Part shown: one piece after another, positions 1-64,000 of the stretch | Layout: the number at the start of each line of letters is the position of its first letter | How positions within the stretch are numbered: the stretch's first letter is position 1 | Source: a virus | Taxonomy: Duplodnaviria; Heunggongvirae; Uroviricota; Caudoviricetes | Reading direction: 5' to 3' (one strand) | Virus record (IMG/VR): IMGVR_UViG_2571042690_000019 | Length of the DNA stretch: 64,000 nt | Position numbers and translations under genes: made by a program | The notes under the pieces: generated by a model | The model's input: only the letters and a program-made list of their open reading frames with translations | Told to the model about the DNA's origin: nothing | Database searches by the model: none

Positions 1-267
1 CTGCCGGTTGAAATCCGCCTGTACGATCGTCTGTTCAGCGTGCCGAACCCAGGTGCTGCGGATGATTTCCTGTCGGTGATTAACCCGGAATCGCTGGTGA
101 TCAAACAGGGTTTTGCTGAACCGTCGCTGAAAGAAGCGGTAGCGGGTAAAGCATTCCAGTTTGAGCGTGAAGGTTATTTCTGCCTCGACAGCCGCCATTC
201 TACGGCGGAAAAACCGGTATTTAACCGCACCGTTGGGCTGCGTGATACCTGGGCGAAGTTAGGTTAA
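1..267 (+). CDS. glnS: glutaminyl-tRNA synthetase, 3' end (partial; gene continues upstream of window)
   Basis: In-frame translation from base 1 reads [32 protein letters not shown]...[18 protein letters not shown]-stop, matching the enterobacterial GlnS C-terminus from memory. The listed ORF start at 40 is only an internal Met. Confidence 0.8.
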
Positions 268-292
268 TAGGTATTTCGCCACATAAAAAAGT

Positions 293-318
293 AAACGCCG
301 CTACTGCGGCGTTTTTTA
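293..318 (+). terminator. rho-independent terminator after glnS
   Basis: GC hairpin aacgccgc-tact-gcggcgtt followed by a T6 run; the convergent methyltransferase gene stops inside the T tract. Confidence 0.6.
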
Positions 319-2610
319 CTTCATTATTGCAATTATATCGTTAGCAACTACACGTTTTGACGCCTTGCAGGACACCGACCGTCTGGCTGCCATATGATGT
401 ACTTTAAACCCGTTTCCTTCATATAGTTCACGGATGTTTGGCGCACCACTATTTGTTATCACTACCTTAGCGCCGCGCTGGTGGGCTTCCACCAATAGAG
501 ATACCAGCCGTTTCTGTTCGTCGAAACGGAAGCTATTTCCTGAATAACTGGTAAACCCTTCTGTATCCGGCAGCGGTTCATACGGCGGATCGCAAAAAAT
601 CACATCGCCTTCACCAGCCGCCTCGATGACGCCAGCAAAGTCACCTGATACAAAGGACGTGTTTTTGAGTACGTCATCAGCCAAAAATGCCTCCATCTCT
701 GCATGTGGGAAGTAGGGCGCTTTGTATTTGCCATACCCCACGTTGAACTCGCCATTTTGGTTGTACCGCGTTACGCCATTAAAACAGTGCCGATTAAGGT
801 ACAAAAAGGCGGCAGCATGATGTAGCTGGTCATACTCTCCTCTGTTAAATGCCTCACGCACTTCGAGGTAAGCGTCAGCGTTGTTGTAATTTTGGAAAAA
901 ACTATATGACAGCGTGACGAGCGAATGTCCTTCTCGCTGCAATGTCTGATAGAAGTTAATCAGGTCACCGTTAATATCATTAAGCAGGTTGTGGCGAAAT
1001 CCTGCATTCGTAAATACAGAACCGCCACCAACGAACGGTTCTATTAACCGCTTGCCGTGTGGTAGATGCTCAAGCACTGTAGGCAACTCTGAGAATTTAC
1101 CGCCTACCCATTTGAAGATCGGACGCTCATATTCATCCGGAGTCCGGAGTTTTCTTGTGTAGGTAATGGTATTTATTTTTTTTGGCTGTTTAGCTTCCAC
1201 AGTCGCAAGAATGCGACACCCAATCCATTGCATAACAGGAACTGCCATGCTGTTGCCAATCGCTTTGTAACGCGGCCCGTCAGCAGCGAGCATCGCGGCC
1301 TCTTCTTCGCTTAAATCTGGATAGTGATTGCGAAGGTATGCCAGTTCATCTGAGGAAATTGTTTTACGCTTTTCCGTAGGGATCAACGTATGCCCATCAG
1401 GAAAACCTTGCAGCCTTTCACATTCGACAGGGGTAAGACGGCGGACAGCTACTTCTGCGTTTCTTACTTCATAGCAAACGGCTGTTGGATTTTGAGCCAT
1501 TAGAGATGGTGAAGTATTCTTAGTTGCAGCATGTTGTGTACCGCTCATACGCTCAGGAAAAGCTAATGTAACAAGATGCTCATGGCTTTCTTGCTCACGC
1601 GCCCGCAATGTACCATGCCCCTCTGACCAAAAACCTGCTCCTGTGCTGCTAAAAACGGCAAGGTCAGTGGCATCTTTAAAGTCTCTTGCCTTTACTGTCG
1701 ATGCGGTTTCATCGTCAATATATTCCCCAAATGCCGCCATCCTGAAAGCGTTTACGGCTTTCGTCGATTTCATACCGGGGGGCATGTCAGCGTGTAGGCA
1801 TGGATTTAGGCTTTCGCCACTGATTGCAGCGCCATTTGCAATAATGGCGGAAGCGATTTCCTTCTTTTTTCGGCTCGGCGCAATATTCCGGCGCACGCCT
1901 TCGAACTCAAAAAGTATCGTTGCGGGATCGAGGTCTGTTCGAGCACTTGCGACAACAAACACGCGTCGGCGTCGTTGCGCCACTCCGAAGTATTGGGCAT
2001 CAAGGATTCTCCAGGCCACTTTTCGCTGCGGTCCATAAATACAACCACACTGCGGCCACTTTGGAGCATGGCAACTGGTTTTGACATCCCACCGCCAGAA
2101 CGCGTTACTTTTTCGCGATTCAGGTCGAGCACCTGGTTCGAATGGCGCATCTTCTCCAGCCAATCCGGCAAGGAAACATCCGAAGGCGTTATCTGCCGAT
2201 GACAAGACTCCTGGGACATTTTCCCAGACGATAACGGCTGGTTTGAGAAATGACTCAGCCCGTTTGTCGTCAATTGCATTTGCAAGCTCCACATACTTTA
2301 AAGTTAGCGCGCCACGCTCATCATCAAGCCCACCACGTAATCCAGCGATACTGAATGCCTGACAAGGTGTTCCCCCGACGAGCACATCAGGGGATTCGAT
2401 TTCCCCAGCCAGGACTTTTTTGGCAAGTTTTGTCATATCGCCAAGGTTGGCGACATGGGGCCAGCGGTGCGCAAGAACGGCAGATGGAAAAGGCTCGATT
2501 TCAGCAAACCACGCCGGACGCATACCCAACGGTTCCCAGGCAATGCTCGCTGCTTCAATTCCACTGCAAACTGAACCATATCTAAGGTTAACGTTCTGCT
2601 TCACCACCAA
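316..2610 (-). CDS. dmt: fused DNA methyltransferase: N-terminal C5-cytosine MTase domain and C-terminal Dam-like N6-adenine MTase domain
   Basis: N-terminal half has m5C motifs ([26 protein letters not shown]); C-terminal half has Dam motifs ([18 protein letters not shown]). P1 encodes a fused Dam/Dcm-type methylase (dmt), from memory. Confidence 0.7.
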
Positions 2611-3493
2611 CGGCCTCCACTAGCGAAGTGAACATCGCGGATAATTCAGCAGTAAACAGGATAAAGTCAGCGTCAAATCGTTGCGCAACATCCTCTCGAT
2701 CAATATCGTCGTTCTGGTCGTACAATTCGTCGCTGAACGACAAAGCCTTGATACTCATATCGTCATTCAGTCTGAAAAATGCACGGTCTTGCCAGTTAAC
2801 CGCAACTGTGGTTGCAACCTTACCAGCTTCTATATGACTCATGATCTCGTCGGATAGCAGGTCCACTTTTTTGCAGCGGACCGCGCCGCCATCATCAAGC
2901 AATGCTTTTAAGGTCGCTTCCTCACCGGCACGGAAACCGTTCGGGAAGCCATTTTTAATCCAGCCAGTGATGGTCAGTTCTAATGGGTCTTTCGGAGAGA
3001 AGGGGACAACGGGCAAGCTGCCAAGCGATTTCCGTAACAAAGCCAGCTGATCCTCTGCTTTTTTAGCACTGCTGGCCTCGACAAAAACCAGATGATTGCT
3101 TCGGTCTATCAGGATTTTAGCTACTGATTTTCTCGTGAAAGCGCGAGGAAGAAGAGAGTGAAGCACTTCATCCTTCAGCGAATCTTTTTCGGTCTTCTTC
3201 AGCTTTCTGTCTTGCTCTTCTTCAAGTTTCAGGATTTTTTTCTGTAACTCTTCTTTGAGTACTTGAGAAGGTAGGATTTTTTCCTCTCGTTTATGCTGCA
3301 TCAGAAGAAAACCCTGGTATTCATGGGTGAGGTTGTCGCCAAGAACGGGGGTCCAACCAGCTTTAGCCATATCCTGAGAACCGCATGGGGTAAACACAAA
3401 CTTGCTAAGGGCTGCATTTACTTCTGCAGTATCCCAGCTAACTTCGCGTGAAAGACGATAGATGAAGATATTTTTGAAAGCGACTGATCTCAT
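2588..3493 (-). CDS. rdgC: recombination-associated protein RdgC homolog
   Basis: 301 aa, alignable by eye along its length to E. coli RdgC ([73 protein letters not shown]...GGEAER). Confidence 0.8.
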
Positions 3494-3503
3494 GTCTCAC
3501 CAT

Positions 3504-3540
3504 TTGTGTTAGAAAATACATATTAATTATCTAACACAAA
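3504..3540. promoter_or_regulatory. inverted pair of C1-operator-like half sites upstream of rdgC-dmt
   Basis: tttgtgttagaaaata...ttatctaacacaaa: perfect inverted repeat containing the TTCTAACA core recurring across the window. Confidence 0.45.
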
Positions 3541-3552
3541 TGGGTGCATTTT

Positions 3553-4206
3553 CTATCCTTTCTTGAAATCGAAGTTGCCAGCAGTGGCCTGAAAGGTTCC
3601 CCCAGCCTTGAAAGCTATGTCCCCGTTAGCGGTGACAGCTATATTTTCCCCATTAACATTGATGTTGTTGGCTGATTTGACGTTAACACTCCCTCCTGCA
3701 TTCACGATTACATCAGCCGGACCAATGATATATATCTGCCCGGACTCATTCATGCCAATCCTTGAGCCTGCTGCCGTATTGGCAATTTCATAGCCGCCAC
3801 CAGCAGTTCGTACTTCAAGAATATTGTTGCGGTGAATAACGAAGTCTTTCGTTGCTGAGATTTGGGGGCGGGGAGGTGCTCCATCTACTTCCGGCGGCGT
3901 CCAGCCGTTGCCTTTGCCAGATGCTTCTGGTGCAACGTTTGGAATTCCTCCCGGTGCATCCTGAGCGGCACCAACTATCATTGGGCGTCTGGTGTCTATT
4001 CGACCGTTAACATCTAAATAAGGAAACTCTACCCAGACCAGGTCACCTTTGACTGTAGGTACAAAAGCGTTCCCGATGGGTAACTGGTATTCCGCCCAGG
4101 GTAGATCGTCATCAGGAACGCCATTCCAGTCAGGTAAAACACGGACTTGAGCACGCATAAGCCCTGCCGGGTGCACAGTTCCAACAATTTGCGCTCTACG
4201 CTTCAT
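3553..4206 (-). CDS. putative baseplate central spike / gpV-gp45-like protein
   Basis: 217 aa; N-terminal OB-like region (GDLVWVEFPYLDVNGR) then Gly/Asn-rich repetitive C-terminus typical of spike beta-helices. Family assignment is a by-eye guess. Confidence 0.35.
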   Translation of the reverse strand: MKRRAQIVGTVHPAGLMRAQVRVLPDWNGVPDDDLPWAEYQLPIGNAFVPTVKGDLVWVEFPYLDVNGRIDTRRPMIVGAAQDAPGGIPNVAPEASGKGNGWTPPEVDGAPPRPQISATKDFVIHRNNILEVRTAGGGYEIANTAAGSRIGMNESGQIYIIGPADVIVNAGGSVNVKSANNINVNGENIAVTANGDIAFKAGGTFQATAGNFDFKKG

Positions 4207-5183
4207 TTGTTAGGCACTCCCAATATCATTCGTGTTGTGTAGCCTACGCGGTCCTCAAAGTGCGCAACATTTTTTACTATCAGCTTACGGGGCATTGATT
4301 CATCAATGCGGTTTTCCTGGTCATAGCGGTATACGATAATCTCTATTACCATCCCCGGTTTTATATCAGGATTGCCTGCGACTTCTATATCCATTTTGGG
4401 GACGAGAGACAGCTGCATATTGCGAAGAGTTTCCATATCAGAGTCGGATATATAACGTACTGGGAGTGAGCTATCGCCATATTCGACGTAGCCATCGGTC
4501 ATGGAATACCCAACAAAACGATATTGATTCTTTGCTGTTGTCGCATGTTCCTGTTGGAGTAGGCGCATTTTGGACAAAGTGTATTCTGCTTTAGGGTTAT
4601 TCCCCTCGTAGGTAAATGATGGCGTTTGCTTCATCAGATCAGCCAGGGTGTAAAAGTTAAATTCCCCCCGGCATACCCAACATAATGCACCTTTGTCTCG
4701 CGCTATCTCCGAAAGCATTTTTGACGGTTTGTCACCGGCATTCAGATGATATGTAACTGCGCGTTTTAGCACGCTGCTGGTAATTTTAAGCTTGCCGGAA
4801 TATGCCTTGAATATAGCGTCTGGTGTTTTGTTGGTATGTAAATTTGTGCGCGGGGAGGGGATCTTAAACCTGCGCACGTCTTCACTGACAGCAATAACGG
4901 TAACAACATCACCAGCCAGCATTGCAGACGTAACAAAGAAATCTGTTTTAAAAGTGCCTGCATTACCGTTTGGATCGCCCATTTCAGCCACCAGCGATGC
5001 ACCGTATTTGGCTTTCCAGTCATCAATTACGGTGCCGGTAGCGTCATGAATTTCCAGTTTTAGCAAAGGGGCTTTGAGGCTGGTTTTTTCTACATATACT
5101 GCGGTAAAAATCCAGTCTCGTGGCACTTTGTTATCGTTAATGAGCACTGACTGTAGAAAATATTGTTGTAACTCCTGGGCCAC
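4203..5183 (-). CDS. hypothetical protein (same operon as spike-like gene)
   Basis: 326-aa ORF; stop overlaps downstream start (ATGA-type coupling). Confidence 0.5.
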   Translation of the reverse strand: MAQELQQYFLQSVLINDNKVPRDWIFTAVYVEKTSLKAPLLKLEIHDATGTVIDDWKAKYGASLVAEMGDPNGNAGTFKTDFFVTSAMLAGDVVTVIAVSEDVRRFKIPSPRTNLHTNKTPDAIFKAYSGKLKITSSVLKRAVTYHLNAGDKPSKMLSEIARDKGALCWVCRGEFNFYTLADLMKQTPSFTYEGNNPKAEYTLSKMRLLQQEHATTAKNQYRFVGYSMTDGYVEYGDSSLPVRYISDSDMETLRNMQLSLVPKMDIEVAGNPDIKPGMVIEIIVYRYDQENRIDESMPRKLIVKNVAHFEDRVGYTTRMILGVPNK

Positions 5184-5186
5184 TTA

Positions 5187-5954
5187 TCACCCCATAGATA
5201 TCGAGGTTTCGGTAATAATACGTTTTGCGTCCAACTCCCATGCTGTGATCACGTCTGCAATCACACTTATCGGCGCTTGTGTGGCATAAATACGCTCTTC
5301 TCCAATTGGTGCTGAAACATCCGTAAAGCCGACTTCTTTGGCATCCTGTATCGAGCAAATCAGCGGGACCGGAACACGAACAAGGTGAGTGGTTGCTTCA
5401 AATTGTGTACCTGTCATCAGGCGAAGCCGTGCGCCCAGCGAATTACACATCAGACTCATGGTCGCTTTATCAGTTGCCATTAACGTAACGTCATACGTCA
5501 GAATGGCCTGGGTGTATTCCAGTTCTGCTAAAGGCATTCCGGTATCCGGTTCGCAAAAACTGGCTACTTTTTTGCGGTCAATCTGCTGATCATCGTTGAT
5601 ATAATTGATATCCATAGTGCGTGAGATATTGACCAGGGGGAGAGCATCCCGGTTAATGTTCTGGTTTTCAGGTTTTCTCCCTTGCCCGGCATTTGCGCGA
5701 CGAACTGCTTTAAGAAACTCGATCGCATTGTCGAAACGGGCCACATAGACACGCTCTGCTGGTGGACGATTCAAGAATGACGCAAAGCGTTTTTCTTCCG
5801 GCGCGGGGGCCACCAGTAAGATATCAGAAAAAATGTTGCTGATTAGCGTCGCAAACGCGTTATCCACGTTTTCAAAGCCCGTGGTCTGGAATTTTCCTGT
5901 GCGTGAGGTTTGCCATTCACCTGTTCGCGCCAGGAGGGTTTTATTTGAAGTCAT
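5187..5954 (-). CDS. hypothetical protein
   Basis: 255-aa ORF tightly packed in the same minus-strand operon. Confidence 0.5.
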   Translation of the reverse strand: MTSNKTLLARTGEWQTSRTGKFQTTGFENVDNAFATLISNIFSDILLVAPAPEEKRFASFLNRPPAERVYVARFDNAIEFLKAVRRANAGQGRKPENQNINRDALPLVNISRTMDINYINDDQQIDRKKVASFCEPDTGMPLAELEYTQAILTYDVTLMATDKATMSLMCNSLGARLRLMTGTQFEATTHLVRVPVPLICSIQDAKEVGFTDVSAPIGEERIYATQAPISVIADVITAWELDAKRIITETSISMG

Positions 5955-6754
5955 TCGATCACTCCGTTTTGAGTCGTATCAAAATTCCTGGCTGGTATGC
6001 AGTAGTAAAGCGAACCAACATGCTGTGTGCCGTAGCTAAAAATACGGTGCACGTACCACCAGCGGCGGGCTACGCCGTTTACCATCTCTTCATTCCATTC
6101 AAGAATTGAGCCGACGGGGACGTTATTTGCTGCAATACGCAGAATCAGAACATCATCGGTTAAGCCATCCTGCTCACCGTCTGCGTCAATCGCATGGAAA
6201 GAGTCACGCCCGTCCGGGTTATCCAGCACATAAACGATTTCAGGTTCCTGGTAAGTCAGTTCGCGTTGGTTGTTATCCAGTTCAGTGAATGACTCTTCTC
6301 CTGTTTCGTCGCTGACTACCCCATATGTGCCAACATCTGGTCGATATAAGAGAGCCTGAAACGCGTCTGGGCTGGATTCAATAATCAGCATCCAGTCTGC
6401 GCGGATTTGGTCGTTAAAGGCTTTATGCCCGTTATAGCGTGCTTTTAACTGTGGAGTCGGTTCTCTGCCAGCCAGGGAAGATGGAAGTATGGCTATATCT
6501 GATTCGCCAGCATCCGGAGTAAGGCCACCGTTGCTATCAGCAAAATTATCATGGCTATCAGCTTTGGCGGCGGGTTGCTCTTCCAGAATGCTGAATGAAT
6601 CCGAACCGGTATTGCCATGTTCCGGCGCGCCTCCTGCATTCGCTTCAATCGGCGCTGGCGTTTCTCTCTGCGTGCTGTCATGTTCTGACTCCTTACTTGC
6701 CAGGTTTGCATCGTCAGCAAACCATTCGTCAAAACGGCCCATAAGCATCCTCAA
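5951..6754 (-). CDS. hypothetical protein with acidic low-complexity N-terminus
   Basis: 267-aa ORF, first gene of the 6754-to-3553 operon; stop overlaps next start. Confidence 0.5.
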   Translation of the reverse strand: MRMLMGRFDEWFADDANLASKESEHDSTQRETPAPIEANAGGAPEHGNTGSDSFSILEEQPAAKADSHDNFADSNGGLTPDAGESDIAILPSSLAGREPTPQLKARYNGHKAFNDQIRADWMLIIESSPDAFQALLYRPDVGTYGVVSDETGEESFTELDNNQRELTYQEPEIVYVLDNPDGRDSFHAIDADGEQDGLTDDVLILRIAANNVPVGSILEWNEEMVNGVARRWWYVHRIFSYGTQHVGSLYYCIPARNFDTTQNGVIE

Positions 6755-6904
6755 AGGTCGATCTGTCAGGTATCGAAAGGAAGATTTTCGGGAGATTGTG
6801 ATTTTGGATGAAGGAGGGGGAATTCATAAAATGCACTTGCGCACAGTGCAACGGTGCGCTATAGTTATGGCATTCGGTAATCATCACGGAGGATCAAATG
6901 ACTA

Positions 6905-7207
6905 ATGACCAAAAAAATTAACATAAAGGATTTCAGGGATGCGTGGCTTGATGATTTTTTTGAATTTTCAACACCACATAGAAAGATACCTCCTGATATT
7001 CATATGACATTGTCACGGAAGTTGGACATTATCAATGCCGCAACTACCTGTAAGGATTTAAGATCACCACCAGGTAATCGGTATGAGGAACTGTCAGGGA
7101 AGCTAAATGGCTATTCATCAGTAAGGGTGAATAAGCAATATAGGTTAATTTTTAAGTGGGTTAACGGAAAGGCCGAGGACTTGTATCTCGACCCTCACAA
7201 ATACTAA
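6905..7207 (+). CDS. higB: type II toxin HigB (RelE/ParE superfamily)
   Basis: 100 aa; toxin-first arrangement; C-terminal RLIFKWVNGKAEDLYLD resembles the HigB killer-protein family. Confidence 0.7.
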   Translation: MTKKINIKDFRDAWLDDFFEFSTPHRKIPPDIHMTLSRKLDIINAATTCKDLRSPPGNRYEELSGKLNGYSSVRVNKQYRLIFKWVNGKAEDLYLDPHKY

Positions 7208-7277
7208 AACAGATACCCGGTTACGGACCGGGTTCTGACCAGAGTCCACTTAATACGCACGCTAGTAAGGGCAAAAA

Positions 7278-7616
7278 ATGAAACAGGCAACCAGAAAACC
7301 GACGACCGTAGGTGATATCCTGCTGTACGAATACCTGGAGCCGTTAGAGCTGAAGATCAACGAGTTAGCAGAAATACTTCATGTTCATCGTAACACCGTA
7401 AGCGCTCTTGTTAATAACAATCGTAAGCTAACGATGGATATGGCATATCGCCTGGCAAAAGCATTCGATACTTCTGTAGATTTTTGGATTAATCTTCAGA
7501 CCGCAGTAGATCTGTGGGAAGTCGAAAATGATATGCGCGTCCAGGAAGAGTTAAGTCGTATCAATACTGCTGAAAAATTTATTTCTCAGCGGAACCTGAA
7601 TAAAAAAGCAGCCTGA
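7278..7616 (+). CDS. higA: HigA antitoxin (XRE-family HTH)
   Basis: 112 aa with HTH (INELAEILHVHRNTVSALVNNNRKLTMDMAYRLAKAF), immediately downstream of higB. Confidence 0.7.
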   Translation: MKQATRKPTTVGDILLYEYLEPLELKINELAEILHVHRNTVSALVNNNRKLTMDMAYRLAKAFDTSVDFWINLQTAVDLWEVENDMRVQEELSRINTAEKFISQRNLNKKAA

Positions 7617-7672
7617 TATAGTAAAACACATACAAAAAGCCCACTTAGCAAGTGGGCTTTCCTTTGTAATTA

Positions 7673-7873
7673 ATGAACATTAAACCTATCCGTACAGAAC
7701 AAGATTATGAGGCCGCACTGCGTGCGGTCGAACCGATGTTCGATAACGAACCGGAAATGAATACTCCGGAAGGTGATTTCTTTGAGGTTATGAGTCTTCT
7801 CATTGAGGAGTACGAGAAGAAACATTACCCAATTCAACCACCATCACCTGTTGAATCTTTTAACTATCCATAA
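7673..7873 (+). CDS. orphan antitoxin-like N-terminal domain (YgjM/HigA-type), no HTH
   Basis: 66 aa IRTEQDYEAALRAVEPMFDNEPE...LIEEYEKKHYPI resembles the N-terminal domain of YgjM-type HigA but ends before any HTH. Confidence 0.4.
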   Translation: MNIKPIRTEQDYEAALRAVEPMFDNEPEMNTPEGDFFEVMSLLIEEYEKKHYPIQPPSPVESFNYP

Positions 7874-7894
7874 TAAAAGTAATCAGGATAAGCT

Positions 7895-8623
7895 ATGATG
7901 TCAGAAAAAGTTAAAGATAATCCGTCTATAAATGAAACAGAACTAAAATCATTTTCTGAAATAATAAAAGATAAAATATTTAACAAGGTTTTTGCATATG
8001 TTGTCATTTCTTTTCTAATTTTTAACTGGAAGGATATTTTAATTATATTAAAGTCAAAGGACGACATCCTATATACATTATCTATTGTTTCTGTTGGTGG
8101 TAATGTCCCGTTCATTGATAATTGGATTGTATCCCCGTGGGTTTATCACGTTGTAATCCCATTTATTTATGGAGTATTTGCATCTGTGTTAGCTCCTGTT
8201 CTCACACTGAAGATATCTAAGCTAACAAGTAAATTATACACTGAAATAAGATATTTAGATGAAGTTGCTGATTATGATAAAAGAATAGAATTGCAAAGAA
8301 AGAAAACAAAGTTAAATCAAGCAACCAATGACGCTAAATATTCAAAACAAATCTTAGATGAAAATGAAAATAAACTTAATGACTTGGTTACGAAACAGCG
8401 AGAAATTTGTGGCGCGATAAAACTATTGCATACTGATGTTGGCAGTATTATTGAACTATATAAAAATAAGGGGGTTAGCATTGAATCTCCGCAAGATTTA
8501 TGTGATTTTATAGTCGCTATAAAAAGCACATCATTCTATAATGATGACAAGCATTTTAATAAATTGGTGTCTGATATTTCCAGTTTGTTTGATAATACTG
8601 GAATTGATCTTTCAAAAAAATGA
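7895..8623 (+). CDS. AT-rich membrane protein with C-terminal coiled coil (unknown function)
   Basis: 242 aa; three hydrophobic segments then a Lys/Asn-rich coiled-coil tail; local GC far below the rest of the window. Confidence 0.55.
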   Translation: MMSEKVKDNPSINETELKSFSEIIKDKIFNKVFAYVVISFLIFNWKDILIILKSKDDILYTLSIVSVGGNVPFIDNWIVSPWVYHVVIPFIYGVFASVLAPVLTLKISKLTSKLYTEIRYLDEVADYDKRIELQRKKTKLNQATNDAKYSKQILDENENKLNDLVTKQREICGAIKLLHTDVGSIIELYKNKGVSIESPQDLCDFIVAIKSTSFYNDDKHFNKLVSDISSLFDNTGIDLSKK

Positions 8624-8656
8624 AAGCCCAGCATAAACTACTAGGCTATGTGTGGT

Positions 8657-9850
8657 TTATGCTTTTTTTACATACTCCATGAACATTTTTTCAGCTTGTG
8701 CTGGTGGTGTTCCAGCCATGACAAGCGCATCAATGAACGCCTGCTTCTTCAGTGCGAACTGATCGGCAAGGCGTTGCTGAAGCTCCTTGTTTTTCTGTTT
8801 CTCACGTTGCAAGGCCGCTTCTTTTGCTGCCGCCCGTTTTTTCTGTGCATCTGACAACTTTCTGGCCTTGGTCAATTGGTCACGTAGTTTGTCGATCTTG
8901 CCGTTGTCCTTTGCCAGTTTTGTACTTAAAGCTGCCTGGCGCTTCTGATAGAGCCTCCATTCGCGTTTGGCGGCTTCAACGTTCGTTTTACTGCTACGAT
9001 TGCGATTAAACTCCTTCTCGTCTTCTTTTGAGAAGTGTTTGGTTGTACGGCGGCGATCGTCACCAAATGCAATTTGCGTTGCAGCCTTTTGTAGCGCACG
9101 AGCAATACTCATTTGCCAACTGGCGGACTGTAACCGCGTCATTGAGTGGATCACGTGTTTACAGGCGACGCCTTGCAGCTTCGGGTTGCGAACTTTTGGA
9201 TAGGCGTATTCTTTTGGCGGTGCCAGGGCAAAGTTACCCGCAGTGGCGATGTAACGATACCAGTATTGATGACGACCACAGTCACAATCGAAAGACACTC
9301 GCCCGGCGCACAGTGATTTAGTGATTTTGAGAGCTGATTTATCGTCTTCTGCGATGTCATCAACCATCTGATCCCATTCTTCAAAGCGTATCCGGACGAT
9401 ATGGTGCTGGTGGACGGATATATCCGATGCTTCTACGCGGATATTAATCACATTGTGGCGAAGAGATACGGGTGTAGCTCTTTTGATACCAGATCCGTCA
9501 TCCACGGCGTTATTTGCACGCTTAATATCGATTGCCTGGCTGGATGCCACCAGCTGGGCGTATGTGATGCCAGCCGTCTTGCTGTCATATTTTTCGCGCG
9601 TTTTACTCCGTAGCTTTTCGAAACCTTTCAGGTCGTCTCGCGTGAAGAACGTGCCGCCTTTTTTCTTCCCTAACTTGAGAATATCTTCGGCGGATTTGTT
9701 CCTCAGTCTACCTGGCGTCAGCGTCCGGTGAGCTTGTCGGCGCTTACGGGTTTGTTCTTTCCTGATAAGGTCGAATAAACGCGTGAAGTCCTTAGAGGAC
9801 AGGCCGTCAGTGATATAGCGCCCGTCCTGGTTTTTCAGGAAATCAGGCAT
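8657..9850 (-). CDS. hypothetical protein with SWIM-like zinc finger and basic coiled-coil C-terminus
   Basis: 397 aa; CDCGRHQYWYRY...GVACKHVIH fits CxC-Xn-CxH; C-terminal third is K/R/Q/A-rich. Confidence 0.5.
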   Translation of the reverse strand: MPDFLKNQDGRYITDGLSSKDFTRLFDLIRKEQTRKRRQAHRTLTPGRLRNKSAEDILKLGKKKGGTFFTRDDLKGFEKLRSKTREKYDSKTAGITYAQLVASSQAIDIKRANNAVDDGSGIKRATPVSLRHNVINIRVEASDISVHQHHIVRIRFEEWDQMVDDIAEDDKSALKITKSLCAGRVSFDCDCGRHQYWYRYIATAGNFALAPPKEYAYPKVRNPKLQGVACKHVIHSMTRLQSASWQMSIARALQKAATQIAFGDDRRRTTKHFSKEDEKEFNRNRSSKTNVEAAKREWRLYQKRQAALSTKLAKDNGKIDKLRDQLTKARKLSDAQKKRAAAKEAALQREKQKNKELQQRLADQFALKKQAFIDALVMAGTPPAQAEKMFMEYVKKA

Positions 9851-10172
9851 TTTCTATCTCCGGTTCCGCGCTTGCGTAATCACGGATCTTGTTCCTCAGC
9901 CATGCCACATCAGGAAGAGTTAACGTGGTCCCTGCGGGCATTTCTTCAATTTCTGACTCATGGCCCACCAGCACCCGGAATACCCAGCGCAAATCTGCAT
10001 TGCCATACGCCCTGTAGGCTGCAAGGTCTGAACGATATACTTCATCAATCTTTATCGTGTACTGGAAATTATCAGAGTGATACTCCGATACCCGCTTAAT
10101 CATTTCCTGGTGAAACAGCGCACGAAAAATATCGTCTTCAATGTACCTATCGTCGAGTCTGCTATAGCCCAT
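9843..10172 (-). CDS. hypothetical protein
   Basis: 109-aa ORF overlapping the start of the upstream gene by 8 bp. Confidence 0.4.
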   Translation of the reverse strand: MGYSRLDDRYIEDDIFRALFHQEMIKRVSEYHSDNFQYTIKIDEVYRSDLAAYRAYGNADLRWVFRVLVGHESEIEEMPAGTTLTLPDVAWLRNKIRDYASAEPEIENA

Positions 10173-10365
10173 AACAAAGCCTCTCAGTCATAACCTGGGG
10201 GAAACTGTATGCAGGGTGTGAAATGCGAGAAACAGACAGGCCACCAGTTCAGGGGGATGTGGTTCATAAATCCCCTCACTGGTGACAAGTGACTTTCATT
10301 AATCTTTATGCGGGGGCCAGCTTCATTTGCTGGCATTAGATTAAAAATCAAACGGAGTAAATGAC

Positions 10366-10500
10366 ATGGATGTTATCTTCGAATTATTAATGCTAATTGA
10401 TCTGTTTATGAACGCTTCATTGACCACTCAAATACTCGCGTCAATATTTTTGTTACTCTTCTACCTGGTATTGAGGGAGTTAACAAAGCTACTAATGTGA
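10366..10500 (+). CDS. small hydrophobic peptide (44 aa), possible membrane toxin-like
   Basis: ATG preceded by GGAG at about -10; MDVIFELLMLIDLFMNASLTTQILASIFLLLFYLVLRELTKLLM; below the ORF-track cutoff. Confidence 0.3.
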   Translation: MDVIFELLMLIDLFMNASLTTQILASIFLLLFYLVLRELTKLLM

Positions 10501-11196
10501 TCAAAGTATCACGGTATCTTCATCAACTTCTTTCCCAGTCAGCGACTTTGGCTGGGAGGTGCCTGCTTTAACTTTTTCATGCCCAATAATGGACAGGAAC
10601 GAAGCGAGTATGCCTGTTTTTTGCTCTTTCTCGACTGTACCGGTCATCTGCTCTACGTAATCCGCACTGGCAACATTGTGGTATACGGTCGCGTAGCAAC
10701 ACAGGATCATCAAAATATGTTCCGGCCTGATATCCTGCCAGTTCACCCGGTAAACTTCTTCTCCGTTACCGTTGTATTCGGTGTCAACGATGGAGTCGGG
10801 AATTTCGAAAGCACCTTTATTGTTTTGCGGCAGGGATAATAGCTTCTGGAGTTTTAGCTCTCTGTATCTTTCCATCCCTACGATGATCGCAGCTCTGCCG
10901 TCGGCATGACGTGTCTTGAGTGTTACCTGGCTTGCTCCGGTGCCAGCGGAGATCGTTGGCGTAATTTCGTCTACCAGCACCTTAAATTTGCTTTTCCGCA
11001 GGGCTGCTATAGCTGGAGGAATCTTTTGCTTTTGTTCCAATGCTGACGCGGGAAGGGGTTTTACTTCGTTAATCACGAGAGCACCGTCTTTCAGTATTGC
11101 AGTGAGCATTTGCGGTTTGCTGGTGGTCAGGCTGAATATTGCTATCTTCTCCATTGTCCTTCCTCCACGGATGACGGATACAAAAAAAGGCCGCAC
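10501..11196 (-). CDS. hypothetical protein
   Basis: 231-aa ORF, no recognisable motif. Confidence 0.5.
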   Translation of the reverse strand: MRPFFVSVIRGGRTMEKIAIFSLTTSKPQMLTAILKDGALVINEVKPLPASALEQKQKIPPAIAALRKSKFKVLVDEITPTISAGTGASQVTLKTRHADGRAAIIVGMERYRELKLQKLLSLPQNNKGAFEIPDSIVDTEYNGNGEEVYRVNWQDIRPEHILMILCCYATVYHNVASADYVEQMTGTVEKEQKTGILASFLSIIGHEKVKAGTSQPKSLTGKEVDEDTVIL

Positions 11197-11389
11197 ATGG
11201 CGGCCTGCTTTGGCGTTATGACTCCCTACCGCGCTTCGGCTGAAAGTTAATCGTCAAAAGAACCTTCAACGGGAGCCGTTAGCGCGATGGATTATGTGCA
11301 GTTTGTGATTTCCAGAATAGTGTCAACCACTTTTTGAGGATTTTATTATTTGACCGAAACTTGGCCTAAATCATGTTGATGTAGTTGAT

Positions 11390-11407
11390 TGTTTTTATAA
11401 CATAAAA
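11390..11407. promoter_or_regulatory. weak C1-operator-like variant
   Basis: gtttttataacataaaac, one mismatch from the TTTTCTAACATAAAA form; upstream of the secreted-protein gene pair. Confidence 0.25.
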
Positions 11408-11422
11408 CTTCATTTTGTTTAC

Positions 11423-12046
11423 ATGAAGGATGGTGTAGTGAAGTTAAGGGTTTTAGGGGCCGCGCTCGCGGCTATGTTGGGATGCGTATCTGCTAATACT
11501 GCCAATGCAACTGCGTTACCTGCACAATTCAGGGCAGGGCAGCAGGTTATGAATAACGCTGTTGGGGATCATTCACAAGCGGCCATTATGGACTTTTGCA
11601 AGAGGGAGGGCATTCCATTACGGCCTGTTGGAACTCAGTTTATTGGTAAAACTGACTTTTGCGTTTTTGCATATACAGCATATCTGACGGACAAAGCTAT
11701 AACAAAAACAGGTTATTCAACCAAAGATACTCTTTCCAGATTAAGTCAGGGATGGCAGCAATTCGAAGTGTATCGCCAGCAAGGATTAGGTGAGTTATTG
11801 CAACCACTTTTTATGCTTGCGTTGGTGCCAGAGGGGCAGCAATTTTTGGTTAAAAAGGGAATGCTTCGCCAAAGTGATATTGCCGGGTTCGATAGCATGA
11901 TGGCTTATGAGCGCAAACTAACCGAGCAGCGAAATAAAAAACCATCTGCTTCATGTGTGCAAAGTAAAACAGCAGAATACAGTGCAGTAGCCGGGCCTTT
12001 AGCCAAACAAATGGCAGAGCAATGGTGTAAAAAATACGGGCAATAA
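11423..12046 (+). CDS. secreted/periplasmic hypothetical protein
   Basis: 207 aa with N-terminal signal-peptide-like segment (LGAALAAMLGCVSANTANA). Confidence 0.5.
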   Translation: MKDGVVKLRVLGAALAAMLGCVSANTANATALPAQFRAGQQVMNNAVGDHSQAAIMDFCKREGIPLRPVGTQFIGKTDFCVFAYTAYLTDKAITKTGYSTKDTLSRLSQGWQQFEVYRQQGLGELLQPLFMLALVPEGQQFLVKKGMLRQSDIAGFDSMMAYERKLTEQRNKKPSASCVQSKTAEYSAVAGPLAKQMAEQWCKKYGQ

Positions 12047-12066
12047 GTTACGCAGCGGAGGCAGAA

Positions 12067-12459
12067 TTGAACAGATTGGCTATTGCTTTACTGGCGTCTT
12101 TCCCTTTGATCGCGAGCGCCGGAAATTTACAAGTTAAGTGCGGTCGGTTTGATATAAAAATCTATCCAGATGCCATATTTCTGAATGGGAATAAGGTTGA
12201 TAACGCACACCGAAAAACTGAATCTGACGTAATGAGCTATGTGTTCCAGGAGTATGCGGAGATGGGGGGAACTTACACGCTGTACTCGCTGGATGTTCCT
12301 TCTCGCGGTGATATGACATTATCCCATCAATGGCAGAACGCCGATGGCGAAGCTCTGCGCGAGGTTAAAACAGAAAAATGTGGCACTTTCCATTCTTTTA
12401 AAGGGAAAGCGCCAAATGTTAAATCTGTGCTTGAAAAACAGCGCGCAGGTGAGCTTTAA
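12067..12459 (+). CDS. secreted/periplasmic hypothetical protein
   Basis: 130 aa with signal peptide (MNRLAIALLASFPLIASAG). Confidence 0.5.
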   Translation: MNRLAIALLASFPLIASAGNLQVKCGRFDIKIYPDAIFLNGNKVDNAHRKTESDVMSYVFQEYAEMGGTYTLYSLDVPSRGDMTLSHQWQNADGEALREVKTEKCGTFHSFKGKAPNVKSVLEKQRAGEL

Positions 12460-12767
12460 ACACCTTTAACCACGGAGATGCCGTTCCCTGCACGATAGCT
12501 GCGGGGAACGGAATTCTCCATCAGGTCACGAATTACTCCCGCCTCATGTAGTTCCTCTGTTTCCCAGTATCTGTTTGTCACCAGATCCAGGCTGGCTATG
12601 ACCTTGTGCCGGTCATTCGGCATAGCCAATTTTTCTGCTATAACCATCAGTGAAAACTCTTCATCCAGTAGGATTTGATACCAGACTTTTGCCAGTTCCA
12701 ACTCTCTAATGAGGGTGAAGCGCCGCTCAAGTGTGGCGGCAGAATAAGTGAAATCTATTTTTTTCAT
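12456..12767 (-). CDS. hypothetical protein
   Basis: 103-aa ORF convergent with the secreted-protein pair. Confidence 0.4.
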   Translation of the reverse strand: MKKIDFTYSAATLERRFTLIRELELAKVWYQILLDEEFSLMVIAEKLAMPNDRHKVIASLDLVTNRYWETEELHEAGVIRDLMENSVPRSYRAGNGISVVKGV

Positions 12768-12826
12768 CGTGCGGATAATCCGATTATTTGGCAGTTAAAT
12801 CCCCGGCGTCGCCGGGGATGCAGCAT

Positions 12827-14005
12827 TTAACTAACAATCCAGTCCATAGCAATAACATCCTCTGGAGCTAAATCAATAGCATGGATTTTCCCGTCACGGA
12901 TGGTGCGCCAGTGCTTTCGTGATCCACCTTCGGGCCACACCCATATACCTTCAGGCCAGGAAGAACGACGACACACTGTTGCGTATCCAGTCCTGATCTT
13001 CTCTCTGACGGTATGTAGTGACAGATTATCCTTTGGGCTTTCAGGCACAGGATGGTGGATTGCCTGAAACATCCCCATCTTTGGATGATACCAGCGTTTA
13101 TTGCGTGGTTCTGCCTCCGACATCACCTGCTTAAAGGCTTTCCGGAAGGGGGCACGTGATCCACCTTCGGGCCACACCCATATACCTTCAGGCCAGGAAG
13201 AACGACGACACACTGTTGCGTATCCAGTCCTGATCTTCTCTCTGACGGTATGTAGTGACAGATTATCCTTTGGGCTTTCAGGCACAGGATGGTGGATTGC
13301 CTGAAACATCCCCATCTTTGGATGATACCAGCGTTTATTGCGTGGTTCTGCCTCCGACATCACCTGCTTAAAGGCTTTCCGGAAGGGGGCCAGGGCCACA
13401 ATGGAACGTCGCGCAAGCAAACCGTCGGGAGTTAAAAACTCATGCGTATCTGTGGGGATCCGGTAAGCGTTGACCAGGTTGCGGCATTTGGCTTCAGTCA
13501 GGCCGCATTTCGCCGCTAACTGGCGATAGCCAATGTAGCCTTCCGGAATATTGCCTTTCTTTATTTGCTCGACGGTTTCAGCGACTTTGGTCACTTGTGC
13601 CGATACTTCGGCTACCTGGGCATTAACGGCGTTGATCCGGCGTTCATGCTCAAGATGCATTTGCGCCATTTCAGCCAGAATTTCGGCTTTTGATTTTAAC
13701 TGTACCCGGGCATTCTCCAGTTCGCGCCAGCGGTCCACCAGCCGGGCGGTGAATTCGGGAGAGAGCTGCGCGACGACGACAATACTATCGCGCTTGCCTT
13801 GCTCGCCTTCGAAGAAATAGGCTTTTGTGTATTTATTAGGGCTAAGTGATTGATTATTCTCAACTGTAGCCAATGGCGTATGTTGGATAACTCCTTTAGC
13901 AACAAGTCTTTCGATGCTGCGTTTAACATCAGAGTGACGACTTCCCACCAGTTCCGCGATCTCAATGCTGGTCATTGTCGCTTTTTGAGAGATGGACAGA
14001 TTCAT
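12827..14005 (-). CDS. Rha/Ant-family antirepressor (immI-like module 1) with internal duplication and C-terminal fusion
   Basis: N-terminal Rha-type HTH (MTSIEIAELVGSRHSDVKRSIERL); paralog of 53204..53956; a 79-aa segment occurs twice in tandem; C-terminus matches the separate small ORF 53007..53207 of module 2. Confidence 0.65.
   Translation of the reverse strand: MNLSISQKATMTSIEIAELVGSRHSDVKRSIERLVAKGVIQHTPLATVENNQSLSPNKYTKAYFFEGEQGKRDSIVVVAQLSPEFTARLVDRWRELENARVQLKSKAEILAEMAQMHLEHERRINAVNAQVAEVSAQVTKVAETVEQIKKGNIPEGYIGYRQLAAKCGLTEAKCRNLVNAYRIPTDTHEFLTPDGLLARRSIVALAPFRKAFKQVMSEAEPRNKRWYHPKMGMFQAIHHPVPESPKDNLSLHTVREKIRTGYATVCRRSSWPEGIWVWPEGGSRAPFRKAFKQVMSEAEPRNKRWYHPKMGMFQAIHHPVPESPKDNLSLHTVREKIRTGYATVCRRSSWPEGIWVWPEGGSRKHWRTIRDGKIHAIDLAPEDVIAMDWIVS
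12918..13391. repeat. perfect tandem direct duplication, 2 x 237 bp, inside the antirepressor gene
   Basis: Sequence from about 12918 to 13154 repeats at 13155 to 13391 (gtgatccaccttcgggccacaccc...cttaaaggctttccggaaggggg); 237 is a multiple of 3, so in frame. Confidence 0.9.
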
Positions 14006-14220
14006 CAGTGCACCTCCACGCAGTTCATTGGCAGATTCCAGTAATTGAGGATCTCCATCGCATCAAGAGTGAAGCGAGCAGCAAAAATGCAGGGTTCTTC
14101 GGGAAGGTATGAGCGCGCCTCTGCTTCGGTAGCAGCCATTACGCAGATATAAAGGTGTTTTTGGCAGGAATAGAAACGCCAGATAAATTCAGAATGAGTT
14201 GGGGTAGGGATAGTAGCCAT
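14005..14220 (-). CDS. Icd-like small protein (immI module 1)
   Basis: 71 aa directly upstream of the antirepressor; paralog of 53911..54135 (shared EFIWRF..LQKH...AATE.EARS); size and position match P1 icd from memory. Confidence 0.45.
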   Translation of the reverse strand: MATIPTPTHSEFIWRFYSCQKHLYICVMAATEAEARSYLPEEPCIFAARFTLDAMEILNYWNLPMNCVEVH

Positions 14221-14224
14221 ATTG

Positions 14225-14400
14225 GCAGCCTCCTTTGACTAAGTTAAGGAGCTACCGCGTGAGGTTCCAATCTCAATGGCGGTAGCACTGACTGGGTTGG
14301 AACTACCGGCGTCAAAGGGAACCGGCCTGCCTTTCGGCAGCCCAGCCAGCACTACCATTGATCTCTGAGCTAAACGCTAAGTATGGCTGTGCGATGGCAT
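14225..14400 (-). ncRNA. candidate c4-like antisense RNA / structured leader (immI module 1)
   Basis: Non-coding stretch with nested hairpins (gctaccgc...gcggtagc; ggcctgcc-tttc-ggcagcc) and GGTTCCAA / TTGGAAC complementary heptamers. Coordinates approximate. Confidence 0.25.
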
Positions 14401-14404
14401 GACA

Positions 14405-14427
14405 CAAAAAAAGACGCGTTCGGCGTC
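14405..14427 (-). terminator. rho-independent terminator (minus strand)
   Basis: Minus-strand RNA gacgccgaacgcgtc followed by U7. Confidence 0.5.
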
Positions 14428-14469
14428 TGTGTCGCCTTTGACATTATCCGGGGTTCCAATCCCGGCACC

Positions 14470-14486
14470 CGTTTTTCTAAGGTGCC
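14470..14486. promoter_or_regulatory. C1-operator-like variant upstream of immI module 1
   Basis: ccgtttttctaaggtgc, TTTTCTAAGG variant of the recurring core. Confidence 0.3.
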
Positions 14487-15020
14487 GTAGAAATATACCC
14501 CACGATAATGCCATGGCGCAACAGTCAGTATTTTATGCTTTGGCGGATTTCTTCCGGGCTTGCTTGCAGGCGTAGGCCATTGCTTTAGCTTTCACTTCAT
14601 CCAGCTTCCCGGTGATCACTTCTTTTCCGAGAGTGACAAACCAGTCATAGCAACCGCCAGTAATGTTCTTGATTTGAAAGTTGAGGTAGCGAACAGTCAT
14701 TTTGACACCCCCAGCGCGAGTAAAGAATGCAGATTATCGCGTGAGTGGTGGACGACGAGTGATGGGAAAAGACTGTAGTTGTTCATAGTGTAGTGACTCC
14801 TTGCTTTCGGAGCCGCCATTGACTGTTCCACGGTCTGGTGGCGGCGCAATAAAGGCTGGAACACCGTGAGTCAACGGGGGCTTTTCAGCCACCTATATTG
14901 CACCGCCATAGGTATAGCGGCGGCAATAATACGAAAAACTAAACAGTTTGTCTCAAAAAGTTGACCGGTGTGCCAATCGGTAGTGAATGTACATCGGGGA
15001 AATTTACAATTCAACTTAAA

Positions 15021-15033
15021 ATGTTAGAAAACT
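15021..15033. promoter_or_regulatory. C1-operator-like site
   Basis: atgttagaaaact (reverse complement AGTTTTCTAACAT) at the 3' end of the ref-like gene. Confidence 0.4.
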
Positions 15034-15610
15034 AATTTATCAATTCAATCGCCATCTGATACAACGCCATTTCATCGGCATTGTGCCGTATGAAATCTGC
15101 TTTTCCGCCTATTTTTCCATCAGCATGAACAGGGACCAGCCAGGGATATTGTTCTCGGACCTCGGCTGGCGCTGCGTACTGGTGGTGCCATTTACACAAA
15201 GGGAGGACATATTTATGCGCGTTCTCTGCCGTTCTCCCGAAGATATGGTGCAGGGATACTACTGGGCTATGTTGCCCGTGAATATGGCAGGCAATGCAGG
15301 GGAGAGTACCGATAGCGGTCTGTATCCGGCGTTCATCGGCTGTGAGTGATCTGCCCTTCAGGCCGCGTGACGTGCGTGTTTTTTTGGGCGGAGCGGATAC
15401 AGCTTTATCTTTTCTCCGCTGTTCATATTGCTTTGCTTTTTCAATTTTCTTTTGCCGATATTCAGGCGATGCGGCTTTTTCTCTCGCTCGCTGCTGCTGG
15501 CGTTGAGCTTGTTGAAGGCGCTTTGCCCTTTGTTCCTCTCGCCAGGCCGGGTCAGCCAATTTTTGCATGGCTTTTTGTCTCTGTTTCTCCCAATAACTCT
15601 GTTTCTGCAT
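15032..15610 (-). CDS. ref: Ref-like HNH endonuclease (RecA-dependent nuclease)
   Basis: 192 aa; highly basic Q/R/K-rich disordered N-terminus then Cys/His core (LPCIACHIHG...SLHHIFGRT...LPLCKWHH), as recalled for P1 Ref. Confidence 0.55.
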   Translation of the reverse strand: MQKQSYWEKQRQKAMQKLADPAWREEQRAKRLQQAQRQQQRAREKAASPEYRQKKIEKAKQYEQRRKDKAVSAPPKKTRTSRGLKGRSLTADERRIQTAIGTLPCIACHIHGQHSPVVSLHHIFGRTAENAHKYVLPLCKWHHQYAAPAEVREQYPWLVPVHADGKIGGKADFIRHNADEMALYQMAIELIN

Positions 15611-15677
15611 GATGGCAGTCTCTTACTTTTCAACGATTTTTCTATGATTGATCAAAATGGTTAGATATTCAAAATTG

Positions 15678-15695
15678 ATTTTCTAACATAAAACA
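15678..15695. promoter_or_regulatory. C1-operator-like site in divergent promoter region (ref / 15856 operon)
   Basis: gattttctaacataaaac. Confidence 0.45.
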
Positions 15696-15855
15696 TTAAT
15701 ATCATTCCTGATAACTGTTTGGAGGACATGATGCTTATAGCTTTAAGTGCGATCCACCAGCCATCTGTGAATGAGATTGGCCTGTTCTATGTGTTGGTTT
15801 TCGGGGCGTTGGCGCTACTTGAGCTTGGTATTGAGCTTTTCGCAGTGCTTATGTT

Positions 15856-16506
15856 TTGCGTCACGATTCTGGGGAAATTTTGATGGTGAAACGTGTTTTG
15901 AAAATTTACATCGCGGGGCCGATGACTGGTTATCCAGATTACAACCGTGCGGCGTTTAATGCGAAAGCGAGCGAGCTGATGTCTGAAGGGCATATCGTTC
16001 TGAATCCAGCTGTGTTACCTGGTGGCCTTTGCCAGAGTGAATACATGGATATTTGCCTGGCAATGGTGCGTTCTGCTGATGCGATCTATCTGCTCAATCA
16101 ATGGGAAGAATCGGTTGGTGCTCGCGCAGAGCACGCGCTGGCTGAAAAGCTGGGGCTGACTGTAATTTATGAGTCACAAACCAACATTGAATGCCAGGTT
16201 GCTCCGCATATTTACCGTGAACTGGTAAATGCGTTACGTGATGTTGCTATTGAATGTCACGGCACGGATCAGCTTCGCGCCCGCTTAAGCAAAACCCTTT
16301 CCAGTTACCTGTCTTTGGCTGAAGGATACAACCTCCGGCAGCGGAGAATGGTCAAATTAATCACGCGTTTATCTCAATCCCTGGCAAATGCCGAACCAAC
16401 TAATCCGCTACCTAATGACGCAATGAATTACCTGAAGTCATGCGGCGTTGTTTCTGAAGATGCAGTTCGTTTTGTGGAGTTTATGTCTCAGAGGATGTCA
16501 GCGTGA
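15856..16506 (+). CDS. nucleoside 2-deoxyribosyltransferase-like (DUF4406-type) protein with extra C-terminal module
   Basis: N-terminal IYIAGPMTGYPDYNRAAFNAKASEL...ADAIYLLNQWEESVGARAEHALAEKLGL; C-terminal HIYRELVNALRDVAIECHGTDQLRARLSK is shared with the 538-aa protein at 24449..26065. Confidence 0.45.
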   Translation: MRHDSGEILMVKRVLKIYIAGPMTGYPDYNRAAFNAKASELMSEGHIVLNPAVLPGGLCQSEYMDICLAMVRSADAIYLLNQWEESVGARAEHALAEKLGLTVIYESQTNIECQVAPHIYRELVNALRDVAIECHGTDQLRARLSKTLSSYLSLAEGYNLRQRRMVKLITRLSQSLANAEPTNPLPNDAMNYLKSCGVVSEDAVRFVEFMSQRMSA

Positions 16507-16820
16507 GCTGGCGGGGATGGGGAAGGGCGGAAATCATGATACTCCGCCAGTGCGCCGGGACTATGACAGTCGTGAGTATTGGGAGGCTGATCGGGCGTAC
16601 CGGTAGTGCTGTCAGAACCAAAGCGCGGCAACTGCGGATCTGCATGATTCTGAAAGGAGACTTTCACCCGTCAGCCAAATACCGGCAGGGCGATATAGAA
16701 CTGGCACGGCAGCTTCATCGGTGTGGTGTTCCCCGCCGTGAGATCGCAGAAAAACTCGAAATGCCCTTGAGCATGATTAATCAGTACGTTTATTTCGAAA
16801 GGAGAGTACATGAAGTCTGA
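16503..16820 (+). CDS. small HTH DNA-binding protein
   Basis: 105 aa; C-terminal HTH-like GVPRREIAEKLEMPLSMINQYV; start overlaps upstream stop. Confidence 0.45.
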   Translation: MSWRGWGRAEIMILRQCAGTMTVVSIGRLIGRTGSAVRTKARQLRICMILKGDFHPSAKYRQGDIELARQLHRCGVPRREIAEKLEMPLSMINQYVYFERRVHEV

Positions 16821-17313
16821 AGGTTTAACGCCAGCACAACTGGCAGAGCGTAACGCTGAGTATGTAACGGAAATTTCCCGACTTGAGAAAGAACGCTCGG
16901 CGCTGGCGGCGGAGAATGAACTGGCTCGTAAGGCAGTTCAGGCATTCTGCGATGTTGTTGGCGACAACACCGAGGTTATCGCTGAGGAGGTTGGGCGAGA
17001 TGGCGTTCTGGTTATTTTGGAGGCCATGAAGGCAACAGGAAATATGCCAGCCACCGATGCTTTCCTGGCTGAAATTCGTGCGGAGGCTCGCAACGAGGGG
17101 ATTAACTATACCGCAAGCCGTCTTGCTGCTGCTTTCAACCACGGATTTATCAATAAGTCTTTACGTGAAGTTTTCGACGTTACACGCATGATTCTGTCAG
17201 CGAAAGAAGAGTTGGCTAATGAACCGCACCCGATTGATGGCCTGTCCGGTGAATATGCGGAGAAATCCCTTGAAGAATGGGCGGAACAGATTCGCAAAGG
17301 AGCTGACAAGTGA
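16810..17313 (+). CDS. coiled-coil paralog family member 1
   Basis: 167 aa; family motifs SALAAENELARKA, PATDAFLAEIRAEA, AEQIRKGADK. Confidence 0.5.
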   Translation: MKSEGLTPAQLAERNAEYVTEISRLEKERSALAAENELARKAVQAFCDVVGDNTEVIAEEVGRDGVLVILEAMKATGNMPATDAFLAEIRAEARNEGINYTASRLAAAFNHGFINKSLREVFDVTRMILSAKEELANEPHPIDGLSGEYAEKSLEEWAEQIRKGADK

Positions 17314-17720
17314 AGAAGATGATTTTTGTCGCGGCATTGTTGGTGAATATCCAACAAGTGCATGCTTCAGCAGCTATTGTAGCCTCTACCGCCGCGACTA
17401 CGGCTGCTGTAGCTGCTGCGAACTCTGCGAATATCGCAAACCAACAGGCACAGCGTGCTGCTAATGCATCAGCCAGCGTTCACTCAATCACCATTAAGAG
17501 CAGTAAGCAAAATCTGGGATTCATAACGTGCGGCACGCGTTCTAATGAAGCTGTAGGTTCACTTGGATGTACGGTATATGGGGGTAGTGAGAATAGAGAA
17601 ATTCCATGGAAAACGTGGCCCGGATACGTTCTTGGCTCGAAGCTCCCGGCCAGTTATGAAGTAAACGCCGTATCGTTTGATCACTATAACGGCGTGGCAA
17701 CGGTCTATTTTGCATATTGA
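17310..17720 (+). CDS. small secreted protein
   Basis: 136 aa with signal peptide and Ala/Thr-rich repeat. Confidence 0.45.
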   Translation: MKKMIFVAALLVNIQQVHASAAIVASTAATTAAVAAANSANIANQQAQRAANASASVHSITIKSSKQNLGFITCGTRSNEAVGSLGCTVYGGSENREIPWKTWPGYVLGSKLPASYEVNAVSFDHYNGVATVYFAY

Positions 17721-18514
17721 GGCTCCGCATGAAATTCTCCAAATTTTCTGAGTTGGTGAATCGTATTTTGTCCAACAACCACAGCCATCGTCGCGATATG
17801 GATGTAACGATCGTTGTTCATTCGCCTGGCAGCATTGGTTCAACACCCTCAGTTGAGGTTCAGTCAATTCACGCTGGTTTTGATTGGGATTCCGGGAAAG
17901 TGCTGATTTTCCCAGCACAGCCACTGACCACGCTAACACCAGAACAGATTACTGATATTACTGATAGTGTGCGCAAAGGTCAGTCCTGGCACGCATATCA
18001 GGAATACAAGAAGCATAAAGAGCAGTTGGAAAAATTATCGATTGAACTTGATACCGCAAAACAGCGCATTGCAGAGCTGGAGGGTAATCGCGCGGCGCTG
18101 GCTGCGGAGAATGCGAGACTGAAGGCGATATGTGAGGATCGCCGCACGTTCATTATGAATGGCGTGCAGCTTGGTTTTATCAAGGTGCCAACAGTGGAAA
18201 TAGATCCAGCTCTTGAAACAATTCGTATCGCCCTATCACCACAAAAAACCACTCCTGCGACCGACACTTTCCTAGATGAAGTGAAGACTGAAGCACGCAA
18301 GGAGGGCGCTTACTTTGTGGCGAATAGAATGCTGGCTGCCTGGGAAGCTGGTTTTATTGATGATACTGCGAAGAACGCCGCGGATATTGCCCGGATGATT
18401 CTTACCTCTACTGAGTTTATGGCTAATGCGCGGGAAGGCGATTTTGACCGCTCATTCTCTGATGGTGTTCTCGAAGATATCGCTGAACAGCTTCGCAAAG
18501 GAGGCAGCCAGTGA
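17717..18514 (+). CDS. coiled-coil paralog family member 2
   Basis: 265 aa; AKQRIAELEGNRAALAAENARLKA, PATDTFLDEVKTEARKEG, C-terminal AEQLRKGGSQ overlapping the next GTG start. Confidence 0.5.
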   Translation: MRLRMKFSKFSELVNRILSNNHSHRRDMDVTIVVHSPGSIGSTPSVEVQSIHAGFDWDSGKVLIFPAQPLTTLTPEQITDITDSVRKGQSWHAYQEYKKHKEQLEKLSIELDTAKQRIAELEGNRAALAAENARLKAICEDRRTFIMNGVQLGFIKVPTVEIDPALETIRIALSPQKTTPATDTFLDEVKTEARKEGAYFVANRMLAAWEAGFIDDTAKNAADIARMILTSTEFMANAREGDFDRSFSDGVLEDIAEQLRKGGSQ

Positions 18515-19152
18515 GCGAGCTTTACTATCAGACGTTACGTGAACGTTTTTCACCGAAACCAGCGCCTAAATGCTCTGTTTGTGGCGAGGAAATGTCAATG
18601 CAGCGCATATCTGGATCACATGTTGTTTATGCCTGTTCCGGCATGGAGGACGACGGATGCTTCAAAACTGGACGAACTTATGCTGACGAGCATTACAAAA
18701 AATCGCGCATAACAGTAGTTGATGATAGCGATCCTGATGTGATTGAACTGCTGGAAGAGAACATGGAGATGGCTCTAACGCTTGAGAAGCTGCGTGTTGA
18801 GCTGGAGGCTGCTAAACAGCGTATTGCCGAATATGAAAGCAATTGCGGGGCGATGGTGGCGGAATGCCAAAGCAAAAAAGCAGCTCTTGAGGCAATTCTT
18901 AGCCATTGCCCAATTAATCATCCAGATATAGACATCGCATGTATAGCGAACATCGCTCATAACGAATTAGGCGGGGCGAAAAGCACTACATCTAAGGCAT
19001 ACCTTGTAGAAATACAGGCACAAGGGGTGGAGGCATTCGCTTTGACGATGCGCGATACCGGAGATGATCCATTTTTTGATTCCGTTGCTTCTGCTTGCGC
19101 GGATGCAGCTGATAGGTTCGCTGCCCAGCTTCGAAAAGGAGGCAAACAGTGA
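18511..19152 (+). CDS. coiled-coil paralog family member 3
   Basis: 213 aa from GTG; N-terminal VSELYYQTLRERF module, CxxC...C, LEAAKQRIAEYE, C-terminal AAQLRKGGKQ. Confidence 0.5.
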   Translation: MSELYYQTLRERFSPKPAPKCSVCGEEMSMQRISGSHVVYACSGMEDDGCFKTGRTYADEHYKKSRITVVDDSDPDVIELLEENMEMALTLEKLRVELEAAKQRIAEYESNCGAMVAECQSKKAALEAILSHCPINHPDIDIACIANIAHNELGGAKSTTSKAYLVEIQAQGVEAFALTMRDTGDDPFFDSVASACADAADRFAAQLRKGGKQ

Positions 19153-19397
19153 GTAATACCGCACGACTACAGCTTGGTTTTTTACCGCTATCAAAAACCA
19201 TCGTGTTGGCAAAAATGCGTGACTTAGGGGATGGAACAAAACGTCGTGTCGGCAATGATCGCGGTCGTGATGTAACCAACGAGGCCGCACAACTCGTTTG
19301 GCATCTAGTCATGGCTGAAGGCGGTGAAATTAATTGGGAGCTGGATGATGGTTCTCGCATGGTATTAAAGGCAGAAAAGCAGGAGCCACCACAGTGA
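19149..19397 (+). CDS. hypothetical small protein
   Basis: 82-aa ORF from GTG overlapping the upstream stop. Confidence 0.35.
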   Translation: MSNTARLQLGFLPLSKTIVLAKMRDLGDGTKRRVGNDRGRDVTNEAAQLVWHLVMAEGGEINWELDDGSRMVLKAEKQEPPQ

Positions 19398-19687
19398 ATA
19401 TCGACACCACGATAACGATTGATACGGCCCTAAATACCGGTCTGGCACTTCTCGGTTGGCTTTACATCATGTCCAGTACATGGCGATGGCTGGGTTCCAT
19501 TTTCCTGAAACAGTGGAAAAAACGGCGCAAACAGGAATTACGCCAGAAGGCATTAGAAGCGTTCTATGACGCATTTGAACTTAGCCGCATTGAACCAGGC
19601 ACAACAGCCAGGATAGCGACAAAAGGCGACCTGATGATAGTGATGTTCCGACAGGAGAAAGCAAATGGCAGCAAAGCGAATGACTAA
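19394..19687 (+). CDS. hypothetical small membrane protein
   Basis: 97-aa ORF with one hydrophobic segment; translationally coupled. Confidence 0.35.
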   Translation: MNIDTTITIDTALNTGLALLGWLYIMSSTWRWLGSIFLKQWKKRRKQELRQKALEAFYDAFELSRIEPGTTARIATKGDLMIVMFRQEKANGSKAND

Positions 19688-19889
19688 TCGCGAACTTGTT
19701 GATGCCGCGATTGAACTTGCTGGCGATTTTTATTCCATGATGGGGTACACGCATCGCCCCGGCTTCAAATATTGGGAGTCTCCGCACCCGCAAGAGCAAC
19801 GGGTATTTCAAATGGCCTGTCGCGCTTTTGAAGTTATTCGCGGTTCTGATGTGATGGACGCGGTTGCTGATTTGGAGGATGAAGAGTGA
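19665..19889 (+). CDS. hypothetical small protein
   Basis: 74-aa ORF in the operon. Confidence 0.35.
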   Translation: MAAKRMTNRELVDAAIELAGDFYSMMGYTHRPGFKYWESPHPQEQRVFQMACRAFEVIRGSDVMDAVADLEDEE

Positions 19890-20197
19890 ACACAATTAAA
19901 GAAATGCCGGTAGAACGTGATGAATATGGCTGCTGGACACATCCGGAGTATGAAAAGTTTTGCGCAGGTCGTGAATATATATCCACTGAGGAATTTGACG
20001 CCTGGATGAAGGAAAATAATCTTCAGTGGACTATTCGCAGTATGGATGAAGATGATTTTGGTCTGGACGCAGCTGGTCCCGATATTGCCGCCTGGGAACC
20101 GGAGCGACCAGAGGGTGAAGGCTGGTTTGTTGGCTCTATTCATGACACTGAAGATGGTCCGGTTTGTATCTGGCTGCGGGAGAAGGTTGCCGCATGA
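19886..20197 (+). CDS. hypothetical small protein
   Basis: 103-aa ORF; stop overlaps the phosphatase start. Confidence 0.35.
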
Positions 20198-20886
20198 TCC
20201 AGGCTATGCATGAAATGAATTTATATAGCCGTATTGATGGTTCTGGCTACAGAAACATATGGGTTGTTGGTGATCTGCATGGTTGCTACACCAGACTGAT
20301 GTCCGAACTCCATCGTGTGGATTTTGACCCGACGCAGGATTTACTGATATCGGTTGGCGACCTTATCGATCGCGGTACTGAAAATGTCGAATGTCTGGAA
20401 CTATTGCAGATGCCCTGGTTCAGGGCAGTAATGGGGAACCATGAGCGGTTGATGCTTGATGCGTTAAGTCCTGATGGCAACGTGAATAACTGGCTAATGA
20501 ATGGCGGACAATGGTTCTTCATGCTGGACACTGATCAGGAAATATTAGCCAAGGCGCTGGTGGAGCTGGTAAAGCGTCTGCCATATATCATTGAGTTGAA
20601 CACCGGGCATGAAACTATCGTTATAGCCCATGCCGACTATCCAGGTGGAGAGTACCAGTTCGGTAAGGATGTGTCGTTTTTTGATGTTGTCTGGTCGCGC
20701 AGTCGCGTCGGTGATTCGATAGATGGCATTGGTGGAGAAATCACAGGCGCAGATCGCTTTATCTTTGGGCACACACCGGTACGAAGACCAAAAGCATACT
20801 GGAATCAGCACTACATAGACACGGGCGCGGTTTTTTGCGGAAATCTGACGCTAATGCAGGTGAAGGGAGGGCAGCTTAAAGTCTGA
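20194..20886 (+). CDS. ppp: Ser/Thr protein phosphatase (lambda PPase-type metallophosphatase)
   Basis: Motifs GDLHG, GDLIDRG, GNHE; start placed at the ATGA-overlapping ATG (20194) rather than the upstream in-frame Met. Confidence 0.75.
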
Positions 20887-20907
20887 TCAAATCATTTACG
20901 CACTCAA

Positions 20908-20948
20908 AATGCGTTAGAACATTGATTTTAGTTTTCTAACATATTATT
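20908..20948. promoter_or_regulatory. inverted pair of C1-operator-like sites upstream of 20984 gene
   Basis: gcgTTAGAAcattgattttagtTTTCTAACatattatt. Confidence 0.45.
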
Positions 20949-20983
20949 TTACCGCTCGGAACAAAACAGAGTCGGTATACATT

Positions 20984-21979
20984 ATGAGTGCAATAATCAC
21001 ACCTCATTTCGTGAACGGAGCTGGTGTGGCTGTCTTTCCGGTAGACAAGCCCACCAGTAACTACATTGGCGCAGGCCGCCGTTTCATTATCTCCCCACTT
21101 CCGCGTGAACAGGCTGAAAACACGCCAGATGGCGTAGTGGATCTGAACTATTCGCTGGTTGCCAACCAGTCTCTGAAACCGTTTTTTCAAAGCGAGCGCG
21201 TATTTAACGCGTTGGGCGGTGAAGATTCGCTTGTTCATTGGGTAAGTTCCAATATCCACGATTGCCAGGCGCACGATAAGCGCGATTGCAGCCACCAGCT
21301 AACCACTCATTTCTATAACGGCTCTGCCGTTCGCCTGTGCTGGAAGCATGATGCGGAATACATGATGAAGGGGTACAGCAAGCTGGACGACCAGTTATCC
21401 CTGAATCGTGCCAACTGGGTTATGAACTGGGCTGCGAGCGAGTTAAAACTACCGCCAGAACGCGATCTGAGCATGGTTGAACTCACTTTTTGGGCCATTC
21501 GCCGGAATCTGAAAGATGAGCTGCCAGATGAAGCCGGTCGCATTGCATTTTGTCAGCCAAAAACTGAAATCCCTACCGGTACGCTGAAAGAATCAGATAT
21601 CACCTGGGAGCACAGTACCCGCGAGCTGGTGGACATAACCGCAGAGCAGATCGTCAACCTGTCTGTAGATGAGGATTCCGGCCTGCTTTATATGCGCCGA
21701 CCAAAAGCGGTCCTCGGTAAAAGCCCGGCTTATCTCCGGTTTGTGGTTTCTCGTCCGTGCATCGGATGCGGTGGCAAAGTTAACCACCCGTTCATGTACC
21801 GCGCCCGCTCGTTAAACGAACACGACCGCTGGGCTGTTCCTCTTTGCGATGACTGCGCCAGAAGCGCAGAAAACGATGTCCGGGCATGGGAAAAAGCACA
21901 TGGCATACGCCTTTACGTAGCCGCTAACCAGCTTTTTGACTTCGCCATCGAGCGCGGAGTGATCACTTTCAATAACTGA
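20984..21979 (+). CDS. hypothetical protein with C-terminal Cys-rich (Zn-binding-like) region
   Basis: 331 aa; CIGCGG...HDRWAVPLCDDCAR cysteine cluster. Confidence 0.5.
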   Translation: MSAIITPHFVNGAGVAVFPVDKPTSNYIGAGRRFIISPLPREQAENTPDGVVDLNYSLVANQSLKPFFQSERVFNALGGEDSLVHWVSSNIHDCQAHDKRDCSHQLTTHFYNGSAVRLCWKHDAEYMMKGYSKLDDQLSLNRANWVMNWAASELKLPPERDLSMVELTFWAIRRNLKDELPDEAGRIAFCQPKTEIPTGTLKESDITWEHSTRELVDITAEQIVNLSVDEDSGLLYMRRPKAVLGKSPAYLRFVVSRPCIGCGGKVNHPFMYRARSLNEHDRWAVPLCDDCARSAENDVRAWEKAHGIRLYVAANQLFDFAIERGVITFNN

Positions 21980-21983
21980 TGAG

Positions 21984-22685
21984 GTGGATCAAAAAATGAA
22001 AGAACGCGGGATGATTTTTAACGATGAGATGGTCAGGGCCATCCTCGAAGGAAGGAAGACGCAGACTCGCCGACCTGTAAAAAATGTCAGGGCCGATAAC
22101 TGCCTGGTTATCCGTAAACCGACAAAGAAACGCAATGGTATCTATACCCACGTTATGGATGCACCTGAACATGGTTTATGCCCGTTCGGTAACGTTGGTG
22201 ATCGCATATGGGTCCGTGAGGCGTGGGCGATATTAGGCAATGAGGATGGTTGCAGTGTGGACTGGAACGACAACCTTTGTCGTGGCGATGAGAAGAACGC
22301 AGCAAGGATTTATCGGGCCAGTTGTGAGCAAAAGCCGGGTGATTACGGCTTGTGGTCGATACCCGATGATGCCGACTGGAAACCTCACACTGTGAATGAA
22401 AAATTTGATGGCGGGTGGTGTCCATCAATTCACATGCCGCGCTGGGCATCGCGCATTCTTCTGGAAATTACCAACGTGCGCGTTGAGCGGTTGAACGATA
22501 TCAGCGAATGCGATGCAAGGGCTGAGGGCGCACCAACAGAATCGACCCTCATTGGCGATAAGCATTACCCAAGTTTCCGTAGCCTATGGAAATCAATTTA
22601 TGGCGAAGATAGTTGGAACGCTAATCCTTGGGTGTGGGTAATCGAGTTTAAGCGTATTCAGGGGGCAACCAGTGAGCAAAATTAA
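21984..22685 (+). CDS. putative ASCH-like domain protein
   Basis: 233 aa; N-terminal MIFNDEMVRAILEGRKTQTRRP resembles the ASCH signature from memory; tentative. Confidence 0.35.
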   Translation: MDQKMKERGMIFNDEMVRAILEGRKTQTRRPVKNVRADNCLVIRKPTKKRNGIYTHVMDAPEHGLCPFGNVGDRIWVREAWAILGNEDGCSVDWNDNLCRGDEKNAARIYRASCEQKPGDYGLWSIPDDADWKPHTVNEKFDGGWCPSIHMPRWASRILLEITNVRVERLNDISECDARAEGAPTESTLIGDKHYPSFRSLWKSIYGEDSWNANPWVWVIEFKRIQGATSEQN

Positions 22686-22854
22686 CTATCAAGAACTGCG
22701 CGAGGCGGCGGAACAGGCAACGCAAGATGAATGGGTAGCATATATTTTGCCGGTCATAACGGCATTTATCCTGCGCGCACGTCTGAGGGTAGGCATTGCG
22801 GATACTTTATTGACTGGCCTGGCGTCTGTCAGGGGCGGGAGAGCATCAGCATGA
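22672..22854 (+). CDS. paralog-family N-module small protein
   Basis: 60 aa from GTG; VSKINYQELREAAEQ matches the N-terminus of 23261..23707. Confidence 0.35.
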   Translation: MSKINYQELREAAEQATQDEWVAYILPVITAFILRARLRVGIADTLLTGLASVRGGRASA

Positions 22855-23264
22855 GCATCAGAACCTACGCAGTGAATTGCAATGACGCATGGCTAAACAC
22901 CGAAGGTGATGACATCTCCGGCTCATACGTTAAGTACAAAGACCATCAGGAAGTGGTTGCCGCTCTTGAGGCCAGGTGCGCGGCGCTGGCAGCGGAGAAT
23001 GCGGCGCTTAAACAGTCGGAGAAGGAATTTAATAACTTCTGTCGTCAGGAGTACTACGGTTGGGAGGACAACTTCACGGAAACCCCAGCTACCGACGCTC
23101 TCCTGGCTGAAGTACGTGCGCAGGGGGTGGATATGGCTCGTAACGCGATGATTGATTTTGTTGATGGTGAAGTTGGGCCAAACAAGAACGTTCCGGGGCT
23201 GATTAGAGGCGCAGAGATATGCGTAAGTATTGCTGAACAGCTTCGCGAAGGAGGCAACCAGTGA
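22851..23264 (+). CDS. coiled-coil paralog family member 4 (C-module)
   Basis: Start moved to the ATGA-overlapping ATG; AALAAENAALK, PATDALLAEVRAQG, C-terminal AEQLREGGNQ. Confidence 0.45.
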   Translation: MSIRTYAVNCNDAWLNTEGDDISGSYVKYKDHQEVVAALEARCAALAAENAALKQSEKEFNNFCRQEYYGWEDNFTETPATDALLAEVRAQGVDMARNAMIDFVDGEVGPNKNVPGLIRGAEICVSIAEQLREGGNQ

Positions 23265-23707
23265 GCAAGATTGATTATCAAAAGCTTCGTGAAATCGCTG
23301 AAAAAACAAAAATTGCTGGTGAAGCACCTGTAATGCCTTTCGATCAGCGAATTAATGCGCTTAACGATTTTATGAAGCACTTTTCGCCAGATATCGCGCT
23401 GGCATTGTTGGATGAACGGGAAAGAAACCAGCAATACATCAAACGCCGCGACCAGGAGAACGAGGATATTGCGCTAACGGTAGGGAAGTTGCGCGTTGAG
23501 CTTGAGGCAGAAAAACAGCGGGCAAAGGATCTGTTTATGGAAAATGCTCGGCTTAAGTCAGGTATAGCCGGTCTGATACACCTCGGTATTCGATATGCAG
23601 ATGTTGATGTCATGAAAATTGCTGGAGATGCCCAGCTTTCTACCCCATGCACTGACAGCATCATAAACAGCATTGCAACAGGCATTCGCATCAACGGAGG
23701 TGAGTAG
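23261..23707 (+). CDS. coiled-coil paralog family member 5 (N-module type)
   Basis: 148 aa from GTG; VSKIDYQKLREIAEK...LRVELEAEKQRAKDL. Confidence 0.45.
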   Translation: MSKIDYQKLREIAEKTKIAGEAPVMPFDQRINALNDFMKHFSPDIALALLDERERNQQYIKRRDQENEDIALTVGKLRVELEAEKQRAKDLFMENARLKSGIAGLIHLGIRYADVDVMKIAGDAQLSTPCTDSIINSIATGIRINGGE

Positions 23708-23879
23708 TGCGTGTGGCATGTATTGGCTTGTTACCGTACCCGACTCGTTTTTGGGCTTCTGCGCTAATTGCAAAGCCGTATGTCCTGATGGCTGACAACA
23801 TCATCCCGGCACCAAAGCGCCGCCATACCGGTATTGCAGCGGCACGACGAGCAGCAAAGAGACGCAGGAGAGCAAAGCG

Positions 23880-24056
23880 ATGAAAAACCGTAAGGCAAAA
23901 CGACTTTTTTTACAGCGACCTGTGCGTGTGGTGGAGCTGGTTATTAGCAACCATAAGATAGCGGTACTCCATCCATTTGGTCAGGTGGCTTTTGCCGCAA
24001 AGCGTAAGCCTACTGCGTCACAGAACAGGCGGAAGAAAGGGTACGCTGTAAGATGA
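23880..24056 (+). CDS. small basic protein (tandem paralog 1)
   Basis: 58-aa ORF MKNRKAKRLFLQRP...; the same MKNRKAK N-terminus restarts at 24053. Confidence 0.3.
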   Translation: MKNRKAKRLFLQRPVRVVELVISNHKIAVLHPFGQVAFAAKRKPTASQNRRKKGYAVR

Positions 24057-24241
24057 AAAACCGTAAAGCAAAGATTCTGTTAGTTCGTAGAAACGCTCCT
24101 GGCGTCTGGCAGTGGGTGAGACTCAGCAACCGACGGATGGGGTTGATGAAATATTACGGGATGATGGATTGTGGTTTTTGCAAAAAGCCCAGCGCGGCGC
24201 AAAACCGCTGGAAAAACCACTTGCGCACTAAAGGAGAGTGA
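24053..24241 (+). CDS. small basic Cys-containing protein (tandem paralog 2)
   Basis: 62 aa MKNRKAKILLVRRN...; ATGA overlap with the previous ORF. Confidence 0.3.
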   Translation: MKNRKAKILLVRRNAPGVWQWVRLSNRRMGLMKYYGMMDCGFCKKPSAAQNRWKNHLRTKGE

Positions 24242-24242
24242 T

Positions 24243-24452
24243 ATGGCTATTGCCGCAAGTTACACAATGCATCTCTATTGTGACTGCCGCCAGTGTACGG
24301 AAGGTGTATATCCAGTGCCAGACTTCGGTGAGTATATAGGTACGTCATGGGCTGGCTGTGCAAAAGAGGCGCGCAAGGATGGCTGGCGAATAAGCAAAGA
24401 CAAAACGCGTGCTTTTGCGCCCGGGCATAAAGTTTTGAGGATTAACAAATGA
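24243..24452 (+). CDS. small Cys-rich protein
   Basis: Start at the ATG with a strong AAGGAG RBS; MAIAASYTMHLYCDCRQCTEG.... Confidence 0.35.
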   Translation: MAIAASYTMHLYCDCRQCTEGVYPVPDFGEYIGTSWAGCAKEARKDGWRISKDKTRAFAPGHKVLRINK

Positions 24453-26065
24453 CCACTATTACCAGAGAACAAGCTCTGAAAATTATTGAGGCAGCCGATG
24501 AGGTTATTAGTGCGCTTGCCGGAACTAACGAGGATGTTCACCCTGGTAGCGATAACATGCTACGCCTGTGGGATGACCTGAATGACCGTTACGCGCCGCC
24601 GGAAGTTGTGCGTGAGCTGGCACGAATTGCACTGGCATCGCTGGAAGCAGAACCAGTTAAACGAGTTAACTCAGATCAGATGCGCCGAGTCTGCTTAGAA
24701 GCTAATCGCCATTTAGATAAATATGACGCGATGGCGAAAGAGGTAAATAAGTTGCTTGGACGCATCGCCCCGCCAGCACCGGTAGTGCCTGAAGAAGCAA
24801 CTCCGGAAAACGTAGAAATGCTCTCTGGCTATGTTTCAACGTACAAATTAACCGATAGCGAGCGCGATATTGCTGCCGAAATATGGAACGCCTGCCGCGC
24901 CGCCATGCTTCAGTCCGGAAACTTTCGGGAAAACAAGAATTCGTCAACCAATAATTTTCGGGAAATCGCGGAAACGTCAACCAGCTATCCGGCAATTCCT
25001 AGTGAGGTGTTGTCCGCAATCCTGAAGGTTGCCAGGATTCGTGCCGATTTCGATGATTTTGACGGTGACAGGCGAGGTATCGGTGATTGTCTGGATGAGG
25101 CCGAGCAAGAGCTTATCGTTACCATTAACAAATATGCCAGTCAGTTGGCAGCAGAACCGATAGCGGCTAATGACGTTCGAGAGCAGCAGACAGCCGTTCC
25201 GCCAGTTCCAGAAATACAGGCTGATGTCGCGCAAGCAATTGAAAATCTCAAGCAGAAGTTAGTGGAATGCAATCGCTATAACTACTGCGCAGATGCAGTT
25301 AAAGGCGTAGAGGATGCCAGCCGCGTCTTGGCACTCCAAAATCAAAATATGTCAGCACCGGTAACGCCGGAGGCCATTGAAAACGCAATTGAATATATCC
25401 GCAGTATCGCTTTTCACATCGATGAAGACGATTACCACGGCAAGCATATTGCGTATTTCATGCGACAAGCATTGGCCTGGCTGGAAGGGCATTCATGCAG
25501 CGACGACAGGCTGGGTAAGGCCGACAATCAACCCGCATCTGGTAACCAGGCTGCCGAATCCAATCGCGGTAATGAGTGGACCGGCAATCCTGATATTGAT
25601 AACGCCATCATCATGCTCGACCGCATAGATACGGCGGAAAGTTGCGATGATGACCGTATTGAGGCCGTTAAGGCTGTGTTGCGTAGACTGGCAGGCAACT
25701 ATCCGGATATTCCGGATAGTTCGGTGCCAGCGCCAGGAAAGGGCGTCACCGGTGAACGTATCCGCATTAAGCCGCATGTTTATCGCGAACTGGTTAACCG
25801 TCTCCACGATACAGCGATCAAGTGTGCTGGCACCCAGCAATTACGAGAAAGAATTAGCCGTGTTTTGGGCGACGTTATTACACCAGATCATCATAAACAA
25901 GCCGAGAAAAGTGGCCTGGAAAGGTGTCGCCTTGAGGCGGCATTAAACATTAAGCCGGGGCATACGCTTGGCATTATTGATGCACTATTGGTTCATAAGA
26001 TGGCCAGGGCTTTATTGCCGCTGGTGGCTGAAAAGCATGAGGTGGACCATGCCAACGAAAGCTGA
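24449..26065 (+). CDS. large hypothetical protein (538 aa)
   Basis: Long ORF; C-terminal KPHVYRELVNRLHDTAIKCAGTQQLRERISR is shared with 15856..16506. Confidence 0.5.
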   Translation: MTTITREQALKIIEAADEVISALAGTNEDVHPGSDNMLRLWDDLNDRYAPPEVVRELARIALASLEAEPVKRVNSDQMRRVCLEANRHLDKYDAMAKEVNKLLGRIAPPAPVVPEEATPENVEMLSGYVSTYKLTDSERDIAAEIWNACRAAMLQSGNFRENKNSSTNNFREIAETSTSYPAIPSEVLSAILKVARIRADFDDFDGDRRGIGDCLDEAEQELIVTINKYASQLAAEPIAANDVREQQTAVPPVPEIQADVAQAIENLKQKLVECNRYNYCADAVKGVEDASRVLALQNQNMSAPVTPEAIENAIEYIRSIAFHIDEDDYHGKHIAYFMRQALAWLEGHSCSDDRLGKADNQPASGNQAAESNRGNEWTGNPDIDNAIIMLDRIDTAESCDDDRIEAVKAVLRRLAGNYPDIPDSSVPAPGKGVTGERIRIKPHVYRELVNRLHDTAIKCAGTQQLRERISRVLGDVITPDHHKQAEKSGLERCRLEAALNIKPGHTLGIIDALLVHKMARALLPLVAEKHEVDHANES

Positions 26066-26333
26066 ATTACAGGTGCGCGTAGATGAGCTTGAAAAAGAGA
26101 ACGCGAGCCTCAAAAAAATGCTGTCGCGGGCGGAAAGGGAATTATCAGGCAAATTATTGCCAGAAGAACTGCCACCAGCAGATATACCTGATCGAGTGTC
26201 CTGGTGGATGAAGTATTTCCGTGCACCGTGGGAGGCGTTTTGGTGCTACGACCATCGCAGATGGTGTGATGAACTTGATAGCAATTTTCCCTACTTTGCG
26301 GAAGGGAACACCTGCCCTCAATGCAGGGGATAG
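26049..26333 (+). CDS. small coiled-coil protein with C-terminal zinc ribbon
   Basis: Start at internal ATG (MPTKAELQVRVDELEKENASLKK...); ends ...CPQCRG. Confidence 0.4.
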   Translation: MPTKAELQVRVDELEKENASLKKMLSRAERELSGKLLPEELPPADIPDRVSWWMKYFRAPWEAFWCYDHRRWCDELDSNFPYFAEGNTCPQCRG

Positions 26334-26700
26334 CATTTGACGAAATCGATCACCCTATCCTGAACTTCAGAAAGAAGGTCTTTTTCACGCGCCAGGACGT
26401 CAGGATATTGACGTTCTGGCCTTACCAGATGCCGGAGCTTCCCATTAAGCAGAATGGCCTCAGAAAACACTTTTACGCTGTGCTTTATCCCCTCTGTTTC
26501 ACTTTTCAGCGTCAAAATAAAGCGCAATTGCTTATTAGCCTGATTCGGATTCAATACACGAATTTGCAGTTCGTCTATGCTGTTTCGCAATGGGATTGAT
26601 GCCACCACACTGGTGCAGTCTCTGATTGTCTGAATTGAACGGCTAACATTGAGAACGTTATTGTGCATGTGCCTGATCCACTAACTCCTGGAGGTTTCTT

Positions 26701-26952
26701 GTGTCAGATCGAAATATAGCAGCTAAAAGCCAGGAAGAGCGAGACAAGGTGAACGTAGACCTTGCCGCCAGCGGCGTTGCTTACAAAGAACGGCTGAATA
26801 TACCTGTGATTGCAGAGCAGGTGGCCCGTGAGCAACCGGAAAACCTGCGCGCCTATTTCATGGAACGGCTACGGCACTACCGGCAGTTAAGCCTCCAGTT
26901 GCCAAAAGGGAGCGATCCGGTGTATCAGAACGAGGATGCACCAAAAAAATAA
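26701..26952 (+). CDS. hypothetical small protein
   Basis: 83-aa ORF from GTG with GGAGG 7 nt upstream. Confidence 0.4.
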
Positions 26953-27037
26953 CGGCAAGATGGGGGAGAAATGTGATTAGCCCCCAGCGTGGCGCGCCTA
27001 CAAACCCCGCTTTCACAAACTATGCCTTTTCAATGTA

Positions 27038-27057
27038 TACTGTATGAATAAACAGTA
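27038..27057. promoter_or_regulatory. LexA (SOS) box upstream of humD
   Basis: TACTGTATGAATAAACAGTA fits CTGT-N8-ACAG. Confidence 0.6.
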
Positions 27058-27075
27058 TCATTGAGGTAAAACGCT

Positions 27076-27465
27076 ATGGGCTTCCCTTCTCCTGCGGCGG
27101 ATTATGTTGAAAGCCGAATTTCTCTTGATCAGCAGATAATTAGACATCCTTCAGCGACCTACTTCATGCGGGCAGCTGATAGCCATCACCGTGAGGGAAT
27201 ATTGCAGGGTGCTTTGCTGGTGGTTGATTCCTCGCTTACTCCGGTTGATGGTTCTCTGCTTGTGTGCGCTATGGAGGGTGAATATCGCATAAAGAGATAC
27301 AGGAAGTATCCGCGCCAGCACCTGGAGGACTTAAGCACCGGGAAGAAAGAGGCGTTACCAGTAGATGACGATGGATACACGGGCAGTAATGCTGTTTTTG
27401 GTGTGATCACTCATGTCATCAATGATGCCCGAAGTGGGGAATTTGATGATTGTCCGGTTATTTAA
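27076..27465 (+). CDS. humD: UmuD'-like protein
   Basis: 129 aa; GFPSPAADYVESRISLDQQIIRHPSATYFMRA...FGVITHVI aligns with the UmuD C-terminal domain and lacks the N-terminal cleavage segment, as recalled for P1 HumD. Confidence 0.75.
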   Translation: MGFPSPAADYVESRISLDQQIIRHPSATYFMRAADSHHREGILQGALLVVDSSLTPVDGSLLVCAMEGEYRIKRYRKYPRQHLEDLSTGKKEALPVDDDGYTGSNAVFGVITHVINDARSGEFDDCPVI

Positions 27466-27500
27466 GCTGCAAAGTGCTGGTGCTTTATGCCTGTGAAGTT

Positions 27501-27531
27501 TATAATTGTGTACACATAACGAGTACACGAG
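27501..27531. promoter_or_regulatory. phd-doc promoter/operator
   Basis: TATAAT -10 element followed by palindrome tgtgtacaca and a second gtacac half-site just upstream of phd. Confidence 0.45.
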
Positions 27532-27537
27532 GTGTTT

Positions 27538-27759
27538 ATGCAATCCATTAACTTCCGTACCGCGCGTGGCAACCTTTCTGAAGTGCTCAACAATGTTGAA
27601 GCCGGGGAAGAGGTTGAAATCACCCGCAGAGGCCGTGAGCCAGCAGTAATTGTCAGCAAGGCTACTTTTGAAGCCTACAAAAAAGCGGCGCTGGATGCCG
27701 AATTTGCATCCCTGTTTGACACCCTGGACTCCACCAACAAGGAACTGGTTAACCGATAA
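27538..27759 (+). CDS. phd: Phd antitoxin
   Basis: 73 aa [49 protein letters not shown]..., as recalled for P1 Phd; the ORF-track start 27532 is 2 codons too far upstream. Confidence 0.9.
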
Positions 27760-28139
27760 TGAGGCATATATCACCGGAAGAACTTATTGCGCTTCATGAT
27801 GCGAATATAAGCCGCTACGGCGGCCTGCCGGGAATGTCAGATCCGGGTAGGGCAGAGGCCATTATCGGGAGAGTTCAGGCCAGAGTTGCCTACGAAGAGA
27901 TCACCGACCTTTTCGAAGTCTCCGCCACCTACCTGGTGGCTACGGCGAGAGGGCATATATTCAATGATGCCAATAAGCGTACCGCGCTAAACAGTGCGCT
28001 GCTATTTCTACGCCGTAACGGTATACAGGTATATGATTCTCCCGTGCTGGTGGAACTTGCGGTGGGGGCCGCAACTGGTGAAATCCCCGTATCTTCAGTA
28101 GCGGAAAAACTACGTGAATTATTTGGTTCCAATATTTGA
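27759..28139 (+). CDS. doc: Doc toxin (Fic-fold kinase)
   Basis: 126 aa [39 protein letters not shown]...[19 protein letters not shown]; overlaps phd stop. Confidence 0.9.
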
Positions 28140-28174
28140 AAAGAAGCCCGCTCAACCAGGCGGGCTTCCTACTA

Positions 28175-29269
28175 TCACTCAATGATTTTTTCTGCTGTCA
28201 GCCAGCTAATTTCTTGCCTGTCTTTCGGCGGTTTTAGCATGTGGGCGTATTCAGCGACATTCTCCCACGAAATTGTTTTTGCCCACTCAACGATAGCATT
28301 GTGATCTGCAGTGAAGAGTGGAATGGTGTGCGATTTCAACCATTCTAATGTCGTGACGCCATGTTTTTTGGCGTGGTGCTGCGCATGATGCCGGGCTATC
28401 ACTCGTAATGGTATTGTCCATTCACTACCATCAGGCATCGAAAAGCGCATTGTCTTCGGCATATCTGATTCAAGAACAGCCTCCCTAATACCAGGGAACT
28501 CACCAAGAATCATACGACGATAGTCATCACTATTTCGCCCGCCATACCTTTCGGCAAAATGATCAAGATATTCTTGGGTAATAAATGGTGAATCCTCCGC
28601 ACTCAGCTTAATGGCTTTATATACACCACTCGGATTATCTTCAGCTAAAGCACGTCCATGATGTGAATCATAAAAAAAGCCTATTTCCTCTGGTGACGGA
28701 ATTGAAGTGAGCAATATGCGTGAATCACCACTAGTCATGCTTGCCCACACAATGCTGTATGCCTGATCGCTGATATGTGCGGAATCCACAATAATGAATA
28801 AAAGATGGTCGGCGTAGTGACCTGCAATGCTATCTTCATAGTTAAGGCGGAAGTTACAAAAGCACATTCCCCAAAATTCATTGAACATCAGACCGCTATC
28901 ACCGACCTTAAAATACTCAATGATAAAAGGTTGTTTTTTCAGCAATGCCTCCCAACATTGCCACACATATGCAACAATTCCTCTTTTGCAAACATTTGAT
29001 TTTGGATAAACAATTACTGTCCGGGAATCAGGATACATAATCGTATAAAGGGTACTAATAACAGCAAGCACTTGCGGTCGTCCGATCCCATACGGAGTGG
29101 TGACAGTAGCTTTTGCATTATTGGGCTGTATAGCTTCAACAATTTGTTGTTGCTGGTGGCTTAAATCAATATCAAACAATTCTTTTGCTGCCAGTACCCA
29201 ATTGTCTTTATATTTCTCCACCAGCGACAGCCAGCGCGGATCTTTATAAATATTGCTCTTAGTCGCCAT
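28175..29269 (-). CDS. terminase large-subunit (PacB) paralog with degenerate ATPase motifs
   Basis: Start moved to internal ATG (MATKSNIYKDPRW). Aligns with pacB at 34358..35866 but Walker A is PYGIGRP (vs GHGTGKS) and Walker B FIIVDSA (vs LILDEAS). Confidence 0.5.
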   Translation of the reverse strand: MATKSNIYKDPRWLSLVEKYKDNWVLAAKELFDIDLSHQQQQIVEAIQPNNAKATVTTPYGIGRPQVLAVISTLYTIMYPDSRTVIVYPKSNVCKRGIVAYVWQCWEALLKKQPFIIEYFKVGDSGLMFNEFWGMCFCNFRLNYEDSIAGHYADHLLFIIVDSAHISDQAYSIVWASMTSGDSRILLTSIPSPEEIGFFYDSHHGRALAEDNPSGVYKAIKLSAEDSPFITQEYLDHFAERYGGRNSDDYRRMILGEFPGIREAVLESDMPKTMRFSMPDGSEWTIPLRVIARHHAQHHAKKHGVTTLEWLKSHTIPLFTADHNAIVEWAKTISWENVAEYAHMLKPPKDRQEISWLTAEKIIE

Positions 29270-30026
29270 CTGCCACTTCCTTAACTTCTTCTTTGGCCTG
29301 TTCTGCAATCGCCGCACGGCATTTCGCCCTGGCTGTAGCGATTGCTTCAGCTCGCACATCGTCTGGAATCGTTGACGTGATATACATATCCAGTTCTTCG
29401 GCACGGAATACTGTTTGGTCCAGATATTCGCGTAGCATCCAGGTAAATTCGAAATCACACGCGATAATCTCTGCGCTACCTTCTGCACCATTTGGGAAAT
29501 GAATAAATGCCTGTTTAGCCAAACCGATAACACGACATGCGGTTGCCAAAACAGCGACAACCAGGTTTACATTTTCACACGCTACGGGCTGGTTAACGCC
29601 GGAGATTACTCCATTTAACTGTCGGTTATATGGAAGGTAGTTTGAGATGCGTTCTACGCGCCATGTGCCAGTCAGGCTGCCATTTTTAAATATAATTGGT
29701 GTAACGGATAGCCCAAGCTCGCGTATAAGTCGTTGCGCTATAGCAGGATCATTAAACAGGTCTAATGCTACACATTCGAAAGACTGCGCAAGGGCAAACA
29801 GTTCTTCCAGAGAGTAGTCTTTGCCCCTGGCGGTGATGTAACGACGAACGCCGCTGTCTGCATCACTCCATATAGCTACGCCATGCTCTTCATTCAGCTC
29901 TTCATTAAAGCCGAGATACGTCATGATAGTGCGTTCAATCGTGTCAAACGGCAGTGACATGTCGGCGTTAACAGCCACCAGCAGGCCATTACGCAAGCGG
30001 TATTGAATTGTTTTAGTGCTTTCCAT
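29259..30026 (-). CDS. hypothetical protein
   Basis: 255-aa ORF in the same minus-strand operon. Confidence 0.45.
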   Translation of the reverse strand: MESTKTIQYRLRNGLLVAVNADMSLPFDTIERTIMTYLGFNEELNEEHGVAIWSDADSGVRRYITARGKDYSLEELFALAQSFECVALDLFNDPAIAQRLIRELGLSVTPIIFKNGSLTGTWRVERISNYLPYNRQLNGVISGVNQPVACENVNLVVAVLATACRVIGLAKQAFIHFPNGAEGSAEIIACDFEFTWMLREYLDQTVFRAEELDMYITSTIPDDVRAEAIATARAKCRAAIAEQAKEEVKEVADGD

Positions 30027-30032
30027 GTCAAA

Positions 30033-30473
30033 TCACTCCACAACAAACCAGTCACAGGCCAGCAGGTCGCCAACTGAAGGCACCCACGGAACAACTACAC
30101 CTTGTGCATTTTTTAAGGCGAAATAAGCACCATACGGAACGAGGTCGCCGGGGAAATATCCCTTAATGGCTTCCATTCGTGCCGGGTACTGTCCTTCAGG
30201 AACCAGCCAGCAGAATTGGTTTTCGCCGTTCCACCCGCGTCGAGCAACTTTCTTGCCTTCCTTCAGCCACATCAGCGCGTCTGAAAAGTCGGCTGCTTCA
30301 AGGTCGATTTCTTCTTGCTGGGTGGTGATGCCACCAGCAGAAATAGTTACGCTCCCGGTAAGATTAATCATCACGCCGTTGTCATCCGTAATGATGACCG
30401 TGGTTCCATTTTTTTTGTGAGCTTTGTATTTGGGACGGAACTTAAAAAGCTCTTTCGTTGCCATGTTATTCAT
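30033..30473 (-). CDS. DUF2829-like (Tad2-like) protein with N-terminal extension
   Basis: 146 aa; DALMWLKEGKKVARRGWNGENQFCWLVPEG resembles the DUF2829 signature from memory; DUF2829 is the fold of the Thoeris anti-defense protein Tad2. Confidence 0.4.
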   Translation of the reverse strand: MNNMATKELFKFRPKYKAHKKNGTTVIITDDNGVMINLTGSVTISAGGITTQQEEIDLEAADFSDALMWLKEGKKVARRGWNGENQFCWLVPEGQYPARMEAIKGYFPGDLVPYGAYFALKNAQGVVVPWVPSVGDLLACDWFVVE

Positions 30474-30487
30474 AGTCTTTTCTCTGC

Positions 30488-30982
30488 TTATAACTTTTCG
30501 TACTGAAGCGGTGAACGCTTAATTTCAAAGTGGCCTTCCGATGTGCTACCAAAGCCACCAGCACCACGCTCCGTTTCGTTGAGTTCCTCAACCTCGACTA
30601 GTGAGACTTGTTCAACACGCTCAAAAATTCCTTGCATGACAGCCATTCCAGGCTTGAGACAAACGCCTTCCCCGCCTGGATCAGTAATCAGTTTTGCCAT
30701 GATTTCGCCGCGATAATCGGAGTCGATAATTCCTACGCAGTTAGCCAGGCGAGTATGTTTTTTGCAGCCCAATCCTGATCGCGGATAGAGTTTCAGACAC
30801 CAGCCGGGCGGGATCTCCATAGCCAGTCCGGTATACACCCACCAGCTTGAGGAAATTGCACCATTGCTATCGACGCATGGTTTTATTTCAACAGCCTCAA
30901 AATCCATCGCCGCCGATCCGGAGGTGGCATAAGCTGGAAGTTTTGCTGCCGGATGTAGGCGTTTCACTTTTACGTAAATCAT
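30488..30982 (-). CDS. dut: dUTP diphosphatase
   Basis: Trimeric dUTPase motifs: RSGLG, GIIDSDYRGE, RGAGGFGSTS. Confidence 0.8.
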   Translation of the reverse strand: MIYVKVKRLHPAAKLPAYATSGSAAMDFEAVEIKPCVDSNGAISSSWWVYTGLAMEIPPGWCLKLYPRSGLGCKKHTRLANCVGIIDSDYRGEIMAKLITDPGGEGVCLKPGMAVMQGIFERVEQVSLVEVEELNETERGAGGFGSTSEGHFEIKRSPLQYEKL

Positions 30983-31455
30983 TGTTTTTTAGCTCTCTGC
31001 GTGAAGGTGTAAACCCGACGTTTGATATGTGGAACGGTAGGAACAGGAAGACAGGAACTTTCAATAACTCCTTGCTCCTCCAGCGATCGCACCGCCCGCA
31101 AGAACTGCGACGTGTCGCCGCCAAACTGGCGGGCATAGGTGCTGCCGTTATGAAGTATTTGAGCTATTACCCGAGCTTTTGTCTGGCTGTCACGATATGC
31201 GAATAGCCGCACGGCCTCTTCTGGCGCAATCGCTAACTGATAGCCTTTCCCGGCACGGTGTCGAATGAATCCATGCGCCAGTAGGTTTTTGAGTTCGTTA
31301 CGAGTGCGAACAGATCCGTAACCCAGGAAGTGTGGATTGATAACGACTGGCTTAAACCATTCCGTAGGTGCTTTAGCTAATAGAGCTAACAGCTTCCCGG
31401 ATAATTCTGGATAGGAAGACGGGTAACAATTCAGAGATGGGTAATAAGTTTTCAC
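30979..31455 (-). CDS. hypothetical protein
   Basis: 158-aa ORF; start overlaps upstream stop. Confidence 0.4.
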   Translation of the reverse strand: MKTYYPSLNCYPSSYPELSGKLLALLAKAPTEWFKPVVINPHFLGYGSVRTRNELKNLLAHGFIRHRAGKGYQLAIAPEEAVRLFAYRDSQTKARVIAQILHNGSTYARQFGGDTSQFLRAVRSLEEQGVIESSCLPVPTVPHIKRRVYTFTQRAKKQ

Positions 31456-31796
31456 CGACGCCCCCTTGCAGGATATCGACCGGCATTAGTATCCGGTGCA
31501 ATAAAGCCGGTAGTGGGGCGAGTGAAAGCGAGATTAATCTTCTCGACCATAGTGCGATAATTTTCCTGATAGTGGGCCAGGAGTTTTTCGGCGGCAATGA
31601 TGGTTACTTTCCGGACGTAGCTTTCTGCTTCCTCCAGATTTCGCCAGTTTTTTTCGAGGGTAAACACAGGGACGGCCTCAAGCCCGGTCATGATGCCGAA
31701 CACAACGACAGCATGACTGTTCTTAACACCAGCGGCGAAGGTTACGGTGTAACCATCCACCTTGAAGCGTCTTGATTCCGTGATTTGACTCTGCAA
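31452..31796 (-). CDS. hypothetical protein (first gene after operator, downstream of cre)
   Basis: 114-aa ORF. Confidence 0.4.
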   Translation of the reverse strand: MQSQITESRRFKVDGYTVTFAAGVKNSHAVVVFGIMTGLEAVPVFTLEKNWRNLEEAESYVRKVTIIAAEKLLAHYQENYRTMVEKINLAFTRPTTGFIAPDTNAGRYPARGRR

Positions 31797-31850
31797 AGCA
31801 CCCTCCTAAATAGGCGAGGGTACTTTACAGCAAAGGCGTTAATCTAAAAA

Positions 31851-31870
31851 GATGTGTTAGAATTTTAATT
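31851..31870. promoter_or_regulatory. C1-operator-like site between cre and downstream operon
   Basis: gatgtgttagaattttaatt. Confidence 0.4.
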
Positions 31871-32898
31871 TACGAATCCATCAGGCGGCTATTAGCCCCC
31901 ACAGACACGCCGCCACGGCGAAGATACCGCATAAGTGTTTCCGGTTTCTTCCAGGTTCCTTCCTGCATGATCTCCACCATAGACACCTGCTTTTCAGCCA
32001 TATCAATAGCGGCCCCGACGCGTGCACTATGCCCAGTCCACGTCCGGTATCTTCCTTTGTTTGGCGTAGCATCTCTTTTATTCAGCAACACCCAGGCGTC
32101 GCTGAATATTTTCTCCATTGCAGGTGCAGTAAGGGGCGTTGTCGTAATCCTGGCCTTATTGCTACGGTGTATCGGCGGGAACAGCACCGCGTCAGGATGT
32201 TCACGAAGCCCGGAAACATCCAGCCAGTCATTCAGCACAGCAGTAGTGCGACGGGAAAGCACCTTATCAAGCCCGGCGGCGGTCGTTATTGTCTTCGTGT
32301 GTGAAATATGTAGCGTGACAGTGTCACCTGTTTGGTCCAGATCTCCTACACGAATACGCGAGATTTCCGACATACGCATCAGCGTATTGTATGCAACAAA
32401 GAGAAAAGCCCGGTTGCGCTGGTCCACCAGCCGTTCTGACCTGGACAGCAGGACGTCGAGCAGTTTCAGGTCGTCCCACCGCAACGGTATAGCCTGGCCT
32501 GTTCGCTCGCCTTTTTCCGTTGCCGCTTCACGCCGGATGCGCCGCATGGCCAGAGACACACTTTTATCGTCCGACAGCGGCGGGAGGCCACATTGCGAAA
32601 GCAGCATGTTAAGCATGGCATAGTGCTTATCAATGGTGGTCGAAGCCAGATCAGCATCATGCAGCTGAAGAAAATACTCGCGGGCCATCTCTGGTGAGAT
32701 CGGGAACCAGGCGAGCTGGCGAGCGTGACACCATCTCGCCCAGGAGTGAAACACTAACCGGAGATCGCGCAAAGTATTCGGCGCGTAAGCCCCCTGGTCA
32801 TTCATGAACCGCATAAAGTTTTCTGCGGCCTCCTGGTACTCTTTGCCAATGTTGCGCAGAAAACCACCGGAGCTGCCAGAGATAATTAATTTACTCAT
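31870..32898 (-). CDS. cre: Cre-like tyrosine recombinase
   Basis: 342 aa (P1 Cre is 343 from memory); aligns by eye along its length (WFPISPEMAREYF, AVSLAMRRIRRE, AYNTLMRMSEISRIRVGDL, GHSARVGAAIDMA, catalytic-Tyr region TLMRYLR). Confidence 0.8.
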   Translation of the reverse strand: MSKLIISGSSGGFLRNIGKEYQEAAENFMRFMNDQGAYAPNTLRDLRLVFHSWARWCHARQLAWFPISPEMAREYFLQLHDADLASTTIDKHYAMLNMLLSQCGLPPLSDDKSVSLAMRRIRREAATEKGERTGQAIPLRWDDLKLLDVLLSRSERLVDQRNRAFLFVAYNTLMRMSEISRIRVGDLDQTGDTVTLHISHTKTITTAAGLDKVLSRRTTAVLNDWLDVSGLREHPDAVLFPPIHRSNKARITTTPLTAPAMEKIFSDAWVLLNKRDATPNKGRYRTWTGHSARVGAAIDMAEKQVSMVEIMQEGTWKKPETLMRYLRRGGVSVGANSRLMDS

Positions 32899-33049
32899 GA
32901 AACTATTTAACCTCTATATACAGATGACGCTACGCGAAAAATATAAAAATGACAGGGTAGCTATAAGTTAATTTTCAAGATTCAAGCCTTTGATCCGAGG
33001 CACGTATTTTCAGTGATGTCAACACTGATCATCTACCCATGATTATAGC

Positions 33050-33083
33050 CTAACTTTAAATAATGCCAATTATTTAAAGTTAT
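33050..33083. other. lox-like recombination site (13-bp inverted arms, 8-bp asymmetric spacer)
   Basis: cTAACTTTAAATA-ATGCCAAT-TATTTAAAGTTAT; arms match at 12 of 13 positions; compare loxP ATAACTTCGTATA-GCATACAT-TATACGAAGTTAT; about 150 bp upstream of cre. Confidence 0.6.
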
Positions 33084-33180
33084 AAAATGCCGATTTTTTT
33101 TAATCCATCATAGATTGATGATGACCAGTAACACGTTGCCTTCATGGTCTTTAATTTGCGAAGTGTGGTTTCTACGGTTG

Positions 33181-33197
33181 GTTTTCTAAAATTGATG
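33181..33197. promoter_or_regulatory. C1-operator-like variant
   Basis: gttttctaaaattgatg, TTCTAAAA variant. Confidence 0.25.
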
Positions 33198-33259
33198 ACA
33201 AAAAATCACAGTTCGATCCTTTACTCACTCTGTTATTCGACATAAATTTGTCATAGTAA

Positions 33260-33280
33260 TTTTATGTTAGAAAACTAAAT
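33260..33280. promoter_or_regulatory. C1-operator-like site overlapping promoter of 33293 gene
   Basis: ttttatgttagaaaactaaat. Confidence 0.45.
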
Positions 33281-33292
33281 CGAGTAGGAATA

Positions 33293-34330
33293 ATGAGTAA
33301 GAAGTCGATCGAGAAAGAGTACAAACGGTTCCTGCAAACCGCTGAACGGTGGAAAGAGCTGGTGGTCGCAAACTCTGTTTTCCATGATACCAGTTATGCT
33401 GGCGAGGAATTCCGCCATGTTGCATTAACGCATGACCAAAACATATTAGAAGAAGCTGAAAAATGTCTTGCTGAATGGAAAGCCTTCGTTGACATGTGCC
33501 GCGATGCCGACGGCAAAGCGTCGAACATTGTTGAGTCTGTATATTCTCCGATCCCATTCATCATTGAGGACACCAATCAAAGCACGCATGTCGTTGTGCA
33601 AAGCGCTACAACAACACGTACATTTACACGTGAACAATTGCTAAAAAAATACGACAAAATCATAAAGAAAAGCCTTAAAAATAGGGTTTTTTCTCAAATC
33701 GTAGGTGATCTTGAAGAAGAACAGCGCTTCTTTGAAGCTGAGCCTGAAGGCGAGATCTACCGGGCGCGTAAAGAGGCATATACAGATGTTGTGCTGACAA
33801 CAAACATCGAAGGCAGCAATGCCCTTTCTCGCTTTAGAGTTGGCGCACATGGTGCATTGGTTTTCGCAAGACTACCGAAGACAACGATCCCCGTTGTCAA
33901 TAATGTTGGTGAACGCCGGAGCATTACAATTTATTCTGGCGTCGAATCGGTACCTTGCAGCCTTCTCGGCGATTTTAACTTATATCGTGTTCGTGACCTG
34001 GAAAAACACCAGCCAAGCTATGTTGCGAAGTCGTACATCTTAAGGAACATCGATATTCGCAATGAAAGCCTTAAGCAGAAATCCGCTAAGATGCTGGAGG
34101 ATGCCGATCCGGCTATTCGCCATATCATTGAGCGTAAGATACGTACATCACGTGAAGCAATGGCAAGGCTGGATAAAATGGATCTGGAATTGTTAGACGT
34201 AATGATGGCCTCTGGAGACGACCTGACCGGCATTAAACTGAATGAAGCTCGTAAAAAATACGGCAAAGCAATCGAAGAACGTTACGGATACACATTCCCC
34301 CAAACGCAGTACGCCGCGAAGCTCTGGTAA
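33293..34330 (+). CDS. hypothetical protein; candidate primary repressor (C1-like) by position only
   Basis: 345-aa ORF with an operator in its own promoter, divergent from cre/lox and convergent with pacB, as c1 is in P1. No sequence-level recognition. Confidence 0.3.
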   Translation: MSKKSIEKEYKRFLQTAERWKELVVANSVFHDTSYAGEEFRHVALTHDQNILEEAEKCLAEWKAFVDMCRDADGKASNIVESVYSPIPFIIEDTNQSTHVVVQSATTTRTFTREQLLKKYDKIIKKSLKNRVFSQIVGDLEEEQRFFEAEPEGEIYRARKEAYTDVVLTTNIEGSNALSRFRVGAHGALVFARLPKTTIPVVNNVGERRSITIYSGVESVPCSLLGDFNLYRVRDLEKHQPSYVAKSYILRNIDIRNESLKQKSAKMLEDADPAIRHIIERKIRTSREAMARLDKMDLELLDVMMASGDDLTGIKLNEARKKYGKAIEERYGYTFPQTQYAAKLW

Positions 34331-34357
34331 TCACAACCGGCCCCGCATCGCGGGGCT

Positions 34358-35866
34358 TTATATATCCAGATCCGGCATTTCGATATCCGCCAGAACCTGA
34401 TCTCGGAAAGTTGCCATTTCGGCACCAATATCTTCATTAGCAGGCACATAGTCCACCAGCATAGTGAAGCAGTAGGTATCCCATCGGTCAGGCGATTTGA
34501 TGTTTAGCTTTTGCCGCATGTGCTCTTTGCGCATCATCGCCATTTTCCCTTCTTCATTCAGTAAAAAGGGGATTTTTGACGCTTGCTCTGCCGTTTTAGG
34601 GTCACTGTCTATCCGCATACGCCCTGACTTTATGGCATCACGCGCCATAATGTTTGCGTAGGCACGCTGATTAACAAATCGCTCCCTGTCTTTGTTCGCA
34701 AACATGGGTTTTCCCCACCGAATACGTACCGGGTTCGCACCACGACGCACCAACTGCGCACACGTATCAGAACCAAAACCATCAGCATCAACCGCGATTG
34801 TTATATTCGGGTATTTTTCCGGCGTACATTCGTTATATATGAAGTCAGCAAAGGCCAATGGGTCCATAGTGCCAGGCATCTCCATTACCTTAAAGTTAAC
34901 AACGCGCCGCTTATCCCTGTGACCTGATACCTTGCAGATGTTGAGGACCGACTTATCTCGCCCATTACCAACGTCAGCCGTTGCCACCCATCCCCAGTTT
35001 TTCTCCAACAACACCTTGCGGCGAGCAGAGCGATCGCATTCATCACGACCAAGCAAATAGCCGTTAATTTCTCGTGGGAACTGACCAAGCACCTTGACCA
35101 TGTACTCAATAGAATCGCGCCCACCATATTCCAGAAGCTTCTCCTTGATGAATTGTGGTGTGACGAACGGTGATTCTTCCGAGTTAAGAACAATTGCTGT
35201 CCAGATCCCTTTCGGGTTGTCTGGGGTTTTTGCTCGAGAATGGTGCGAATCGTAGAAATAACCACTTGGCCTTGTTGGCTGGGATAGCATCAACATCCGG
35301 TTATCTTCTTCAGTAAGAGCACCGGTCATTACGCCGATCGCCTTATCAGATATACCAGATGCTTCATCCAGAATTAGAAGCAAATGTGCCGCGTGTTCCC
35401 CCGCCAGCGCTTCTTCGTTGCCGAGTCGATAACCTTTGCAGAGAACTTCCCAAATCCCCTTACGGGAGCGCTCATAAAACATGGTGTCAGAGAGGACAAA
35501 ATAGGTCTGCAACCACCCATGACGCTTAACTGCATTCGCCCAATACTGTTTAACGTATTTGAATACGCCTGTTTTTACCTGGCCTATCTTGTTAGCAACA
35601 ATGATGACACGGGCATCGGGGAACAGGATCATAAAAATCAACAGCAACATCGCGGTAAGGGACGACTTCCCCGTTCCGTGTCCGGACGTGACGGTCGTCC
35701 TACTCCCCGTTTCCTGCACTGACTGAATGATCTGCTGCTGCTGGTGGGAGGGGAACATCCCAAAAATATCGACTACAGCCTGGGTAAAGTTGTAGCGGTA
35801 TTTGATTACCATATCGCGCCAGCGTGGATCGCTGGTGACGCATTTAATCTTGCGCCCGCCAGCCAT
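34358..35866 (-). CDS. pacB: terminase large subunit
   Basis: 502 aa; Walker A GHGTGKSSL, Walker B LILDEASG; directly downstream of pacA. Confidence 0.7.
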   Translation of the reverse strand: MAGGRKIKCVTSDPRWRDMVIKYRYNFTQAVVDIFGMFPSHQQQQIIQSVQETGSRTTVTSGHGTGKSSLTAMLLLIFMILFPDARVIIVANKIGQVKTGVFKYVKQYWANAVKRHGWLQTYFVLSDTMFYERSRKGIWEVLCKGYRLGNEEALAGEHAAHLLLILDEASGISDKAIGVMTGALTEEDNRMLMLSQPTRPSGYFYDSHHSRAKTPDNPKGIWTAIVLNSEESPFVTPQFIKEKLLEYGGRDSIEYMVKVLGQFPREINGYLLGRDECDRSARRKVLLEKNWGWVATADVGNGRDKSVLNICKVSGHRDKRRVVNFKVMEMPGTMDPLAFADFIYNECTPEKYPNITIAVDADGFGSDTCAQLVRRGANPVRIRWGKPMFANKDRERFVNQRAYANIMARDAIKSGRMRIDSDPKTAEQASKIPFLLNEEGKMAMMRKEHMRQKLNIKSPDRWDTYCFTMLVDYVPANEDIGAEMATFRDQVLADIEMPDLDI

Positions 35867-37230
35867 TAATCATCCTCCGGCGGTTCTATCGCGATATCAT
35901 CATCTCCGGCGTCATACCCTGCATCAGATGCATCATAATCACCGTAAATTTCAGCCGTTGCCGAAGGGTCAATATCCAGCTCTTCGTCGTTGGCCTCGAA
36001 TTCTCCAGCTTTACGCTCGCCATTGCGGTCGTAATCTCCGCACCCCAATTCTTCAACAATGGTTGCCACATCCGCCCGGCGCTCTGCCAGCCATTGCGGA
36101 TGGTTAGCCTGAAGCGTTGCAAACTCCCTTGCCTCTTTGTCCAGCTGTTCATCATCAACATCATTGACGTCAGAAACAGGTGGTTCGAGAAGAGTGATAG
36201 CTTTCGCCGCGCGCGCCGCGAGGATAGCCGGGACGCTGACACCCTGGCGCTCGATGTATTCAGCAACACCGATATCATCCAGTTCCTCGCGCTCACGCAT
36301 ACGTATAGCGGCGGCGATAACTCTGGCTGCGCGTGCGTCAGCGCCAATGCGATATTCAATCTCTTTGCCACGCTGTTCGGCCTGTAGGCGTGCTAATTCG
36401 AGTTTTTCTCTGGCCTCAGCCTCTTTGAATGCTTGCTGGCGAGCGCTCTGACGAAGCTTTTCATCCCCCTGTCGCAGCTTTTGTTCGGACTGATATATAG
36501 CTGCCAACCTACTGATAAAATCATTCATGTAGTAGGCCGCGTCACTGATTAGACCGAGAAGGCGCTGCCCAGGGTGCATTCCTTCTGGCTCTTTATCGCC
36601 CAAGGCGTCTATTTCCGCCTGTAGACGTTCGGCCTCCTGATCAACAATGCTTTGATACTGAAGTGCGCGCTCTTGCGCCATTTGAATTGCTAACCGCAGG
36701 TGTTCTTCTGCGCCGTTCTTCATCATATCGCGAGCCACATTCGTAGTTGGCAATGTGGCACGCTGCACAGCACCGTCAGGGATCATTGCAGAAGATCCCT
36801 CAATTTTTGGGGCGTTTTTATCTTCTTCGGGGATCATTTTCGCCATTTTTTCGCGCAATGATCTCCTGACAGATTCTTTTATCTCATTGTTATTATTTGA
36901 ATTATTTTCATGATCCGAAGTTTTCTTTCTCGGCATACTTCGGAAAGAACCTGCGCCCTGCGAATTGTCAATTTCTGTAAATTTTGTTTTTTCTGCACCC
37001 TCTTCCAGCTTTTTTGTTGCTCTTCCCGCCCGTTTTTTTTCAGGTGATTTGGTGCTTTTTTTTGTTGTCTTTACCTGCGACCGCACCTCATTTTTTTTCA
37101 TATTGAGATGCTTTCTGGCTGTATTGAAGCTAAGGCCATGCTCCTCACAGTATTCCTTTACAGTGATCCCTTTTTCTTCACGCAACGCTATAAAGCGGGC
37201 GCGGTGCTCCTCCCAATTAACCAGACTCAT
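35866..37230 (-). CDS. pacA: terminase small subunit / pac-recognition protein
   Basis: 454 aa; N-terminal HTH-like region, long charged middle, acidic tail; position upstream of pacB; contains a GATC cluster. Confidence 0.55.
   Translation of the reverse strand: MSLVNWEEHRARFIALREEKGITVKEYCEEHGLSFNTARKHLNMKKNEVRSQVKTTKKSTKSPEKKRAGRATKKLEEGAEKTKFTEIDNSQGAGSFRSMPRKKTSDHENNSNNNNEIKESVRRSLREKMAKMIPEEDKNAPKIEGSSAMIPDGAVQRATLPTTNVARDMMKNGAEEHLRLAIQMAQERALQYQSIVDQEAERLQAEIDALGDKEPEGMHPGQRLLGLISDAAYYMNDFISRLAAIYQSEQKLRQGDEKLRQSARQQAFKEAEAREKLELARLQAEQRGKEIEYRIGADARAARVIAAAIRMREREELDDIGVAEYIERQGVSVPAILAARAAKAITLLEPPVSDVNDVDDEQLDKEAREFATLQANHPQWLAERRADVATIVEELGCGDYDRNGERKAGEFEANDEELDIDPSATAEIYGDYDASDAGYDAGDDDIAIEPPEDD
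36781..36915. other. candidate pac site (GATC-hexamer cluster inside pacA)
   Basis: Five GATC within 135 bp, each in a TGATC(C/T) hexamer on one strand or the other; P1 pac is a TGATC(A/G) hexamer cluster inside pacA, from memory. Confidence 0.25.
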
Positions 37231-37619
37231 AAAGCAACACCACGCTTTTTAACGGCGGCATTCCACAGCTTATTCGCCATGTCCACCAGCTCTCGTTGCT
37301 CTTTTCGCGCCTGTTCGACTGATTTCCTGCTACAGTTTTTAACCAGTAAACTGCCATATTCAGGGGTTCGCCCACGCACCTTGAACTGATATCCGTTCAG
37401 GCCATGCAACCAGTATTTTCGTGGGTAAACACGATCATCAAGCTCACAGATTGCCCTGCTTGAACGAACAAAATGACGAATGATGTTAGTTACACTTACT
37501 CGTGAAACATGGAGATGAGGGTATTTTTCTTTGGCGAGAGTGGTAATTTCAGTGACTGTCAGATAGCAGTCAGCCCTGATCATGATATCCGCAATTTCTG
37601 CGCTGCTGATTTGTTCCAT
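37227..37619 (-). CDS. putative late-promoter activator (Lpa-like), by position
   Basis: 130-aa ORF immediately upstream of pacA, coupled stop/start, operator-like site upstream. Confidence 0.3.
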   Translation of the reverse strand: MEQISSAEIADIMIRADCYLTVTEITTLAKEKYPHLHVSRVSVTNIIRHFVRSSRAICELDDRVYPRKYWLHGLNGYQFKVRGRTPEYGSLLVKNCSRKSVEQARKEQRELVDMANKLWNAAVKKRGVAL

Positions 37620-37696
37620 TAATCCCCCGGGCAGGAAATGACCGAGGGGATGATAATGAGAATGTTAAAACTGTATAGACTGGTAAAAAGATGATT

Positions 37697-37728
37697 GTAT
37701 TAGAAAATTAATACTAAATATCTAATGC
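37697..37728. promoter_or_regulatory. weak C1-operator-like pair
   Basis: tgtattagaaaattaatactaaatatctaatgc, with ATTAGAAAA / ATCTAAT half-sites. Confidence 0.3.
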
Positions 37729-38120
37729 TACCAGCGAGACAAACGAACAACATGTTTCACTTTTGCGATCCACTGTCCGCGATAACTATTGATTACGGCC
37801 TGTGCCAGCTTCAAATTGGCTTCAAAATCAGCCTTACTACCATCAGACTCCACCAGCATTCCTCCATCTATTTCTGGTAAACATAGATAATCCTGCTCAA
37901 CCTGCAGCGGCATTGATGGCTCTCTGAATGGGGTTACTTGCTCTGCTTTCCAGCGAAATCTAACCCTTATCCCCCTGGTGGTCATTACTAGATAGCCTGT
38001 TATAGTGCTTTTATGGCCCACATCAGTACGCGTGGCATTGCATGACACGATCTTACAGTTAGCGATAGACCACTCCATATTGGTGGCCTGTTGAGTGCTT
38101 AATTTGGTAGTCCCGTACAT
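37728..38120 (-). CDS. hypothetical protein
   Basis: 130-aa ORF; start abuts upstream stop. Confidence 0.4.
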   Translation of the reverse strand: MYGTTKLSTQQATNMEWSIANCKIVSCNATRTDVGHKSTITGYLVMTTRGIRVRFRWKAEQVTPFREPSMPLQVEQDYLCLPEIDGGMLVESDGSKADFEANLKLAQAVINSYRGQWIAKVKHVVRLSRW

Positions 38121-38695
38121 CAGAAAGCCTCCCAGTCAGTCGCGATAATATCCACACCAGTTGCAAACCAGTCTGTCTGCGCCTGTAAATCCCCATTCAT
38201 CATTACCAGGCGAGGCATCACCATCACATCGCACCCTTCCACAATATCGAATGCCTCTTCCGGCAAGAATTCGAAGAGCTTTTCTTTGCTGCCAATACTG
38301 CCACGGAACATCGATATATAGCTCCCTTTGGGCCATGATGTCCGCCGGGCATCAAGCCCTTTCATCATCCAGTAAAAAGCCGAGGAAAAAGGGATATTCT
38401 TTTTGCCAATGATTACATTATTCGCTTCTGTGTACTTCAGGAACTTAACTAACCTTACCATTGACTCGGATAACGCAACGTATGGCTCATGATTGATTGC
38501 TGACACGCTTACACCGTGCAATCCAACGCTTACCACTGTCATATCGCCGCTCTGTGCGGTTTCGATATTGACGCCTTTGCGAACTAATGAGGCGTAAAGT
38601 TCCTCTCGCTTTTGGGTCCAGCGTTCCCGCTTCCCTATGAAGTCACTCAAAATGAGATCTTCTTCTGCATATGCGTTATCGTTCGCCATTAACAT
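38120..38695 (-). CDS. hypothetical protein, possibly with DUF2829-like segment
   Basis: 191 aa; AFYWMMKGLDARRTSWPKGSYISM loosely resembles the motif in 30033..30473. Confidence 0.4.
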   Translation of the reverse strand: MLMANDNAYAEEDLILSDFIGKRERWTQKREELYASLVRKGVNIETAQSGDMTVVSVGLHGVSVSAINHEPYVALSESMVRLVKFLKYTEANNVIIGKKNIPFSSAFYWMMKGLDARRTSWPKGSYISMFRGSIGSKEKLFEFLPEEAFDIVEGCDVMVMPRLVMMNGDLQAQTDWFATGVDIIATDWEAF

Positions 38696-38916
38696 AACGT
38701 CTCCTTTTTACACGCGCGACCATCTCTCGGTTAAACCGATAGAGATGTCGAAACTTCGTATTAATTAAGGGTTACAGCCTGAGCGGCTATATGATGAATT
38801 GAAAGGAGTTGTGGCGGTGGTGCCTCCACCTGCCAGGTCAGCCACGCCCGGCGACGACACTTATCAGAACCTCAATGAATGAAAATGGCTTCGTCACGAG
38901 CGCATAGCCGCAATTA

Positions 38917-38965
38917 CCACAACGGAAACGGCGCTCGCGTTAATTAAACGCCTTTTCCTGTTGTG
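38917..38965. repeat. long-stem hairpin element (family copy 1)
   Basis: ccacaacggaaa...tttcctgttgtg arms enclosing a smaller hairpin; flank gcgcatagccgca also recurs at 40081. Confidence 0.4.
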
Positions 38966-39149
38966 CGCCGTACTCTTCCGGCTGTCACACCGAATCGCCA
39001 GGATGGTGAGTCCTCGGTCCGACGATATGAACGGGGCTTGCACATTCCGGCTACCTGGTTTGTTGCCTGAGCTAGGGGAAAAGGTAACCCCTTTAACGTC
39101 ACCAGACCGCTAACGACGCATGTGCCAGACGCCGTGTTACAACCAAATA

Positions 39150-39225
39150 TGGTGGCCCCTACCGGACTTGAACCGGTGACCGTGCGATTATGAGTCGCCA
39201 GCTCTAACCACTGAGCTAAGGGGCC
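39150..39225 (-). tRNA. tRNA with CAU anticodon (Ile2-lysidine type, or Met)
   Basis: Minus-strand GGCCCCTTAGCTCAGTGGTTAGAGCTGGCGACTCATAATCGC...GGTTCAAGTCCGGTAGGGGCCACCA; close to E. coli ileX from memory. Confidence 0.85.
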
Positions 39226-39236
39226 AATTAGTTTTT

Positions 39237-39350
39237 ATTTTCGACGCCTGAGATTCTTCGCTACTTGTTCTACTCCGTATACGATCACAAGCAGAAATAG
39301 CAAAGACCATCCAGGGTTCTTATCAATATACGTCCAAAAATCCATCATGA
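39237..39350 (-). CDS. tiny membrane peptide (about 37 aa)
   Basis: MMDFWTYIDKNPGWSLLFLLVIVYGVEQVAKNLRRRK; below ORF-track cutoff. Confidence 0.25.
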
Positions 39351-39509
39351 GTTCCTGAACGCAGCTTTAATAATCGGCAATAGCAATACCACAGCTACTG
39401 AAACCAGTGCCCCATCAGCCAACACCGACATCACTTTGCTGGTGAAATCCACCAGCACGGACAAAACGAGAAAACCAATGGCGCACGCAATACGCGCCTT
39501 GCCAATCAT
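39346..39509 (-). CDS. small membrane peptide (54 aa)
   Basis: MIGKARIACAIGFLVLSVLVDFTSKVMSVLADGALVSVAVVLLLPIIKAAFRNS; ATG overlaps the TerB-like stop. Confidence 0.3.
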
Positions 39510-39943
39510 TACAGATAATCTTCCACACGAAGGCCCAAACGACGGCCTACTTCTTCCAGTACTTTGTGTTCTGCTGGCTCGATTTCACCGTCCGCTTCTG
39601 CAATCGTCAGCATGTTAACGAATACTTCTTCCGCTTCTTTTGGATCATTTTTGATATCTTCAATTTCGCGAAGGATATTCATGCGACCAACACGGAAACC
39701 AGCTTCCAGTTGCTCAGTAAAACGGGTGATTGTTGCGGTAATTTCGTTGCCAAAATGACTTAAGCGAGGATTAGAGCGGACAAGCTGATCAAGTTTCGCT
39801 GTTTCTTCCTTTTCGATTTCACCATCTGCGGCAGACACCAACAAACAGCCACCGATAATGGCCTCCATCAGATCGCGATTCTCAACCCTTTTCAGCTCTA
39901 CTTTTGCTGAAGCGACTTTCTTACCGAAAAATTTACCGAACAT
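39509..39943 (-). CDS. TerB-like tellurite-resistance-family protein (TciA-like)
   Basis: 144 aa with the paired-helix acidic pattern of TerB (LLVSAADGEIEKEE...LTIAEADGEIEPAE). Confidence 0.55.
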   Translation of the reverse strand: MFGKFFGKKVASAKVELKRVENRDLMEAIIGGCLLVSAADGEIEKEETAKLDQLVRSNPRLSHFGNEITATITRFTEQLEAGFRVGRMNILREIEDIKNDPKEAEEVFVNMLTIAEADGEIEPAEHKVLEEVGRRLGLRVEDYL

Positions 39944-40098
39944 TGGTTATCCCTCAATAAACATGACGTATTTATTAGGTTGCGGTGCCTGGTGCCTCCA
40001 GGTGACGTTAACCAGTTAACAATTAACGCCGGGATGTTTGACTTAACCACTAAGGAGGATTGTTTTAACTGTTCCGCGTGCGCATAGCCGCATTCACC

Positions 40099-40208
40099 GC
40101 AATGGTAAGAGCACTTGGCTGGCTGGGCGGCGATGACGCCTGTACGCATTTGGTGATCCGGTTCTGCTTCCGGCATTCGCTTAATTAGCCAAATACTCTT
40201 AACGTTGC
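40099..40208. repeat. long-stem hairpin element (family copy 2)
   Basis: Arms gcaatggtaagagcacttgg / ccaaatactcttaacgttgc, about 20 bp with a few mismatches, about 70-nt interior. Confidence 0.4.
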
Positions 40209-40210
40209 AC

Positions 40211-40297
40211 TGGCGGAGAGTAATGGAATCGAACCATCATCGCTTGCGCAATGGGACGGTTTTCAAGACCGTTTGAGCACCATGCTCCCTACTCTCC
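40211..40297 (-). tRNA. non-canonical class-II tRNA-like gene, anticodon UGA (Ser-like)
   Basis: 7-bp acceptor GGAGAGT/ACTCTCC, discriminator G, CCA; anticodon arm ACGGT-CTTGAAA-ACCGT; long variable arm with GCAA tetraloop; T arm TTCGATT; D arm unusually short. Confidence 0.35.
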
Positions 40298-40399
40298 AGT
40301 GATTGTGATGGTCGGTGCTGAACTCCGACACAGGGTTGTAGCAAGCCCCGCAAAGCGCGCACTACTGTAGTTGCGGCACATCAGCCTGTGCATTCACCA

Positions 40400-40488
40400 C
40401 AATGTTGAGAACACTGGTTGTCACGCTGCAACGCAACATTTATTCGTAGATTGGGATATGACCCCGTTACGCCAGTGTTCTCAACGTT
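40400..40488. repeat. long-stem hairpin element (family copy 3)
   Basis: Arms caatgttgagaacactgg / ccagtgttctcaacgtt, 17 bp; interior about 54 nt. Confidence 0.4.
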
Positions 40489-40630
40489 ATAGTGCCGGTT
40501 ACGGTTCCGGCCAGGCCTCTTCCTCAACGGGGTGTTCTCCATACGGACTACCGTTTATTGGTCGTTCCTGCGGTTTATGTTGTGAAGCCAGATGCTTATC
40601 TTCTGGTTGCTTCAAAGAGCTGCACTTCAT

Positions 40631-40698
40631 CACAACGGTAAGAGCACTCGATGCATTTAAGCCAAGCCCCATAAGGGAGAATGCCCTTACCTGTTGTG
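40631..40698. repeat. long-stem hairpin element (family copy 4)
   Basis: Arms cacaacggtaagagca / tgcccttacctgttgtg with a one-base bulge. Confidence 0.4.
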
Positions 40699-40826
40699 TT
40701 GTGATGACCGGTGCTGATCTCCGGCTTGCGGTTATTTCAGACTCTCACGGGCGTTTAATTGCCCCGCCGAACAGCTCTTTTCCGCAATAGCTGCAATGTC
40801 TTTCGCGCATCAGCCTGCGCATTCAT

Positions 40827-40913
40827 CACAACGGTAAGGGTACTTCGTAGGGATTCGAACCCTCTGCCAAGCTCGGCGATCTCCGACGTCGCAAAATACC
40901 CTTACCTGTTGTG
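40827..40913. repeat. long-stem hairpin / tRNA-like remnant (family copy 5)
   Basis: Arms cacaacggtaagggta / tacccttacctgttgtg; interior has a T-arm-like gggattcgaaccc and a D-arm-like hairpin but no anticodon arm; abuts tRNA-Thr. Confidence 0.4.
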
Positions 40914-40914
40914 C

Positions 40915-40990
40915 TGGTGCCGATTAACGGACTCGAACCGCTGACATCCTGCTTACAAGGCAGGCGCTCTACCAACTGAGCTAAACCGGC
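40915..40990 (-). tRNA. tRNA-Thr (anticodon UGU)
   Basis: Minus-strand GCCGGTTTAGCTCAGTTGGTAGAGCGCCTGCCTTGTAAGCAGG...GGTTCGAGTCCGTTAATCGGCACCA. Confidence 0.9.
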
Positions 40991-40992
40991 AT

Positions 40993-41068
40993 TGGCGATG
41001 GTGGATGGATTTGAACCATCGACCCGTTGATTAACAGTCAACCGCTCTAACCGCTGAGCTACACCATC
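40993..41068 (-). tRNA. tRNA-Asn (anticodon GUU)
   Basis: Minus-strand GATGGTGTAGCTCAGCGGTTAGAGCGGTTGACTGTTAATCAAC...GGTTCAAATCCATCCACCATCGCCA. Confidence 0.9.
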
Positions 41069-41267
41069 ACTTGCCGGGTACGTCTCCGGCGAGGGCTTCC
41101 ACCTCCGTATGCTTTTCGGCGCACCGCGCCCTGGGTGCAATTCGGTAACAGGGGATGCACAACCCTGGCTTCCAGCGTGATTAGCGCCTTCAGCATGACG
41201 GGATATACCCGTAGTAGGATGTTATCCCAGAAAGCCATTAACCAATGGCTGTTACGCGGGAGGGACG

Positions 41268-41344
41268 TAACAGGTAAGGGCGCTGACCAGAAAGACCTGA
41301 CCCTTCTCATTCATCTGGTTAATCACACCAGCGCCCTTGCCTGT
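41268..41344. repeat. long-stem hairpin element (family copy 6)
   Basis: Arms aacaggtaagggcgctg / cagcgcccttgcctgtt, 17 bp with one mismatch. Confidence 0.4.
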
Positions 41345-41524
41345 TATGCCTCCCCGTTCCCTAATACACAGACGGGGACACTCTGCGGTCGATTTTTTGA
41401 CGGGGGACGACTCATACCCCGTGGCGTCAGGCTTCTTAGGCCGCTACCATCATCAGATCATCGTTTGCATTTACTTTAATGGTCGGGTTCTAAACCGCCG
41501 CAAAGTCGCTAACCATGACGAAAA

Positions 41525-41552
41525 CCCTAAAAAAGCCCACCCGAAGATGGGC
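41525..41552 (-). terminator. rho-independent terminator (minus strand)
   Basis: Minus-strand RNA gcccatcttcgggtgggc followed by U6. Confidence 0.4.
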
Positions 41553-41571
41553 AAATACGCTACATCTCACA

Positions 41572-41650
41572 CAAGAAAGAAGCCGACTGCCTGAGCTGGA
41601 TTCACTTTCAAATGCCCGCTGAAAGGGATCACAAGTCGGCTTCTTTCTTG
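41572..41650. other. perfect 17-bp-stem hairpin in non-coding region
   Basis: caagaaagaagccgact ... agtcggcttctttcttg with a 45-nt loop. Confidence 0.5.
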
Positions 41651-42132
41651 ATGCGGCACTCTCTCCGCCCGTCACCGCTCTGTCTCGGTTGTCGCGTTTG
41701 CCACGCCAGCCGTAACGAGGTTTAAAGTCTTTGCACGTTTCCATCACTCGACTGCCGTCTGTGGCTGTTCGTTGCAGCGGGGGTGCCTCCCCCTGGGGAT
41801 ATCCCCGGCCTTACCCCATTCTTTCAAGACACAATGCAAGGCCACATCCGCATAGGTGCATTACCGCAACATTAAGGAGACTCAGGGCAAAAGGTAACCG
41901 CCACAAAAATCCCTATGCCTCCTTAATGTTGAAGATGTGCATTGATGATTAGATGCAGCATGTACCGTTACTCTCTGCCGGACCATCATCAATGAACACC
42001 TTAAAAAGACCTTCCGTGGCTCAACATGTATTGTCGTTTACTCCGCAAAGTGCTCTCTCTGAAACCACTTTCCGCACTAAACCTGTTGAACTTTGGTCTG
42101 CTCGGTGCCAAAGCGTGCTCTTGGTTTACTAT

Positions 42133-42153
42133 ACTTTTCTAACACTTTAATTT
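42133..42153. promoter_or_regulatory. C1-operator-like site
   Basis: acttttctaacactttaattt. Confidence 0.4.
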
Positions 42154-42288
42154 GTTAATTGCTGGTGGGCATACAATAACCAATAAGTGACTATCAAGCC
42201 CAGCAAGCGAAACGTGGGTACCGCCCACCAGCAAGGAAAATTCTATGTTAAGTCATCTTCACAATCAATACATTCAAATTGTGATTTT

Positions 42289-42308
42289 AGATTTCTAACA
42301 CATTATTT
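42289..42308. promoter_or_regulatory. C1-operator-like site
   Basis: agatttctaacacattattt. Confidence 0.4.
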
Positions 42309-43511
42309 CCCGTAAAGATCTTCTACACCCCCATTCTTCTTATCCCATTCGTTCGCCCATACCCGGCAAGCGTCAATGATTTCCTGACGACGATCTCCTT
42401 GCATGAACGGAATGCTTTCATGGAAACAGCTTGGAATGCAGGCCACACTGAATACAGTATCAAACTCCGTCTGCTTGATTGCCTCCAGCGTCTCCGGACG
42501 CATTTTTAATTCATCGATTGGCGCATCCTTAGAGTCCATAATCCGGCGATATAAGCGCGGAAAATCCGTCTCCAGGTACGCCATAATTTTATCTGCGAGA
42601 CATTCGTCTATGTCGGTATTCCAGTCCTTTTCGAAGCCCGGCAGGCGATAGTAAAGCGGCGTTCCCCATACCGATGGGATCACATCCATCGTTAACAGGC
42701 GATTAGTTCTGATTTGTTGATGGTAATTAGCCGTCAGCAGTGCTTCGCCACGCTGCCCAGTTTCCGCAACCAGGCTGTGCGGATACTCATGGATGTAGGC
42801 AATGGCATCCCTTCCATCATACATAAGTGGAAATGTCTCTGGTCTTTGTCCCATGCCACAAGCACGGTTCAGATCGTGACCAAGCTGTGAACACTCTCGC
42901 TTTAATGTTTCGATAATGCTCTGCGCTGTAGCCAACTTTTTACGCAGTGTGACGCCTTCGCCTTGATAATCAATGCATTGCTGATTGAGCTTGGTTAAAC
43001 GCTCTTTTAGTTCCCGGCGCTCTCTTTTCAGCGTGCGGTTATCCTTCTCCGCAACATCCAGCCGCTTTGTCAGGCTTGGCGGATAGTCTTTTTTGTAACG
43101 GTTCAAATCGGCTTCGGCAGATTTACGCAGTGTATTTGCCTGTTCAAGACGCGCTTCCAGATTGCCGATCTCATTACGCATATTCGCGGCAAATTGATTA
43201 ACTGCATCGCCCAGGCTTTCAACTGTCGCTGATACGCCTGTGACTTGTGAAAAACGGATCAAGCCATCATTAACGGCTTGTTGGTATTCCTCAAACTGAT
43301 CCACCAGCTTATTGTAATCAACTGCCCCATCATCAAGCAGCTTGTTGATTTCCGCCACTAGGTTATCTGTAGTGGCAATGACACTCTCGTGCAGTCGCTT
43401 TGACAGGTCATCACCCGGATTCCGTTTCTGTATAAGAGCGATTTGTGTGCGCAGCGTTTCAATTGCTGTCGAGATAATTTCCAGATTAGAAGTATCAGTG
43501 TGTTGACTCAT
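42303..43511 (-). CDS. hypothetical operator-controlled protein with N-terminal coiled coil
   Basis: 402-aa ORF flanked by operator-like sites; N-terminal 200 aa predicted coiled coil. Confidence 0.5.
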   Translation of the reverse strand: MSQHTDTSNLEIISTAIETLRTQIALIQKRNPGDDLSKRLHESVIATTDNLVAEINKLLDDGAVDYNKLVDQFEEYQQAVNDGLIRFSQVTGVSATVESLGDAVNQFAANMRNEIGNLEARLEQANTLRKSAEADLNRYKKDYPPSLTKRLDVAEKDNRTLKRERRELKERLTKLNQQCIDYQGEGVTLRKKLATAQSIIETLKRECSQLGHDLNRACGMGQRPETFPLMYDGRDAIAYIHEYPHSLVAETGQRGEALLTANYHQQIRTNRLLTMDVIPSVWGTPLYYRLPGFEKDWNTDIDECLADKIMAYLETDFPRLYRRIMDSKDAPIDELKMRPETLEAIKQTEFDTVFSVACIPSCFHESIPFMQGDRRQEIIDACRVWANEWDKKNGGVEDLYGK

Positions 43512-43525
43512 TGCTATTCCCGTTA

Positions 43526-43549
43526 CTTTGTTAAATTATTTTTCTAACA
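43526..43549. promoter_or_regulatory. C1-operator-like site in promoter of 42303..43511
   Basis: attatttttctaacatatattatt, 15-35 bp upstream of the start codon. Confidence 0.45.
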
Positions 43550-43624
43550 TATATTATTAGTTTGATGACAGTATCGAAAGATGCAATAAACAAAAAACCC
43601 GCTAATTGGCGGGTTTTTATGCAA

Positions 43625-43939
43625 TTACTGTGTTGCAGCCTGATAAATAAGATACGCGATAAATACAGGTACGATGGCCAATTGCAGCAATGAAAGTAGC
43701 CTCATTACTGTTATTGGGGTAACTCCATCCACGTATTGTTTCTCTGACATTTTCCCGAACCAACTAACCGACAACAGTGCCGAGTTTTCCCCCAATTCCA
43801 GCTCTCTGAGAGCTTCACGGATTAACGGCGCTGTCACAGCCTTAACCGGTGTGCTCAACGTGATACTCCGCGTCCTCCCCGCATCGTCAGCGAACGCCAG
43901 ACTCACATAATATTTTTTGCTCAATGTACAAACTCCCAA
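43625..43939 (-). CDS. small membrane protein
   Basis: 104 aa with C-terminal hydrophobic helix. Confidence 0.35.
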   Translation of the reverse strand: MGVCTLSKKYYVSLAFADDAGRTRSITLSTPVKAVTAPLIREALRELELGENSALLSVSWFGKMSEKQYVDGVTPITVMRLLSLLQLAIVPVFIAYLIYQAATQ

Positions 43940-44121
43940 TCATCAGCGCTTGCACTTTCCGGGGTTATGTGAACCTTATCGCCAGTAACAATATTGCGAG
44001 CTTCAAAACTTCCATTGATACGTTTCGAGATCTCAATACATAGAGCCTGCTGCCATGAGCGACGACGAGCGATAGCATTAGTTCCTGCAGGGATAAGTTC
44101 TGCCACGTTAAGTAACCGCAA
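43921..44121 (-). CDS. hypothetical small protein
   Basis: 66-aa ORF coupled to the downstream gene. Confidence 0.3.
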   Translation of the reverse strand: MRLLNVAELIPAGTNAIARRRSWQQALCIEISKRINGSFEARNIVTGDKVHITPESASADDWEFVH

Positions 44122-44135
44122 AACGATTTCTCCGT

Positions 44136-44630
44136 TTAATCAAGACAAACATACTCCGTGATAGCTTTTATGGCTTCAGCGGCACTGCGCGCCTCAAAGC
44201 AGTAGTAACCGGCTTCTGTGAGGCGAGTCATCCAGACGAGTTGTTCGGGAGTCAGGCGATTTCTCCCATGTTTCATCTCAATGCGCATTCCGTGGTATCC
44301 CCCACAAGCAAGGTCTATAGAAAGATCGGGATATCCCTTCTTTTGGCCCTCTGCCACCATTTTTATTGCCGTCCTTATGCCTCGCAGGCCACCGTTTGGA
44401 GTGGCGTGAGTATGCTCATACACATAACGCATATTGCGATACATCCAGTCCAGGACGCGAACCTGCTCGTAATGCTCATGGTTCCTTTTGATTAGATCTG
44501 GGTTTTTCTCCAGTTCTCTAAGAGCTGCGGCATGTGGGGATGTTTCAGAATATTCACTGCGACGCCTTCTCTTTCGCGCTATTTTTCTAACACACCCATT
44601 GATAGTAAATATGCGAAATAATAACAACAA
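44136..44630 (-). CDS. VRR-NUC-like nuclease domain protein
   Basis: C-terminal GYPDLSIDLACGGYHGMRIEMKHGRNRLTPEQLVWMTRLTEAGYY resembles VRR-NUC; an operator-like site lies inside the annotated N-terminus, so the true start may be a downstream Met. Confidence 0.45.
   Translation of the reverse strand: MLLLFRIFTINGCVRKIARKRRRRSEYSETSPHAAALRELEKNPDLIKRNHEHYEQVRVLDWMYRNMRYVYEHTHATPNGGLRGIRTAIKMVAEGQKKGYPDLSIDLACGGYHGMRIEMKHGRNRLTPEQLVWMTRLTEAGYYCFEARSAAEAIKAITEYVCLD
44581..44598. promoter_or_regulatory. C1-operator-like site
   Basis: atttttctaacacaccca. Confidence 0.4.
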
Positions 44631-44766
44631 CGTTAGATTTGTAAAACAAGAGAGATACTACTCAAGGATGGTCTATATGCAACAGGTCGGATTTGCTTTT
44701 AGAGTAAAGAGTGACCTTAATCAACAAGGAGGGTAAATCGCATGGCATTTACCCAACCTGTTATTT

Positions 44767-45027
44767 TTAAAGGGTTATTTTATCCTGTTCGGATAATTCT
44801 TTGATTGTCTTGTCGATTGCGATCAACCAACCTTCATAGGTTAAATCATCAACAAGTTCTACCAACTTATCATCGGTGTGAGGAAAGTATATCCAGCTCC
44901 AGTTCGCAGGGTTTTCTGCTTTTCGCAGCGTAAAAACCTTCTTGTATCGGTGGAACTCAAGGATATACCCCTTCGATATGGAATATTCCTTTAGGTCTTC
45001 GACCGTAAACCTACGATTCTTTCGCAT
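44767..45027 (-). CDS. hypothetical small protein
   Basis: 86-aa ORF. Confidence 0.4.
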   Translation of the reverse strand: MRKNRRFTVEDLKEYSISKGYILEFHRYKKVFTLRKAENPANWSWIYFPHTDDKLVELVDDLTYEGWLIAIDKTIKELSEQDKITL

Positions 45028-45029
45028 GG

Positions 45030-45464
45030 CTACCCCATAATTCGATATTTCTCTATAGACTCGTCGTAACTTGTGTACACGTATGGCTCTGTATCATCGG
45101 CATAAGGTGCGACTTCCAGAGCATGAACAGGATTGTTTACCGCGTCATTTTCCAGGCGATCGCTCGAATACAGATGCCCAGCCAAAACCGTAAGCGCCGG
45201 GCGACTCATTTTGTAGATCTCTGCCACATCACTATCTACAACTTGTCCAAATGATATGTCGCCGCGCTCCAGCAATAACGTTTTAAGCGCAGGCCACCAC
45301 GGCCCATAAAGGTGATAAAGCTGTGGATCTCGTTTCAGCCTTTCCACCATGCCATTCAGATATGCATCCAGAAACGCCTCTTCACTCCTGCCATTGAGCG
45401 CCTGCGGCAAAATGTCCTCAAGGTAGGATTCCGTCGGTTTTACAGTGTCAATTAATGTCGTCAT
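45030..45464 (-). CDS. hypothetical protein
   Basis: 144-aa ORF directly downstream of the giant gene. Confidence 0.4.
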   Translation of the reverse strand: MTTLIDTVKPTESYLEDILPQALNGRSEEAFLDAYLNGMVERLKRDPQLYHLYGPWWPALKTLLLERGDISFGQVVDSDVAEIYKMSRPALTVLAGHLYSSDRLENDAVNNPVHALEVAPYADDTEPYVYTSYDESIEKYRIMG

Positions 45465-45500
45465 TCAAATTCGGCCCCAGTTGGGGCCGCTCCTTATCTG

Positions 45501-48500
45501 TTAGGCCGCATCGGCGATTATTTTACGCAGTTCATCTACCGAGTAACGCGTAGATACCATCCATGCAGGACGGTCAAAGTTCACATCAGCAACCGGGTTT
45601 GCTTCAAAATTCCAGAAACGTCCGCCAATCTTCTTAATCGCGTCTTTGGCGTTCCGTATTGTCGAGGAACCTGGTTGGTCGGCAATGAGATAAACCGCGC
45701 CAACGTCCTCGCTGACGCTCCACCAGCGCCCGCGAACACGCGCCTTAGCGCGAATCGGCTTATCATTAACCACAATGATATAGTCATCATTCGCCGCTTC
45801 ATCAGCTCTGGCTTCAGCCACTGCCGCCTGCTCTTCTCTTTTGCTTTCAGCCTGCTCAAGCCTTTCCGCGATCTCTGATTCAGTGGCCCCGCCGTTTTTC
45901 AGCGATACATAGTCCTGCCACGTTGCCGATTTGAGCGTATCCGGCAACTCATTCACATAGTCGCCGTCTTTCAACTCACGGGCGCGGCGGGTAGCCATTT
46001 CTACCAGGCGATTAACAGAAACAGCATCAGCAAAATCGTCCTTACTAATGTGTTTTTCATCAAATGCATTGATGACAGCCCCCACCTTAATCCACTGTGC
46101 TGCCGGTGATTCCAGGGGGTTATCAGCCTGAACAATGGCGAGTTTCGCTCCATCTACCCCATTATTCGCCAGCTGTTCCAATGCCGCCCATCCATCTGCA
46201 TCACTGAGTGATTTATATTGCTCAAACAATGCATCGCGCCAGGCCACCAGCGCAGAACGTGTTTTTTCGATCTTCGCCTTAATTTTCGCGATCTTGACCT
46301 GATTAAACATCCGTTCAATATCATCGATATTGCTAAAGGCTTTCATCCTGCCCTGGAATAAACGGTATGCCAGCACGGTCCTCCAGAATGATTCCAGACC
46401 TTCTCCGGACGGTTTGCGGAACAAGCTAAGAATATCTTCAGAAGTGACTTTATTAAGCGAACGACCTGACAGACCACGCCCAGCCATCCAGTTTTCGAAC
46501 TCATGGGCAACATCATCCATCGTTGCCTGTGCGCCCCATGCCTGCATTCCCTGGGTGTAATCATACCCATACAATGCCTGGAGGAATCCCTCGCCGTCCA
46601 CGATATTCAGCGGGTTATCACTGGCTTGTATTTTTGCCACTTCACGCTTCAGCGCCTCGTCGTTGCCATCAGGATATATCCATCGCTCAGGTGCTATATC
46701 CGATGCTCGCCCGATTTTTTGGCCTATCACGCCATCATAGGCCGATGACAGCGCGATCTGACCATCATCTGTGCGATATGCCCAGTATTTAATAGCTGAC
46801 CCACCGCCCCATGCATTACCAGGTTTACCAGCAATAACATTCATTACCCCATTGCGAATAGCATCATAGAACTGATCGCGAGTAAGTATTGTTGATAGCT
46901 GGTGGCACTGAACACCACGCGCAGCCGTTGCGCGCGATTCAGCTACCCCCTCTTCAAAAGTTACCGCTTCAATCACAGAGTCAAACGGCAATGTAACGAT
47001 TGACCCCGGTGCTCGAGCGTAACGACTTGCTCTATCCAGCCAGGCGATACGGCAGAGGTATTGTGCTTTTTCACCGTCAATTTTTTCCACCCGGACAATC
47101 GCTGTTGTTTCGCGATCATCAATGACTGCACGGTAATAACTACCTTTATGCAACAGGATATTCTTGTCAGTGCGCATATATTCCTGTGGGTTCTGAATAA
47201 CATCGATACTGATATCCAGCACACCAGACTTAATAGCGCGCTCCACATCACCACGAGAGCGTTTCATTATGGTATCCGCGTCTTTTGCCCTGGTGATCGC
47301 AAACCGCAGCACCCGCGCACGTTTTCTGTAGCTACTCAACTGCTCAAGCGCGTATTTTTGCCCATTCCTGTTCGTACCCGCTTTTATCAGGTCGTCAAGA
47401 TTGCGCTGGTAATACTCTATCTGTTCCATCGCGCTTTTCAGTTCTGTCTCCATCATGCCGATATCTTTTCCGGCGGCGTTTGCCGCTTTCAGGTAGATAT
47501 CGAGAGCATTGTTGGCCTCGCGCTGTGCTTTCAGTTTCAGACGTTCTTCACGCTCTTGCGCCTGGCGAGCCATGATTGCGCGGCGTTCTTCCGGGTTTGC
47601 CGCCAGCATAATGGCGCGTTCATCAGCATCATCCGCATCACCATTGGCGATCTCTGACATGTCGGATGTCATCACCATCTTGATCCAGTCTTTCTTACGT
47701 TTCAGCGTATCCAGACGGAAGTCGTCGAATGTGCCTTTGCCACAATAGTAGTGAACATTGACCTTTTCTTGCGGTGAACCTACGCGCGCACCGCGCCCAT
47801 TTCGTTGGTCGATACTGGCTGGTGTCCAGGGTAGTGTCAGGTGGTGGATATCGGTTGTCCCGATGTGCAGGTTAATACCTACTTCAGCCTTCTTGTTACA
47901 GATTATGATGCGCGTGCGACCTTCGTTATAGTCGGCGGCAATACCTTCCATGCCCTCAAGGCCAGCATCATTTTTAGCGGAGAGATAATCCTCATATTGG
48001 GCAAGTTTGCTGTAGTAGGTTTCCCATGTCCCTTCTTTGTATTCACCGTTTTTGTTTGGAGTAGGTTCGGTCGGCTTATTCACCTTCTTCAGCTTGATGC
48101 CACCAGCCTGGCTAACTGTCGTCGCATTGATAATGCCAATCTCCTGCTCCGGCATTTGCAGTGCACTGGCGATAATACGGCGCAGCTTCTGGTGCTGGGC
48201 TTTTTCATCAATAAAGACGATCTGCTTACCGTTCTTCAGACCTTCACGAAGATTTTCGATCAGCGCGGCATACTTCGGCGGGATGGGGTGCGACACCTGC
48301 TGCATATCAATGCCGGCAGCCGCAATGGCCTTCAGTATTTCAGCTTCCAGTTCAATGCTGGCACGTATTTCAACATGCGTCGGATGTTCACTAAAAGCGG
48401 TCTTCACTACCTTGCTGGTACGCGTACTGACCAGCCCGCCAGCGCCGTCTTCCTCGGCCTCATCAACATCATCTGCCACTTTACCGCCAGCTACTTTTGG

Positions 48501-51500
48501 CAAGGCATCAGCAATAGCTTTTACCTGGTCTGCAAGCTCAACGGGGAACTGGAATGTAATCGCACTGGCATACAGATCCGGGTCTATAGCAACCTTATCC
48601 ATGTCACGGATGATGGAGAAGATGAAATCATCCGGTTTGTCGTTAGTGATATGCCCGTTTTCATCGACTGTCAGCTCATCATTGCGACTTAACTCCTGAG
48701 CACGCTTACGAAGCTCTTCATAAGCAGTCTCCTGCTCCCCTGTCATCGGGATCTGCAAGGTGTTCTCGATGATGTCGGGAATTTTAACCGTCGCTCCGAC
48801 ATCTGCAGCAGTCTTCAGAGTGGTCCAACGATGGAAAATACCACGCAGGCCGTCAAGGTTCTGGAAGCCCACCAGCCCCTGCTTCTCTTCCACTTCCCCG
48901 GAAATTTTCTGGACCTGAACTGTGGCTGTTTTGCCAAACACACGAACGAAATCATCAGGCGTAATGATGCCCATACGCATCCACTCTTCCTGCGGAATGA
49001 CAGTAGACAGCATGTTGAAGGCATCAATCGGACTGTTCACCAGCGGTGTTGCCGTCAGCATGACTACACCACGCCCGTTGTTGCGTTTCATCATGTACGC
49101 AGCTTTTACAGCCATGTCGCGGGCCATCTTGGATACTGCCGGGTTAGGCAAATATGCCAGTTGTCCCGCTTCACGCCCGGCATTAAAGGAGTTGCGGTAA
49201 TTATGCCCCTCGTCGGCAATCACGCTATCGAAGTTCATATCCTCAAAGTACGGGATATTCTGCTTCTTCGTTGTACCGGTATTCGCGGCCTGATCCTTAA
49301 TCTTGTTCTTCTTCTGCGCATCACGGTGTTTACCGGACGCCAGGTCAAGACGCCCCATTTCCACAGCATTAAAGACAGCTTGCTGTGAGTTCTCCTCGAT
49401 GGTTTTTTCTCGTAGCGGGATAGACGCGAATTGTTCTTTTGTCATGATGACCGTTCGCCAATTTGACGACGGGATCATGTTCATACGCTGAACGATAACG
49501 GCGCTGGCGGACTCTTTCACAACATTTCTGGTAAGAGGCTGCCCGTTACTGTCGAGGCGTGGTTCGCCATTTTCATCAAGCACCGGCGCGGTCAGAATAT
49601 TTCCGCTGTCATCACGAACTTCATCCAAACCGATAAACATCATATTGGCGAAGGCATCAGCACTGTAGAAACTCTGTGCCTCGTGATACCAGTTCTGATA
49701 AACCGCCTTCGGAACAACAATACACGTGCGTTTAGTGCGACCTGTTTCGAAGTTATACGCCTCAAGCGCAAGCGCGGTCGTGGTTTTACCCAGCCCGGTA
49801 CCAAATCCCATGATGCCGCGCCCATCTTCTGACAAGCGCCGAACTTCTTCATTCTGATAAGTAAGAGGAATGCGCTTTCCACTAAGCCCTTCCAGGCCAA
49901 GCGGTGCGTCAGAATGCGTGAACGGAATGAAACCATTGAATGCGTCGTTATACTCGCGGGCTATCTGATCAGCCTGCGGGTGAGTGCGTAACCAGTCGTT
50001 AAAACTAACTTCCAGTTGAGCAATTTTATCCAGGTACTCGTTAGCGTTCTGCCCACGCGGTTTAACACCGTTCAGGTAGTTTTCTAACTGGTTCAGGAAG
50101 CCGTCTTTATTGTTGGCCTTCTTGAACTCATTCCCGTTTTTGCCGTTTACGGTTCGTAGCTGATAGCCGGTAAATACACCGTCCTTACCTTCGTAATCGT
50201 CCGGAGATACCAGAATGCCATCGACGACCTTCAGATCAGGTTCAGTGTACTTAAACTCGTCATAGCCCTGCTCTGCCAGGAACTCTTTTATCAAGCGGCG
50301 ATCCAGCCAGCGGGCATTCAGATTAACGGTGACTTTATTTAGTGGCGTGAAAATACGTTTCTCTTCGATTTTCGCCAACTGACGCTCAAAGTTCGCTTTC
50401 TGCTCACCTGTTGACGCATCACGCCAGCCCATCAGCAATGCTGTTTTGGTTGCAATATCGCCGCTGGTGGCGCGGTCCATCGGCAGCAGGCAGCCATACC
50501 CATCAATAGCGATATCATCAAATTTCGCCAGGTATTCAAGGGCCGCGTCGTCGTCCTCTGGCAGTTCACCAGCAAACGCCTCACGAAAGTCTCCCAGCGT
50601 TATAGGATTAAGGGCTACATCACTGAAAAGATGTGCTATCACTTGTTCAGGACGTGTAAAGTCAATACCGGCAGCACCATCCGTTACATCAAGTCGCCCT
50701 GCCAGAAGGTCAGAAGTGGAACCATCCTGTTTCACATTGCCAGTGAACGTCATCCAGTTTTTAGCGCCAGCTTCAGCAAGCCCATTCAGCTTAATGGCGT
50801 GCGGTGGTCCATACTTCGCAACTTCTGCTGCCGCCAGGCGGGATGCATCTGCCAGTTTGTCATCAACGTTCACACCCAGGTTACGCAAATCAAGTGCCTT
50901 GTTGATCAACTGACCTATCAGCGCACCGCGCATAACGCGCTCCCTGTCTTTTTCTCGCTGCTTGCCAGCAAAGCGAATCATTGCTGCCACTTCATCACTG
51001 ACAACCGATGGATAGTCGGACGCGATCGCCGATATCTGGTCCCATGACAAAGCCAGAATCCCGTTTGTTGACTGGAACGCGATCTGCAGATCGCCAAACG
51101 TCGAAACACCATATCGACTTACATCAAGCGCGGAGGATTTGGTTGTCGTGTCCTTAACCCATTTCAGACCATCAAACTCATGCCAGATACCGCCTACAAG
51201 GCGTTTATCGCCCACTTTCGCGCCCTGCCATGCCTGAGTAGTTACGCCGAGCAAATCCCAATTGATGCGACTATCAAAGCGACGAGATAGCGCGGTTTTC
51301 ATCGACTCATTGGATACACGACCGTCTTTTTTCACCACCAAGGTATTGCGGAAGCTGGTACGTTCCATGTCGCCGTAAACAAATCGCTTCCCTTCGGTTG
51401 TAAACCATTTTCCTTTGAGGAAGGTATCCCAAAGGACGTTTGCCGATTTGAGTGTTGAATCATCCGTGTCGGGGATCATCTCCAGGAAGGTTTCCGGGTG

Positions 51501-52337
51501 TTTACGCAATACCCATACGTCCACCACGGTATCTGTACCGGATTCGCTGAACGTACCAGAAGGCATACGATGTGCGCCCAAAAATTCCGCTTTACGGCTG
51601 ACTTTATCGCGCAATTTTTTATATTTCGCACCATCGGTCATGCCATTCGGCACCACCAATACGATAAGCCCACCAGGTTTAACCTTGTCGATCGTGCGCA
51701 GCACAAAGTAATTGCCAACGTTCTTCTCGTTTGCATATGCCGGATCAAGCCCGGCGACACCGGAACGCCCTTCACCAAACGGTACGTTACCAACAGCGTG
51801 ATCATACATTGCGTCTTTCGCCGCCAGCGCCTCAAACGCCCCGATATTCACATCGTCTTCCGGGTGCAAAAGCTGGTTTATTCGACCGGAAATCTGAGAC
51901 AGTTCGGCGCTGGTCATTATCATGCCCTGCCGTTTTGTCTCCTGGAAAATACCTGTGCCCGCTGATGGTTCCAGTACGTGCCCGCCATCAATACCGTAGT
52001 CAGCAAACAGATCCCATATACCTTCAGCCATAAACTGTGGCGTGTAGTATTCGTATTGGCTGCCCTCACCATCTGTCAGGCCGCCTTCACCGGTATACCC
52101 GGCAAGAATCTGACGTTGTTCGTCAGTTAATTTCGCCCCATCGAAGCCGGGCGGAAGGGAATTAAGAAGATTTACTGCGGCATTATTTGCTGCCCGGCGT
52201 GTTTTCTGAATACTGACGCCATCGGCTTTCCTGACGCCAAAGGTCGCAACAGCACGTAATTTATGCAACCGACTAACAATTTCAATCAGTTCGCCTAAGC
52301 TGGAGGCTTCACTGATTGAATGAAGTAGTTTGTCCAA
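45501..52337 (-). CDS. darB: giant DarB-like protein: N-terminal adenine-MTase-like domain plus SF2 helicase
   Basis: 2278 aa (P1 DarB about 2255 from memory); N-terminal MTase-like motif (HAVGNVPFG); helicase Walker A GFGTGLGKTTTALALEAY and DEGH box IADEGHNYRN. Confidence 0.6.
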   Translation of the reverse strand: MDKLLHSISEASSLGELIEIVSRLHKLRAVATFGVRKADGVSIQKTRRAANNAAVNLLNSLPPGFDGAKLTDEQRQILAGYTGEGGLTDGEGSQYEYYTPQFMAEGIWDLFADYGIDGGHVLEPSAGTGIFQETKRQGMIMTSAELSQISGRINQLLHPEDDVNIGAFEALAAKDAMYDHAVGNVPFGEGRSGVAGLDPAYANEKNVGNYFVLRTIDKVKPGGLIVLVVPNGMTDGAKYKKLRDKVSRKAEFLGAHRMPSGTFSESGTDTVVDVWVLRKHPETFLEMIPDTDDSTLKSANVLWDTFLKGKWFTTEGKRFVYGDMERTSFRNTLVVKKDGRVSNESMKTALSRRFDSRINWDLLGVTTQAWQGAKVGDKRLVGGIWHEFDGLKWVKDTTTKSSALDVSRYGVSTFGDLQIAFQSTNGILALSWDQISAIASDYPSVVSDEVAAMIRFAGKQREKDRERVMRGALIGQLINKALDLRNLGVNVDDKLADASRLAAAEVAKYGPPHAIKLNGLAEAGAKNWMTFTGNVKQDGSTSDLLAGRLDVTDGAAGIDFTRPEQVIAHLFSDVALNPITLGDFREAFAGELPEDDDAALEYLAKFDDIAIDGYGCLLPMDRATSGDIATKTALLMGWRDASTGEQKANFERQLAKIEEKRIFTPLNKVTVNLNARWLDRRLIKEFLAEQGYDEFKYTEPDLKVVDGILVSPDDYEGKDGVFTGYQLRTVNGKNGNEFKKANNKDGFLNQLENYLNGVKPRGQNANEYLDKIAQLEVSFNDWLRTHPQADQIAREYNDAFNGFIPFTHSDAPLGLEGLSGKRIPLTYQNEEVRRLSEDGRGIMGFGTGLGKTTTALALEAYNFETGRTKRTCIVVPKAVYQNWYHEAQSFYSADAFANMMFIGLDEVRDDSGNILTAPVLDENGEPRLDSNGQPLTRNVVKESASAVIVQRMNMIPSSNWRTVIMTKEQFASIPLREKTIEENSQQAVFNAVEMGRLDLASGKHRDAQKKNKIKDQAANTGTTKKQNIPYFEDMNFDSVIADEGHNYRNSFNAGREAGQLAYLPNPAVSKMARDMAVKAAYMMKRNNGRGVVMLTATPLVNSPIDAFNMLSTVIPQEEWMRMGIITPDDFVRVFGKTATVQVQKISGEVEEKQGLVGFQNLDGLRGIFHRWTTLKTAADVGATVKIPDIIENTLQIPMTGEQETAYEELRKRAQELSRNDELTVDENGHITNDKPDDFIFSIIRDMDKVAIDPDLYASAITFQFPVELADQVKAIADALPKVAGGKVADDVDEAEEDGAGGLVSTRTSKVVKTAFSEHPTHVEIRASIELEAEILKAIAAAGIDMQQVSHPIPPKYAALIENLREGLKNGKQIVFIDEKAQHQKLRRIIASALQMPEQEIGIINATTVSQAGGIKLKKVNKPTEPTPNKNGEYKEGTWETYYSKLAQYEDYLSAKNDAGLEGMEGIAADYNEGRTRIIICNKKAEVGINLHIGTTDIHHLTLPWTPASIDQRNGRGARVGSPQEKVNVHYYCGKGTFDDFRLDTLKRKKDWIKMVMTSDMSEIANGDADDADERAIMLAANPEERRAIMARQAQEREERLKLKAQREANNALDIYLKAANAAGKDIGMMETELKSAMEQIEYYQRNLDDLIKAGTNRNGQKYALEQLSSYRKRARVLRFAITRAKDADTIMKRSRGDVERAIKSGVLDISIDVIQNPQEYMRTDKNILLHKGSYYRAVIDDRETTAIVRVEKIDGEKAQYLCRIAWLDRASRYARAPGSIVTLPFDSVIEAVTFEEGVAESRATAARGVQCHQLSTILTRDQFYDAIRNGVMNVIAGKPGNAWGGGSAIKYWAYRTDDGQIALSSAYDGVIGQKIGRASDIAPERWIYPDGNDEALKREVAKIQASDNPLNIVDGEGFLQALYGYDYTQGMQAWGAQATMDDVAHEFENWMAGRGLSGRSLNKVTSEDILSLFRKPSGEGLESFWRTVLAYRLFQGRMKAFSNIDDIERMFNQVKIAKIKAKIEKTRSALVAWRDALFEQYKSLSDADGWAALEQLANNGVDGAKLAIVQADNPLESPAAQWIKVGAVINAFDEKHISKDDFADAVSVNRLVEMATRRARELKDGDYVNELPDTLKSATWQDYVSLKNGGATESEIAERLEQAESKREEQAAVAEARADEAANDDYIIVVNDKPIRAKARVRGRWWSVSEDVGAVYLIADQPGSSTIRNAKDAIKKIGGRFWNFEANPVADVNFDRPAWMVSTRYSVDELRKIIADAA

Positions 52338-52488
52338 AGGATTTCCCCCTCTAAACCGTAAAAAATTCCGCTATGCGGTACGGTTGAGAGGGTATGGAGA
52401 ATGTTATTTTCAGGGGGACGATACTACCGTCAAAATCACATACTCCCCATAGTTTGCCTACTTATTAACCCATGACCGGGGGAAAAAT

Positions 52489-52974
52489 ATGGCAAACATT
52501 GAACCTCGCTGGCTAATTGAAGCCCGTAAGCACATTGGCCTGACTGAAATAAAAGGCGCTAAACACAACCCTGAAATCGTTCAGTTCTGGCGCGACATCA
52601 AGCGCGGCGGAATTAAAGACGATGAAACGCCGTGGTGCGCAGCATTTGTCGGTGCAATGCTGGAACGTGTAGGCATCCGCTCAACAAGATTTGAGTCGGC
52701 AAAATCCTATCTGGATTGGGGCGAGAAATTAGATACACCGGCATACGGATGTATCGTTGTATTTACCCGCGTAGGCGGTGGGCACGTAGGCTTCGTTGTC
52801 GGACGCCGCGCCAATGGCGATCTGCTTGTCTTGGGTGGGAACCAGGGGGATGCGGTAAATATTCGCGCATTCCCAACATCAAGAGTGTCTGGCTATCGCT
52901 GGCCTGCTGGCGAACCACGCAATACCGCTCTGTTACCAGTCGGAGACGCAGCAACCTCAACTAATGAGGCATGA
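52489..52974 (+). CDS. CHAP/NlpC-P60-like cell-wall hydrolase family protein
   Basis: 161 aa; candidate catalytic Cys (TPWCAAFVG) and His (GGGHVGFVVG); resembles phage peptidase family from memory. Confidence 0.45.
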   Translation: MANIEPRWLIEARKHIGLTEIKGAKHNPEIVQFWRDIKRGGIKDDETPWCAAFVGAMLERVGIRSTRFESAKSYLDWGEKLDTPAYGCIVVFTRVGGGHVGFVVGRRANGDLLVLGGNQGDAVNIRAFPTSRVSGYRWPAGEPRNTALLPVGDAATSTNEA

Positions 52975-53006
52975 AAAAAGCCCCGGCCTGGCCGGGGCAT
53001 CACGCT

Positions 53007-53207
53007 TCAAGTCACGATCCAATCATTACCGACTATATCAGCCGTCGATAAATCAACTTCCCGGATCTGGAGTCCATTAATACAAAACCATCCGGTAGTA
53101 GAGTAATTATCAGGCCAGGCCCATACACCAACACTCCATGCTTTACGGCGGCACACTTCAGCCTGTCCTTCCCTGATTTTTTTTACCGCCTGCATGATGT
53201 CCATCAC
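53007..53207 (-). CDS. small protein downstream of antirepressor 2
   Basis: 66 aa; homologous to the C-terminal segment fused onto the module-1 antirepressor. Confidence 0.4.
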   Translation of the reverse strand: MMDIMQAVKKIREGQAEVCRRKAWSVGVWAWPDNYSTTGWFCINGLQIREVDLSTADIVGNDWIVT

Positions 53208-53956
53208 TCACCTCCCCAACCGATCACCTGGAATTGCCCCATTTTGGGGTGATACCAGCGTTTTCCTCGGTGTTCAGCCTCCGACATCATCCGGTTAAAA
53301 GAATTCATGAAGGGAGATAAGGCCACGATGGAACGACGCGACAATACCCCCTCTGGAGTTAAAAACTCATGTGTATCGGTGGGAATCCGGAAAGCGTTAA
53401 CCAGGTTGCGGCATTTGGCTTCGGTCAGGCCACATTTCGCCGCCAGCTGGCGGTAGCCAATGTAACCTTCCGGCATATTGCCCTTCTTGATTTGCTCGAC
53501 GGTTTCAGCGACCTGGCTAACCTTTGACTCAACAGCATGAAGCCGCTTTTGCTGCTGAACTGCATTTGCAGCCATTGCGGCGATCATCTCTATTTCGGTC
53601 AACGGCTGGCGTACTTGTTCTTCCAGTTCGCGCCAGCGGTCCACCAGCCGGGCAGTAAACTCAGGACAAAGCTGTGCGACTACAATGATACTGTCTCGTT
53701 TGCCTTGCTCGTCGCTAAATCGGAACACCTGAATTAATCGAGAACGCCCCATTACATCTATTTTTGGTTCATCCTCAATTTGAGGACGAACAATAACGCC
53801 GGATTCGGCTAATGTTTCAATGGTACGCTTCACATTGTCATGACGTTTTCCCACCAGCTCCGCGATCTCAATGCTGGTCATTGATGGCTTTTCAAGAATG
53901 CAGATATCCATCAGTGTGCCTCCGCAATGCCGGGATTGGTAATATTGCGATACCAA
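53204..53956 (-). CDS. Rha/Ant-family antirepressor (immI-like module 2)
   Basis: 250 aa; paralog of 12827..14005 (MTSIEIAELVGKRHDNVKRTIE, QLCPEFTARLVDRWRELE, YIGYRQLAAKCGLTEAKCRNLVNAFRIPTDTHEFLTP). Confidence 0.65.
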   Translation of the reverse strand: MVSQYYQSRHCGGTLMDICILEKPSMTSIEIAELVGKRHDNVKRTIETLAESGVIVRPQIEDEPKIDVMGRSRLIQVFRFSDEQGKRDSIIVVAQLCPEFTARLVDRWRELEEQVRQPLTEIEMIAAMAANAVQQQKRLHAVESKVSQVAETVEQIKKGNMPEGYIGYRQLAAKCGLTEAKCRNLVNAFRIPTDTHEFLTPEGVLSRRSIVALSPFMNSFNRMMSEAEHRGKRWYHPKMGQFQVIGWGGE

Positions 53957-54135
53957 GGATTAGTGTTTGGTTGTGGGGAAGTAGAGAAACGACCAGTAAG
54001 AACACCATGCTGATCAGGGATCAGAGAACGGGCTTCTTTTTCGGTTGCGGCAATTGCGAAGTGATCGCAGTGTTTTTGCAGGGAGTGGAAACGCCAGATG
54101 AATTCTGGACGTGAGCAAGGATTGGCATTAACCAT
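53911..54135 (-). CDS. Icd-like small protein (immI module 2)
   Basis: 74 aa, overlaps antirepressor start by 46 bp; paralog of 14005..14220. Confidence 0.45.
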   Translation of the reverse strand: MVNANPCSRPEFIWRFHSLQKHCDHFAIAATEKEARSLIPDQHGVLTGRFSTSPQPNTNPWYRNITNPGIAEAH

Positions 54136-54139
54136 AGTT

Positions 54140-54420
54140 ACGGCCTCACTAACAGGTTTAACAACCTGCTACCCGCTGTCAAACAGGTGGCAGGACGTGA
54201 CAGGGTTGACAGACTGGCGTTAGTGAAACCAGCAGGCCGAAGCCTCCCCATCACGCCCCACCATAATTCGGGCGTAACGTGGTTTACGGACACAAAAATA
54301 CCGCAATATCGGAAATCTGCGGTTGTCCGCACTAACATTCAGGCTGTCAAACCTGGTCGCAGAATTTGCTACGACGGCATGAATATAAGCCTGAAAACAT
54401 GGAAGATCAACTAAAAATTT
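54140..54420 (-). ncRNA. candidate c4-like antisense RNA / structured leader (immI module 2)
   Basis: Non-coding stretch with TTGACAG and complementary CTGTCAA heptamers at 54177, 54206 and 54344. Coordinates approximate. Confidence 0.25.
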
Positions 54421-54482
54421 CAGCAATGGATGACTTCAGTCGATGATGCAGATCATACATTCCGATTTAGAAACAGCAAATT

Positions 54483-54500
54483 AATTTTCTAACATAAATC
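54483..54500. promoter_or_regulatory. C1-operator-like site upstream of immI module 2
   Basis: aattttctaacataaatc. Confidence 0.45.
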
Positions 54501-54548
54501 ATCGAGCGGGCATTTTCCGATCATTGGGATGCTTTGTAGACACACAGG

Positions 54549-55511
54549 TCATCCCCTAAAGCCCGCCGGGATTGACCAATCCTCACGGTCAAATTCAGAC
54601 CGATAGCCACGCTGTTTCATCAGGTCAAAGGCTTCACCAATGGTTGCACACCCCTGGGAGCCAGAATAATCCATTGAGAAATCCAGGGCACTGGATTGTT
54701 TAGGCTTATTCACTGCGGTAGCGGCACTACGTATCCATGCAAATTTTTTTGCCAGCTTTTCAGCGGTACGATACAGAGCCTGCCGTTTTGCGTGCCCCTC
54801 GTCTGAACGACGCTTTGCAGCTCTCGCTTTTGCCGCCGCCAGGCAGTGGTTGGTATGTTCTTCCCTGATTACTGGTTTTTTATCCAGCACCCCATTATCC
54901 GCTTGAGAACTATCTGCTGGTGAAGCCTTTGGCTGAACCGCGCATGATCTTTCTCTTCTTTTTGCTATAGAGTGACTCTTATTTTCTATTGGCTGTTCAT
55001 TTTGAACATGGGGGGGCTTGTTCAATTTGAACAGGGGGTTCCCAGTTTCAAAAAAATAACGAACCTTTGAAATCAACTGCTTAACCAGTTTTGTGGCGTT
55101 GGCAAATTTGATGCCCTGCTTACCCCCTATCTCCATTGCTACATGAATGAAGTGGAGAAATTGTGTCGTAAACCGATATACGTTACACACCTGGGCATTG
55201 TTATTCGCTACCTGATGTTGCTTAACAAGCATTCCGCACTTCGTCGCTTCAGCAAATGCCCTGCGCACAGTAGAAATACTGCGTCCTGTAATCTCGGACA
55301 TATCAGCATATGAGCGACGGATCATGTATTCATCGGTAGCCCCTGCCAGGTTGGCGAACTCGGCAATAATGGCGCTATGTGAAGGGGAAAGAAGACCGCT
55401 ATGACGGGCAAAAAAACTCAACTGATGACCTTTGATTTTTTTGTGGTATTCAGTGTTGTTTTTATACTCAGAAGTGTTGAAAGTTACTGAAACTGAATTT
55501 AAAATACTCAC
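54549..55511 (-). CDS. HTH DNA-binding protein, possibly replication initiator (RepL-like)
   Basis: 320 aa; HTH-like ITGRSISTVRRAFAEATKCGMLVK; operator-controlled promoter upstream; RepL assignment is a guess. Confidence 0.3.
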   Translation of the reverse strand: MSILNSVSVTFNTSEYKNNTEYHKKIKGHQLSFFARHSGLLSPSHSAIIAEFANLAGATDEYMIRRSYADMSEITGRSISTVRRAFAEATKCGMLVKQHQVANNNAQVCNVYRFTTQFLHFIHVAMEIGGKQGIKFANATKLVKQLISKVRYFFETGNPLFKLNKPPHVQNEQPIENKSHSIAKRRERSCAVQPKASPADSSQADNGVLDKKPVIREEHTNHCLAAAKARAAKRRSDEGHAKRQALYRTAEKLAKKFAWIRSAATAVNKPKQSSALDFSMDYSGSQGCATIGEAFDLMKQRGYRSEFDREDWSIPAGFRG

Positions 55512-55681
55512 CAGATAGTTCCGTGAAAAAATCTATCTACCGTATAAATCTATGCCAGTGGATTTATACACCAAAAAGCCGCTTCTCAGCGGCTTTTGCT
55601 TTTTTTGGCAGTCGCTACCGGAGCAGTGACCGCGATCCTACTCGATCCCATCCACCAGGATCAACAGTGTATATAAATACA

Positions 55682-55700
55682 CTATGTTAGAAATTTAACT
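55682..55700. promoter_or_regulatory. C1-operator-like site
   Basis: ctatgttagaaatttaact. Confidence 0.4.
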
Positions 55701-55711
55701 TAACAAGGCGA

Positions 55712-56710
55712 TCACCCCCTTCTGGAAACGAAGAGTAACGGGGTGGTGTTTTTGTTCTCCTTCGGTGATAACTCTGGTTCTTTCTTGCCTGATACCGGTA
55801 AGCCATAAGTAGCATTTGCCCCAAGAGATTCAAGCATCGCAGCCACTATGCGGGCATCATCTTCAGACTGCATACGGCAGAGCGCCCGGCGCTGTTCTGC
55901 GCTGATAAAAACAGGCATTTCCTGGATAGCGTCACGCAAAATCCGGCGGCATTGCTTTGCATTTTCCCCCTGGCTTTCCATCATCGCTGTTTGAGCGCGC
56001 AGCTTATCTCGAAGCTGTATGTTTTCCACTTCAAGGAGCATCAATTCTGATTCCAGGGCTTCACGATGTGCAGATTCGAGCATGGCTTGCTGATTTTTCA
56101 TTGCCGAAAAGTGGTGAACCAGATCCGTAGCAGCGTTATCGGTAAAACCTTGTTCGATAAGTGCTGCATGAATAGCCGCATCGCGCTCTTCTGCTGATTC
56201 AAGCATCAGGCTTTTCTTGTCGAGGCTGATATAGTTAGGCACAGTTACGTAATCAAAGCCGTGGAAAGACTTTACCAGGGATACCGATGAATCTGGACCA
56301 GATGTAGCCCACGACCAACCACCAGCACCAGAATTAATCATGCCCTGAACAATACGCCCGGTGTCTGTATCCAGTATTTCCTGCGTATGAGTAACAATGC
56401 CGTTGTCGTCAATCGAAATGTCGATAGTCCTGTTTGACGGCACGTTCTCCAATACAACAGGCTTCCCATCTACCATCACAACAGAGACTTCCGGCAAGTT
56501 CAGGCTTTTCGTTTTGTTATAGTGCATCGCCCGGCGACCATGACCGTAATAACCATACATCTCACCCAGCGCGATACGCTCTTTTGTTTCTGGCGAGTTG
56601 AATGTGTCTCGTACCGACTGAATGACGTAATTTCGGTTGTTCTGCGGTGTGTGTTTGCGGATTTTCTCTACCAGGGAGAAGCGATCCGTAACAGTATTCA
56701 GTGATTGCAT
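55712..56710 (-). CDS. hypothetical protein (last gene of long minus-strand late-type operon)
   Basis: 332-aa ORF. Confidence 0.5.
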   Translation of the reverse strand: MQSLNTVTDRFSLVEKIRKHTPQNNRNYVIQSVRDTFNSPETKERIALGEMYGYYGHGRRAMHYNKTKSLNLPEVSVVMVDGKPVVLENVPSNRTIDISIDDNGIVTHTQEILDTDTGRIVQGMINSGAGGWSWATSGPDSSVSLVKSFHGFDYVTVPNYISLDKKSLMLESAEERDAAIHAALIEQGFTDNAATDLVHHFSAMKNQQAMLESAHREALESELMLLEVENIQLRDKLRAQTAMMESQGENAKQCRRILRDAIQEMPVFISAEQRRALCRMQSEDDARIVAAMLESLGANATYGLPVSGKKEPELSPKENKNTTPLLFVSRRG

Positions 56711-56723
56711 TATTTCCCTCCGG

Positions 56724-58406
56724 TTAATTGCTCATCACAAATTTTGCAAAGTTTATTAACTGTTCTGGCGTCCAGTTTTCCGGATCGTCACCGGACGACA
56801 ACGGCGCGGATTCGTACATACCATGCTCGTTGTTTTGCTCTGATTCATTCGCCTTAAACTCTTTGATCATGGTGTTGAGAGTGTCATCGTCGATGTGCAA
56901 CTGCTCAGTGAACAGATAACGCATAAACGCGTCGCTACCAGCCAGTTTCGGGTTGTTCTGGATCTGGTCCATAATTTGGGAGATGACAGCAACAAAGTTG
57001 GCGCGTGCATCCAGTTCTCGGTTTTCCTCTTCCTGGATAGCAGTGTTCATTGAGTTGAATTGCACGTCATAAGGGCGGTTTGTTTCGGTGTAAACCTTGC
57101 CGTATTTATAAGCGAGGTGAATGTCCAGAAGCCGATAAATAGTTCGCTGGGCGGCCTGTCTGATCCAGTTCGCACGCAATGCAGCCTGGATAGCAGTTTG
57201 CTGCCAGCCGCCTTCTCCAAGCCCTCCGCTCATCTGATCAGCCCAGCCAAGCATTGTTGCGTCAATGCCGAGGCTTGCAGCAAGCTGCCGGAGGTGAAAC
57301 ATAACGTCTTCGATACCACTGATATCTGCGGGTATGGATTGCGTATCAATGGTGATGCCGTTCTTCCCGTCTCCCATAACAGGTATCAGATGGTTAAGCA
57401 CAGTCGGAATAGCGTTGGCATTAATCGACCTTTGCGCCACCAGGTCACTATGACGCTTCAATGCCTGGCTGACGCCACGCGTATAGTTCGCCGCATTAAC
57501 CGGGTCCAGTGTGTTCGTCGTAAGAGCAATCAGGCGGTCAATTTTGGCTGCATTATTTCGCGTTGATTTCAGCGCGGCGAGCGAAGCACATAAATTAAGG
57601 TAAGGTTCATAGCTGTATTCCAGGAATGAAGTTCCGTAATTCTGCGTCTCCATTAACGGCTTATCAGCCTGATCACTTAACAGTGAGTACCCTTTTGTGC
57701 CGTAGCTAACCGGAATAACTTTATGCTGTGGCGTCCAATAGGGATTTTTCATGGAAACCAGATTCCACGGTTCGGTTATTACTCTGCGCAAACTATGCGT
57801 ATCCAGAATGTAATCACCACTGAAACCTACCAGCTGGCTACCACGATAAAACTCCTGGACGAAGTGTGGCAGAGTGTAATAACTGGACTCAATGCCTGTT
57901 ATCCCCCTGCCCTGTTCAGCATAAGGTCGGACATAAGACACCCCAAAGATAGCCATAATCATGGCCCATGAAGGAAGTCCGTCATTAATCATCGCCCCCA
58001 AATCAGCGGTTAACTCTTCACATCTACTTACTGCCTCGGCATCGGAACCATCCTTTGGCGAAAGGATGAATGCTTGTCCGGTTTTTTTTGAAGGCGCAAG
58101 CGCATGTGCAATGTGAATGTTTAAAGCCGTCGAGATAGTCGGGCTTTTAGCCATCGTTTCCAGGATGTTGTACTTTTGCAGGCGCTCGCCGGGCAGTTCA
58201 GCGGATAAAGAAATTGAATCTGCTGCACTCGTCATGCCATCGCTGTTGCTCCCCAGTATACCTGGACGTAAAGCAGACAGGCCGGAACGAGCAACGACAC
58301 TATGCCCGCTCGTAAAAACGACCGGATCGGCGGGCGTAACATCACCACCGTTGAAGGCTTTCTTCAATGCTGACAGAAAGCCTTTGTTTTTGTCTTTCGT
58401 TGCCAT
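56724..58406 (-). CDS. hypothetical virion-associated protein
   Basis: 560-aa ORF; function not recognisable. Confidence 0.5.
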   Translation of the reverse strand: MATKDKNKGFLSALKKAFNGGDVTPADPVVFTSGHSVVARSGLSALRPGILGSNSDGMTSAADSISLSAELPGERLQKYNILETMAKSPTISTALNIHIAHALAPSKKTGQAFILSPKDGSDAEAVSRCEELTADLGAMINDGLPSWAMIMAIFGVSYVRPYAEQGRGITGIESSYYTLPHFVQEFYRGSQLVGFSGDYILDTHSLRRVITEPWNLVSMKNPYWTPQHKVIPVSYGTKGYSLLSDQADKPLMETQNYGTSFLEYSYEPYLNLCASLAALKSTRNNAAKIDRLIALTTNTLDPVNAANYTRGVSQALKRHSDLVAQRSINANAIPTVLNHLIPVMGDGKNGITIDTQSIPADISGIEDVMFHLRQLAASLGIDATMLGWADQMSGGLGEGGWQQTAIQAALRANWIRQAAQRTIYRLLDIHLAYKYGKVYTETNRPYDVQFNSMNTAIQEEENRELDARANFVAVISQIMDQIQNNPKLAGSDAFMRYLFTEQLHIDDDTLNTMIKEFKANESEQNNEHGMYESAPLSSGDDPENWTPEQLINFAKFVMSN

Positions 58407-58470
58407 GAATCACCGCAAATTGTTTCCAGTTTTGCGGCAGCATAATCAGTATGTGATTTCAGCGGTTGGT

Positions 58471-59868
58471 TTAGTTTTCCATACTGCAATTATTTAGAAC
58501 TGTAGAATTTTCAAACATAGCAAAGTTCAGACCTTTCCCTTCGCCAAATTCACCCTCAATTTCATCAGATACAGCAGACAAAATACGACGCAGATCAACA
58601 TCGCCACCGCCGAACATATCGCCCAATGCCTGTTGTTTATGAGTCAGCTCGTCGTTGATTTTTTGCGCCATTTTTTTGAATGCGGCCCCCATACGCTTCG
58701 CACTGCGATTATTTGCTACGATGAATAGCGCCAATGCCTCAGCTTCCGGTGTACTGTCGCCGAATAACCCCCTTTGGGCGATCACTTCTTCAACGGCCTG
58801 ACCGTTGTCTTTGGCTTCACGTACAAGATTAATTGCTTCCTGGAGTGCTGCTATCGCCTGTGTATCCAGGCCATTAACCTGCTCTATACCGTCCACTAAG
58901 CCTGTTACTGCGTCATGGTGAGCGTCGCCAGACAGCGACTGCATTTGCGCAAAATCGCTGGCTGCCGTATTTAATGCGGTCAGGATATTACGCATTTCCG
59001 GATCTGGCTCTTCCGACACCAGCCGAACAAGCCTTTCATCCTTGTACGCTTTGGCAAAAATTGCATTCTGGATGCGATCGATAAGCTGTTTCGTGGGACG
59101 CCCATCGGCAGTAAGCAAGCCTGCCGTCGCTGTATCGCCAATTTCGCGCAAAAAAGCACGAATAAACGCATCATTGGACCGCGCCAGCAGATTTCCATCA
59201 TCTGAAGGATTAAATAGCGCCATGACGCTCTCAGTGAGAAATTGCGCATCCGCATACGCTTTTTCACTTGCTGCCATCTCTTGCAGATCGCTAATGTTTG
59301 AATCGCGGGCAAATTGAGCGCGGTCTACATCTGTGAGTCTTTCTCGCACCAGTACGGGCATAGACATTTGCGAAATTTCGTCAGGATTCAGACCAAACTC
59401 TTTCGCATGGTCGATCAGGTACTGACGATACTCATCCGCCTGTCCTTGCTCATAGGCACGCCAGATACCCATACTCCTTCCGTTGCCGGATTCAACAACG
59501 TTGTCCGGACCAACTATCGGCGCTCCGTGGCTGCTCATACCGGAATCCGTTAATTGTGCCGGGCGTAAATTAGAGGCAATACGGTTAACCTGGAGTTTGC
59601 TGGATAACCGGGTACGATCTCGTGGTTGGAGTTCTTCCGGGAAGGCCGGGTTAATCGTACCGTCAAGGTTGTTCGAAATGATCAGACTGCTGGCATCAAC
59701 GACCTTAAAAGCCGTCTTTACCTCTGCACCTTTGCTGGTGACTACGTAGCTACTTCGCCCCAGGCGTGTTTCTTTCCTCTCTAATGAAGAAACCAGAGCA
59801 ATGACGCTGTTAATATCTGTGGCCCCGGAAAGCGCAGAAGTAACTGATTTGTTCAAAATACACTCCAA
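58471..59868 (-). CDS. hypothetical virion-associated protein
   Basis: 465-aa ORF. Confidence 0.5.
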   Translation of the reverse strand: MECILNKSVTSALSGATDINSVIALVSSLERKETRLGRSSYVVTSKGAEVKTAFKVVDASSLIISNNLDGTINPAFPEELQPRDRTRLSSKLQVNRIASNLRPAQLTDSGMSSHGAPIVGPDNVVESGNGRSMGIWRAYEQGQADEYRQYLIDHAKEFGLNPDEISQMSMPVLVRERLTDVDRAQFARDSNISDLQEMAASEKAYADAQFLTESVMALFNPSDDGNLLARSNDAFIRAFLREIGDTATAGLLTADGRPTKQLIDRIQNAIFAKAYKDERLVRLVSEEPDPEMRNILTALNTAASDFAQMQSLSGDAHHDAVTGLVDGIEQVNGLDTQAIAALQEAINLVREAKDNGQAVEEVIAQRGLFGDSTPEAEALALFIVANNRSAKRMGAAFKKMAQKINDELTHKQQALGDMFGGGDVDLRRILSAVSDEIEGEFGEGKGLNFAMFENSTVLNNCSMEN

Positions 59869-59950
59869 CTATAGAGAAAGCTGTGAGTGTAAAAAGTGTG
59901 TGATTTATGTGAGAACAGATAAGTGAAAGGGGCATTTCAGCCCCTTTTGA

Positions 59951-60319
59951 TTACCCGGCATAACCGTTAGCTTTCACCCAGCTTATGGTCTGCTCTTTAG
60001 CCTGCTCCAACGTAAGGAACTCGCCAACATAGTTTGAGATCCCACGCAGCGCATCAATAAATTCCATTTGTGTGGACTTTGTGAAGACACCGCCCAGGAA
60101 GTCAGTCACTATCTTAGGGGCTTCATCTACAACAGGATCAGTCTGTTGTTGCGGTTCCGCTGCCGGTTGCGCGGCAGTCCCCAGGCCCAATTTCAGCATC
60201 ACATCAACAATCTGCTTACCAATGGTGACGCGTTGCAATACTGGCGCAGTTTTCTGCGCCTGCATTAGATCTGATAGCTCTTTACCTAATTTCAGGCGGT
60301 CTAAAACAGAGATGGTCAT
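59951..60319 (-). CDS. small protein (DdrA-like by size and position)
   Basis: 122-aa ORF directly downstream of the 652-aa gene. Confidence 0.35.
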   Translation of the reverse strand: MTISVLDRLKLGKELSDLMQAQKTAPVLQRVTIGKQIVDVMLKLGLGTAAQPAAEPQQQTDPVVDEAPKIVTDFLGGVFTKSTQMEFIDALRGISNYVGEFLTLEQAKEQTISWVKANGYAG

Positions 60320-62277
60320 TAAGCACCTCCCTGCTGAATTTCAGCCAGAATGTTGATCAGGTAGTCAACTGCTGCACCAACAGTGGCTTCGTTCTCGTCG
60401 TATCGACCTGCACTGATTAGAGCGTTTGCTGCTTCCTGCACATGATCAAGTTCAGCACTGATGACCGTCAGATCGCGGGATGTAAACTGCTCCGGCACGG
60501 ATTTCAGGTACTCCAGTGCTTTATCTGCCTCCTGATCAGCTTCACTTGCTGATTCACCCGTTTCTTCTGGCTCCTGTTCTGGTGCTGGTTGTGGTTGTGA
60601 TTCTGGCTCAACCATATGCTCTGTTTTTACTTCGCTTGAATGATTTTGAAGGGCGTTATACACGTCCATAATGAAAAGGTTCTCCCCATCACTAAGTGGA
60701 TACGCCACGTTTGGAAACGCTTTGCGGAAAAGAATTTTCACTTGCGCCTTGAATGTTTTCAGGTCACTGCCAAACAGGTCCACATAGCCATCAATATGTT
60801 TCGACATGCTGGACGCAACCAATTGGTCTGCAAAATCTTTCAGCTCATCTTCATCAGGAAGATAGAGCAACTCGTACTGGCTGACTTCTTCATCTGTCAG
60901 TTTACGGTCATACGTAATGATACCGTGACGAGCATATTCGTAATACTGATCAGCCTGGTCAGGACGATCAAGCACGGCTTTATTTCCATCCGGAACAGCA
61001 CCAACACCAGCCGGGCGAGATTGAAGTGCATAGTGGTATTTACCTACATCTTGGCTCTCTGGTTGTAATACTGGGTTCGTTTCGGGGTCTGTCTGTGGTA
61101 GTTCGGAGTCTTCCAGCTGGCCTGGTAACACATCAACTTTATATTTATCTGCGTTATGCTCTCGGTAGGCTTTAAGTAATTTGGTTGCAGCATCTGCCAA
61201 ACTGCCTCCTTTGACAGCACTGGCATCAATACTGAATTTACCTTCAGGTGCTACTATCGTAACGAAATTATCACTGCCGGACGTGACATAATTAACTTCA
61301 GCGCCATTATCCAGCACTGTTTTTCCGTCAATGGCAAGATTATGTTTTACATGTCGCAGCTGGTCACTAAACGCTCGTTCTTTCGTTTTTTCACCTTTAG
61401 CAGACAACAATTTATCGCGTTTTGCTTGTAATTCCTCGTTGATGGCTTTCTGGGAATCAAGTTTTTTTTGCATCTCCGTAAGAGCAGCACGCTTTTCAGT
61501 CAGCCCACGTTGCGCAACTTCCACCTGATCAATCATTATTGACCGTTCTTCTGCCAGTTTATCTGCTTCATTGAGATAACTCTCAATATCTGCCTTCATT
61601 TTGTCCTGGCGCTCTTTTGCTTTCTTAAATTTTTCGCTGTTACGCTCAATCAAATTAGATAGCGCCTGGCATACCTGGCTTAAAGAAACATCTCTCCCAC
61701 CAATCGGGGCGACAACGTGAGTTACGTTACGCTTATTAAGTAAAAACTGAAATGCAACAAGCTCGTCGTTACTCTTTATTTTTGCCCCGTCAGCTGTTGG
61801 AGAGTGGAAAATTATGCTTGTAGTCTGCCCGTCAGTAAGCGGTATCTGCGCGGTCAAAACAGGGATATTAGCTACCCGACGTACACGACCGATAATCGCA
61901 CCACCAATACAATTACGTCCATTTTCATCGGTCCCAGCTTCATCAGTCCCTGCCATAATATTCGTACCATTCAGGCCACGATTCAGCGCACGGACGAAAG
62001 CTCGCATTGTTTGAGCTAACCGAATTCTGGTTGTAGTTATGGACTCAAACATAGCTTCGTCAGACACAACCAGAATTTCATTGCCCATATAGGCAAGCTC
62101 AATATCTTCTAAGGTCGCCGCCTCAAAAATCAGGTCATCTTCGCTTAATTCTTCTGAAGACCAGCGACTTGGCATATAGCCGGGGATCGTATCAGCAAAA
62201 GTAGACTGAATATTAATTCGTAAAGGATTGTTAATCATGCTCATCCTCCAGGCGCGCGATTTCTTCTTTAAGAGCAC
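60319..62277 (-). CDS. large head-internal / antirestriction-type protein (DarA-like by size and synteny)
   Basis: 652 aa (P1 DarA about 639 from memory); coiled-coil centre, acidic C-terminus; follows holin-like and membrane-anchored genes. Confidence 0.35.
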   Translation of the reverse strand: MLLKKKSRAWRMSMINNPLRINIQSTFADTIPGYMPSRWSSEELSEDDLIFEAATLEDIELAYMGNEILVVSDEAMFESITTTRIRLAQTMRAFVRALNRGLNGTNIMAGTDEAGTDENGRNCIGGAIIGRVRRVANIPVLTAQIPLTDGQTTSIIFHSPTADGAKIKSNDELVAFQFLLNKRNVTHVVAPIGGRDVSLSQVCQALSNLIERNSEKFKKAKERQDKMKADIESYLNEADKLAEERSIMIDQVEVAQRGLTEKRAALTEMQKKLDSQKAINEELQAKRDKLLSAKGEKTKERAFSDQLRHVKHNLAIDGKTVLDNGAEVNYVTSGSDNFVTIVAPEGKFSIDASAVKGGSLADAATKLLKAYREHNADKYKVDVLPGQLEDSELPQTDPETNPVLQPESQDVGKYHYALQSRPAGVGAVPDGNKAVLDRPDQADQYYEYARHGIITYDRKLTDEEVSQYELLYLPDEDELKDFADQLVASSMSKHIDGYVDLFGSDLKTFKAQVKILFRKAFPNVAYPLSDGENLFIMDVYNALQNHSSEVKTEHMVEPESQPQPAPEQEPEETGESASEADQEADKALEYLKSVPEQFTSRDLTVISAELDHVQEAANALISAGRYDENEATVGAAVDYLINILAEIQQGGA

Positions 62278-62866
62278 GTGTCTTAGCTACTTCCTGAGAC
62301 AAGGCAGCTTTAACATTACCCGTATCTTGCATTACTTTGTCTGACTTGCTCTGGAGTTTAGACAGTTTGTCGTTAGCATTAGCGATATCTTCACGGAGTG
62401 CATCACGTGATTCTTTCGCTTCAGCTAATTTCTGAGCGTTAGATTTAACTCCCTGCCGCTTCTTATTTCCGTCATCAATATTTTTTGCTGCACGAGCAAG
62501 TTTTCGAGCTAATGACTTCTGGAAAGAAGTTGCTCCACGATTAAATAAAGCCGCAAGAGATTTCCCCAAAGCCGACATTGTTTTTACTGGCTTGAACGGT
62601 ACTGTTTTACCATTCAGTTTGATCCCAGATATATCACCGGTATCGTTAACCTGAACTTCCATTGTCTGTTCATCAATACCAATAAGGGTAAACGTGCGCG
62701 TCATGATCCCATCTTTCTTCCTGCCATTACTTGCAGGGATCACCCTCGCTATCTTGTAACCACCTTTGCTGATTTCTTTGACGAGTTTTGACAGCCCCTT
62801 TTCGTTTAACTCATCATAATTAAGAAGAACATAATTATTCTTATTTGACATCCCAGTCTCCTTCAC
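62231..62866 (-). CDS. hypothetical protein with basic coiled-coil C-terminus
   Basis: 211-aa ORF overlapping neighbours. Confidence 0.4.
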   Translation of the reverse strand: MKETGMSNKNNYVLLNYDELNEKGLSKLVKEISKGGYKIARVIPASNGRKKDGIMTRTFTLIGIDEQTMEVQVNDTGDISGIKLNGKTVPFKPVKTMSALGKSLAALFNRGATSFQKSLARKLARAAKNIDDGNKKRQGVKSNAQKLAEAKESRDALREDIANANDKLSKLQSKSDKVMQDTGNVKAALSQEVAKTRALKEEIARLEDEHD

Positions 62867-63287
62867 GCTTTTCGATCGTAAACTGGCGCTCTATGCAGTC
62901 ATTGATAGGGAAAATGCGATAAAGCGGATTCAGTCGACAGTTACCGTTAGTCAATGTGACTTTCAGATCCCACTTCGTTGGCTCAAGATATTTCGTATCG
63001 ATGAGCAAATACTCTTCTCTCTCACCGCGTTTTGAGGCGTCAACTGGTCGCGTTTTCCCTGAAATAACCACAGATGGATTTTTCAGGTCTTGCAACCAAT
63101 ATTCGATTTGAGCATTGCTGACCCAGCTTCGCTTAACACGTAGCGAAACAGGAAATGCTATAGCGGATTCTTTCACTACAGCGTCACCAATACTCAAAAT
63201 CTCAACACTCTTGCGACGAAAAATGAAACGGTCAATGATGGCAACAAATGCCATGATAAAAATGAAATAATTTCCAAAGTTACCCAT
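62841..63287 (-). CDS. membrane-anchored protein (LydB-like position)
   Basis: 148 aa with N-terminal TM helix. Confidence 0.35.
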   Translation of the reverse strand: MGNFGNYFIFIMAFVAIIDRFIFRRKSVEILSIGDAVVKESAIAFPVSLRVKRSWVSNAQIEYWLQDLKNPSVVISGKTRPVDASKRGEREEYLLIDTKYLEPTKWDLKVTLTNGNCRLNPLYRIFPINDCIERQFTIEKREGDWDVK

Positions 63288-63613
63288 TATTTCTCTCCAC
63301 CTTTTCCCCCATTCGCTATTACGCTTAAGAGATTCAAGACGTTACTAGCTCTGGACTTCAAGCCCTGTAAAATTTCACTACCGTTGTTACTGGCAATCAG
63401 AACAACGCAGAAAATGATACCTTCAGGCCATTCTTGGCTAACCGCCACCCCATACCCCGCAAGCCCGGCTGTTACCGCAGTAAACAATTCACTCGCAAGA
63501 TTGAGCAGGGACGCAGAAATGCGCCCGTCTCTAACTCCGAGAAGGAATACGCCGGTTCCACTTAGTAGGGATGTTATGACTACTACAGCCAGATTTTCAT
63601 AATCTGCAAACAT
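63287..63613 (-). CDS. holin-like small membrane protein (LydA-like)
   Basis: 108 aa with three hydrophobic segments and a charged C-terminus; first gene of the operon. Confidence 0.4.
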   Translation of the reverse strand: MFADYENLAVVVITSLLSGTGVFLLGVRDGRISASLLNLASELFTAVTAGLAGYGVAVSQEWPEGIIFCVVLIASNNGSEILQGLKSRASNVLNLLSVIANGGKGGEK

Positions 63614-63716
63614 ACCCCTCCAGAAATAACATCTAATGCGCCACTAACTTAGTCAGTTTGTTATTTCCTTACAGGACATCTTCTAGGATCGTATCCTTAG
63701 CATACAAGGGAGACAT

Positions 63717-63760
63717 ATGCTTATTGGATACATTCGCATATCAACAAATGATGATGCGCC
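63717..63760 (+). pseudogene. N-terminal fragment of a serine invertase gene (Cin/Gin/Hin type)
   Basis: ATG with AAGGGAG RBS encodes MLIGYIRISTNDD (compare Cin/Gin MLIGYVRVSTNDQ), then the frame runs into unrelated sequence antisense to the invertase C-terminus below. Confidence 0.4.
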
Positions 63761-63829
63761 GCGCGATAAATGCACTCTATCTTGTGCGATAAATGGCATC
63801 CACGCGGCGTTTCATTATTTGAAAAAGAA

Positions 63830-64000
63830 TTACATTTCAGGTTGCGTTATGACAGTCCCAACAGGGTGATAGCGGTAGATCGTTGACAGTCCAATATCAT
63901 AGATAATTGCCAGCCGCTTTCTGTCATACCCTTTCTGGAGCAATCTTGCGATCTGCTCATGCTGCTCCTTCGTCAGTTTCGGGCGACGTCCTCCAACTCT
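63830..64000 (-). CDS. serine DNA invertase, C-terminal HTH part (partial; gene continues beyond window end)
   Basis: Minus-strand translation ...RVGGRRPKLTKEQHEQIARLLQKGYDRKRLAIIYDIGLSTIYRYHPVGTVITQPEM-stop matches the Cin/Gin/Hin C-terminal HTH. Confidence 0.6.
   Translation of the reverse strand, partial: RVGGRRPKLTKEQHEQIARLLQKGYDRKRLAIIYDIGLSTIYRYHPVGTVITQPEM

Follow-up and report, generated by a model that had tools for sequence, protein, structure and literature searches.

In the phages P1 and P7, the immI region is the textbook example of an antisense RNA that sets phage immunity specificity, and it has been described as a single module. The 64,000-nucleotide stretch of viral DNA examined in this study (the window) raises the question of whether one element can carry two such modules with separate recognition codes, as proposed by a sequence-only reading in which an operator, a structured leader containing complementary heptamers, an icd-like ORF and a Rha/Ant antirepressor gene were each described twice. 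The window is a D6-like plasmid prophage, closely related to the E. coli phage-plasmid D6 (backbone identity 93-96%), and its two complete P1-type antisense-RNA switches for silencing antirepressors, each with its own code, are real and probably functional (Table 1). Taken as a whole, the best explanation, in which a D6-like plasmid prophage carries two complete antisense modules of the c4 type that are orthogonal to each other, is considered likely.

All six of the heptamers reported from the two leaders were found. On the plus strand, module 1 (encoded on the minus strand) contains GGTTCCAA at 14263-14270 (a2) and 14452-14459 (a1) and TTGGAAC at 14297-14303 (a'), and module 2 (likewise minus strand) contains CTGTCAA at 54176-54182 (one base away from the position 54177 given earlier) and 54344-54350 and TTGACAG at 54206-54212. 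Alignment to the annotated P1 record identified these heptamers, on the minus strand, as the P1 'a' elements (a1, a' and a2), with one set of targets (a1/b1) lying upstream and a second set (a2/b2) at the ribosome-binding site of icd, as in the P1 annotation. The b elements are GTCAAAGG/CCTTTGAC at 14232, 14311 and 14435 in module 1 and GTTAGTG/CACTAAC at 54147, 54219 and 54330 in module 2. Counting both strands of the whole window, there are 11 and 7 occurrences of the two heptamers (approximately 7.8 expected); a heptamer is co-located with a matching b element only inside the two leaders, which argues against the a elements being chance occurrences.

Table 1. Predicted features of the two antisense modules and the C1 homologue in the window.
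Feature	Coordinates	Strand	Evidence and details
Module 1, proximal promoter-like site	14492..14521	-	TTGCGC (14521-14516), 18-nt spacer, TATATT (14497-14492); read from sequence
Module 1, upstream RNA element (IsrK-like, = P1 a1b1)	14407..14485	-	Rfam isrK 61.3 bits; a1 UUGGAAC (14453-14459) in hairpin-2 loop, b1 GUCAAAGG (14435-14442) single-stranded (fold)
Module 1, c4 antisense RNA	14275..14362	-	Rfam C4 77.1 bits, full length; b' CCUUUGAC (14311-14318) in hairpin-2 loop, a' GUUCCAA (14297-14303) in 3' single-stranded linker
Module 1, repression targets	14232..14270	-	a2 UUGGAAC (14264-14270), b2 GUCAAAGG (14232-14239); P1 a2/b2 alignment; b2 overlaps Shine-Dalgarno AAGGAGG of icd1 (ATG 14220)
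Module 1, icd-like ORF, 71 aa	14005..14220	-	NCBIfam phage_ICD_like 49.4 bits (cut-off 25); phrog_1426
Module 1, ant1, Rha-domain putative antirepressor, 392 aa	12827..14005	-	Pfam Phage_pRha; phrog_63 'anti-repressor Ant'; C-terminal phrog_7385
Module 1, GC-rich hairpin 3' of ant1 stop, CCCCGGCGACGCCGGGG	12801..12817	-	Read from sequence; possible operon end
Module 2, operator-like motif TGTTAGAAAATTAAT, 5' of module	54480..54494	-	Motif search
Module 2, distal promoter-like site	TTGCTG (54479-54474), TATGAT (54457-54452)	-	16-nt spacer; read from sequence
Module 2, proximal promoter-like site	54382..54410	-	TTGATC-17-TATATT; promoter scan; aligns with P1 promoter P51b (P1c4)
Module 2, upstream RNA element (P1-type a1b1)	54294..54388	-	Rfam c4-a1b1 54.4 bits at 54336-54388; fold; a1 UUGACAG (54344-54350), b1 GUUAGUG (54330-54336), hairpin 54300-54323, then AUUUUU
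Module 2, c4 antisense RNA	54183..54268	-	Rfam C4 68.8 bits, full length; P1/P7 alignment; b' CACUAAC (54219-54225) and a' CUGUCAA (54206-54212), both identical to P1 c4
Module 2, repression targets	54147..54182	-	a2 UUGACAG (54176-54182), b2 GUUAGUG(A) (54147-54153); b2 extends into Shine-Dalgarno GAGG of icd2 (ATG 54135)
Module 2, icd-like ORF, 74 aa	53911..54135	-	NCBIfam phage_ICD_like 40.3 bits (cut-off 25)
Module 2, ant2, Rha-domain putative antirepressor, 235 aa	53204..53911	-	Pfam Phage_pRha; phrog_63; D6 orf18 annotation
Module 2, orf17 homologue, 65-66 aa, phrog_7385	53007..53207	-	Coupled to ant2 by TGATG overlap
Module 2, intrinsic terminator, operon end	52980..52998	-	8 G-C pairs then T6; terminator scan
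Distant C1-repressor homologue, 345 aa	33293..34330	+	NCBIfam phage_rep_C1 E = 6e-6; D6 orf1 'similar to P1 C1'

Covariance-model searches, which had been suggested as a check, recovered a C4 RNA above the Rfam gathering threshold (RF01695, 45 bits) in both leaders. The minimum-free-energy folds of the c4 RNAs have z-scores of -5.0 (module 1) and -4.7 (module 2), and 13 of the 28 stem pairs show changes on both sides in an RNAalifold consensus of eight diverse C4 RNAs, in which a long closing stem surrounds two hairpins. Both a' and b' are unpaired in the consensus and the single-sequence folds, with a' in the unpaired 3' linker. The heptamers fall where the c4 fold places its antisense and target sequences, so that the refuting condition set by the sequence-only reading was resolved in favour of that reading. 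The module 1 upstream element exceeds the isrK threshold (RF01394, 50 bits) and has three hairpins, the last being an intrinsic terminator (14412-14428) followed by a U7 run 3' of b1 (terminator scan), with a score of 22.4 bits (E = 1.4e-3) against c4-a1b1 (RF03163, threshold 46.7 bits). The module 2 upstream element also gives a full-length match to isrK, at 43.5 bits (E = 2.3e-8), below the threshold of 50. The correspondence of the upstream a1b1 element to Salmonella IsrK, as the same kind of RNA, appears to be new; the P1 record annotates a1, b1, c4, a2 and b2, with a1 and b1 given only as 'putative'. The predicted transcription start of module 1 lies at ~14485, where the match to the isrK model also begins; the -35 (TTGCGC) is too weak to be called by the promoter scan, and TTGCGC and the -10 positions are kept in group-3 leaders.

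Each c4 RNA is fully complementary to its own targets, at 7/7 (a2) and 8/8 (b2) positions in module 1 and 7/7 and 7/7 in module 2, and the a1/b1 copies 5' of c4 are perfectly complementary to a'/b' in both modules. Among 15 distinct haplotypes (P1, P7, D6, the window, IMG/VR loci, RCS47, JL22, an Stx phage and phiP27), the cognate c4 was fully complementary to a2 and b2 in every case (15/15), compared to 2 of 74 non-cognate combinations, and 433 of the 434 base-pair cells were Watson-Crick or G-U, with the G-U wobbles of several variants pointing to RNA-RNA pairing. Position-wise complementarity was used in place of RNAduplex energies between the isolated c4 segment and its target, which were dropped as too noisy for specificity because free ends pair anywhere. 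The recognition sequences of the two modules are distinct, as had been claimed, every a and b element being mismatched at a minimum of 2-3 positions. The c4 RNA of module 1 has 3/7 mismatches to the module 2 targets at a and at b, and that of module 2 is mismatched to the module 1 targets at 2 positions in a and no fewer than 3 in b; being mutually mismatched, the modules are orthogonal. Citron and Schuster reportedly described P1 and P7 as heteroimmune in 1990. Compared to P1 and P7, whose heteroimmunity is on record (PMC12197685) and whose recognition elements differ at 2+2 positions in the alignment, the two modules have codes that are at least as different. The specificity of module 2 is exactly that of P1 in its a and b sequences. 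The 17 D6-like elements contain 11 four-element combinations of a and b, and combinatorial shuffling of this kind appears to be new.

The icd-like ORF and the Rha/Ant gene follow the leader in the order claimed for both modules, and the icd stop and ant start overlap as TGATG in each. The two Icd-like proteins belong to one family (45% identical), and Ant1 and Ant2 are paralogues with 61% identity over the full length of Ant2 (BLASTP). Both window Ants contain the Rha domain PF09669. The ANT domain used as the test for the P1 Ant1/Ant2 family (PF03374 in P1 Ant1) was found in neither, and BLASTP detected no resemblance between them and the P1-type Ants in group 3. Since the Ants are of the Rha type, not the KilAC type of P1 Ant1/2, 'antirepressor' is an annotation by similarity only. 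The group-3 loci were rejected as Rha-type second modules, as BLASTP found P1-type Ant proteins in them and no Rha Ant. Ant1 has 392 aa in the window and 313 aa in D6, and ant1 holds a perfect in-frame 237-bp tandem duplication (12918-13390; Tandem Repeats Finder) that is missing in D6, in the closest plasmids and in the IMG/VR loci, and is thus private to the window. Neither this duplication nor the b elements figured in the sequence-only reading. The phrog_7385 domain of the orf17 homologue is the same as that fused at the Ant1 C-terminus, and belongs to a very small family (3 and 7 relatives). A Tad2-like anti-Thoeris assignment was considered for this domain and rejected: the Pfam match reached only E = 0.034 and 15 bits (cut-off 25), a PDB sequence search gave no match, and an AlphaFold model (pLDDT 71.7) had no significant PDB match (best E = 0.58), with Tad2 not matched.

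The operator that had been proposed for both modules was borne out in part. The P1 C1 operator Op51 (ATTGCTCTAATAAATTT) has no match with up to three mismatches anywhere in the window. De novo searching recovered another operator-like motif (TGTTAGAAAANTAAT), with 15 copies in the window compared to 0.76 expected (0 of 100 shuffles reached 15). One copy lies 5' of module 2, at the place analogous to the P1 C1 operator, where it abuts and overlaps the -35 of the distal promoter-like site, and another (33265-33279) lies 28 bp 5' of the C1 homologue; the copy closest to module 1 (15022-15036) is ~500 bp upstream. The C1 homologue is very distant from P1 C1, with only 25.9 bits against phage_rep_C1 (cut-off 500). 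The Ant proteins presumably target this homologue, which may bind the operator-like motif; the Rha proteins would be antirepressors of this D6-type C1. The Rha-type Ants, the distant C1 and the absence of Op51 were counted against the main two-module reading, as were truncations of some IMG/VR module 1 ant ORFs, which may point to a dispensable module 1; the private duplication in ant1 was weighed in the same way. The hairpin 3' of ant1 was not called by the terminator scan because its T run is short.

Compared to immI of P1 and P7, the modules have the same order of elements (a1, b1, c4 with b' and a', then a2 and b2, the latter covering the ribosome-binding site of icd), the same overlap of icd with the ant start, and a proximal constitutive-type promoter aligned with P51b; the module 2 leader and icd share 93% DNA identity with P1. 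However, the window has two modules instead of one, Rha-type (PF09669) instead of KilAC-type (PF03374) Ants, repL upstream where P1 has it downstream, the other operator-like motif in place of Op51, and the extra coupled orf17 in module 2. The dual-module layout itself is already known, since D6 and its relatives carry the same arrangement, and a second c4/icd region was briefly noted in a 2019 paper on a D6-like plasmid (PMC6799933). The window shares its backbone with D6 (NC_050154) and D6-like prophages such as pYU39_89 (Silva et al.). As in the window, D6 has two icd-ant pairs (orf82/83 and orf18/19) and four Rfam hits, but its codes differ (module 1 a = UUGAGAC, b = GCAAAAGG; module 2 b = ACUUACG), and no c4 RNAs or targets are annotated in its RefSeq record. 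Every one of the 11 IMG/VR contigs covering both positions has both modules, as does D6. The earlier statement that P1 has one immI therefore holds for P1, on the basis of the curated P1 record and the literature, yet D6, RCS47, JL22 and every informative D6-like contig have dual modules.

In P4 (CI RNA; seqA/seqB/seqC) and N15 (CA RNA-icd-antA/B/C), a small RNA processed from the leader pairs with complementary repeats on either side of it and thereby silences the genes that follow. The P4 CI region has 73% similarity to the c4 region of module 1; however, the RNA of P4 (and N15) acts mainly via premature transcription termination, and the genes controlled in P4 are replication genes. The P1-like RCS47 and JL22 also have two c4 modules with different codes, a canonical immI and an IsrK-type module, but on a P1-type backbone and with the second module located beside c1 and driving an ORF6N/KilAC-type Ant; Venturini et al. 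2019 (PMC6906374) had already remarked on the inserted 'ant' between pacB and c1. The isrK locus of Salmonella Gifsy-1 (IsrK, orf45/STnc1160 and AnrP) resembles module 1, whose upstream element passes the isrK threshold, and provides an experimental precedent for its layout. That locus comprises a terminated sRNA of ~77 nt, a stable processed RNA of ~80 nt and an antirepressor whose translation requires a small ORF upstream of it, and IsrK activates antirepressor translation in trans (PMC4825925). Its authors discussed alternative mRNA structures and a comparison with P4 CI, with P1 c4 unmentioned (PMC4825925). STnc1160 may itself be a C4 RNA. The small ORF is orf45 in Gifsy-1 but encodes a 71-aa Icd-like protein in the window.

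Each module would be a single minus-strand transcription unit read from a sigma-70-like promoter through IsrK/a1b1 (displaying a1 and b1), c4 (with b' and a' unpaired), a2/b2, the icd-like ORF and ant, with the TGATG overlap coupling translation of the Rha-type putative antirepressor to that of the icd-like ORF. By analogy with P1/P7 immI, c4 RNA excised from the leader would accumulate in a lysogen and pair in trans with a2/b2, blocking icd translation and with it Ant synthesis; such c4 processing and translational repression probably take place in both modules. Because the codes differ, each c4 would control only its own operon, and a copy with an unmatched a/b code, whether incoming or resident, would escape repression and make Ant. 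With the Rha proteins acting against the D6-type C1, immunity would call for matching codes at both modules. The a1/b1 element may serve as an anti-antisense RNA that titrates c4, much as IsrK activates AnrP in Gifsy-1.

There are several potential explanations for the presence of two modules. A tentative reading, possible but somewhat doubtful, covers D6-like and some P1-like phage-plasmids and holds that they carry two orthogonal three-component switches (decoy sRNA, c4 and RBS target), in which a1/b1, as a terminated IsrK/a1b1 sRNA, titrates c4 and both Ants inactivate the same C1. Superinfection immunity would then require a match at both modules, and independent a/b shuffling at the two loci would create a combinatorial immunity code. 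It is also conceivable, though unlikely, that both switches work and only one, probably module 2, which adjoins repL and an operator-like site, serves the element's own immunity. Module 1, ~500 bp from the nearest operator-like motif, would in that case be a lambdoid-type cassette whose Ant has another target, either the repressors of co-resident lambdoid/Stx prophages (cross-induction) or a host or phage target reached via phrog_7385. Leaders of the module 1 type (IsrK plus C4) are characteristic of lambdoid phages, Stx-converting ones among them (129 phage records), where they precede Rha-type regulators; the a element UUGGAAC is common to phiP27 and module 1, and several IMG/VR copies of the module 1 ant are truncated. 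In addition, the module 1 leader type is found before different Ant families, a swapping that indicates a mobile cassette. However, the 61% identity of the paralogous Ants speaks for a common target, D6 and every informative D6-like contig contain module 1, and the a/b code of module 1 diversifies with its c4, as expected of an immunity determinant.

While the common overall architecture, the paralogous Ants and the single Icd-like family might suggest redundant, cross-reacting duplicates with one effective specificity and a back-up copy, this is very improbable: in each 7-8 nt element, 2-5 positions are different in both directions, compared to only 2+2 in heteroimmune P1 and P7, the leaders fall into two deep families (isrK-type and c4-a1b1-type), and the Icd proteins are just 45% identical. 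The idea that the complementary heptamers are due to chance, or are relics in leaders of which one or both are dead remnants, is the least credible of all and is effectively refuted by the covariation of three copies of both elements in 15 haplotypes; moreover, the covariance-model scores are well above threshold, the stems contain compensatory changes, the coupled ORFs are intact, and the arrangement is kept in D6 and hundreds of plasmids.

These findings indicate that many phage-plasmids of the P1 supercluster hold two modules, whose codes differ and are composed of two elements that can be exchanged separately. E. coli, Salmonella and Shigella commonly harbour D6-like elements, and resistance genes are often found on members of the wider P1-like phage-plasmid group. 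A link between IsrK and P1 a1b1 would give an unexplained part of immI a testable function and would unite, in one framework, two bodies of literature that make no reference to one another. Should both modules act on a single repressor, mutually heteroimmune types would multiply, thereby shaping which elements co-exist and which displace each other.

With Rfam run at curated thresholds (45 bits for C4), a C4 antisense RNA and an upstream RNA element were identified in each module of the window (see table). Leader sequences from P1, P7, D6 (two) and the window (two) were aligned on the transcribed strand, using as reference for element positions the P1 RefSeq record, in which a1, b1, c4, a2 and b2 are each annotated. 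In this alignment, the complementary heptamers proposed in a sequence-only reading fell at the antisense and target positions of the c4 layout (a1 upstream, a' in c4, a2 downstream), and all six were present where that reading had placed them, apart from one coordinate that was a base off (54176, not 54177). Both modules also contain a second recognition set, the b elements, absent from that reading. The code of module 1 is a = UUGGAAC (a' = GUUCCAA) and b = GUCAAAGG (b' = CCUUUGAC), while that of module 2 is a = UUGACAG (a' = CUGUCAA) and b = GUUAGUG (b' = CACUAAC); in both, b2 enters the Shine-Dalgarno of the icd-like ORF. In the predicted c4 fold, hairpin 2 carries b' in its loop and is followed on the 3' side by an unpaired linker that contains a'. 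Both folds greatly exceed shuffled sequences in stability (z = -5.0 for module 1 and -4.7 for module 2), and when eight diverse C4 RNAs were folded to a consensus, 13 of the 28 pairs showed compensatory changes.

Features of the two modules and of related loci (window coordinates unless a locus is named)
Feature	Location	Strand	Detail
C4 antisense RNA, module 1	14275-14362	-	Rfam 77.1 bits
C4 antisense RNA, module 2	54183-54268	-	Rfam 68.8 bits
isrK upstream of module 1 C4	14407-14485	-	Rfam 61.3 bits
c4-a1b1 upstream of module 2 C4	54336-54388	-	Rfam 54.4 bits
Promoter-like site, module 1			TTGCGC-18-TATATT, read from sequence
Proximal promoter-like site, module 2			TTGATC-17-TATATT, aligned with P1 P51b
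Copies of TGTTAGAAAANTAAT	3507, 3522, 11388, 15022, 15674, 20927, 31855, 33265, 37698, 42130, 42286, 43535, 44578, 54480, 55685
Second module, RCS47	L117 1816-3415
Second module, JL22	L118 1603-3296
tRNA genes	39153-39225, 40918-40990, 40996-41068	-

Phage D6 of E. coli (NC_050154), a distant P1 relative with a plasmid prophage lifestyle, matches both regions (93% identity for 12000-16000 and 96% for 52000-56000). Among plasmids, the top matches come from E. coli and are about 91 kb in size (98% identity), and the module 1 region has matches in 453 plasmid records. In the D6 record, the gene pairs orf83/orf82 and orf19/orf18 are labelled 'Icd-like' and 'anti-repressor Ant', and no RNA genes or target sites are annotated; an Rfam scan of the complete D6 genome returned the same four RNA matches as the window. 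The D6 genome, like the window, also contains three tRNA genes (Rfam). Public records place ORFs over the module 1 leader (window 14239-14514, both strands); for example, plasmids annotated with PGAP have an 'ash family protein' there, and D6 has orf84 on the opposite strand. These ORFs overlap the genes for c4 and the IsrK-like RNA and are probably not real.

The six elements were taken from each of 110 IMG/VR loci that encode a relative of either Icd-like protein, to which RCS47, JL22, Stx2 phage F004 and phiP27 were added. Four a/b combinations were found in module 1-type leaders of D6-like contigs and five in module 2-type leaders, with seven in a third group. Of the 434 base-pair cells scored over 15 distinct haplotypes, 433 were Watson-Crick or G-U, and the cognate c4 was fully complementary to its own a2 and b2 in 15/15, compared to 2 of 74 non-cognate combinations of c4 and target within the same family, both of which share the same a2/b2. 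Pairing is maintained through G-U wobbles in one IMG/VR locus (L036), Stx2 phage F004 and phiP27; such variants argue for RNA-RNA pairing, which predicts them, over DNA-level repeats, which do not. The only haplotype with a mismatched element was that of L037 (IMG/VR; leader upstream of position 2001), where a1 reads UUGAGAC and both a' and a2 are of UUGGAAC specificity, so that the mismatch lies at a1 and the repression target a2 fits. Either this locus is a natural recombinant of recent origin, or a1 is under weaker constraint. Within the window, paired a and b sites are confined to the two leaders, and lone heptamers occur elsewhere at chance rate. In the lambdoid phages phiP27 (L120, ~2000-2260) and Stx2 phage F004 (L119, 2000-2260), the same IsrK-C4 leader lies directly before a regulator gene without icd; their b1/b' pairing includes a U-G wobble, their b2/b' pairing is perfect, and the phiP27 a element, UUGGAAC, is that of window module 1.

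The c4 RNA of module 1 has 3/7 mismatches at a and 3/7 at b against the module 2 targets, and that of module 2 has two at a and at least three at b against the module 1 targets. Citron and Schuster reportedly addressed P1/P7 heteroimmunity in 1990. Since P1 and P7 are heteroimmune (PMC12197685) with a two-base difference in each aligned element, the two window modules should not cross-repress. The a and b elements of window module 2 (54147-54350) are exactly those of P1, whereas D6 module 2 has the a of P1 but a different b (ACUUACG), and D6 module 1 differs from window module 1 at both a and b. If the P1 model applies, P1 c4 and the module 2 c4 of the window should cross-repress each other's operons. 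P1 and the window element share this code despite belonging to different clusters.

The upstream elements fall in separate Rfam classes (isrK in no clan, c4-a1b1 in clan CL00128). In a permissive, sub-threshold Rfam scan, the P1-type a1b1 segment of module 2 matched isrK over the whole model (43.5 bits, E = 2e-8) and the IsrK-like segment of module 1 matched c4-a1b1 (E = 1.4e-3). The same three hairpins are predicted in both segments (window 14407-14498 and 54294-54388), with a1 inside or close to the loop of the second, b1 single-stranded and the third resembling a terminator; the module 1 terminator is canonical. Salmonella IsrK and the P1 a1b1 element appear to represent one kind of RNA. 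The IsrK of Gifsy-1 is a 77-nt terminated sRNA, read-through yields a processed stable RNA of ~80 nt (STnc1160) and the antirepressor AnrP, STnc1160 overlaps 'orf45', which is conserved in nucleotides but not amino acids, and IsrK in trans raises anrP translation ~140-fold (PMC4825925). That study likens the system to P4 CI, with no mention of c4, IsrK and c4 are separate items in a 2025 review (PMC12197685), and IsrK and a1b1 were treated separately throughout the literature searched. The a1 heptamer corresponds to isrK model positions 26-32 in the Rfam alignment to the window, so the Gifsy-1 mutations G28A and G31A would lie inside a1 if the numbering is the same. The a1b1/IsrK RNA may act as an anti-antisense decoy for c4.

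Both small ORFs pass the NCBIfam Icd-like model (45% identity to each other), and in both modules the stop codon of icd overlaps the start codon of ant (TGATG). Ant1 and Ant2 are 61% identical, each with a Rha domain and a match to phrog_63 'anti-repressor Ant', and are unrelated to the KilAC-type Ant1/2 of P1. A phrog_7385 domain forms a separate last gene in module 2 (53007-53207, D6 orf17), its start likewise overlapping the ant2 stop, and is fused to the Ant1 C-terminus in module 1 (12827-13030). A Tad2-like identity, raised by a weak full-length Pfam match (E = 0.034), gained no support from a structure search (model pLDDT 71.7, best PDB E = 0.58). The window ant1 holds a perfect in-frame 237-bp tandem duplication (12918-13390; 2.0 copies, 100% match) through which Ant1 has 392 aa instead of 313. 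Neither D6, nor the closest plasmids (1664 bp versus the 1901-bp query across this region), nor any of the 27 IMG/VR module 1 loci has this duplication, which either arose very recently or is an artefact of assembly. Module 1 Ant ORFs (L005-L032) are mostly 313 or 308 aa; several of 45, 69, 164 and 212 aa may reflect ant1 decay in some elements or sequencing errors.

Both modules were present in 11/11 IMG/VR contigs covering both positions, and 17 elements (these contigs, four genomes represented by two contigs each, D6 and the window) carried 11 different four-element combinations. The a and b elements recombine independently, as L100 combines the a of P7 with the b of P1 and L088 and JL22 the a of P1 with the b of P7. 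An IsrK-type leader also precedes P1-type Ant in L033 (94% identical to P1 Ant1) and L036 (ORF6N+KilAC). The P1-like RCS47 and JL22 carry, besides a canonical immI, a second IsrK-type c4-icd-ant module with different codes between pacB and c1, whose c4 and IsrK-like RNAs lack annotation. Judged from these sequences, both types of leader are cassettes. Stx-converting and other lambdoid phages widely carry the IsrK+C4 leader (129 phage records), and one deposited record annotates isrK and C4 side by side.

The P1 C1 operator was absent from the whole window. A de novo search of the window identified the asymmetric motif TGTTAGAAAANTAAT, with 15 copies at no more than two mismatches compared to 0.76 expected, a count reached in 0/100 shuffles. 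The C1 homologue (345 aa, 33293-34330) is preceded by a copy at a distance of 28 bp, two copies flank ref and another is upstream of repL. Upstream of module 2, the copy at 54480-54494 overlaps the -35 of a distal promoter-like site, an arrangement that recalls Op51/P51a of P1; the copy nearest module 1 is ~500 bp upstream, with two small ORFs intervening. This motif is a candidate for the operator of the D6-type C1. Between the C1 homologue and P1 C1 the distance is very large (NCBIfam equivalog score of 25.9, with the cut-off at 500), which is consistent with a different operator sequence.

It is likely that both modules would function as c4-type switches, each repressing its own icd-ant operon without cross-talk. 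Tentatively, and with less than even confidence, both Ants may further act on a D6-type C1, so that immunity would need a match at both modules. The main rival, in which module 1 has a different role, for example in cross-talk with lambdoid prophages, draws on the use of the same leader type by those prophages and is considered rather less likely than not. Two regions per element are already on record, as the D6 annotation has two Icd-like/Ant pairs; a second c4/icd region in a D6-like plasmid was noted by Silva et al. 2019 (PMC6799933), and an extra ant in RCS47-like plasmids by Venturini et al. 2019 (PMC6906374). In the literature searched, which did not extend to the D6 genome paper, no analysis was found of recognition codes or their covariation, of two-module orthogonality or combinatorial diversity, or of IsrK/a1b1 equivalence.

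Follow-up and report, generated by a model that had tools for sequence, protein, structure and literature searches.

The immI operon of phage P1, in which c4, icd and ant follow one another, is among the closest described counterparts of the locus considered here. This arrangement recurs twice in the window, i.e., the whole stretch of 64,000 nucleotides that was analysed, with a C4 RNA upstream and an icd-like gene overlapping the start of the antirepressor gene in both cases. The likeness extends to a gene for a P1/P7-type C1 repressor (PF27008) in the same element, which can be placed at window positions 33293-34330 through the loci of its relatives. However, the antirepressor is of the Rha type (PF09669) and carries an extra small C-terminal domain, unlike Ant1/Ant2 of P1, and is known here from its sequence. 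The Ant protein of phage D6 (orf82, YP_009914759.1) has 313 aa, is encoded in the same gene order (pmgF-like, ant, icd-like, and ref-like), and shows a DNA identity of about 90%. The difference from D6 and from all other relatives lies in a 236-nt stretch of the antirepressor gene, which they have once and which appears twice in the window. A further precedent is found in scaffolded draft genomes, where false duplications flank gaps, a gap that separates both copies on a single scaffold being regarded as their hallmark (bioRxiv 10.1101/2021.04.09.438957).

The best DNA matches to the window are non-mobilizable plasmids of about 90 kb from E. coli, Salmonella, and Shigella, together with phage D6, and the window is assigned to the D6-like, P1-type phage-plasmids. 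The first of its two immunity modules lies on the minus strand and contains an antirepressor ORF (12827-14005) that encodes, as written, 392 aa, while its homologues have 313 aa. The ORF matches PHROG 63, "anti-repressor Ant" (E 4.6e-62), its function being assigned by family only. The predicted protein consists of a Rha-type N-terminal DNA-binding domain (PF09669), a helical middle part, and a small, beta-rich C-terminal domain that comprises the last ~65 residues (phrog_7385). On the same strand, an ORF of 71 aa taken from the ORF list (14005-14220), annotated in relatives as "host cell division inhibitor Icd-like", overlaps the start codon of the antirepressor with its end by one base (14005). 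This ORF is preceded by a C4 antisense RNA at 14275-14362 on the minus strand (Rfam RF01695, 77.1 bits, E 2.4e-13) and, upstream of C4, by a minus-strand leader at 14407-14485 that matches isrK (Rfam RF01394, 61.3 bits) and occupies the position of the c4-a1b1 target element in the second module.

The only tandem array in the whole 64-kb window is situated within this antirepressor ORF, at 12918-13390, with a period of 237, 2.0 copies, and 100% matches according to TRF. A repeat search and a base-by-base check resolve this array into 236 + 1 + 236 bases, with a first copy at 12918-13153, a second copy at 13155-13390 that is also delimited by comparison with the relatives, and a single joint base at 13154. 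Both copies are identical at 236 of 236 positions and lie 237 apart. Each possible register of 237 nt contains at least one mismatch, and the joint base, an A in the window, differs from both position 12917 (T) and position 13391 (C). The earlier note had described two perfect 237-bp units arranged head to tail; identical copies are indeed adjacent, but their real layout includes the additional base between them. Its reading of a 79-aa segment doubled in frame inside the antirepressor is correct for the 392-aa ORF as written. Read on the coding strand, the joint base occupies the third position of a CGT codon, where any base would specify arginine. Since 236 + 1 gives 237, a multiple of three, and CGN encodes arginine, the ORF stays open and a protein of 392 aa is called. 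A perfect adjacent repeat of 236 nt cannot have originated by chance.

An exact look-up of the 392-aa protein leads to one contig only, AYNG01000012.1 of the assembly GCA_000506465.2 (E. coli LAU-EC7), whose positions 441117-505116, reversed, constitute the window. In a comparison covering 21,179 bases, the record departs from the window at position 13154 only, with an N in place of the A. This sole N in 21,179 bases of the record falls exactly between the two copies. The A that the window shows at 13154 is a stand-in for this N and not real data. Its introduction during the preparation of the window concealed what had been the sole visible indication of a scaffold join. As for the origin of the record, the LAU-EC7 genome (AYNG00000000) was obtained from MiSeq 2x250 reads with the A5 pipeline and comprises "101 contigs contained in 77 scaffolds" (PMC3931373). 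In this pipeline, IDBA contigs are generated and then "scaffolded and extended using SSPACE" (PMC3441570).

Other features of the same record deserve mention. The circular phage-plasmid, of roughly 90 kb, is contained in a "contig" of 542,286 bases and appears to reach towards the end of it. This suggests that AYNG01000012.1 is a scaffold joining the plasmid to other DNA, an integrated copy of the phage-plasmid being a less likely alternative. At window position 17586, one extra A (TATGGGGGT[A]GTGAG) is present with respect to the otherwise identical plasmid JBAICA010000050.1, and it shifts the frame of a small ORF, which has 117 aa in that plasmid and 136 aa in the window. A second hidden N was considered at this position and rejected, as the record has a real A there, and the extra base reflects a genuine indel or else an error of sequencing beside a run of G.

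Comparison with relatives yields a single copy throughout. Without positions 13154-13390, the window agrees at 8,312 of 8,312 bases with the loci of four independent assemblies (L017, L018, L019, and L023), each of which encodes a 313-aa protein, and the contig of L017 is also identical to window positions 14448-36065 save for one 1-base indel. A query of 1001 bases across the repeat was compared with complete E. coli genomes, PLSDB plasmids, and phages, and the matches listed, about 100 plasmids of E. coli, Salmonella, and Shigella together with phage D6, span 761-765 bases, which corresponds to one copy. The antirepressor genes of these relatives are annotated as 313-aa proteins. The best 120 of 4,138 protein homologues all have 314 aa or fewer, mostly 313, and in all ten contexts around the neighbouring 103-aa gene the distance between the flanking genes is 942 nt. 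The joint from copy to copy was sought as ...GGAAGGGGGC followed, within 0-4 free bases, by CGTGATCCACC..., and no match was obtained in collections of genome, metagenome, and viral contigs, whereas the normal single-copy boundary is present in 19 viral contigs. Likewise, none of the 27 fetched related loci that carry the 236-nt unit has it in tandem. The comparison with other isolates suggested in the earlier note has, in this way, shown a single copy in every relative examined and no variation in copy number. Judged by alignment, the true gene of the first module most likely measures 942 nt and encodes 313 aa.

The position of the N exactly at the joint, the scaffolded nature of the assembly, and the single copy in independent assemblies that are otherwise identical lead to the interpretation that the duplication is, with high probability, an assembly artefact in the form of an overlap between contigs that was glued by the scaffolder without being merged. 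Two neighbouring contigs would both have extended into one 236-base stretch within the antirepressor gene, their ends overlapping there. Copy 1 (12918-13153) would represent the end of the contig containing the 3' part of the gene and everything leftward of it, whereas copy 2 (13155-13390) would represent the start of the adjacent contig. The scaffolder would have ordered both contigs by means of read pairs, estimated a negative gap, and left the overlap un-merged, base 13154 being presumably its single placeholder N between the two. SSPACE writes a single "n" where a negative gap is unresolved. A lone N would then not have been treated as a gap, and the scaffold would have been deposited as one "contig". 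This sequence of events resembles the false duplications described in scaffolded drafts in the presence of 100% identical copies on one scaffold, the gap character between them, their absence from independent assemblies of the same sequence, and the use of a pipeline that builds contigs and then scaffolds them. It differs from them in that the gap is a single N and the record looks like an uninterrupted contig, and also in that the reading frame happens to survive, which results in a plausible longer protein.

The earlier note had offered a very recent event and an assembly artefact as the two possible origins of the repeat, and the N at the joint, the scaffolding, and the identical single-copy assemblies favour the latter over the former. 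A genuine, very recent, and strain-specific tandem duplication of about 236-237 bp, in frame within the LAU-EC7 antirepressor, which the assembler could not traverse and marked with an N, is improbable. The repeat is present in the deposited record and the reading frame is kept, although a frame is retained by chance in one case out of three. Moreover, a genuine duplication close to the k-mer or read length might be expected to break a de Bruijn graph at a node, and one of about k-mer length could in principle also be written out as "U n U", where U is the unit. Nevertheless, no base is called at the joint and, hence, no junction sequence is defined, a single copy is present in the four assemblies, whose 8.3 kb are identical in all other respects, and no second example occurs among about 100 complete plasmids, the best 120 of 4,138 homologous proteins, and three contig collections. 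If it were true, such a duplication, specific to strain LAU-EC7, would alter or inactivate the antirepressor of its D6-like phage-plasmid.

The earlier note had proposed a recA-dependent change in copy number that would turn the antirepressor on and off or adjust its dose. All that speaks for such a reversible switch is the general behaviour of perfect tandem repeats, which homologous recombination can lengthen or shorten, and all the evidence against a real duplication applies to it as well. Furthermore, relatives would be expected to share a switch that the phage makes use of, but no examined relative has two copies, and with the extra block the protein would contain, in its interior, an orphan half of the C-terminal domain, which is no obvious regulated state. 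The proposal is unsupported, the joint and the second copy being found in no other isolate, phage, plasmid, or metagenome contig examined, and it is given hardly any credence. A similarly negligible chance is attributed to the N being an ordinary ambiguous call, or a product of window or database preparation, whose position is coincidental. Ns do arise in other ways, but nothing beyond this favours such a coincidence, and the probability that the sole N in 21,179 bases falls at the one position separating the copies is roughly 1 in 20,000. With an un-merged contig overlap as the preferred explanation, the most likely state of affairs is that nothing at 12918-13390 works as a switch and that the true gene encodes the antirepressor of 313 aa that is usual in D6-like phage-plasmids.

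A possible cause for the interruption of the contigs at this place is provided by paralogues. Other plasmids, namely AR_0128 and ETEC1732, contain a second antirepressor gene, of the ORF6N type in the former and of the Rha type in the latter, in which the 236-nt unit occurs at 100% identity. Two paralogue-type alleles (L015 and L040) have in common an exact block at 12903-13405, longer than the unit by 15 bases at both ends. Were a paralogue of this kind present in LAU-EC7, either contig would extend over 251 bases of the shared block, suggestively close to the length of one MiSeq read. The idea that the unit ends coincide with the ends of a block shared with a paralogue was rejected, as no exact-match block ends precisely at 12918 or 13390 in any fetched locus. 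The mosaic structure of these genes was compared using L015:1410-2408 and L016:1410-2351 against window positions 12797-13698. In other phage-plasmids, two thirds of the antirepressor on its C-terminal side, with the unit in them, are joined to a different N-terminal domain of the ORF6N type, or occur in a second Rha-type copy. The antirepressors of these phage-plasmids are mosaics in which the N-terminal DNA-binding domain has been swapped.

The second immunity module, also on the minus strand, provides the reference for the internal organization of the protein. Its antirepressor body, delimited by alignment to the protein of the first module and by the ORF list, occupies 53204-53911 and comprises 235 aa when the start is placed at the ATG of the relatives. 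It aligns to residues 1-237 of the 313-aa protein with 61% identity and ends where the protein of the first module continues into a linker. A separate gene of 66 aa follows at 53007-53207 (phrog_7385, E 1.8e-49; weak match to PF11195), overlaps the upstream stop by 4 nt, and shows 40% identity to the normal 313-aa protein over residues 249-313 of the latter (E 3e-18). These two alignments bear out the proposal that the repeated unit spans the point where the antirepressor body is fused to a segment encoded by a gene of its own in the second module. The icd-like ORF of this module (53911-54135, ORF list) shares one base with the ORF at 53204-53911, and the two genes are probably translationally coupled in both modules. 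Upstream are a C4 antisense RNA at 54183-54268 (Rfam RF01695, 68.8 bits) and a c4 a1/b1 target element at 54336-54388 (Rfam RF03163, 54.4 bits). The C4 target regions of the two immunity modules have diverged, with an isrK match in the first and a c4-a1b1 match in the second. The region between the modules contains, on the minus strand, an ORF of 2,278 aa (45501-52337) with matches to SNF2/helicase families (PF00176, weak, and PF28555), which is conserved in relatives.

The domain of about 65 aa (phrog_7385), which is fused in the first module (12827-13070) and encoded by a separate, overlapping gene in the second (53007-53207), has few homologues: for the 66-aa ORF, three were retrieved by a word-indexed search and seven by an exhaustive search, one of these being spurious. 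A described domain that may be compared with it is Tad2, a Thoeris anti-defence protein (PF11195, DUF2829, Tad2-like). The 66-aa ORF matches practically the whole profile (positions 1-72 of 73, E 0.034), and its AlphaFold model, with a pLDDT of 73, shows one helix and five strands. However, the score of 15.1 bits lies below the Pfam gathering threshold of 25, a profile search of PDB sequences did not find Tad2, and no significant Foldseek match to the 66-aa model was obtained, the Tad2 of SPO1 (8smg_A) ranking third with E 1.2 and a TM of 0.40. Weak matches to PF11195 occur in five of eight family members (best E 6.2e-5). The AlphaFold model of the full-length protein was left out because its pLDDT is below 50 for residues 217-313. 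The resemblance of the C-terminal domain to Tad2, as judged from predicted models, is only a lead. Two more ORFs on the minus strand, at 30033-30473 (146 aa) and 38120-38695 (191 aa), have precomputed PF11195 matches in relatives that are 99.7-100% identical, and the element may encode several members of this anti-defence-like family.

Taken at face value, the window does contain the repeat, which almost certainly does not correspond to any real biological feature. Within a deposited "contig", one N may be all that marks a scaffold join, the overlapping ends of which mimic a perfect in-frame duplication, and once such an N has been replaced by a real base, no visible trace of the join is left. 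It would be wrong to take the 392-aa protein, which is on record in a protein collection, for a variant antirepressor. The underlying biology is ordinary for this group of phages and includes a Rha-type antirepressor of 313 aa, control by a C4 RNA, and a small C-terminal domain, which forms part of the antirepressor in one immunity module and is encoded separately in the other.

Follow-up and report, generated by a model that had tools for sequence, protein, structure and literature searches.

A predicted nucleotide enzyme joined to a widespread alpha-hairpin module in a D6-like phage-plasmid

Enzymes of the NDT/DNPH1/MilB superfamily have a flavodoxin-like alpha/beta fold and are obligate dimers, in which the active site of each subunit is completed by a C-terminal element of the other, and the way in which one of them, DNPH1, holds its substrate has been described: the 5'-phosphate is bound by a Ser six residues ahead of a Glu (S87, followed by G89 and E93, in rat; S98 and E104 in human), and by the backbone of the G-x-x-x-G loop that comes after the catalytic Tyr (G16/G20 in rat; PMC3834327, PMC10603095). 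Within phages, DmtZ, of the NDT family, has been proven to hydrolyse dAMP and to transfer deoxyribose-5-phosphate (PMC12884076). As for the accessory gene class to which the locus described here belongs, the studied example is lambda Ea22, for which domain mosaicism is documented (PMC10834534), as it is for phage proteins generally (PMC10684548).

The window, i.e. the whole stretch of 64,000 nucleotides that was analysed, is part of a D6-like (P1-related) phage-plasmid of E. coli, judging from its identity of 94% to phage D6 and of 99% to a 97-kb E. coli plasmid. Three of its genes set the scene:

15883..16506, + strand: DUF4406 gene, 207 aa, encoding a DUF4406 domain, a hairpin module and a tail
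15731..15883, + strand: open reading frame for a 50-aa hydrophobic peptide, homologue of D6 orf88, with a GGAGG Shine-Dalgarno sequence
15032..15610, - strand: ref (RecA-dependent nuclease), from annotation and Pfam RecA_dep_nuc (E 1.3e-34)

The original prediction opened the DUF4406 gene at TTG 15856, and put it at the head of an operator-controlled operon. The upstream start is not borne out, since both RefSeq, where the protein carries a WP_000240859-type label ('DUF4406 domain-containing protein'), and phage D6, where its homologue is orf89, use ATG 15883. Nor does the gene lead the operon: the 50-codon frame precedes it and its stop overlaps the ATG (TGATG), so that the DUF4406 gene comes second. 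The operon diverges from ref, with which it has a regulatory region in common, and around which the following elements were found:

15672..15689, + strand: operator-like 18-mer, AAATTGATTTTCTAACAT, candidate D6-type C1 operator
15021..15038, - strand: second operator-like 18-mer, at the 3' end of ref
15675..15702, + strand: putative sigma-70 promoter (TTGATT, 16-nt spacer, TAATAT), read from the sequence

Control by an operator, the other half of that claim, is plausible. Allowing up to three mismatches, the 18-mer has five copies in the window where 0.17 would be expected, the copy ahead of the operon runs over the -35 hexamer and into the spacer of the putative promoter, and phage D6 has the same sites, again on either side of ref. 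A D6-type C1 would be the candidate to bind them; the window contains nothing within three mismatches of ATTGCTCTAATAAATTT, the consensus of the P1 C1 operators. The promoter we infer from 8 of 12 consensus positions, a score under the threshold of the scan tool. The DUF4406 gene is the second in a long, probably repressor-controlled accessory operon.

The protein itself falls into three parts:

15901..16170, + strand (aa 7-96): DUF4406 domain with the NDT/DNPH1-superfamily fold, from Pfam, AF2 and profile alignment
16195..16320, + strand (aa 105-146): portable alpha-hairpin mini-domain, copy 1
16321..16503, + strand (aa 147-207): C-terminal tail, low-confidence helices (pLDDT 40-59)

This is a mosaic protein, and we consider it somewhat more likely than not that in it a DNPH1-like nucleotide enzyme is followed by an oligomerisation or adaptor hairpin and a tail. 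The identity of the first part is plain. It matches Pfam DUF4406 (PF14359) at E 1e-33, with 116.1 bits against a gathering cutoff of 22, over model positions 2-91 of 91, and AF2 gives it the flavodoxin-like superfamily fold at a pLDDT above 90; for the whole protein, modelled as a single chain, the pTM is 0.50, and the arrangement of the domains is uncertain. While the single 207-aa sequence returned no useful match among PDB sequences, the DUF4406 profile reached T. brucei NDT at E 2.4e-4, and the NDT-like fold first proposed for this domain is correct. In that profile alignment, and at the alignment level only, Y9 aligns with the Tyr of the NDT, D66 with the Asp in CDAV and E83 with the nucleophile Glu in GTAFE, and S77 takes the place of the Asp used by nucleoside-specific NDTs. 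The family pattern, Y-x-x-G-P ... N-x-x-x-F ... N/D-P ... S-x-G-x-x-x-E, is complete in the 207-aa protein (Y9, G12, P13, N21, F25, P42, L71, S77, G79, E83), and six of these residues, Y9, G12, P13, S77, G79 and E83, are invariant among 23 diverse DUF4406 proteins. The DNPH1 spacing is also kept, as S77-x-G79-x-x-x-E83 and Y9-x-x-G12-x-x-x-G16, a comparison of spacing rather than of superposed structures.

DUF4406 could therefore be regarded, on the strength of its DNPH1-type phosphate site in place of the nucleoside-type Asp, as a (d)NMP N-glycosidase or phosphodeoxyribosyltransferase, a testable hypothesis for a domain that hundreds of phages carry (392 records at E<=1e-8). It would be a minimal enzyme of the NDT/DNPH1/MilB superfamily, with an intact Tyr9/Asp66/Glu83 triad and a DNPH1-type phosphate-binding signature. 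Such an enzyme is predicted to release the base from 5'-phosphorylated (deoxy)nucleotides by breaking the N-glycosidic bond, with a covalent Glu83-sugar intermediate, or perhaps to pass the sugar-phosphate on to another base; in either case, the nucleotide pool would be reshaped or sanitised during phage development. Some observations sit less easily with the proposal: a few DUF4406 homologues carry N or E in place of D66, and the core, shorter than those of DNPH1 and the NDTs, offers no conserved residue in place of the second Ser or Asn, the one that acts in trans.

The second part of the protein recurs elsewhere in the window:

24449..26065, + strand: 538-aa mosaic EaA/PmgU-type protein, with an EaA-type N-terminus and a D6 orf104-like C-terminal 290 aa
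25763..25882, + strand (aa 439-478): hairpin mini-domain, copy 2

A C-terminal module of 60 residues had been proposed to be shared by the two proteins. The similarity is indeed far above chance, with 21/40 residues identical (BLASTP between the copies, E 2e-12) and a Smith-Waterman score of 121 against 35 +/- 5 (maximum 68) over 1000 shuffles; it is internal, though, and spans about 40 residues (aa 105-144, nt 16195-16314, against aa 439-478), after which each protein continues for some 60 residues with no detectable similarity to the other. The hairpin is the sole part that the 207-aa and 538-aa proteins have in common, and the window holds these two copies only. In the AF2 model, copy 1 consists of helix 108-124, the loop CHGTDQ and helix 131-145 (pLDDT ~84). 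A tandem copy in another phage protein, P0242, for which the alignment is deep, is modelled at a pLDDT of 96-98, with a pTM of 0.37 at which hairpin-hairpin packing is not judgeable. As modelled, then, the hairpin is an independent helix-loop-helix mini-domain.

This module is not a peculiarity of the locus. It has no Pfam model, yet copy 1 matches PHROGs 21459, 38634, 20174, 21749, 15065 and 29262 (E 2.9e-10 to 5e-3). A word-indexed search with the C-terminal half alone found the D6-like family only, and a multi-phage module profile was needed to see further; its motifs are H, RELVN, L-R-D-x-A and T-Q-Q-L-R, of which copy 1 keeps H109, N116, L118, A122, Q130, L131 and R132, with D at the Q129 position. 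With this profile, the word-indexed search gave 244 matches, the best 120 of them all proteins of 38-79 aa, and the family amounts to at least 2,427 phage cluster representatives (E<=1e-3; clusters at 50% identity), in P1-like, P22-like, lambdoid, T7-like and T5-like phages and in large myoviruses. Among the top 144, the hairpin is internal in 83, C-terminal in 32 and N-terminal in 29, and two carry tandem copies. The PDB sequence search with the hairpin profile gave matches at chance level only (albicin, E 0.29), and Foldseek with the P0242 model, in which the hairpin is very small and the rest poor, gave no hit at E<3. In the literature searched, on DUF4406, pmgU and DUF551, no functional work on either module turned up, nor any DUF4406 member with measured activity. 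With the hairpin present in thousands of phage accessory proteins, the copy shared by these two reflects ordinary module shuffling, and is not a signal special to this phage.

The same mosaicism runs through the rest of both proteins. In the 538-aa protein, aa 249-538 are 96% identical to D6 orf104, and aa 426-526 are 94% identical to P1 PmgU over 101 of 111 residues, the similarity to PmgU being full-length; its N-terminus resembles that of P0285, and its PHROG matches show a mosaic pattern. In the 207-aa protein, the tail is probably a second shuffled module, poorly predicted but helical and related to N15 gp45: aa 156-196 resemble the gp45 C-terminus (tblastn E 6e-3 in the phage collection; BLASTP against a small database, 43% identical residues in 42 aa at E 3e-7), and the tail matches phrog_660 at E 0.003. 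The D6-like alleles of the DUF4406 gene are intragenic recombinants. Mosaic phage accessory genes also show recurrent short junction motifs, namely GNSPVIPDGW, NACRAAML and AAPQQEVK.

What, then, might the hairpin do? Under the preferred reading of a mosaic enzyme, it would be an independently folding unit of 40 residues, spread among phage accessory proteins by module shuffling, and here placed like the helical extension that DNPH1 inserts into its partner subunit: in the AF2 model the last strand is followed, at the corresponding point, by helix 108-124, with no conserved Ser assignable. It may accordingly be an oligomerisation or adaptor handle, and the 207-aa protein is most likely, to judge from its sequence, a (d)NMP N-glycosidase or transferase equipped with such a portable handle. 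The hairpin cannot be generally needed for catalysis, as free-standing DUF4406 proteins have tails that are short and variable.

Alternatively, the hairpin could bind one conserved host or phage protein, for instance a replisome component, and so co-locate the DUF4406 enzyme, the PmgU-type protein and, elsewhere, a pyrophosphohydrolase, with free hairpins acting as competitors or inhibitors. We regard this as unlikely. Invariant polar residues stand on both helices (at the H109, N116, R119, D120, Q129, Q130 and R132 positions), and they would suit a specific binding surface no less well than simple self-association, a point against our own reading; in so tiny a fold, however, they may be structural, serving as helix caps or salt bridges. 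Many phages encode the hairpin as a free protein of 45-75 aa, and it is found in virulent phages (T7-like, T5-like, large myoviruses) and temperate ones alike. Gene position is the sole hint at a partner: in Klebsiella Drulisvirus, a 46-aa hairpin is encoded between the primase and helicase genes, whereas hairpin genes of temperate phages sit in generic accessory (ea/nin-type) regions. As originally put, the idea that a module shared by two proteins signals a docking partner or packaging is unsupported, given that the module is not confined to those two proteins; one partner common to the hairpin proteins may nonetheless exist.

A related but more doubtful idea is that the hairpin is a portable tether of nucleotide-pool enzymes (DUF4406 here; PF04447, a dATP/dGTP pyrophosphohydrolase, in EaA proteins) and of other cargo, either to one target or pairwise to each other. 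It repeatedly comes directly after such enzymes, beginning 1-6 residues after the PF04447 domain in 4/4 representatives that have one and 9 residues after DUF4406 in the 207-aa protein, which also speaks for docking. Yet its partners are mostly DUF551 or unknown segments rather than enzymes (36/144 against 4/144), a count that weighs against the mosaic-enzyme reading, and DUF551, the commonest fusion partner, has no known function, a point against a docking target. No PF04447 domain occurs anywhere in the window. Were the tether real, phages would possess a modular kit for controlling the supply of nucleotides locally, in which the many hairpins that stand alone would regulate or inhibit that same target.

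Instead of serving the nucleotide pool, the enzyme domain could act in defence or counter-defence by degrading or sequestering immune signals (NAD-derived or cyclic nucleotides), a mode of action like that of TIR, SLOG or the NDT-like effector of retron Ec86. We find this improbable. PADLOC returned no significant defence-model match, only a chance-level CARF_HEPN hit of 15 bits (E 0.0027), and neither PADLOC nor NCBIfam has a family for the 207-aa or the 538-aa protein. In both sequence and structure the domain comes closest to NDT, MilB and DNPH1, whose catalytic Glu and phosphate-binding Ser it shares. The genomic company of DUF4406 also points to nucleotides: it is fused to a dNMP kinase in two phage proteins (P0116 and P0118), and in Pseudomonas phage MD8 its gene lies directly upstream of a PF04447 gene. 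The dNMP-kinase fusion is the one that was verified, apparent fusions labelled 'deoxycytidylate deaminase' or 'MazG-like' being mislabelled free-standing DUF4406 genes; the MD8 protein, whose alignment runs beyond the domain, has no hairpin. Of the nucleotide-pool or anti-defence role that had been suggested, the nucleotide pool is the best-supported reading, and PADLOC places the protein in no anti-defence family.

Far less credible is a virion-packaging or capsid-targeting signal on proteins injected with the DNA, as with the P1 Dar proteins. P1-type phages do package internal proteins, and the homologous P1 genes bear the name 'pmg', for a putative morphogenetic function. Against this, annotation gives the P1 pmgT-U-V operon sigma-70 promoters and the C1 operator Op88, and no late promoter, and the hairpin gene here stands in an operator-controlled accessory operon adjoining ref. 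The hairpin is found in podo-, sipho- and myoviruses, whose capsids and tails are unrelated, and early or accessory regions encode it as a free mini-protein; in phages of so many kinds, and so often free-standing, a packaging signal for one capsid type is very unlikely. Equally hard to credit is a DNA-level recombination linker or recent internal duplication of no meaning at the protein level, for which the junction motifs and recombinant alleles might speak, since the copies share 48% nucleotide identity with third codon positions randomised (27.5%) and second positions at 67.5%, which marks them as old homologues diverged under protein-level selection, the flanking DNA is unrelated (25-27%), and the module is kept as protein across thousands of clusters.

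For the window itself, these results are mainly a clarification: the repeat is not a phage-specific signal. Beyond it, the hairpin emerges as a very large family and a marker of mosaic EaA/PmgU accessory proteins, and identifying its binding target would annotate thousands of phage proteins together.

How does this protein compare with the systems already described? Its first 96 residues make up a complete DUF4406 domain that scores high and keeps every invariant residue, and a structural-genomics protein, 1T1J, represents a related GW..S.G...E family. Canonical NDTs (PF05014; Lactobacillus, Trypanosoma, Chroococcidiopsis) stand further off: PF05014 is not matched, DUF4406 being the only domain reported at E<=0.1, and the Asp with which they contact the nucleoside 5'-OH, six residues before the nucleophile Glu, is the invariant Ser77 in DUF4406. 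With DNPH1/Rcl, MilB/BcmB and DmtZ, the domain is alike in fold and in the arrangement of Tyr, Asp and Glu; it resembles DNPH1 further in its 5'-phosphate elements (the Ser six before the nucleophile, the G-x-x-x-G after the Tyr) and in the helical element after the last strand. On the other hand, its core is ~35-60 residues shorter than in the DNPH1/MilB group, identity is only 13-24%, and S128' of human DNPH1, the second phosphate-binding Ser, on the helical extension of the partner subunit, has no identifiable counterpart. The hairpin, for its part, opens ST64T Eaa2, makes up the N-terminal part of P1 PmgU and lies midway in P22-type EaA, all from the same type of non-essential early or accessory region, amid Ea22-like, DUF4752 and DUF551 genes, and none of these relatives has DUF4406. 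Most DUF4406 proteins are free-standing, at 110-125 aa (N15 gp57 has 110), or bear other extensions, whereas the 207-aa protein bears the hairpin. In our searches, the only carriers of DUF4406, hairpin and gp45-like tail together were D6-like plasmids (E. coli, Salmonella, Shigella), and the direct orthologue is D6 orf89, 83% identical over 198 aa.

A 40-residue segment is shared by the 207-aa DUF4406 protein and the 538-aa protein (window 24449..26065, +), so the observation behind the original prediction is real but imprecise. Aligned by BLASTP, the two proteins give one significant segment (21/40 residues identical, 29/40 similar, no gaps, E 2e-12), whose Smith-Waterman score of 121 compares with 35 +/- 5 (maximum 68) for 1000 shuffles. 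The similarity thus holds up in a pairwise alignment; however, it is not the C-terminal 60 residues of each protein that recur, as had been proposed, but 40 internal ones, and the ~60 residues that follow show no detectable similarity to each other.
Shared segment in the 207-aa protein: aa 105-144
Shared segment in the 538-aa protein: aa 439-478
Translated in all six frames, the window shows no further copy. The DNA of the two copies is 48% identical (50%, 67.5% and 27.5% at codon positions 1, 2 and 3), against 25-27% for their flanks. Such values mark them as ancient homologues maintained by protein-level selection, and contradict a recent duplication or a linker spread by DNA-level recombination.

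The same segment is found well beyond this phage. Indeed, tblastn against 50,697 phage records places it in 83, for example:
P1 PmgU: aa 17-53 of 111
ST64T Eaa2: aa 7-38, followed by DUF551
Klebsiella phage KpV2811: C-terminus of an EaA-like protein
Cronobacter phage JK004: aa 78-109 of a 393-aa protein
Edwardsiella phage Edno5: an 83-aa protein
T5-like Proteus phage: N-terminus of a protein
Phage Cyrano: C-terminus of a protein
Serratia phage Kashira (Vequintavirinae, virulent; L009 about 1470-1634): free-standing, unannotated ~54-aa ORF
Klebsiella Drulisvirus phages (virulent; e.g. VLC1, L006 1995-2135): free-standing 46-aa protein, its gene between primase and helicase genes
A profile search of 5.8 billion proteins returned 244 matches, the best 120 all being 38-79 aa long and many of these opening directly with MK(D/P)H..RELVN, whilst 1.84 billion cluster representatives, searched exhaustively with an HMM, yielded 2,427 at E<=1e-3 and 1,363 at E<=1e-10. 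Of the 144 proteins newly returned within the best 150 HMM matches, 83 have the segment in an internal position, 32 at the C-terminus and 29 at the N-terminus; 2 carry tandem copies. We found no Pfam or NCBIfam model for it and no solved relative in a PDB sequence search, and PHROGs spreads it over several families of 'unknown function'. In the structure predicted for the 207-aa protein, helices 108-124 and 131-145 are joined by a six-residue loop (pLDDT ~84); the corresponding hairpin of the database protein P0242, which has a deep alignment, reaches pLDDT 96-98. Both helices carry an a/d pattern of hydrophobic positions, and H109, N116, R119, D120, Q129/Q130 and R132 are conserved at 84-99%. 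This spread, the varied placement and the confident helix-loop-helix prediction argue for an independently folding, promiscuous alpha-hairpin mini-domain. What the two proteins share is a widespread, uncurated mini-domain gained by shuffling rather than a signal specific to this phage.

The proteins that carry the hairpin (P0245-P0378) consist of short modules strung together, with the same few motifs (GNSPVIPDGW, NACRAAML, AAPQQEVK) recurring at the junctions, and single-linkage clustering of their non-hairpin parts puts 107 of the 144 in one network. The 538-aa protein has an EaA-type N-terminus (compared with P0285, ST64T Eaa1 and N15 gp45); the last 290 residues share 96% identity with D6 orf104, and near the C-terminus both this protein (aa 426-526, window 25724-26026) and D6 orf104 are 94% identical to P1 PmgU. 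The P1 pmgU gene itself (L004 2453-2788), which starts with GTG and overlaps pmgT out of frame, may be what is left of a longer gene of EaA type. In the DUF4406 protein, tail residues 156-196 resemble the C-terminus of N15 gp45, and D6-like alleles of the gene reassort variants of N-domain, hairpin and tail. P0067 (167 aa), a protein in public databases, is a natural deletion chimera, equivalent to window 15883..~16150 fused to ~17070..17313. In it DUF4406 (...GARAEHALAE) runs straight into the C-terminal module that belongs to the neighbouring Ea22-like protein of 167 aa, the junction apparently lying in a short 'LAE' string common to both. Module sharing has a second example within this operon, a pair of Ea22-like paralogues (16810-17313 and 17717-18514, both +) with a ~100-residue C-terminal module in common (35% identity, E 1e-20). 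Mosaicism of this kind, at the level of fragments, has been described before, both in Ea22 (PMC10834534) and across phage proteins generally (PMC10684548).

Over window 15000-17400 the sequence matches phage D6 (orf87-orf90) at 94% identity, and non-mobilisable plasmids of ~90-97 kb from E. coli, Salmonella and Shigella at 93-99%, which marks the window as a D6-like, P1-related phage-plasmid. Small accessory genes form a long run on the plus strand (for an HTH protein, Ea22-like proteins, DUF4752, DUF968, a metallophosphoesterase and others). The DUF4406 gene belongs to this run, which is divergent from ref, a RecA-dependent nuclease gene (Pfam E 1e-34). The surrounding features are:
15021-15038 (-), 15672-15689 (+), 43533-43550 (+), 54478-54495 (+), 55684-55701 (-): copies of an 18-mer, by sequence match
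15675-15702: promoter-like TTGATT-16 nt-TAATAT, read directly from the sequence
15731..15883 (+): very hydrophobic 50-codon ORF (D6 orf88 homologue) with a strong GGAGG ribosome-binding site, its stop overlapping the DUF4406-gene ATG (TGATG)
17310-17720 (+): 136-aa ORF of the accessory operon, flanked by the two Ea22-like genes; its N-terminus resembles a signal peptide (MKKMIFVAALLVNIQQVHA), and its product may be exported
The DUF4406 gene had been placed at the head of its operon with a start at TTG 15856. That codon falls within the 50-codon ORF; RefSeq and the D6 record both use ATG 15883, giving 207 aa ('DUF4406 domain-containing protein'), so the gene comes second, and it appears to be translationally coupled to the ORF through TGATG. 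The proposed operator control fares better. The 18-mer AAATTGATTTTCTAACAT (= AAATTnnTTTTCTAACAT) occurs five times with <=3 mismatches, against 0.17 expected by chance, and copies flank ref here and likewise in D6; the P1 C1 operator consensus is absent from the window. We regard the 18-mer as a candidate, and probably the, D6-type C1 operator. As the copy at 15672-15689 overlaps the promoter-like site, an operator-controlled operon holding the DUF4406 gene is plausible, repressor binding and the transcript being what we infer from these sites.

The nucleoside 2-deoxyribosyltransferase (NDT)-like fold was called correctly. The N-terminal domain matches the full Pfam DUF4406 model (E 9.8e-34) and phrog_355, 'nucleoside 2-deoxyribosyltransferase' (4e-43); AlphaFold2 with a 93-sequence alignment gives pLDDT >90 over aa 7-96, and the top Foldseek matches in the PDB are all NDT, DNPH1 or MilB. 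From sequence alone, a profile built on 23 diverse DUF4406 proteins picks up T. brucei NDT (E 2.4e-4) and pairs Y9 with the catalytic Tyr, D66 with Asp, E83 with the nucleophile Glu and S77 with the Asp in 'EPDCGTAFE'; Y9, G12, P13, N21, F25, P42, L71, S77, G79 and E83 are invariant across the 23. DNPH1 binds the 5'-phosphate through a Ser six residues before the nucleophile (rat S87/E93, human S98/E104), through backbone amides in the G16-S-I-R-G20 loop that follows Tyr13, and through a Ser on the partner subunit's helical extension (PMC3834327; PMC10603095). The spacing is identical in DUF4406 (S77-x-G79-x-x-x-E83 and Y9-x-x-G12-x-x-x-G16), whereas nucleoside-specific NDTs have Asp in place of Ser77; we infer a 5'-phosphorylated substrate, the reaction being that of an N-glycosidase or sugar-phosphate transferase. 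Circumstantial support comes from fusion of DUF4406 to dNMP kinase (P0116, P0118), from Pseudomonas phage MD8 (L018 2492-3732), where the gene directly downstream of a DUF4406 gene is labelled 'EaA-like' and encodes a PF04447 dATP/dGTP pyrophosphohydrolase, and from the phage NDT-family enzyme DmtZ, which hydrolyses dAMP and transfers deoxyribose 5-phosphate (PMC12884076). The literature searched reports no measured activity for any DUF4406 protein, and the PADLOC defence-system models match neither the 207-aa nor the 538-aa protein. Supposed fusions labelled 'deoxycytidylate deaminase' and 'MazG-like' are mislabelled free-standing DUF4406 genes. In phage N15 (L017 8234-9542) the gene for gp57, a free-standing 110-aa DUF4406 protein, overlaps the start of the DNA cytosine methyltransferase gene gp58; a DNA methylase also adjoins the DUF4406 gene of Mycobacterium phage Brujita.

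Pfam partners among the 144 hairpin proteins are DUF551 (36), PF04447 (4), and DUF3850, ASCH and Ead_Ea22 (2 each). The hairpin begins 1-6 residues past PF04447 in 4/4 such proteins and 9 past DUF4406 in the D6-like protein, and so lies directly behind two different nucleotide-pool enzymes. P22-type EaA runs N-terminal module, PF04447, hairpin, DUF551; in ST64T (L005 1171-2528), Eaa1 (PF04447, E 6e-46) is followed immediately by Eaa2, which opens with the hairpin. Together with the MD8 gene order, the EaA build suggests a link between the DUF4406 and PF04447 enzymes. The hairpin's place behind the enzymes would suit an oligomerisation or adaptor handle; a specific binding partner fits equally well, since polar residues are invariant and the hairpin so often stands alone. 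The packaging signal originally proposed is very unlikely, because the hairpin turns up in phages of unrelated virion types, and in regions that are early or accessory, and even the 'morphogenetic' P1 pmgT-U-V operon is annotated with sigma-70 promoters and a C1 operator.

Records already exist for the protein family, for the mosaic gene class and for the D6 orthologue (orf89, noted as 'similar to N-term half gp57 of phage N15'). The DNPH1-type substrate signature is new, and so are the extent of the hairpin family and its independence. Most likely, the 207-aa protein is a (d)NMP-directed N-glycosidase or transferase with a portable hairpin handle, from a repressor-controlled accessory operon. 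The handle role is suggested both by placement behind the enzymes and by DNPH1 itself, since the first helix of the hairpin sits at the topological place of the helical extension that, in DNPH1, reaches into the partner subunit.

Follow-up and report, generated by a model that had tools for sequence, protein, structure and literature searches.

A mosaic tract of Ead/Ea22- and Eae-like genes in a D6-like phage-plasmid and its repeated junctions, probable sites of coupled translation and cassette exchange

The gene array described here is a mosaic Ea22/Eae tract, in which the DNA encoding the conserved C-terminal tails probably serves as a stop, as a ribosome-binding site with a coupled start, and as an island of homology for cassette swaps. 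The window, i.e. the whole stretch of 64,000 nucleotides that was analysed, is a D6-like (P1-related) phage-plasmid of E. coli with 96.5% identity to D6. The array is a stretch of a long plus-strand operon in which accessory genes are tightly packed; all features given below lie on this strand. Start/stop overlaps of 4 nt are usual along the operon (11 of 20 junctions), so that coupling would not be peculiar to the Ea22/Eae genes.

Genes and junctions of the array

Five genes of the operon are mosaics of Ead/Ea22 (PF13935) and P22 Eae-like types. They belong to the lambdoid early-left gene pool, which is found in the early operons of lambdoid, P22-like and epsilon15-like phages. The family, which an earlier sequence-only reading did not recognise, is thus a known one. 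PHROG matches in the region were to families 368, 614 and 492. No PADLOC model for anti-phage defence was matched by ten proteins from the region.

The first two genes are Eae-like, a type for which neither Pfam nor NCBIfam holds a curated model. The gene at 16810-17313 (167 aa; PHROG 614, E=2e-54) had no Pfam match. It encodes a short coiled coil with an AALAAENE block, a PATD three-helix C-domain and the tail AEQIRKGADK. Its product is 68% identical overall to the 'eae-like protein' gp46 of phiV10, and the last 87 aa are the same save for the final residues. The ORF of the second gene opens with TTG at 17717, the start assumed in the sequence-only reading; the most likely start is ATG 17729, as annotated in sister plasmids, which gives a gene at 17729-18514 (261 aa; PHROG 368/6026, mosaic homologue alignment). 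A private N-domain is followed by a coiled coil with AALAAENA, a PATD three-helix C-domain and the tail AEQLRKGGSQ. Structure prediction for this shared C-domain, which the earlier reading had proposed, yielded a three-helix model with a pLDDT of 88.

The other three genes are Ead/Ea22-like. The gene at 18511-19152 (213 aa; PF13935, E=8e-13, 49.5 bits) has a zinc-ribbon-like N-domain. The gene at 22672-23264 is split by a 1-nt deletion near 22758, as revealed by alignment with the intact L001 homologue and by a survey of alleles. Its parts are 22672-22854 (60 aa; PF13935 match of 35.7 bits on the first 28 aa) and 22851-23264 (137 aa, with an ATGA restart and the tail AEQLREGGNQ). Repeat search and alignment verified the shared blocks that had been claimed for five genes, but the one listed at 22851 is this 3' part of the split gene. 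Split Ea22 alleles should not be written off automatically as pseudogenes. The last gene, at 23261-23707 (148 aa; PF13935, E=2e-22, 80.8 bits), ends in GIRINGGE, a tail of the '+GE' type, and is 59% identical to lambda Ea22 over its first 87 aa, which span the N-module and coiled coil (BLASTP, E=2e-26). Membership in PF13935 was defined as a score above the curated threshold of 27 bits; the 16810 and 17729 genes gave no match, and membership therefore holds for three of the five genes.

An array protein is assembled from swappable pieces. An Ea22 N-module (MSKIDYQxLRE), which may be missing, comes with a variable N-domain; next are a coiled coil and a linker that varies, then a PATD block, the start of one among several C-domains, and last the 11-residue tail F/I-A-x-Q-L-R-K-G-G-x-Q. 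A single N-domain was found joined to at least five different C-domains in the alignment of mosaic homologues. Pro-lysogenic activity and a tetrameric state are known from experiments with lambda and Stx Ea22 (PMC7093339, PMC10834534). The function of the array proteins we infer by analogy: like lambda Ea22, they may act on the lysis-lysogeny decision.

An independent repeat search of the region revealed three block families: tail/junction, AALAAENA and PATD. The paralogues are unrelated outside these short blocks. The tail/junction family comprises four copies of 45 nt (17269-17313, 18470-18514, 19108-19152 and 23220-23264), which encode A-x-Q-(L/I)-R-K-G-G-x-Q-stop, with AAGGAGG in the canonical copies. 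The motif AAAGGAGGCAACCAGTGAGC (up to three mismatches) had four matches in the window, at 18497, 19135, 22658 and 23247, and none in 100 shuffles. The proposal that the RKGG codons form a strong Shine-Dalgarno sequence and that the stop overlaps a GTG proved correct for the starts at 18511, 19149 and 23261, each with AGGAGG (6/6), a 6-nt spacer and a GTGA that overlaps the upstream TGA stop. A tail of the AEQLRKGG type had been ascribed to all five genes. Four tails could be aligned (AEQIRKGADK, AEQLRKGGSQ, AAQLRKGGKQ and AEQLREGGNQ), but the 23261 gene ends in RINGGE-stop.

Of the five junction sites named in the earlier reading, three are canonical. J2 (18470-18543) and J5 (23220-23309) lead into an Ea22 N-module, and J3 (19108-19160) leads into a non-Ea22 gene of the DUF7446 type (19149-19397); all three were recovered by motif search, repeat search and alignment. 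J1 (17269-17330; AAAGGAGCTGACAAGTGA / cgcAAAGGAGctgacaaGTGA; repeat family D1) is degenerate, and the same joint occurs in locus L167. Three downstream N-modules could be aligned as had been claimed (VSELYYQTLRE, VSKINYQELRE and VSKIDYQKLRE), but the start at 17310 in J1 opens a signal-peptide protein of 136 aa (17310-17720) and not an Ea22 N-module. J4 (22656-22720; cAGGGGGcaaccaGTGAGC; motif match, repeat families D5 and D8) survives as DNA only. An unrelated upstream gene, 21984-22685, reads it in a different frame (ending IQGATSEQN-stop) and overlaps its GTG (22672) by 14 nt; J4 is therefore not a protein tail. Similarity extends from the junction into the N-module in two pairs of repeats, 18478-18543 with 23228-23293 (83%) and 22660-22720 with 23249-23309 (74%).

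The junction is present in at least 1048 of 5426 complete E. coli genomes, and this survey located 1113 chromosomal and 212 plasmid sites. It was also detected in at least 375 plasmids and at least 292 phage records, including HK620 (between hkaH and hkaG), P22-like phages (eaE/eaA), Stx phages and phiV10. None of 185,579 species-representative genomes contained it, which suggests a young allele, essentially limited to E. coli, Shigella and Salmonella.

Translation signals in the tail DNA

Comparison with relatives of 40-50% identity points to the ribosome-binding site, rather than the peptide, as the feature conserved at the tail. The tails of these relatives end in NGEAV, AGEVKP, QGGAA, KGVQS, QEAAL, GSQV or AGRKV, yet all encode GGAG(G) 4-9 nt ahead of ATG; in 9 of 13 species representatives this ATG forms an ATGA with the stop. 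Judged from this arrangement, the downstream gene is presumably translated by coupling to the upstream gene. That the tail is conserved for its function as a peptide, for instance as a degradation tag or interaction motif, and overlaps the ribosome-binding site only incidentally appears very improbable. The A-x-Q-L-R part of the tail, which forms the end of helix 3 in the predicted domain, is indeed conserved as protein in these distant homologues, and this part of the island is therefore under ordinary coding constraint. The residues past L-R, however, vary freely (KGGNQ occurs as well) while GGAG(G) stays properly spaced before the overlapping start. The last five residues are left out of the predicted three-helix fold and are predicted to be unstructured. 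Tail DNA of the same sequence also lies behind unrelated proteins, and at 22658-22685 it is translated in another frame.

We consider it unlikely that the island is maintained as an RNA hairpin (GCUUC/GAGGC, UCGCUG/CAGUGA), which would hide the ribosome-binding site and GTG until opened by the upstream ribosome and would thereby enforce coupling. Folding gives this hairpin as the minimum-energy structure at 18511 and as the centroid at 19149. Set against synonymous recodings, the natural sequences there have ranks of 0.005 and 0.09 in how far they occlude the ribosome-binding site; the mean rank for E. coli-type junctions is 0.28. Over 19 family junctions, however, the mean rank is 0.47 (p=0.31), folding z-scores are non-significant (-1.3 to +0.95), and common GCC variants break the outer helix.

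The 23261 gene lacks the RKGG tail and ends at a different but analogous junction, GGAGGTGAGTAGTG. This second junction type (23680-23712; ggcattcgcatcaacGGAGGtgagTAGTG) leads into a 58-aa ORF at 23707-23883; the same joint occurs in 933W (TAATG), in phiV10 and in 30 of 233 fetched loci. In lambda, the tail DNA of the second junction is kept and the downstream ORF is missing. The conserved '+GE' end of Ea22 proteins has been published as being of unknown significance. A simple explanation suggested by the DNA is that it encodes a putative ribosome-binding site and overlapping start for a small, unannotated downstream gene. When such genes are annotated, conserved short tails at the C-terminus in this pool are better regarded as dual-coding DNA than as peptide motifs.

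Probable exchange of cassettes

The sequence-only reading took the junctions for cassette boundaries, and comparison of flanks and sister plasmids bore this out. The conserved island extends from -32 to about +48, beyond which the information profile is at background. This island (~37-80 nt) is flanked by 42 left and 29 right types in 80 combinations, and 17 pairs of left types have at least two right types in common, the pattern expected if flanks recombine; the loci were retrieved by the junction motif itself and many are related prophages, so that these counts are not independent events. The L-R codons are CAG CTT CGN in 138 of 148 junctions, and the island's synonymous sites scarcely differ between copies with unrelated flanks. 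Recent descent alone, instead of selection, could suffice for this identity.

The 18511-19152 cassette is present or absent depending on the sister plasmid, and in one of them (L123) it occupies another position. Plasmid CP057047 (L124) lacks exactly this cassette and retains a single hybrid junction. The crossover lies within the 37-nt island, with the bases of J2, the left parent, before it and those of J3, the right parent, after it. In D6, similarity to the cassette begins at 18489, in J2, and ends at 19140, in J3. Gene content varies between D6-like plasmids, which contradicts the alternative that related phages have a fixed content here and removes this objection to the cassette reading.

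Similarity end-points cluster on the three block families, which make up 11% of the region and hold 170 of the 352 end-points. After collapsing, 19 of 36 breakpoint sites were on blocks (p=8e-10). Two of these block families are intragenic: the AALAAEN-type block (16874-16920, 18069-18115 and 22957-23003; repeat family D2; 53 ends) and the PATDxFLxE(V/I)(R/K) block (17047-17086, 18254-18293 and 23085-23124; repeat family D3; 45 ends). Their use in exchange is as frequent as that of the junction. The remaining 17 collapsed sites are off the islands, mostly less than 30 nt from gene boundaries that have no shared sequence, and homology is therefore not required for all mosaicism.

The architecture, its distribution, the combinatorial flanks, the hybrid junction and the clustering of breakpoints are observed directly; the acting recombinase we infer. 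According to the mechanism we propose, the tail DNA would end the upstream gene, and its K-G-G codons would provide a consensus ribosome-binding site 6 nt before the TGA-overlapping GTG, so that any downstream cassette would be translated by coupling. Joined to the opening ~45 nt of the gene that follows, the tail DNA would make up a near-identical island of ~37-80 nt between unrelated neighbours. Homologous recombination, by host RecA or phage annealases of the Red/RecT/Erf type, would cross over within the island and add, delete or swap entire cassettes in register, and the two intragenic blocks would permit domain swaps likewise. Phage annealases can recombine short, diverged homologies (PMC3945230).

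Illegitimate recombination followed by selection for intact genes would account for the 17 of 36 sites outside islands; the islands would then be kept by ordinary constraint on coding and ribosome binding, and similarity would end there by coincidence and not through exchange. Such an origin would also agree with reports that most mosaic joints have no boundary sequences (PMC3029335) and that ~70% of recent mosaics carry no trace of flanking homology (PMC3945230). We nevertheless give it a low probability, since the CP057047 crossover sits inside the 37-nt island with parental bases on either side, the intragenic breakpoints coincide with the sole two DNA blocks common to the paralogues, and the synonymous sites of the island hardly vary between unrelated flanks. 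Recent tandem duplication of one gene in the plasmid, with the repeats as relics of no wider role, could be suspected from five related genes within 7 kb that have several blocks in common. This is extremely improbable: the paralogues resemble each other only in three short blocks, and this one island connects dozens of different genes across lambdoid, P22-like, epsilon15-like and P1-like elements.

Exchange by homologous recombination at the island thus remains our preferred explanation. A bolder proposal, which we regard as rather doubtful, is that the island, more than a mere relic of ancestry, is a selected, recombinase-independent cassette adaptor of ~37-80 nt, which through its perfect ribosome-binding site and overlapping start ensures that any gene placed behind it is expressed and which supplies homology for in-register exchange. 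If so, the Ea22/Eae tract would be an integron-like system through which temperate phages of the lambdoid, P22-like, epsilon15-like and P1/D6-like types exchange accessory genes. Selection for exchangeability, or gene conversion occurring again and again, would then keep the synonymous sites of the island near-invariant.

Relation to known systems

Neither the gene family nor the general model that explains phage mosaicism by a 'conserved boundary sequence' is new, and the junction is a well-documented case of this model. It offers an unusually clean, countable example of the reshuffling of accessory genes in temperate phages, with a single short sequence providing the stop, the ribosome-binding site, the start and the point of crossover. 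It also connects different phage families, including phage-plasmids that spread resistance genes.

The closest relatives of the array are the Ead/Ea22 genes of the lambdoid exo-xis/early-left region (lambda Ea22, P22 Ead, 933W L0140-type), with which the 18511, 22672 and 23261 genes share the PF13935 match. Published features of this family (PMC10834534, PMC7093339) that recur in the array genes are the mosaic build, the variation of the C-terminal domains and the use of GTG as start. In contrast to the single copy between exo and xis, one operon of this P1/D6-type plasmid prophage has five copies. The array genes lack the C-terminal alpha/beta domain of lambda Ea22 (no PDB sequence match), and the 16810 and 17729 genes lack the Ea22 N-module. 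P22 Eae-like proteins (phiV10 gp46, ES18 gp43) have the same three-helix PATD domain and RKGG tail, but the N-terminal half of the 16810 product is unrelated to that of phiV10 gp46, and its tail is degraded to KGADK where it is joined to a non-Ea22 gene.

In lambdoid phages, short conserved boundary sequences have been put forward as foci of recombination (Susskind and Botstein's modular theory, as cited in PMC3029335), and seven were described in HK620 (Clark et al. 2001, as cited in PMC3029335). The junction, which HK620 also carries, is likewise a short gene-boundary sequence kept between unrelated modules, with recombinant joints inside it. It differs in that it lies in coding sequence and doubles as ribosome-binding site and start, is repeated up to five times per operon, and is common to P1-like and epsilon15-like elements.

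Integron cassettes (attC, IntI) are similarly promoterless, lie in one orientation, are bounded by a repeated short element and are gained or lost as units. The array has no nearby integrase, imperfect inverted repeat or attC-like fold, and the junction folds no better than shuffled sequence. An integron cassette array was therefore rejected, there being no recombinase ORF within 14000-27000 and no attC-type folding. Moreover, expression here would be due to the ribosome-binding site within the linker and not solely to a common promoter, and exchange is proposed to proceed by general homologous recombination.

Translational coupling via overlapping stop and start codons (ATGA / GTGA) occurs in compact operons (reviewed in PMC12548453). 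As in other coupled genes, the ribosome-binding site lies in the 3' end of the upstream gene and the overlap is 4 nt. The difference is that non-homologous gene pairs here have copies of one coupling element that agree at almost every base.

Host element and gene families

The 7.5 kb around the Ea22/Eae region shares 96.5% identity, in pieces, with Escherichia phage D6 and matches 998 plasmid records. Most of these are non-mobilizable plasmids from E. coli, about 90 kb in size and belonging to the P1/D6-type plasmid prophages. Only three of the 998 reach a query coverage of at least 80%; the stretch therefore varies among otherwise similar elements. Every gene between 15883 and 26065 lies on the plus strand, and 4-nt ATGA or GTGA overlaps were present at 11 of 20 consecutive gene junctions. 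The scan of 16500-24000 revealed fewer promoter-like sites than in shuffled sequences, with no convincing promoter and no convincing terminator, a result that agrees with one long operon and is otherwise uninformative. Because of the single strand, the frequent overlaps and the lack of convincing internal signals, the region reads as one long, translationally compact operon, diverging from the ref gene.

The Chi octamer GCTGGTGG occurs at 44 sites in the 64 kb (for example, 477, 3797, 20556, 21292, and 21625), compared to 1.9 expected from shuffles; none of the 44 lies inside the Ea22/Eae genes. Chi has also been described as over-represented in the P1 genome. Also, a perfect 237-bp tandem duplication (12918-13390; 2.0 copies, 100% identical) was found in an anti-repressor (Ant/Rha-like) gene, the minus-strand ORF 12827-14005, where 79 residues are repeated in frame. 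This repeat reflects either a very recent event or an assembly artefact.

The sequence-only reading did not recognise the gene family, which is in fact known and comprises Ead/Ea22 and Eae-like proteins. Three genes score above the threshold for Pfam Ead_Ea22 (PF13935), and the product of the 23261 gene shares 59% identity with lambda Ea22 across the N-module, i.e., the common start of Ea22-like proteins, and the coiled coil. The genes at 16810 and 17729 are devoid of the Ea22 N-module and correspond to PHROGs 614/368; the last 87 residues encoded by the former are, final residues excepted, those of phiV10 gp46, an "eae-like protein". Two to four "ead/Ea22-like family protein" genes are annotated at the same position of the sister plasmids in RefSeq. 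Proteins of the region gave no NCBIfam or PADLOC matches. The PDB sequence search with two of them yielded no real matches; therefore, neither possesses the C-terminal domain of lambda Ea22. Lambda and Stx phage Ea22 proteins have a pro-lysogenic effect, and the mosaic nature of Ea22 in Stx phages is already published (PMC10834534, PMC7093339).

The last 89 residues encoded by the 17729 gene are a genuine domain, for which a set of 1.84 billion proteins yielded 240 cluster representatives. Thirteen species-representative genomes contain it, and 11 of these bear an Enterobacterales label (Pseudescherichia, Phytobacter, Pantoea, Erwinia, Lelliottia, Pectobacterium, Enterobacter, and Atlantibacter). 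The remaining two contigs, labelled Actinomycetes (L167, a metagenome-assembled genome) and Chryseobacterium (L172), are probably contamination or mis-binned. Both carry Eae-like genes of the E. coli type, and the joint in L167 is that at window position 17310. Structure prediction, as had been proposed for the shared domain, gave a confident AlphaFold model of three helices (pLDDT 88); the fold does not include the last five residues. The fold search with this model retrieved nothing below E=0.7 in PDB or BFVD; a three-helix bundle is uninformative for such searches. The full-length model of the 261-aa protein (pLDDT 55) is usable only for the coiled coil.

Junction architecture and distribution

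The junction is the short DNA island that ends one Ea22/Eae-like gene and provides the ribosome-binding site (RBS) and start of the next. The recurrent motif recognised earlier proved real: its 20-nt core has four copies in the window (at most three mismatches) and none in shuffles. An independent repeat search agrees, with a 45-nt tail/junction block in four copies (ends at 17313, 18514, 19152, and 23264) and three copies each of the AALAAENA coiled-coil block and the PATDxFLxEVR block. The repeat search also identified a 66-nt repeat of junction plus N-module (83% identity, 18478 vs 23228). In the protein alignment, the tails are AEQIRKGADK, AEQLRKGGSQ, AAQLRKGGKQ, and AEQLREGGNQ, and the downstream genes begin with VSELYYQTLRE, VSKINYQELRE, and VSKIDYQKLRE. 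At 18511, 19149, and 23261, a perfect AGGAGG RBS is followed, after 6 nt, by a GTG, and the TG of this codon begins the TGA stop. From this architecture and its conservation in diverged relatives, we infer translational coupling across the junction. Coupling would not be special to Ea22/Eae genes, because overlaps are the rule in the operon.

The proposed list of five genes needed some revision. The blocks are indeed shared, but the "22851 gene" is the 3' part of 22672-23264. The gene placed at 17717 exists, but its start is most likely the ATG at 17729. The junction near 22660 is conserved as DNA but is not a protein tail, since the unrelated upstream gene reads through it in another frame. 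That at 17310 is present but degenerate, and is followed by a gene for a secreted-type protein. This gene (17310-17720) lies between two Eae-like genes and encodes 136 residues with an N-terminal signal peptide (PHROG 8805). It is present in plasmid pF374-2, CP057047, and sister plasmid L126, and absent from sister plasmids L123 and L125 and from D6.

The survey with a 50-nt junction probe revealed the junction in 1048 of 5426 complete E. coli genomes (1325 places, of which 1113 are chromosomal and 212 on plasmids), in 375 plasmids, and in 292 phage records. More than 140 of the latter are Stx phages; the others include HK620, P22-like phages (eaE/eaA), mEp phages, and the epsilon15-like phiV10. 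The HK620 junction sits at the hkaH/hkaG boundary of the pL operon, in the interval from abc2 to int. The junction is also carried by more than 120 IMG/VR contigs. The exact pattern was found in none of 185,579 species-representative genomes, so the collections of plasmids, phages, and E. coli genomes were used for the taxonomic range; the junction allele is therefore essentially a sequence of E. coli, Shigella, and Salmonella phages.

Gene tails as peptide or DNA

Three lines of evidence point to the tail as a DNA element rather than a peptide. In relatives with 40-50% identity, the residues after L-R are wholly different (NGEAV, AGEVKP, QGGAA, KGVQS, QEAAL, GSQV, AGRKV, REASND), and every one of these relatives has GGAG(G) or GGGAGG 4-9 nt ahead of an ATG. 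In 9 of 13 species representatives, this ATG forms an ATGA overlap with the stop; the genes downstream are unrelated. At some loci, an unrelated gene or non-coding DNA precedes the E. coli-type island, and at 22658-22685 the island is read out of frame. The Q-L-R codons immediately upstream are CAG CTT CGN in 138 of 148 junctions, a sample collected with patterns that left these codons free and partly overlapping a biased one. A-x-Q-L-R is conserved as protein too and ends helix 3, whereas the later residues are not; thus, the island is partly under coding constraint and partly an RBS.

The 23261 gene does not carry the RKGG tail attributed to it, but ends in RINGGE and stop. According to Dydecka et al. 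(PMC7093339), all Ea22 proteins terminate with a basic residue, Gly, and Glu ("+GE"), the significance of which is unknown. The corresponding DNA is ATC AAA AGA GGT GAG TAA TG in 933W and ATC AAC GGA GGT GAG TAG TG in the window (23680-23712); the 933W locus lies at L233 3948-4123, on the minus strand. Both joints comprise an RBS and then a start overlapping the stop; thus, the "+GE" motif is most simply read as the same dual-coding phenomenon as the junction tail. This start opens a conserved ORF of 51-58 aa (MRVACIGLLPYPTRFW...), which is unannotated in 933W, and the joint was detected in 30 of 233 fetched loci. Lambda (L232 1040-1060, minus strand) has kept the tail DNA AAAGGAGAGTGA with no ORF behind it; its unannotated 73-aa zinc-finger ORF (L232 1593-1814, minus strand) overlaps the ea22 GTG as GTGA. 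Two adjacent small paralogous ORFs, 23880-24056 and 24053-24241, both start with MKNRKAK, and the second ends in RTKGE and stop on AAAGGAGAGTGAtATG, a further RBS-type "+GE" tail.

The Ea22-like gene 22672-23264 has a 1-nt deletion near 22758 relative to the intact homologue in pF374-2, and a 6-nt insertion makes an ATGA stop/restart with the ATG at 22851. The resulting ORFs of 60 and 137 aa would be coupled via this ATGA. The fetched loci contain 67 copies of this allele family; 28 of them have a frameshift, and at least four independent mutations account for these. Of the frameshifted copies, 27 of 28 have the ATG-creating insertion, compared to 20 of the 39 that are in frame (Fisher p=4e-5 when copies are counted; with events as the unit, only 3 of 4). 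In IMG/VR, 7 and 20 contigs are frameshifted vs 50 with an intact gene. Rather than decay, the split form may represent a state that is tolerated or favoured.

Probable exchange at junctions and known boundary sequences

The view of junctions as cassette boundaries was borne out by flank combinations and by comparison of six sister elements. In a set of 116 distinct 600-nt segments with the junction in the middle, 42 left and 29 right flank clusters form 80 combinations, and 17 pairs of left types have at least two right types in common, as would be expected from recombination between flanks. Information content comes close to its maximum between -32 and +4, stays moderate as far as about +48 (the N-module), and drops to background on either side of this span. 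In D6, similarity to the 18511-19152 cassette starts at 18489 and stops at 19140, each position lying inside one of the two junctions. CP057047 has lost this cassette exactly and retains a single junction, with left-parent sequence to about -30 and right-parent sequence thereafter. The first gene of pMTY1586 combines parts of the 16810 and 17729 genes, which meet at the AALAAEN and PATD blocks. In the protein alignment, a single N-domain is linked to five or more distinct C-domains, in each case via the same blocks.

The three block families occupy 11% of the region and hold 170 of the 352 similarity end-points from all fetched loci; with neighbouring end-points collapsed, they hold 19 of 36 sites (p=8e-10). 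In this set, the viral loci were retrieved by the junction motif itself and many are related. The other 17 of the 36 sites are at gene boundaries without a common island, and illegitimate recombination followed by selection also contributes. An explanation of the breakpoints by Chi was rejected: the AALAAENA block is only loosely Chi-like, and all three exact Chi sites in 16500-24000 fall outside these genes. An RNA hairpin that would hide the RBS and GTG is a minor alternative; it is predicted at two junctions, 18511 and 19149, but the synonymous-recoding test on 19 family junctions (mean rank 0.47, p=0.31) gave no family-wide support. Phage annealases of the Rad52 type efficiently recombine short, diverged homologies (PMC3945230). 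In the mechanism we propose, the island would combine stop, RBS, start, and homology patch, and general recombination at it would lead to in-register gain, loss, or replacement of cassettes.

Under the modular theory, lambdoid phages reportedly recombine preferentially at short conserved boundary sequences, and the HK620 paper by Clark et al. (2001) is said to describe boundary sequences as recombination foci in these phages. In the literature searched, with that HK620 paper outside the scope, the junction, its double role as C-terminal tail and as RBS and start of the following gene, and its spread over lambdoid, P22-like, epsilon15-like, and P1/D6-like elements are undescribed. The gene families, the mosaicism of ea22, and the idea of boundary sequences are already known.
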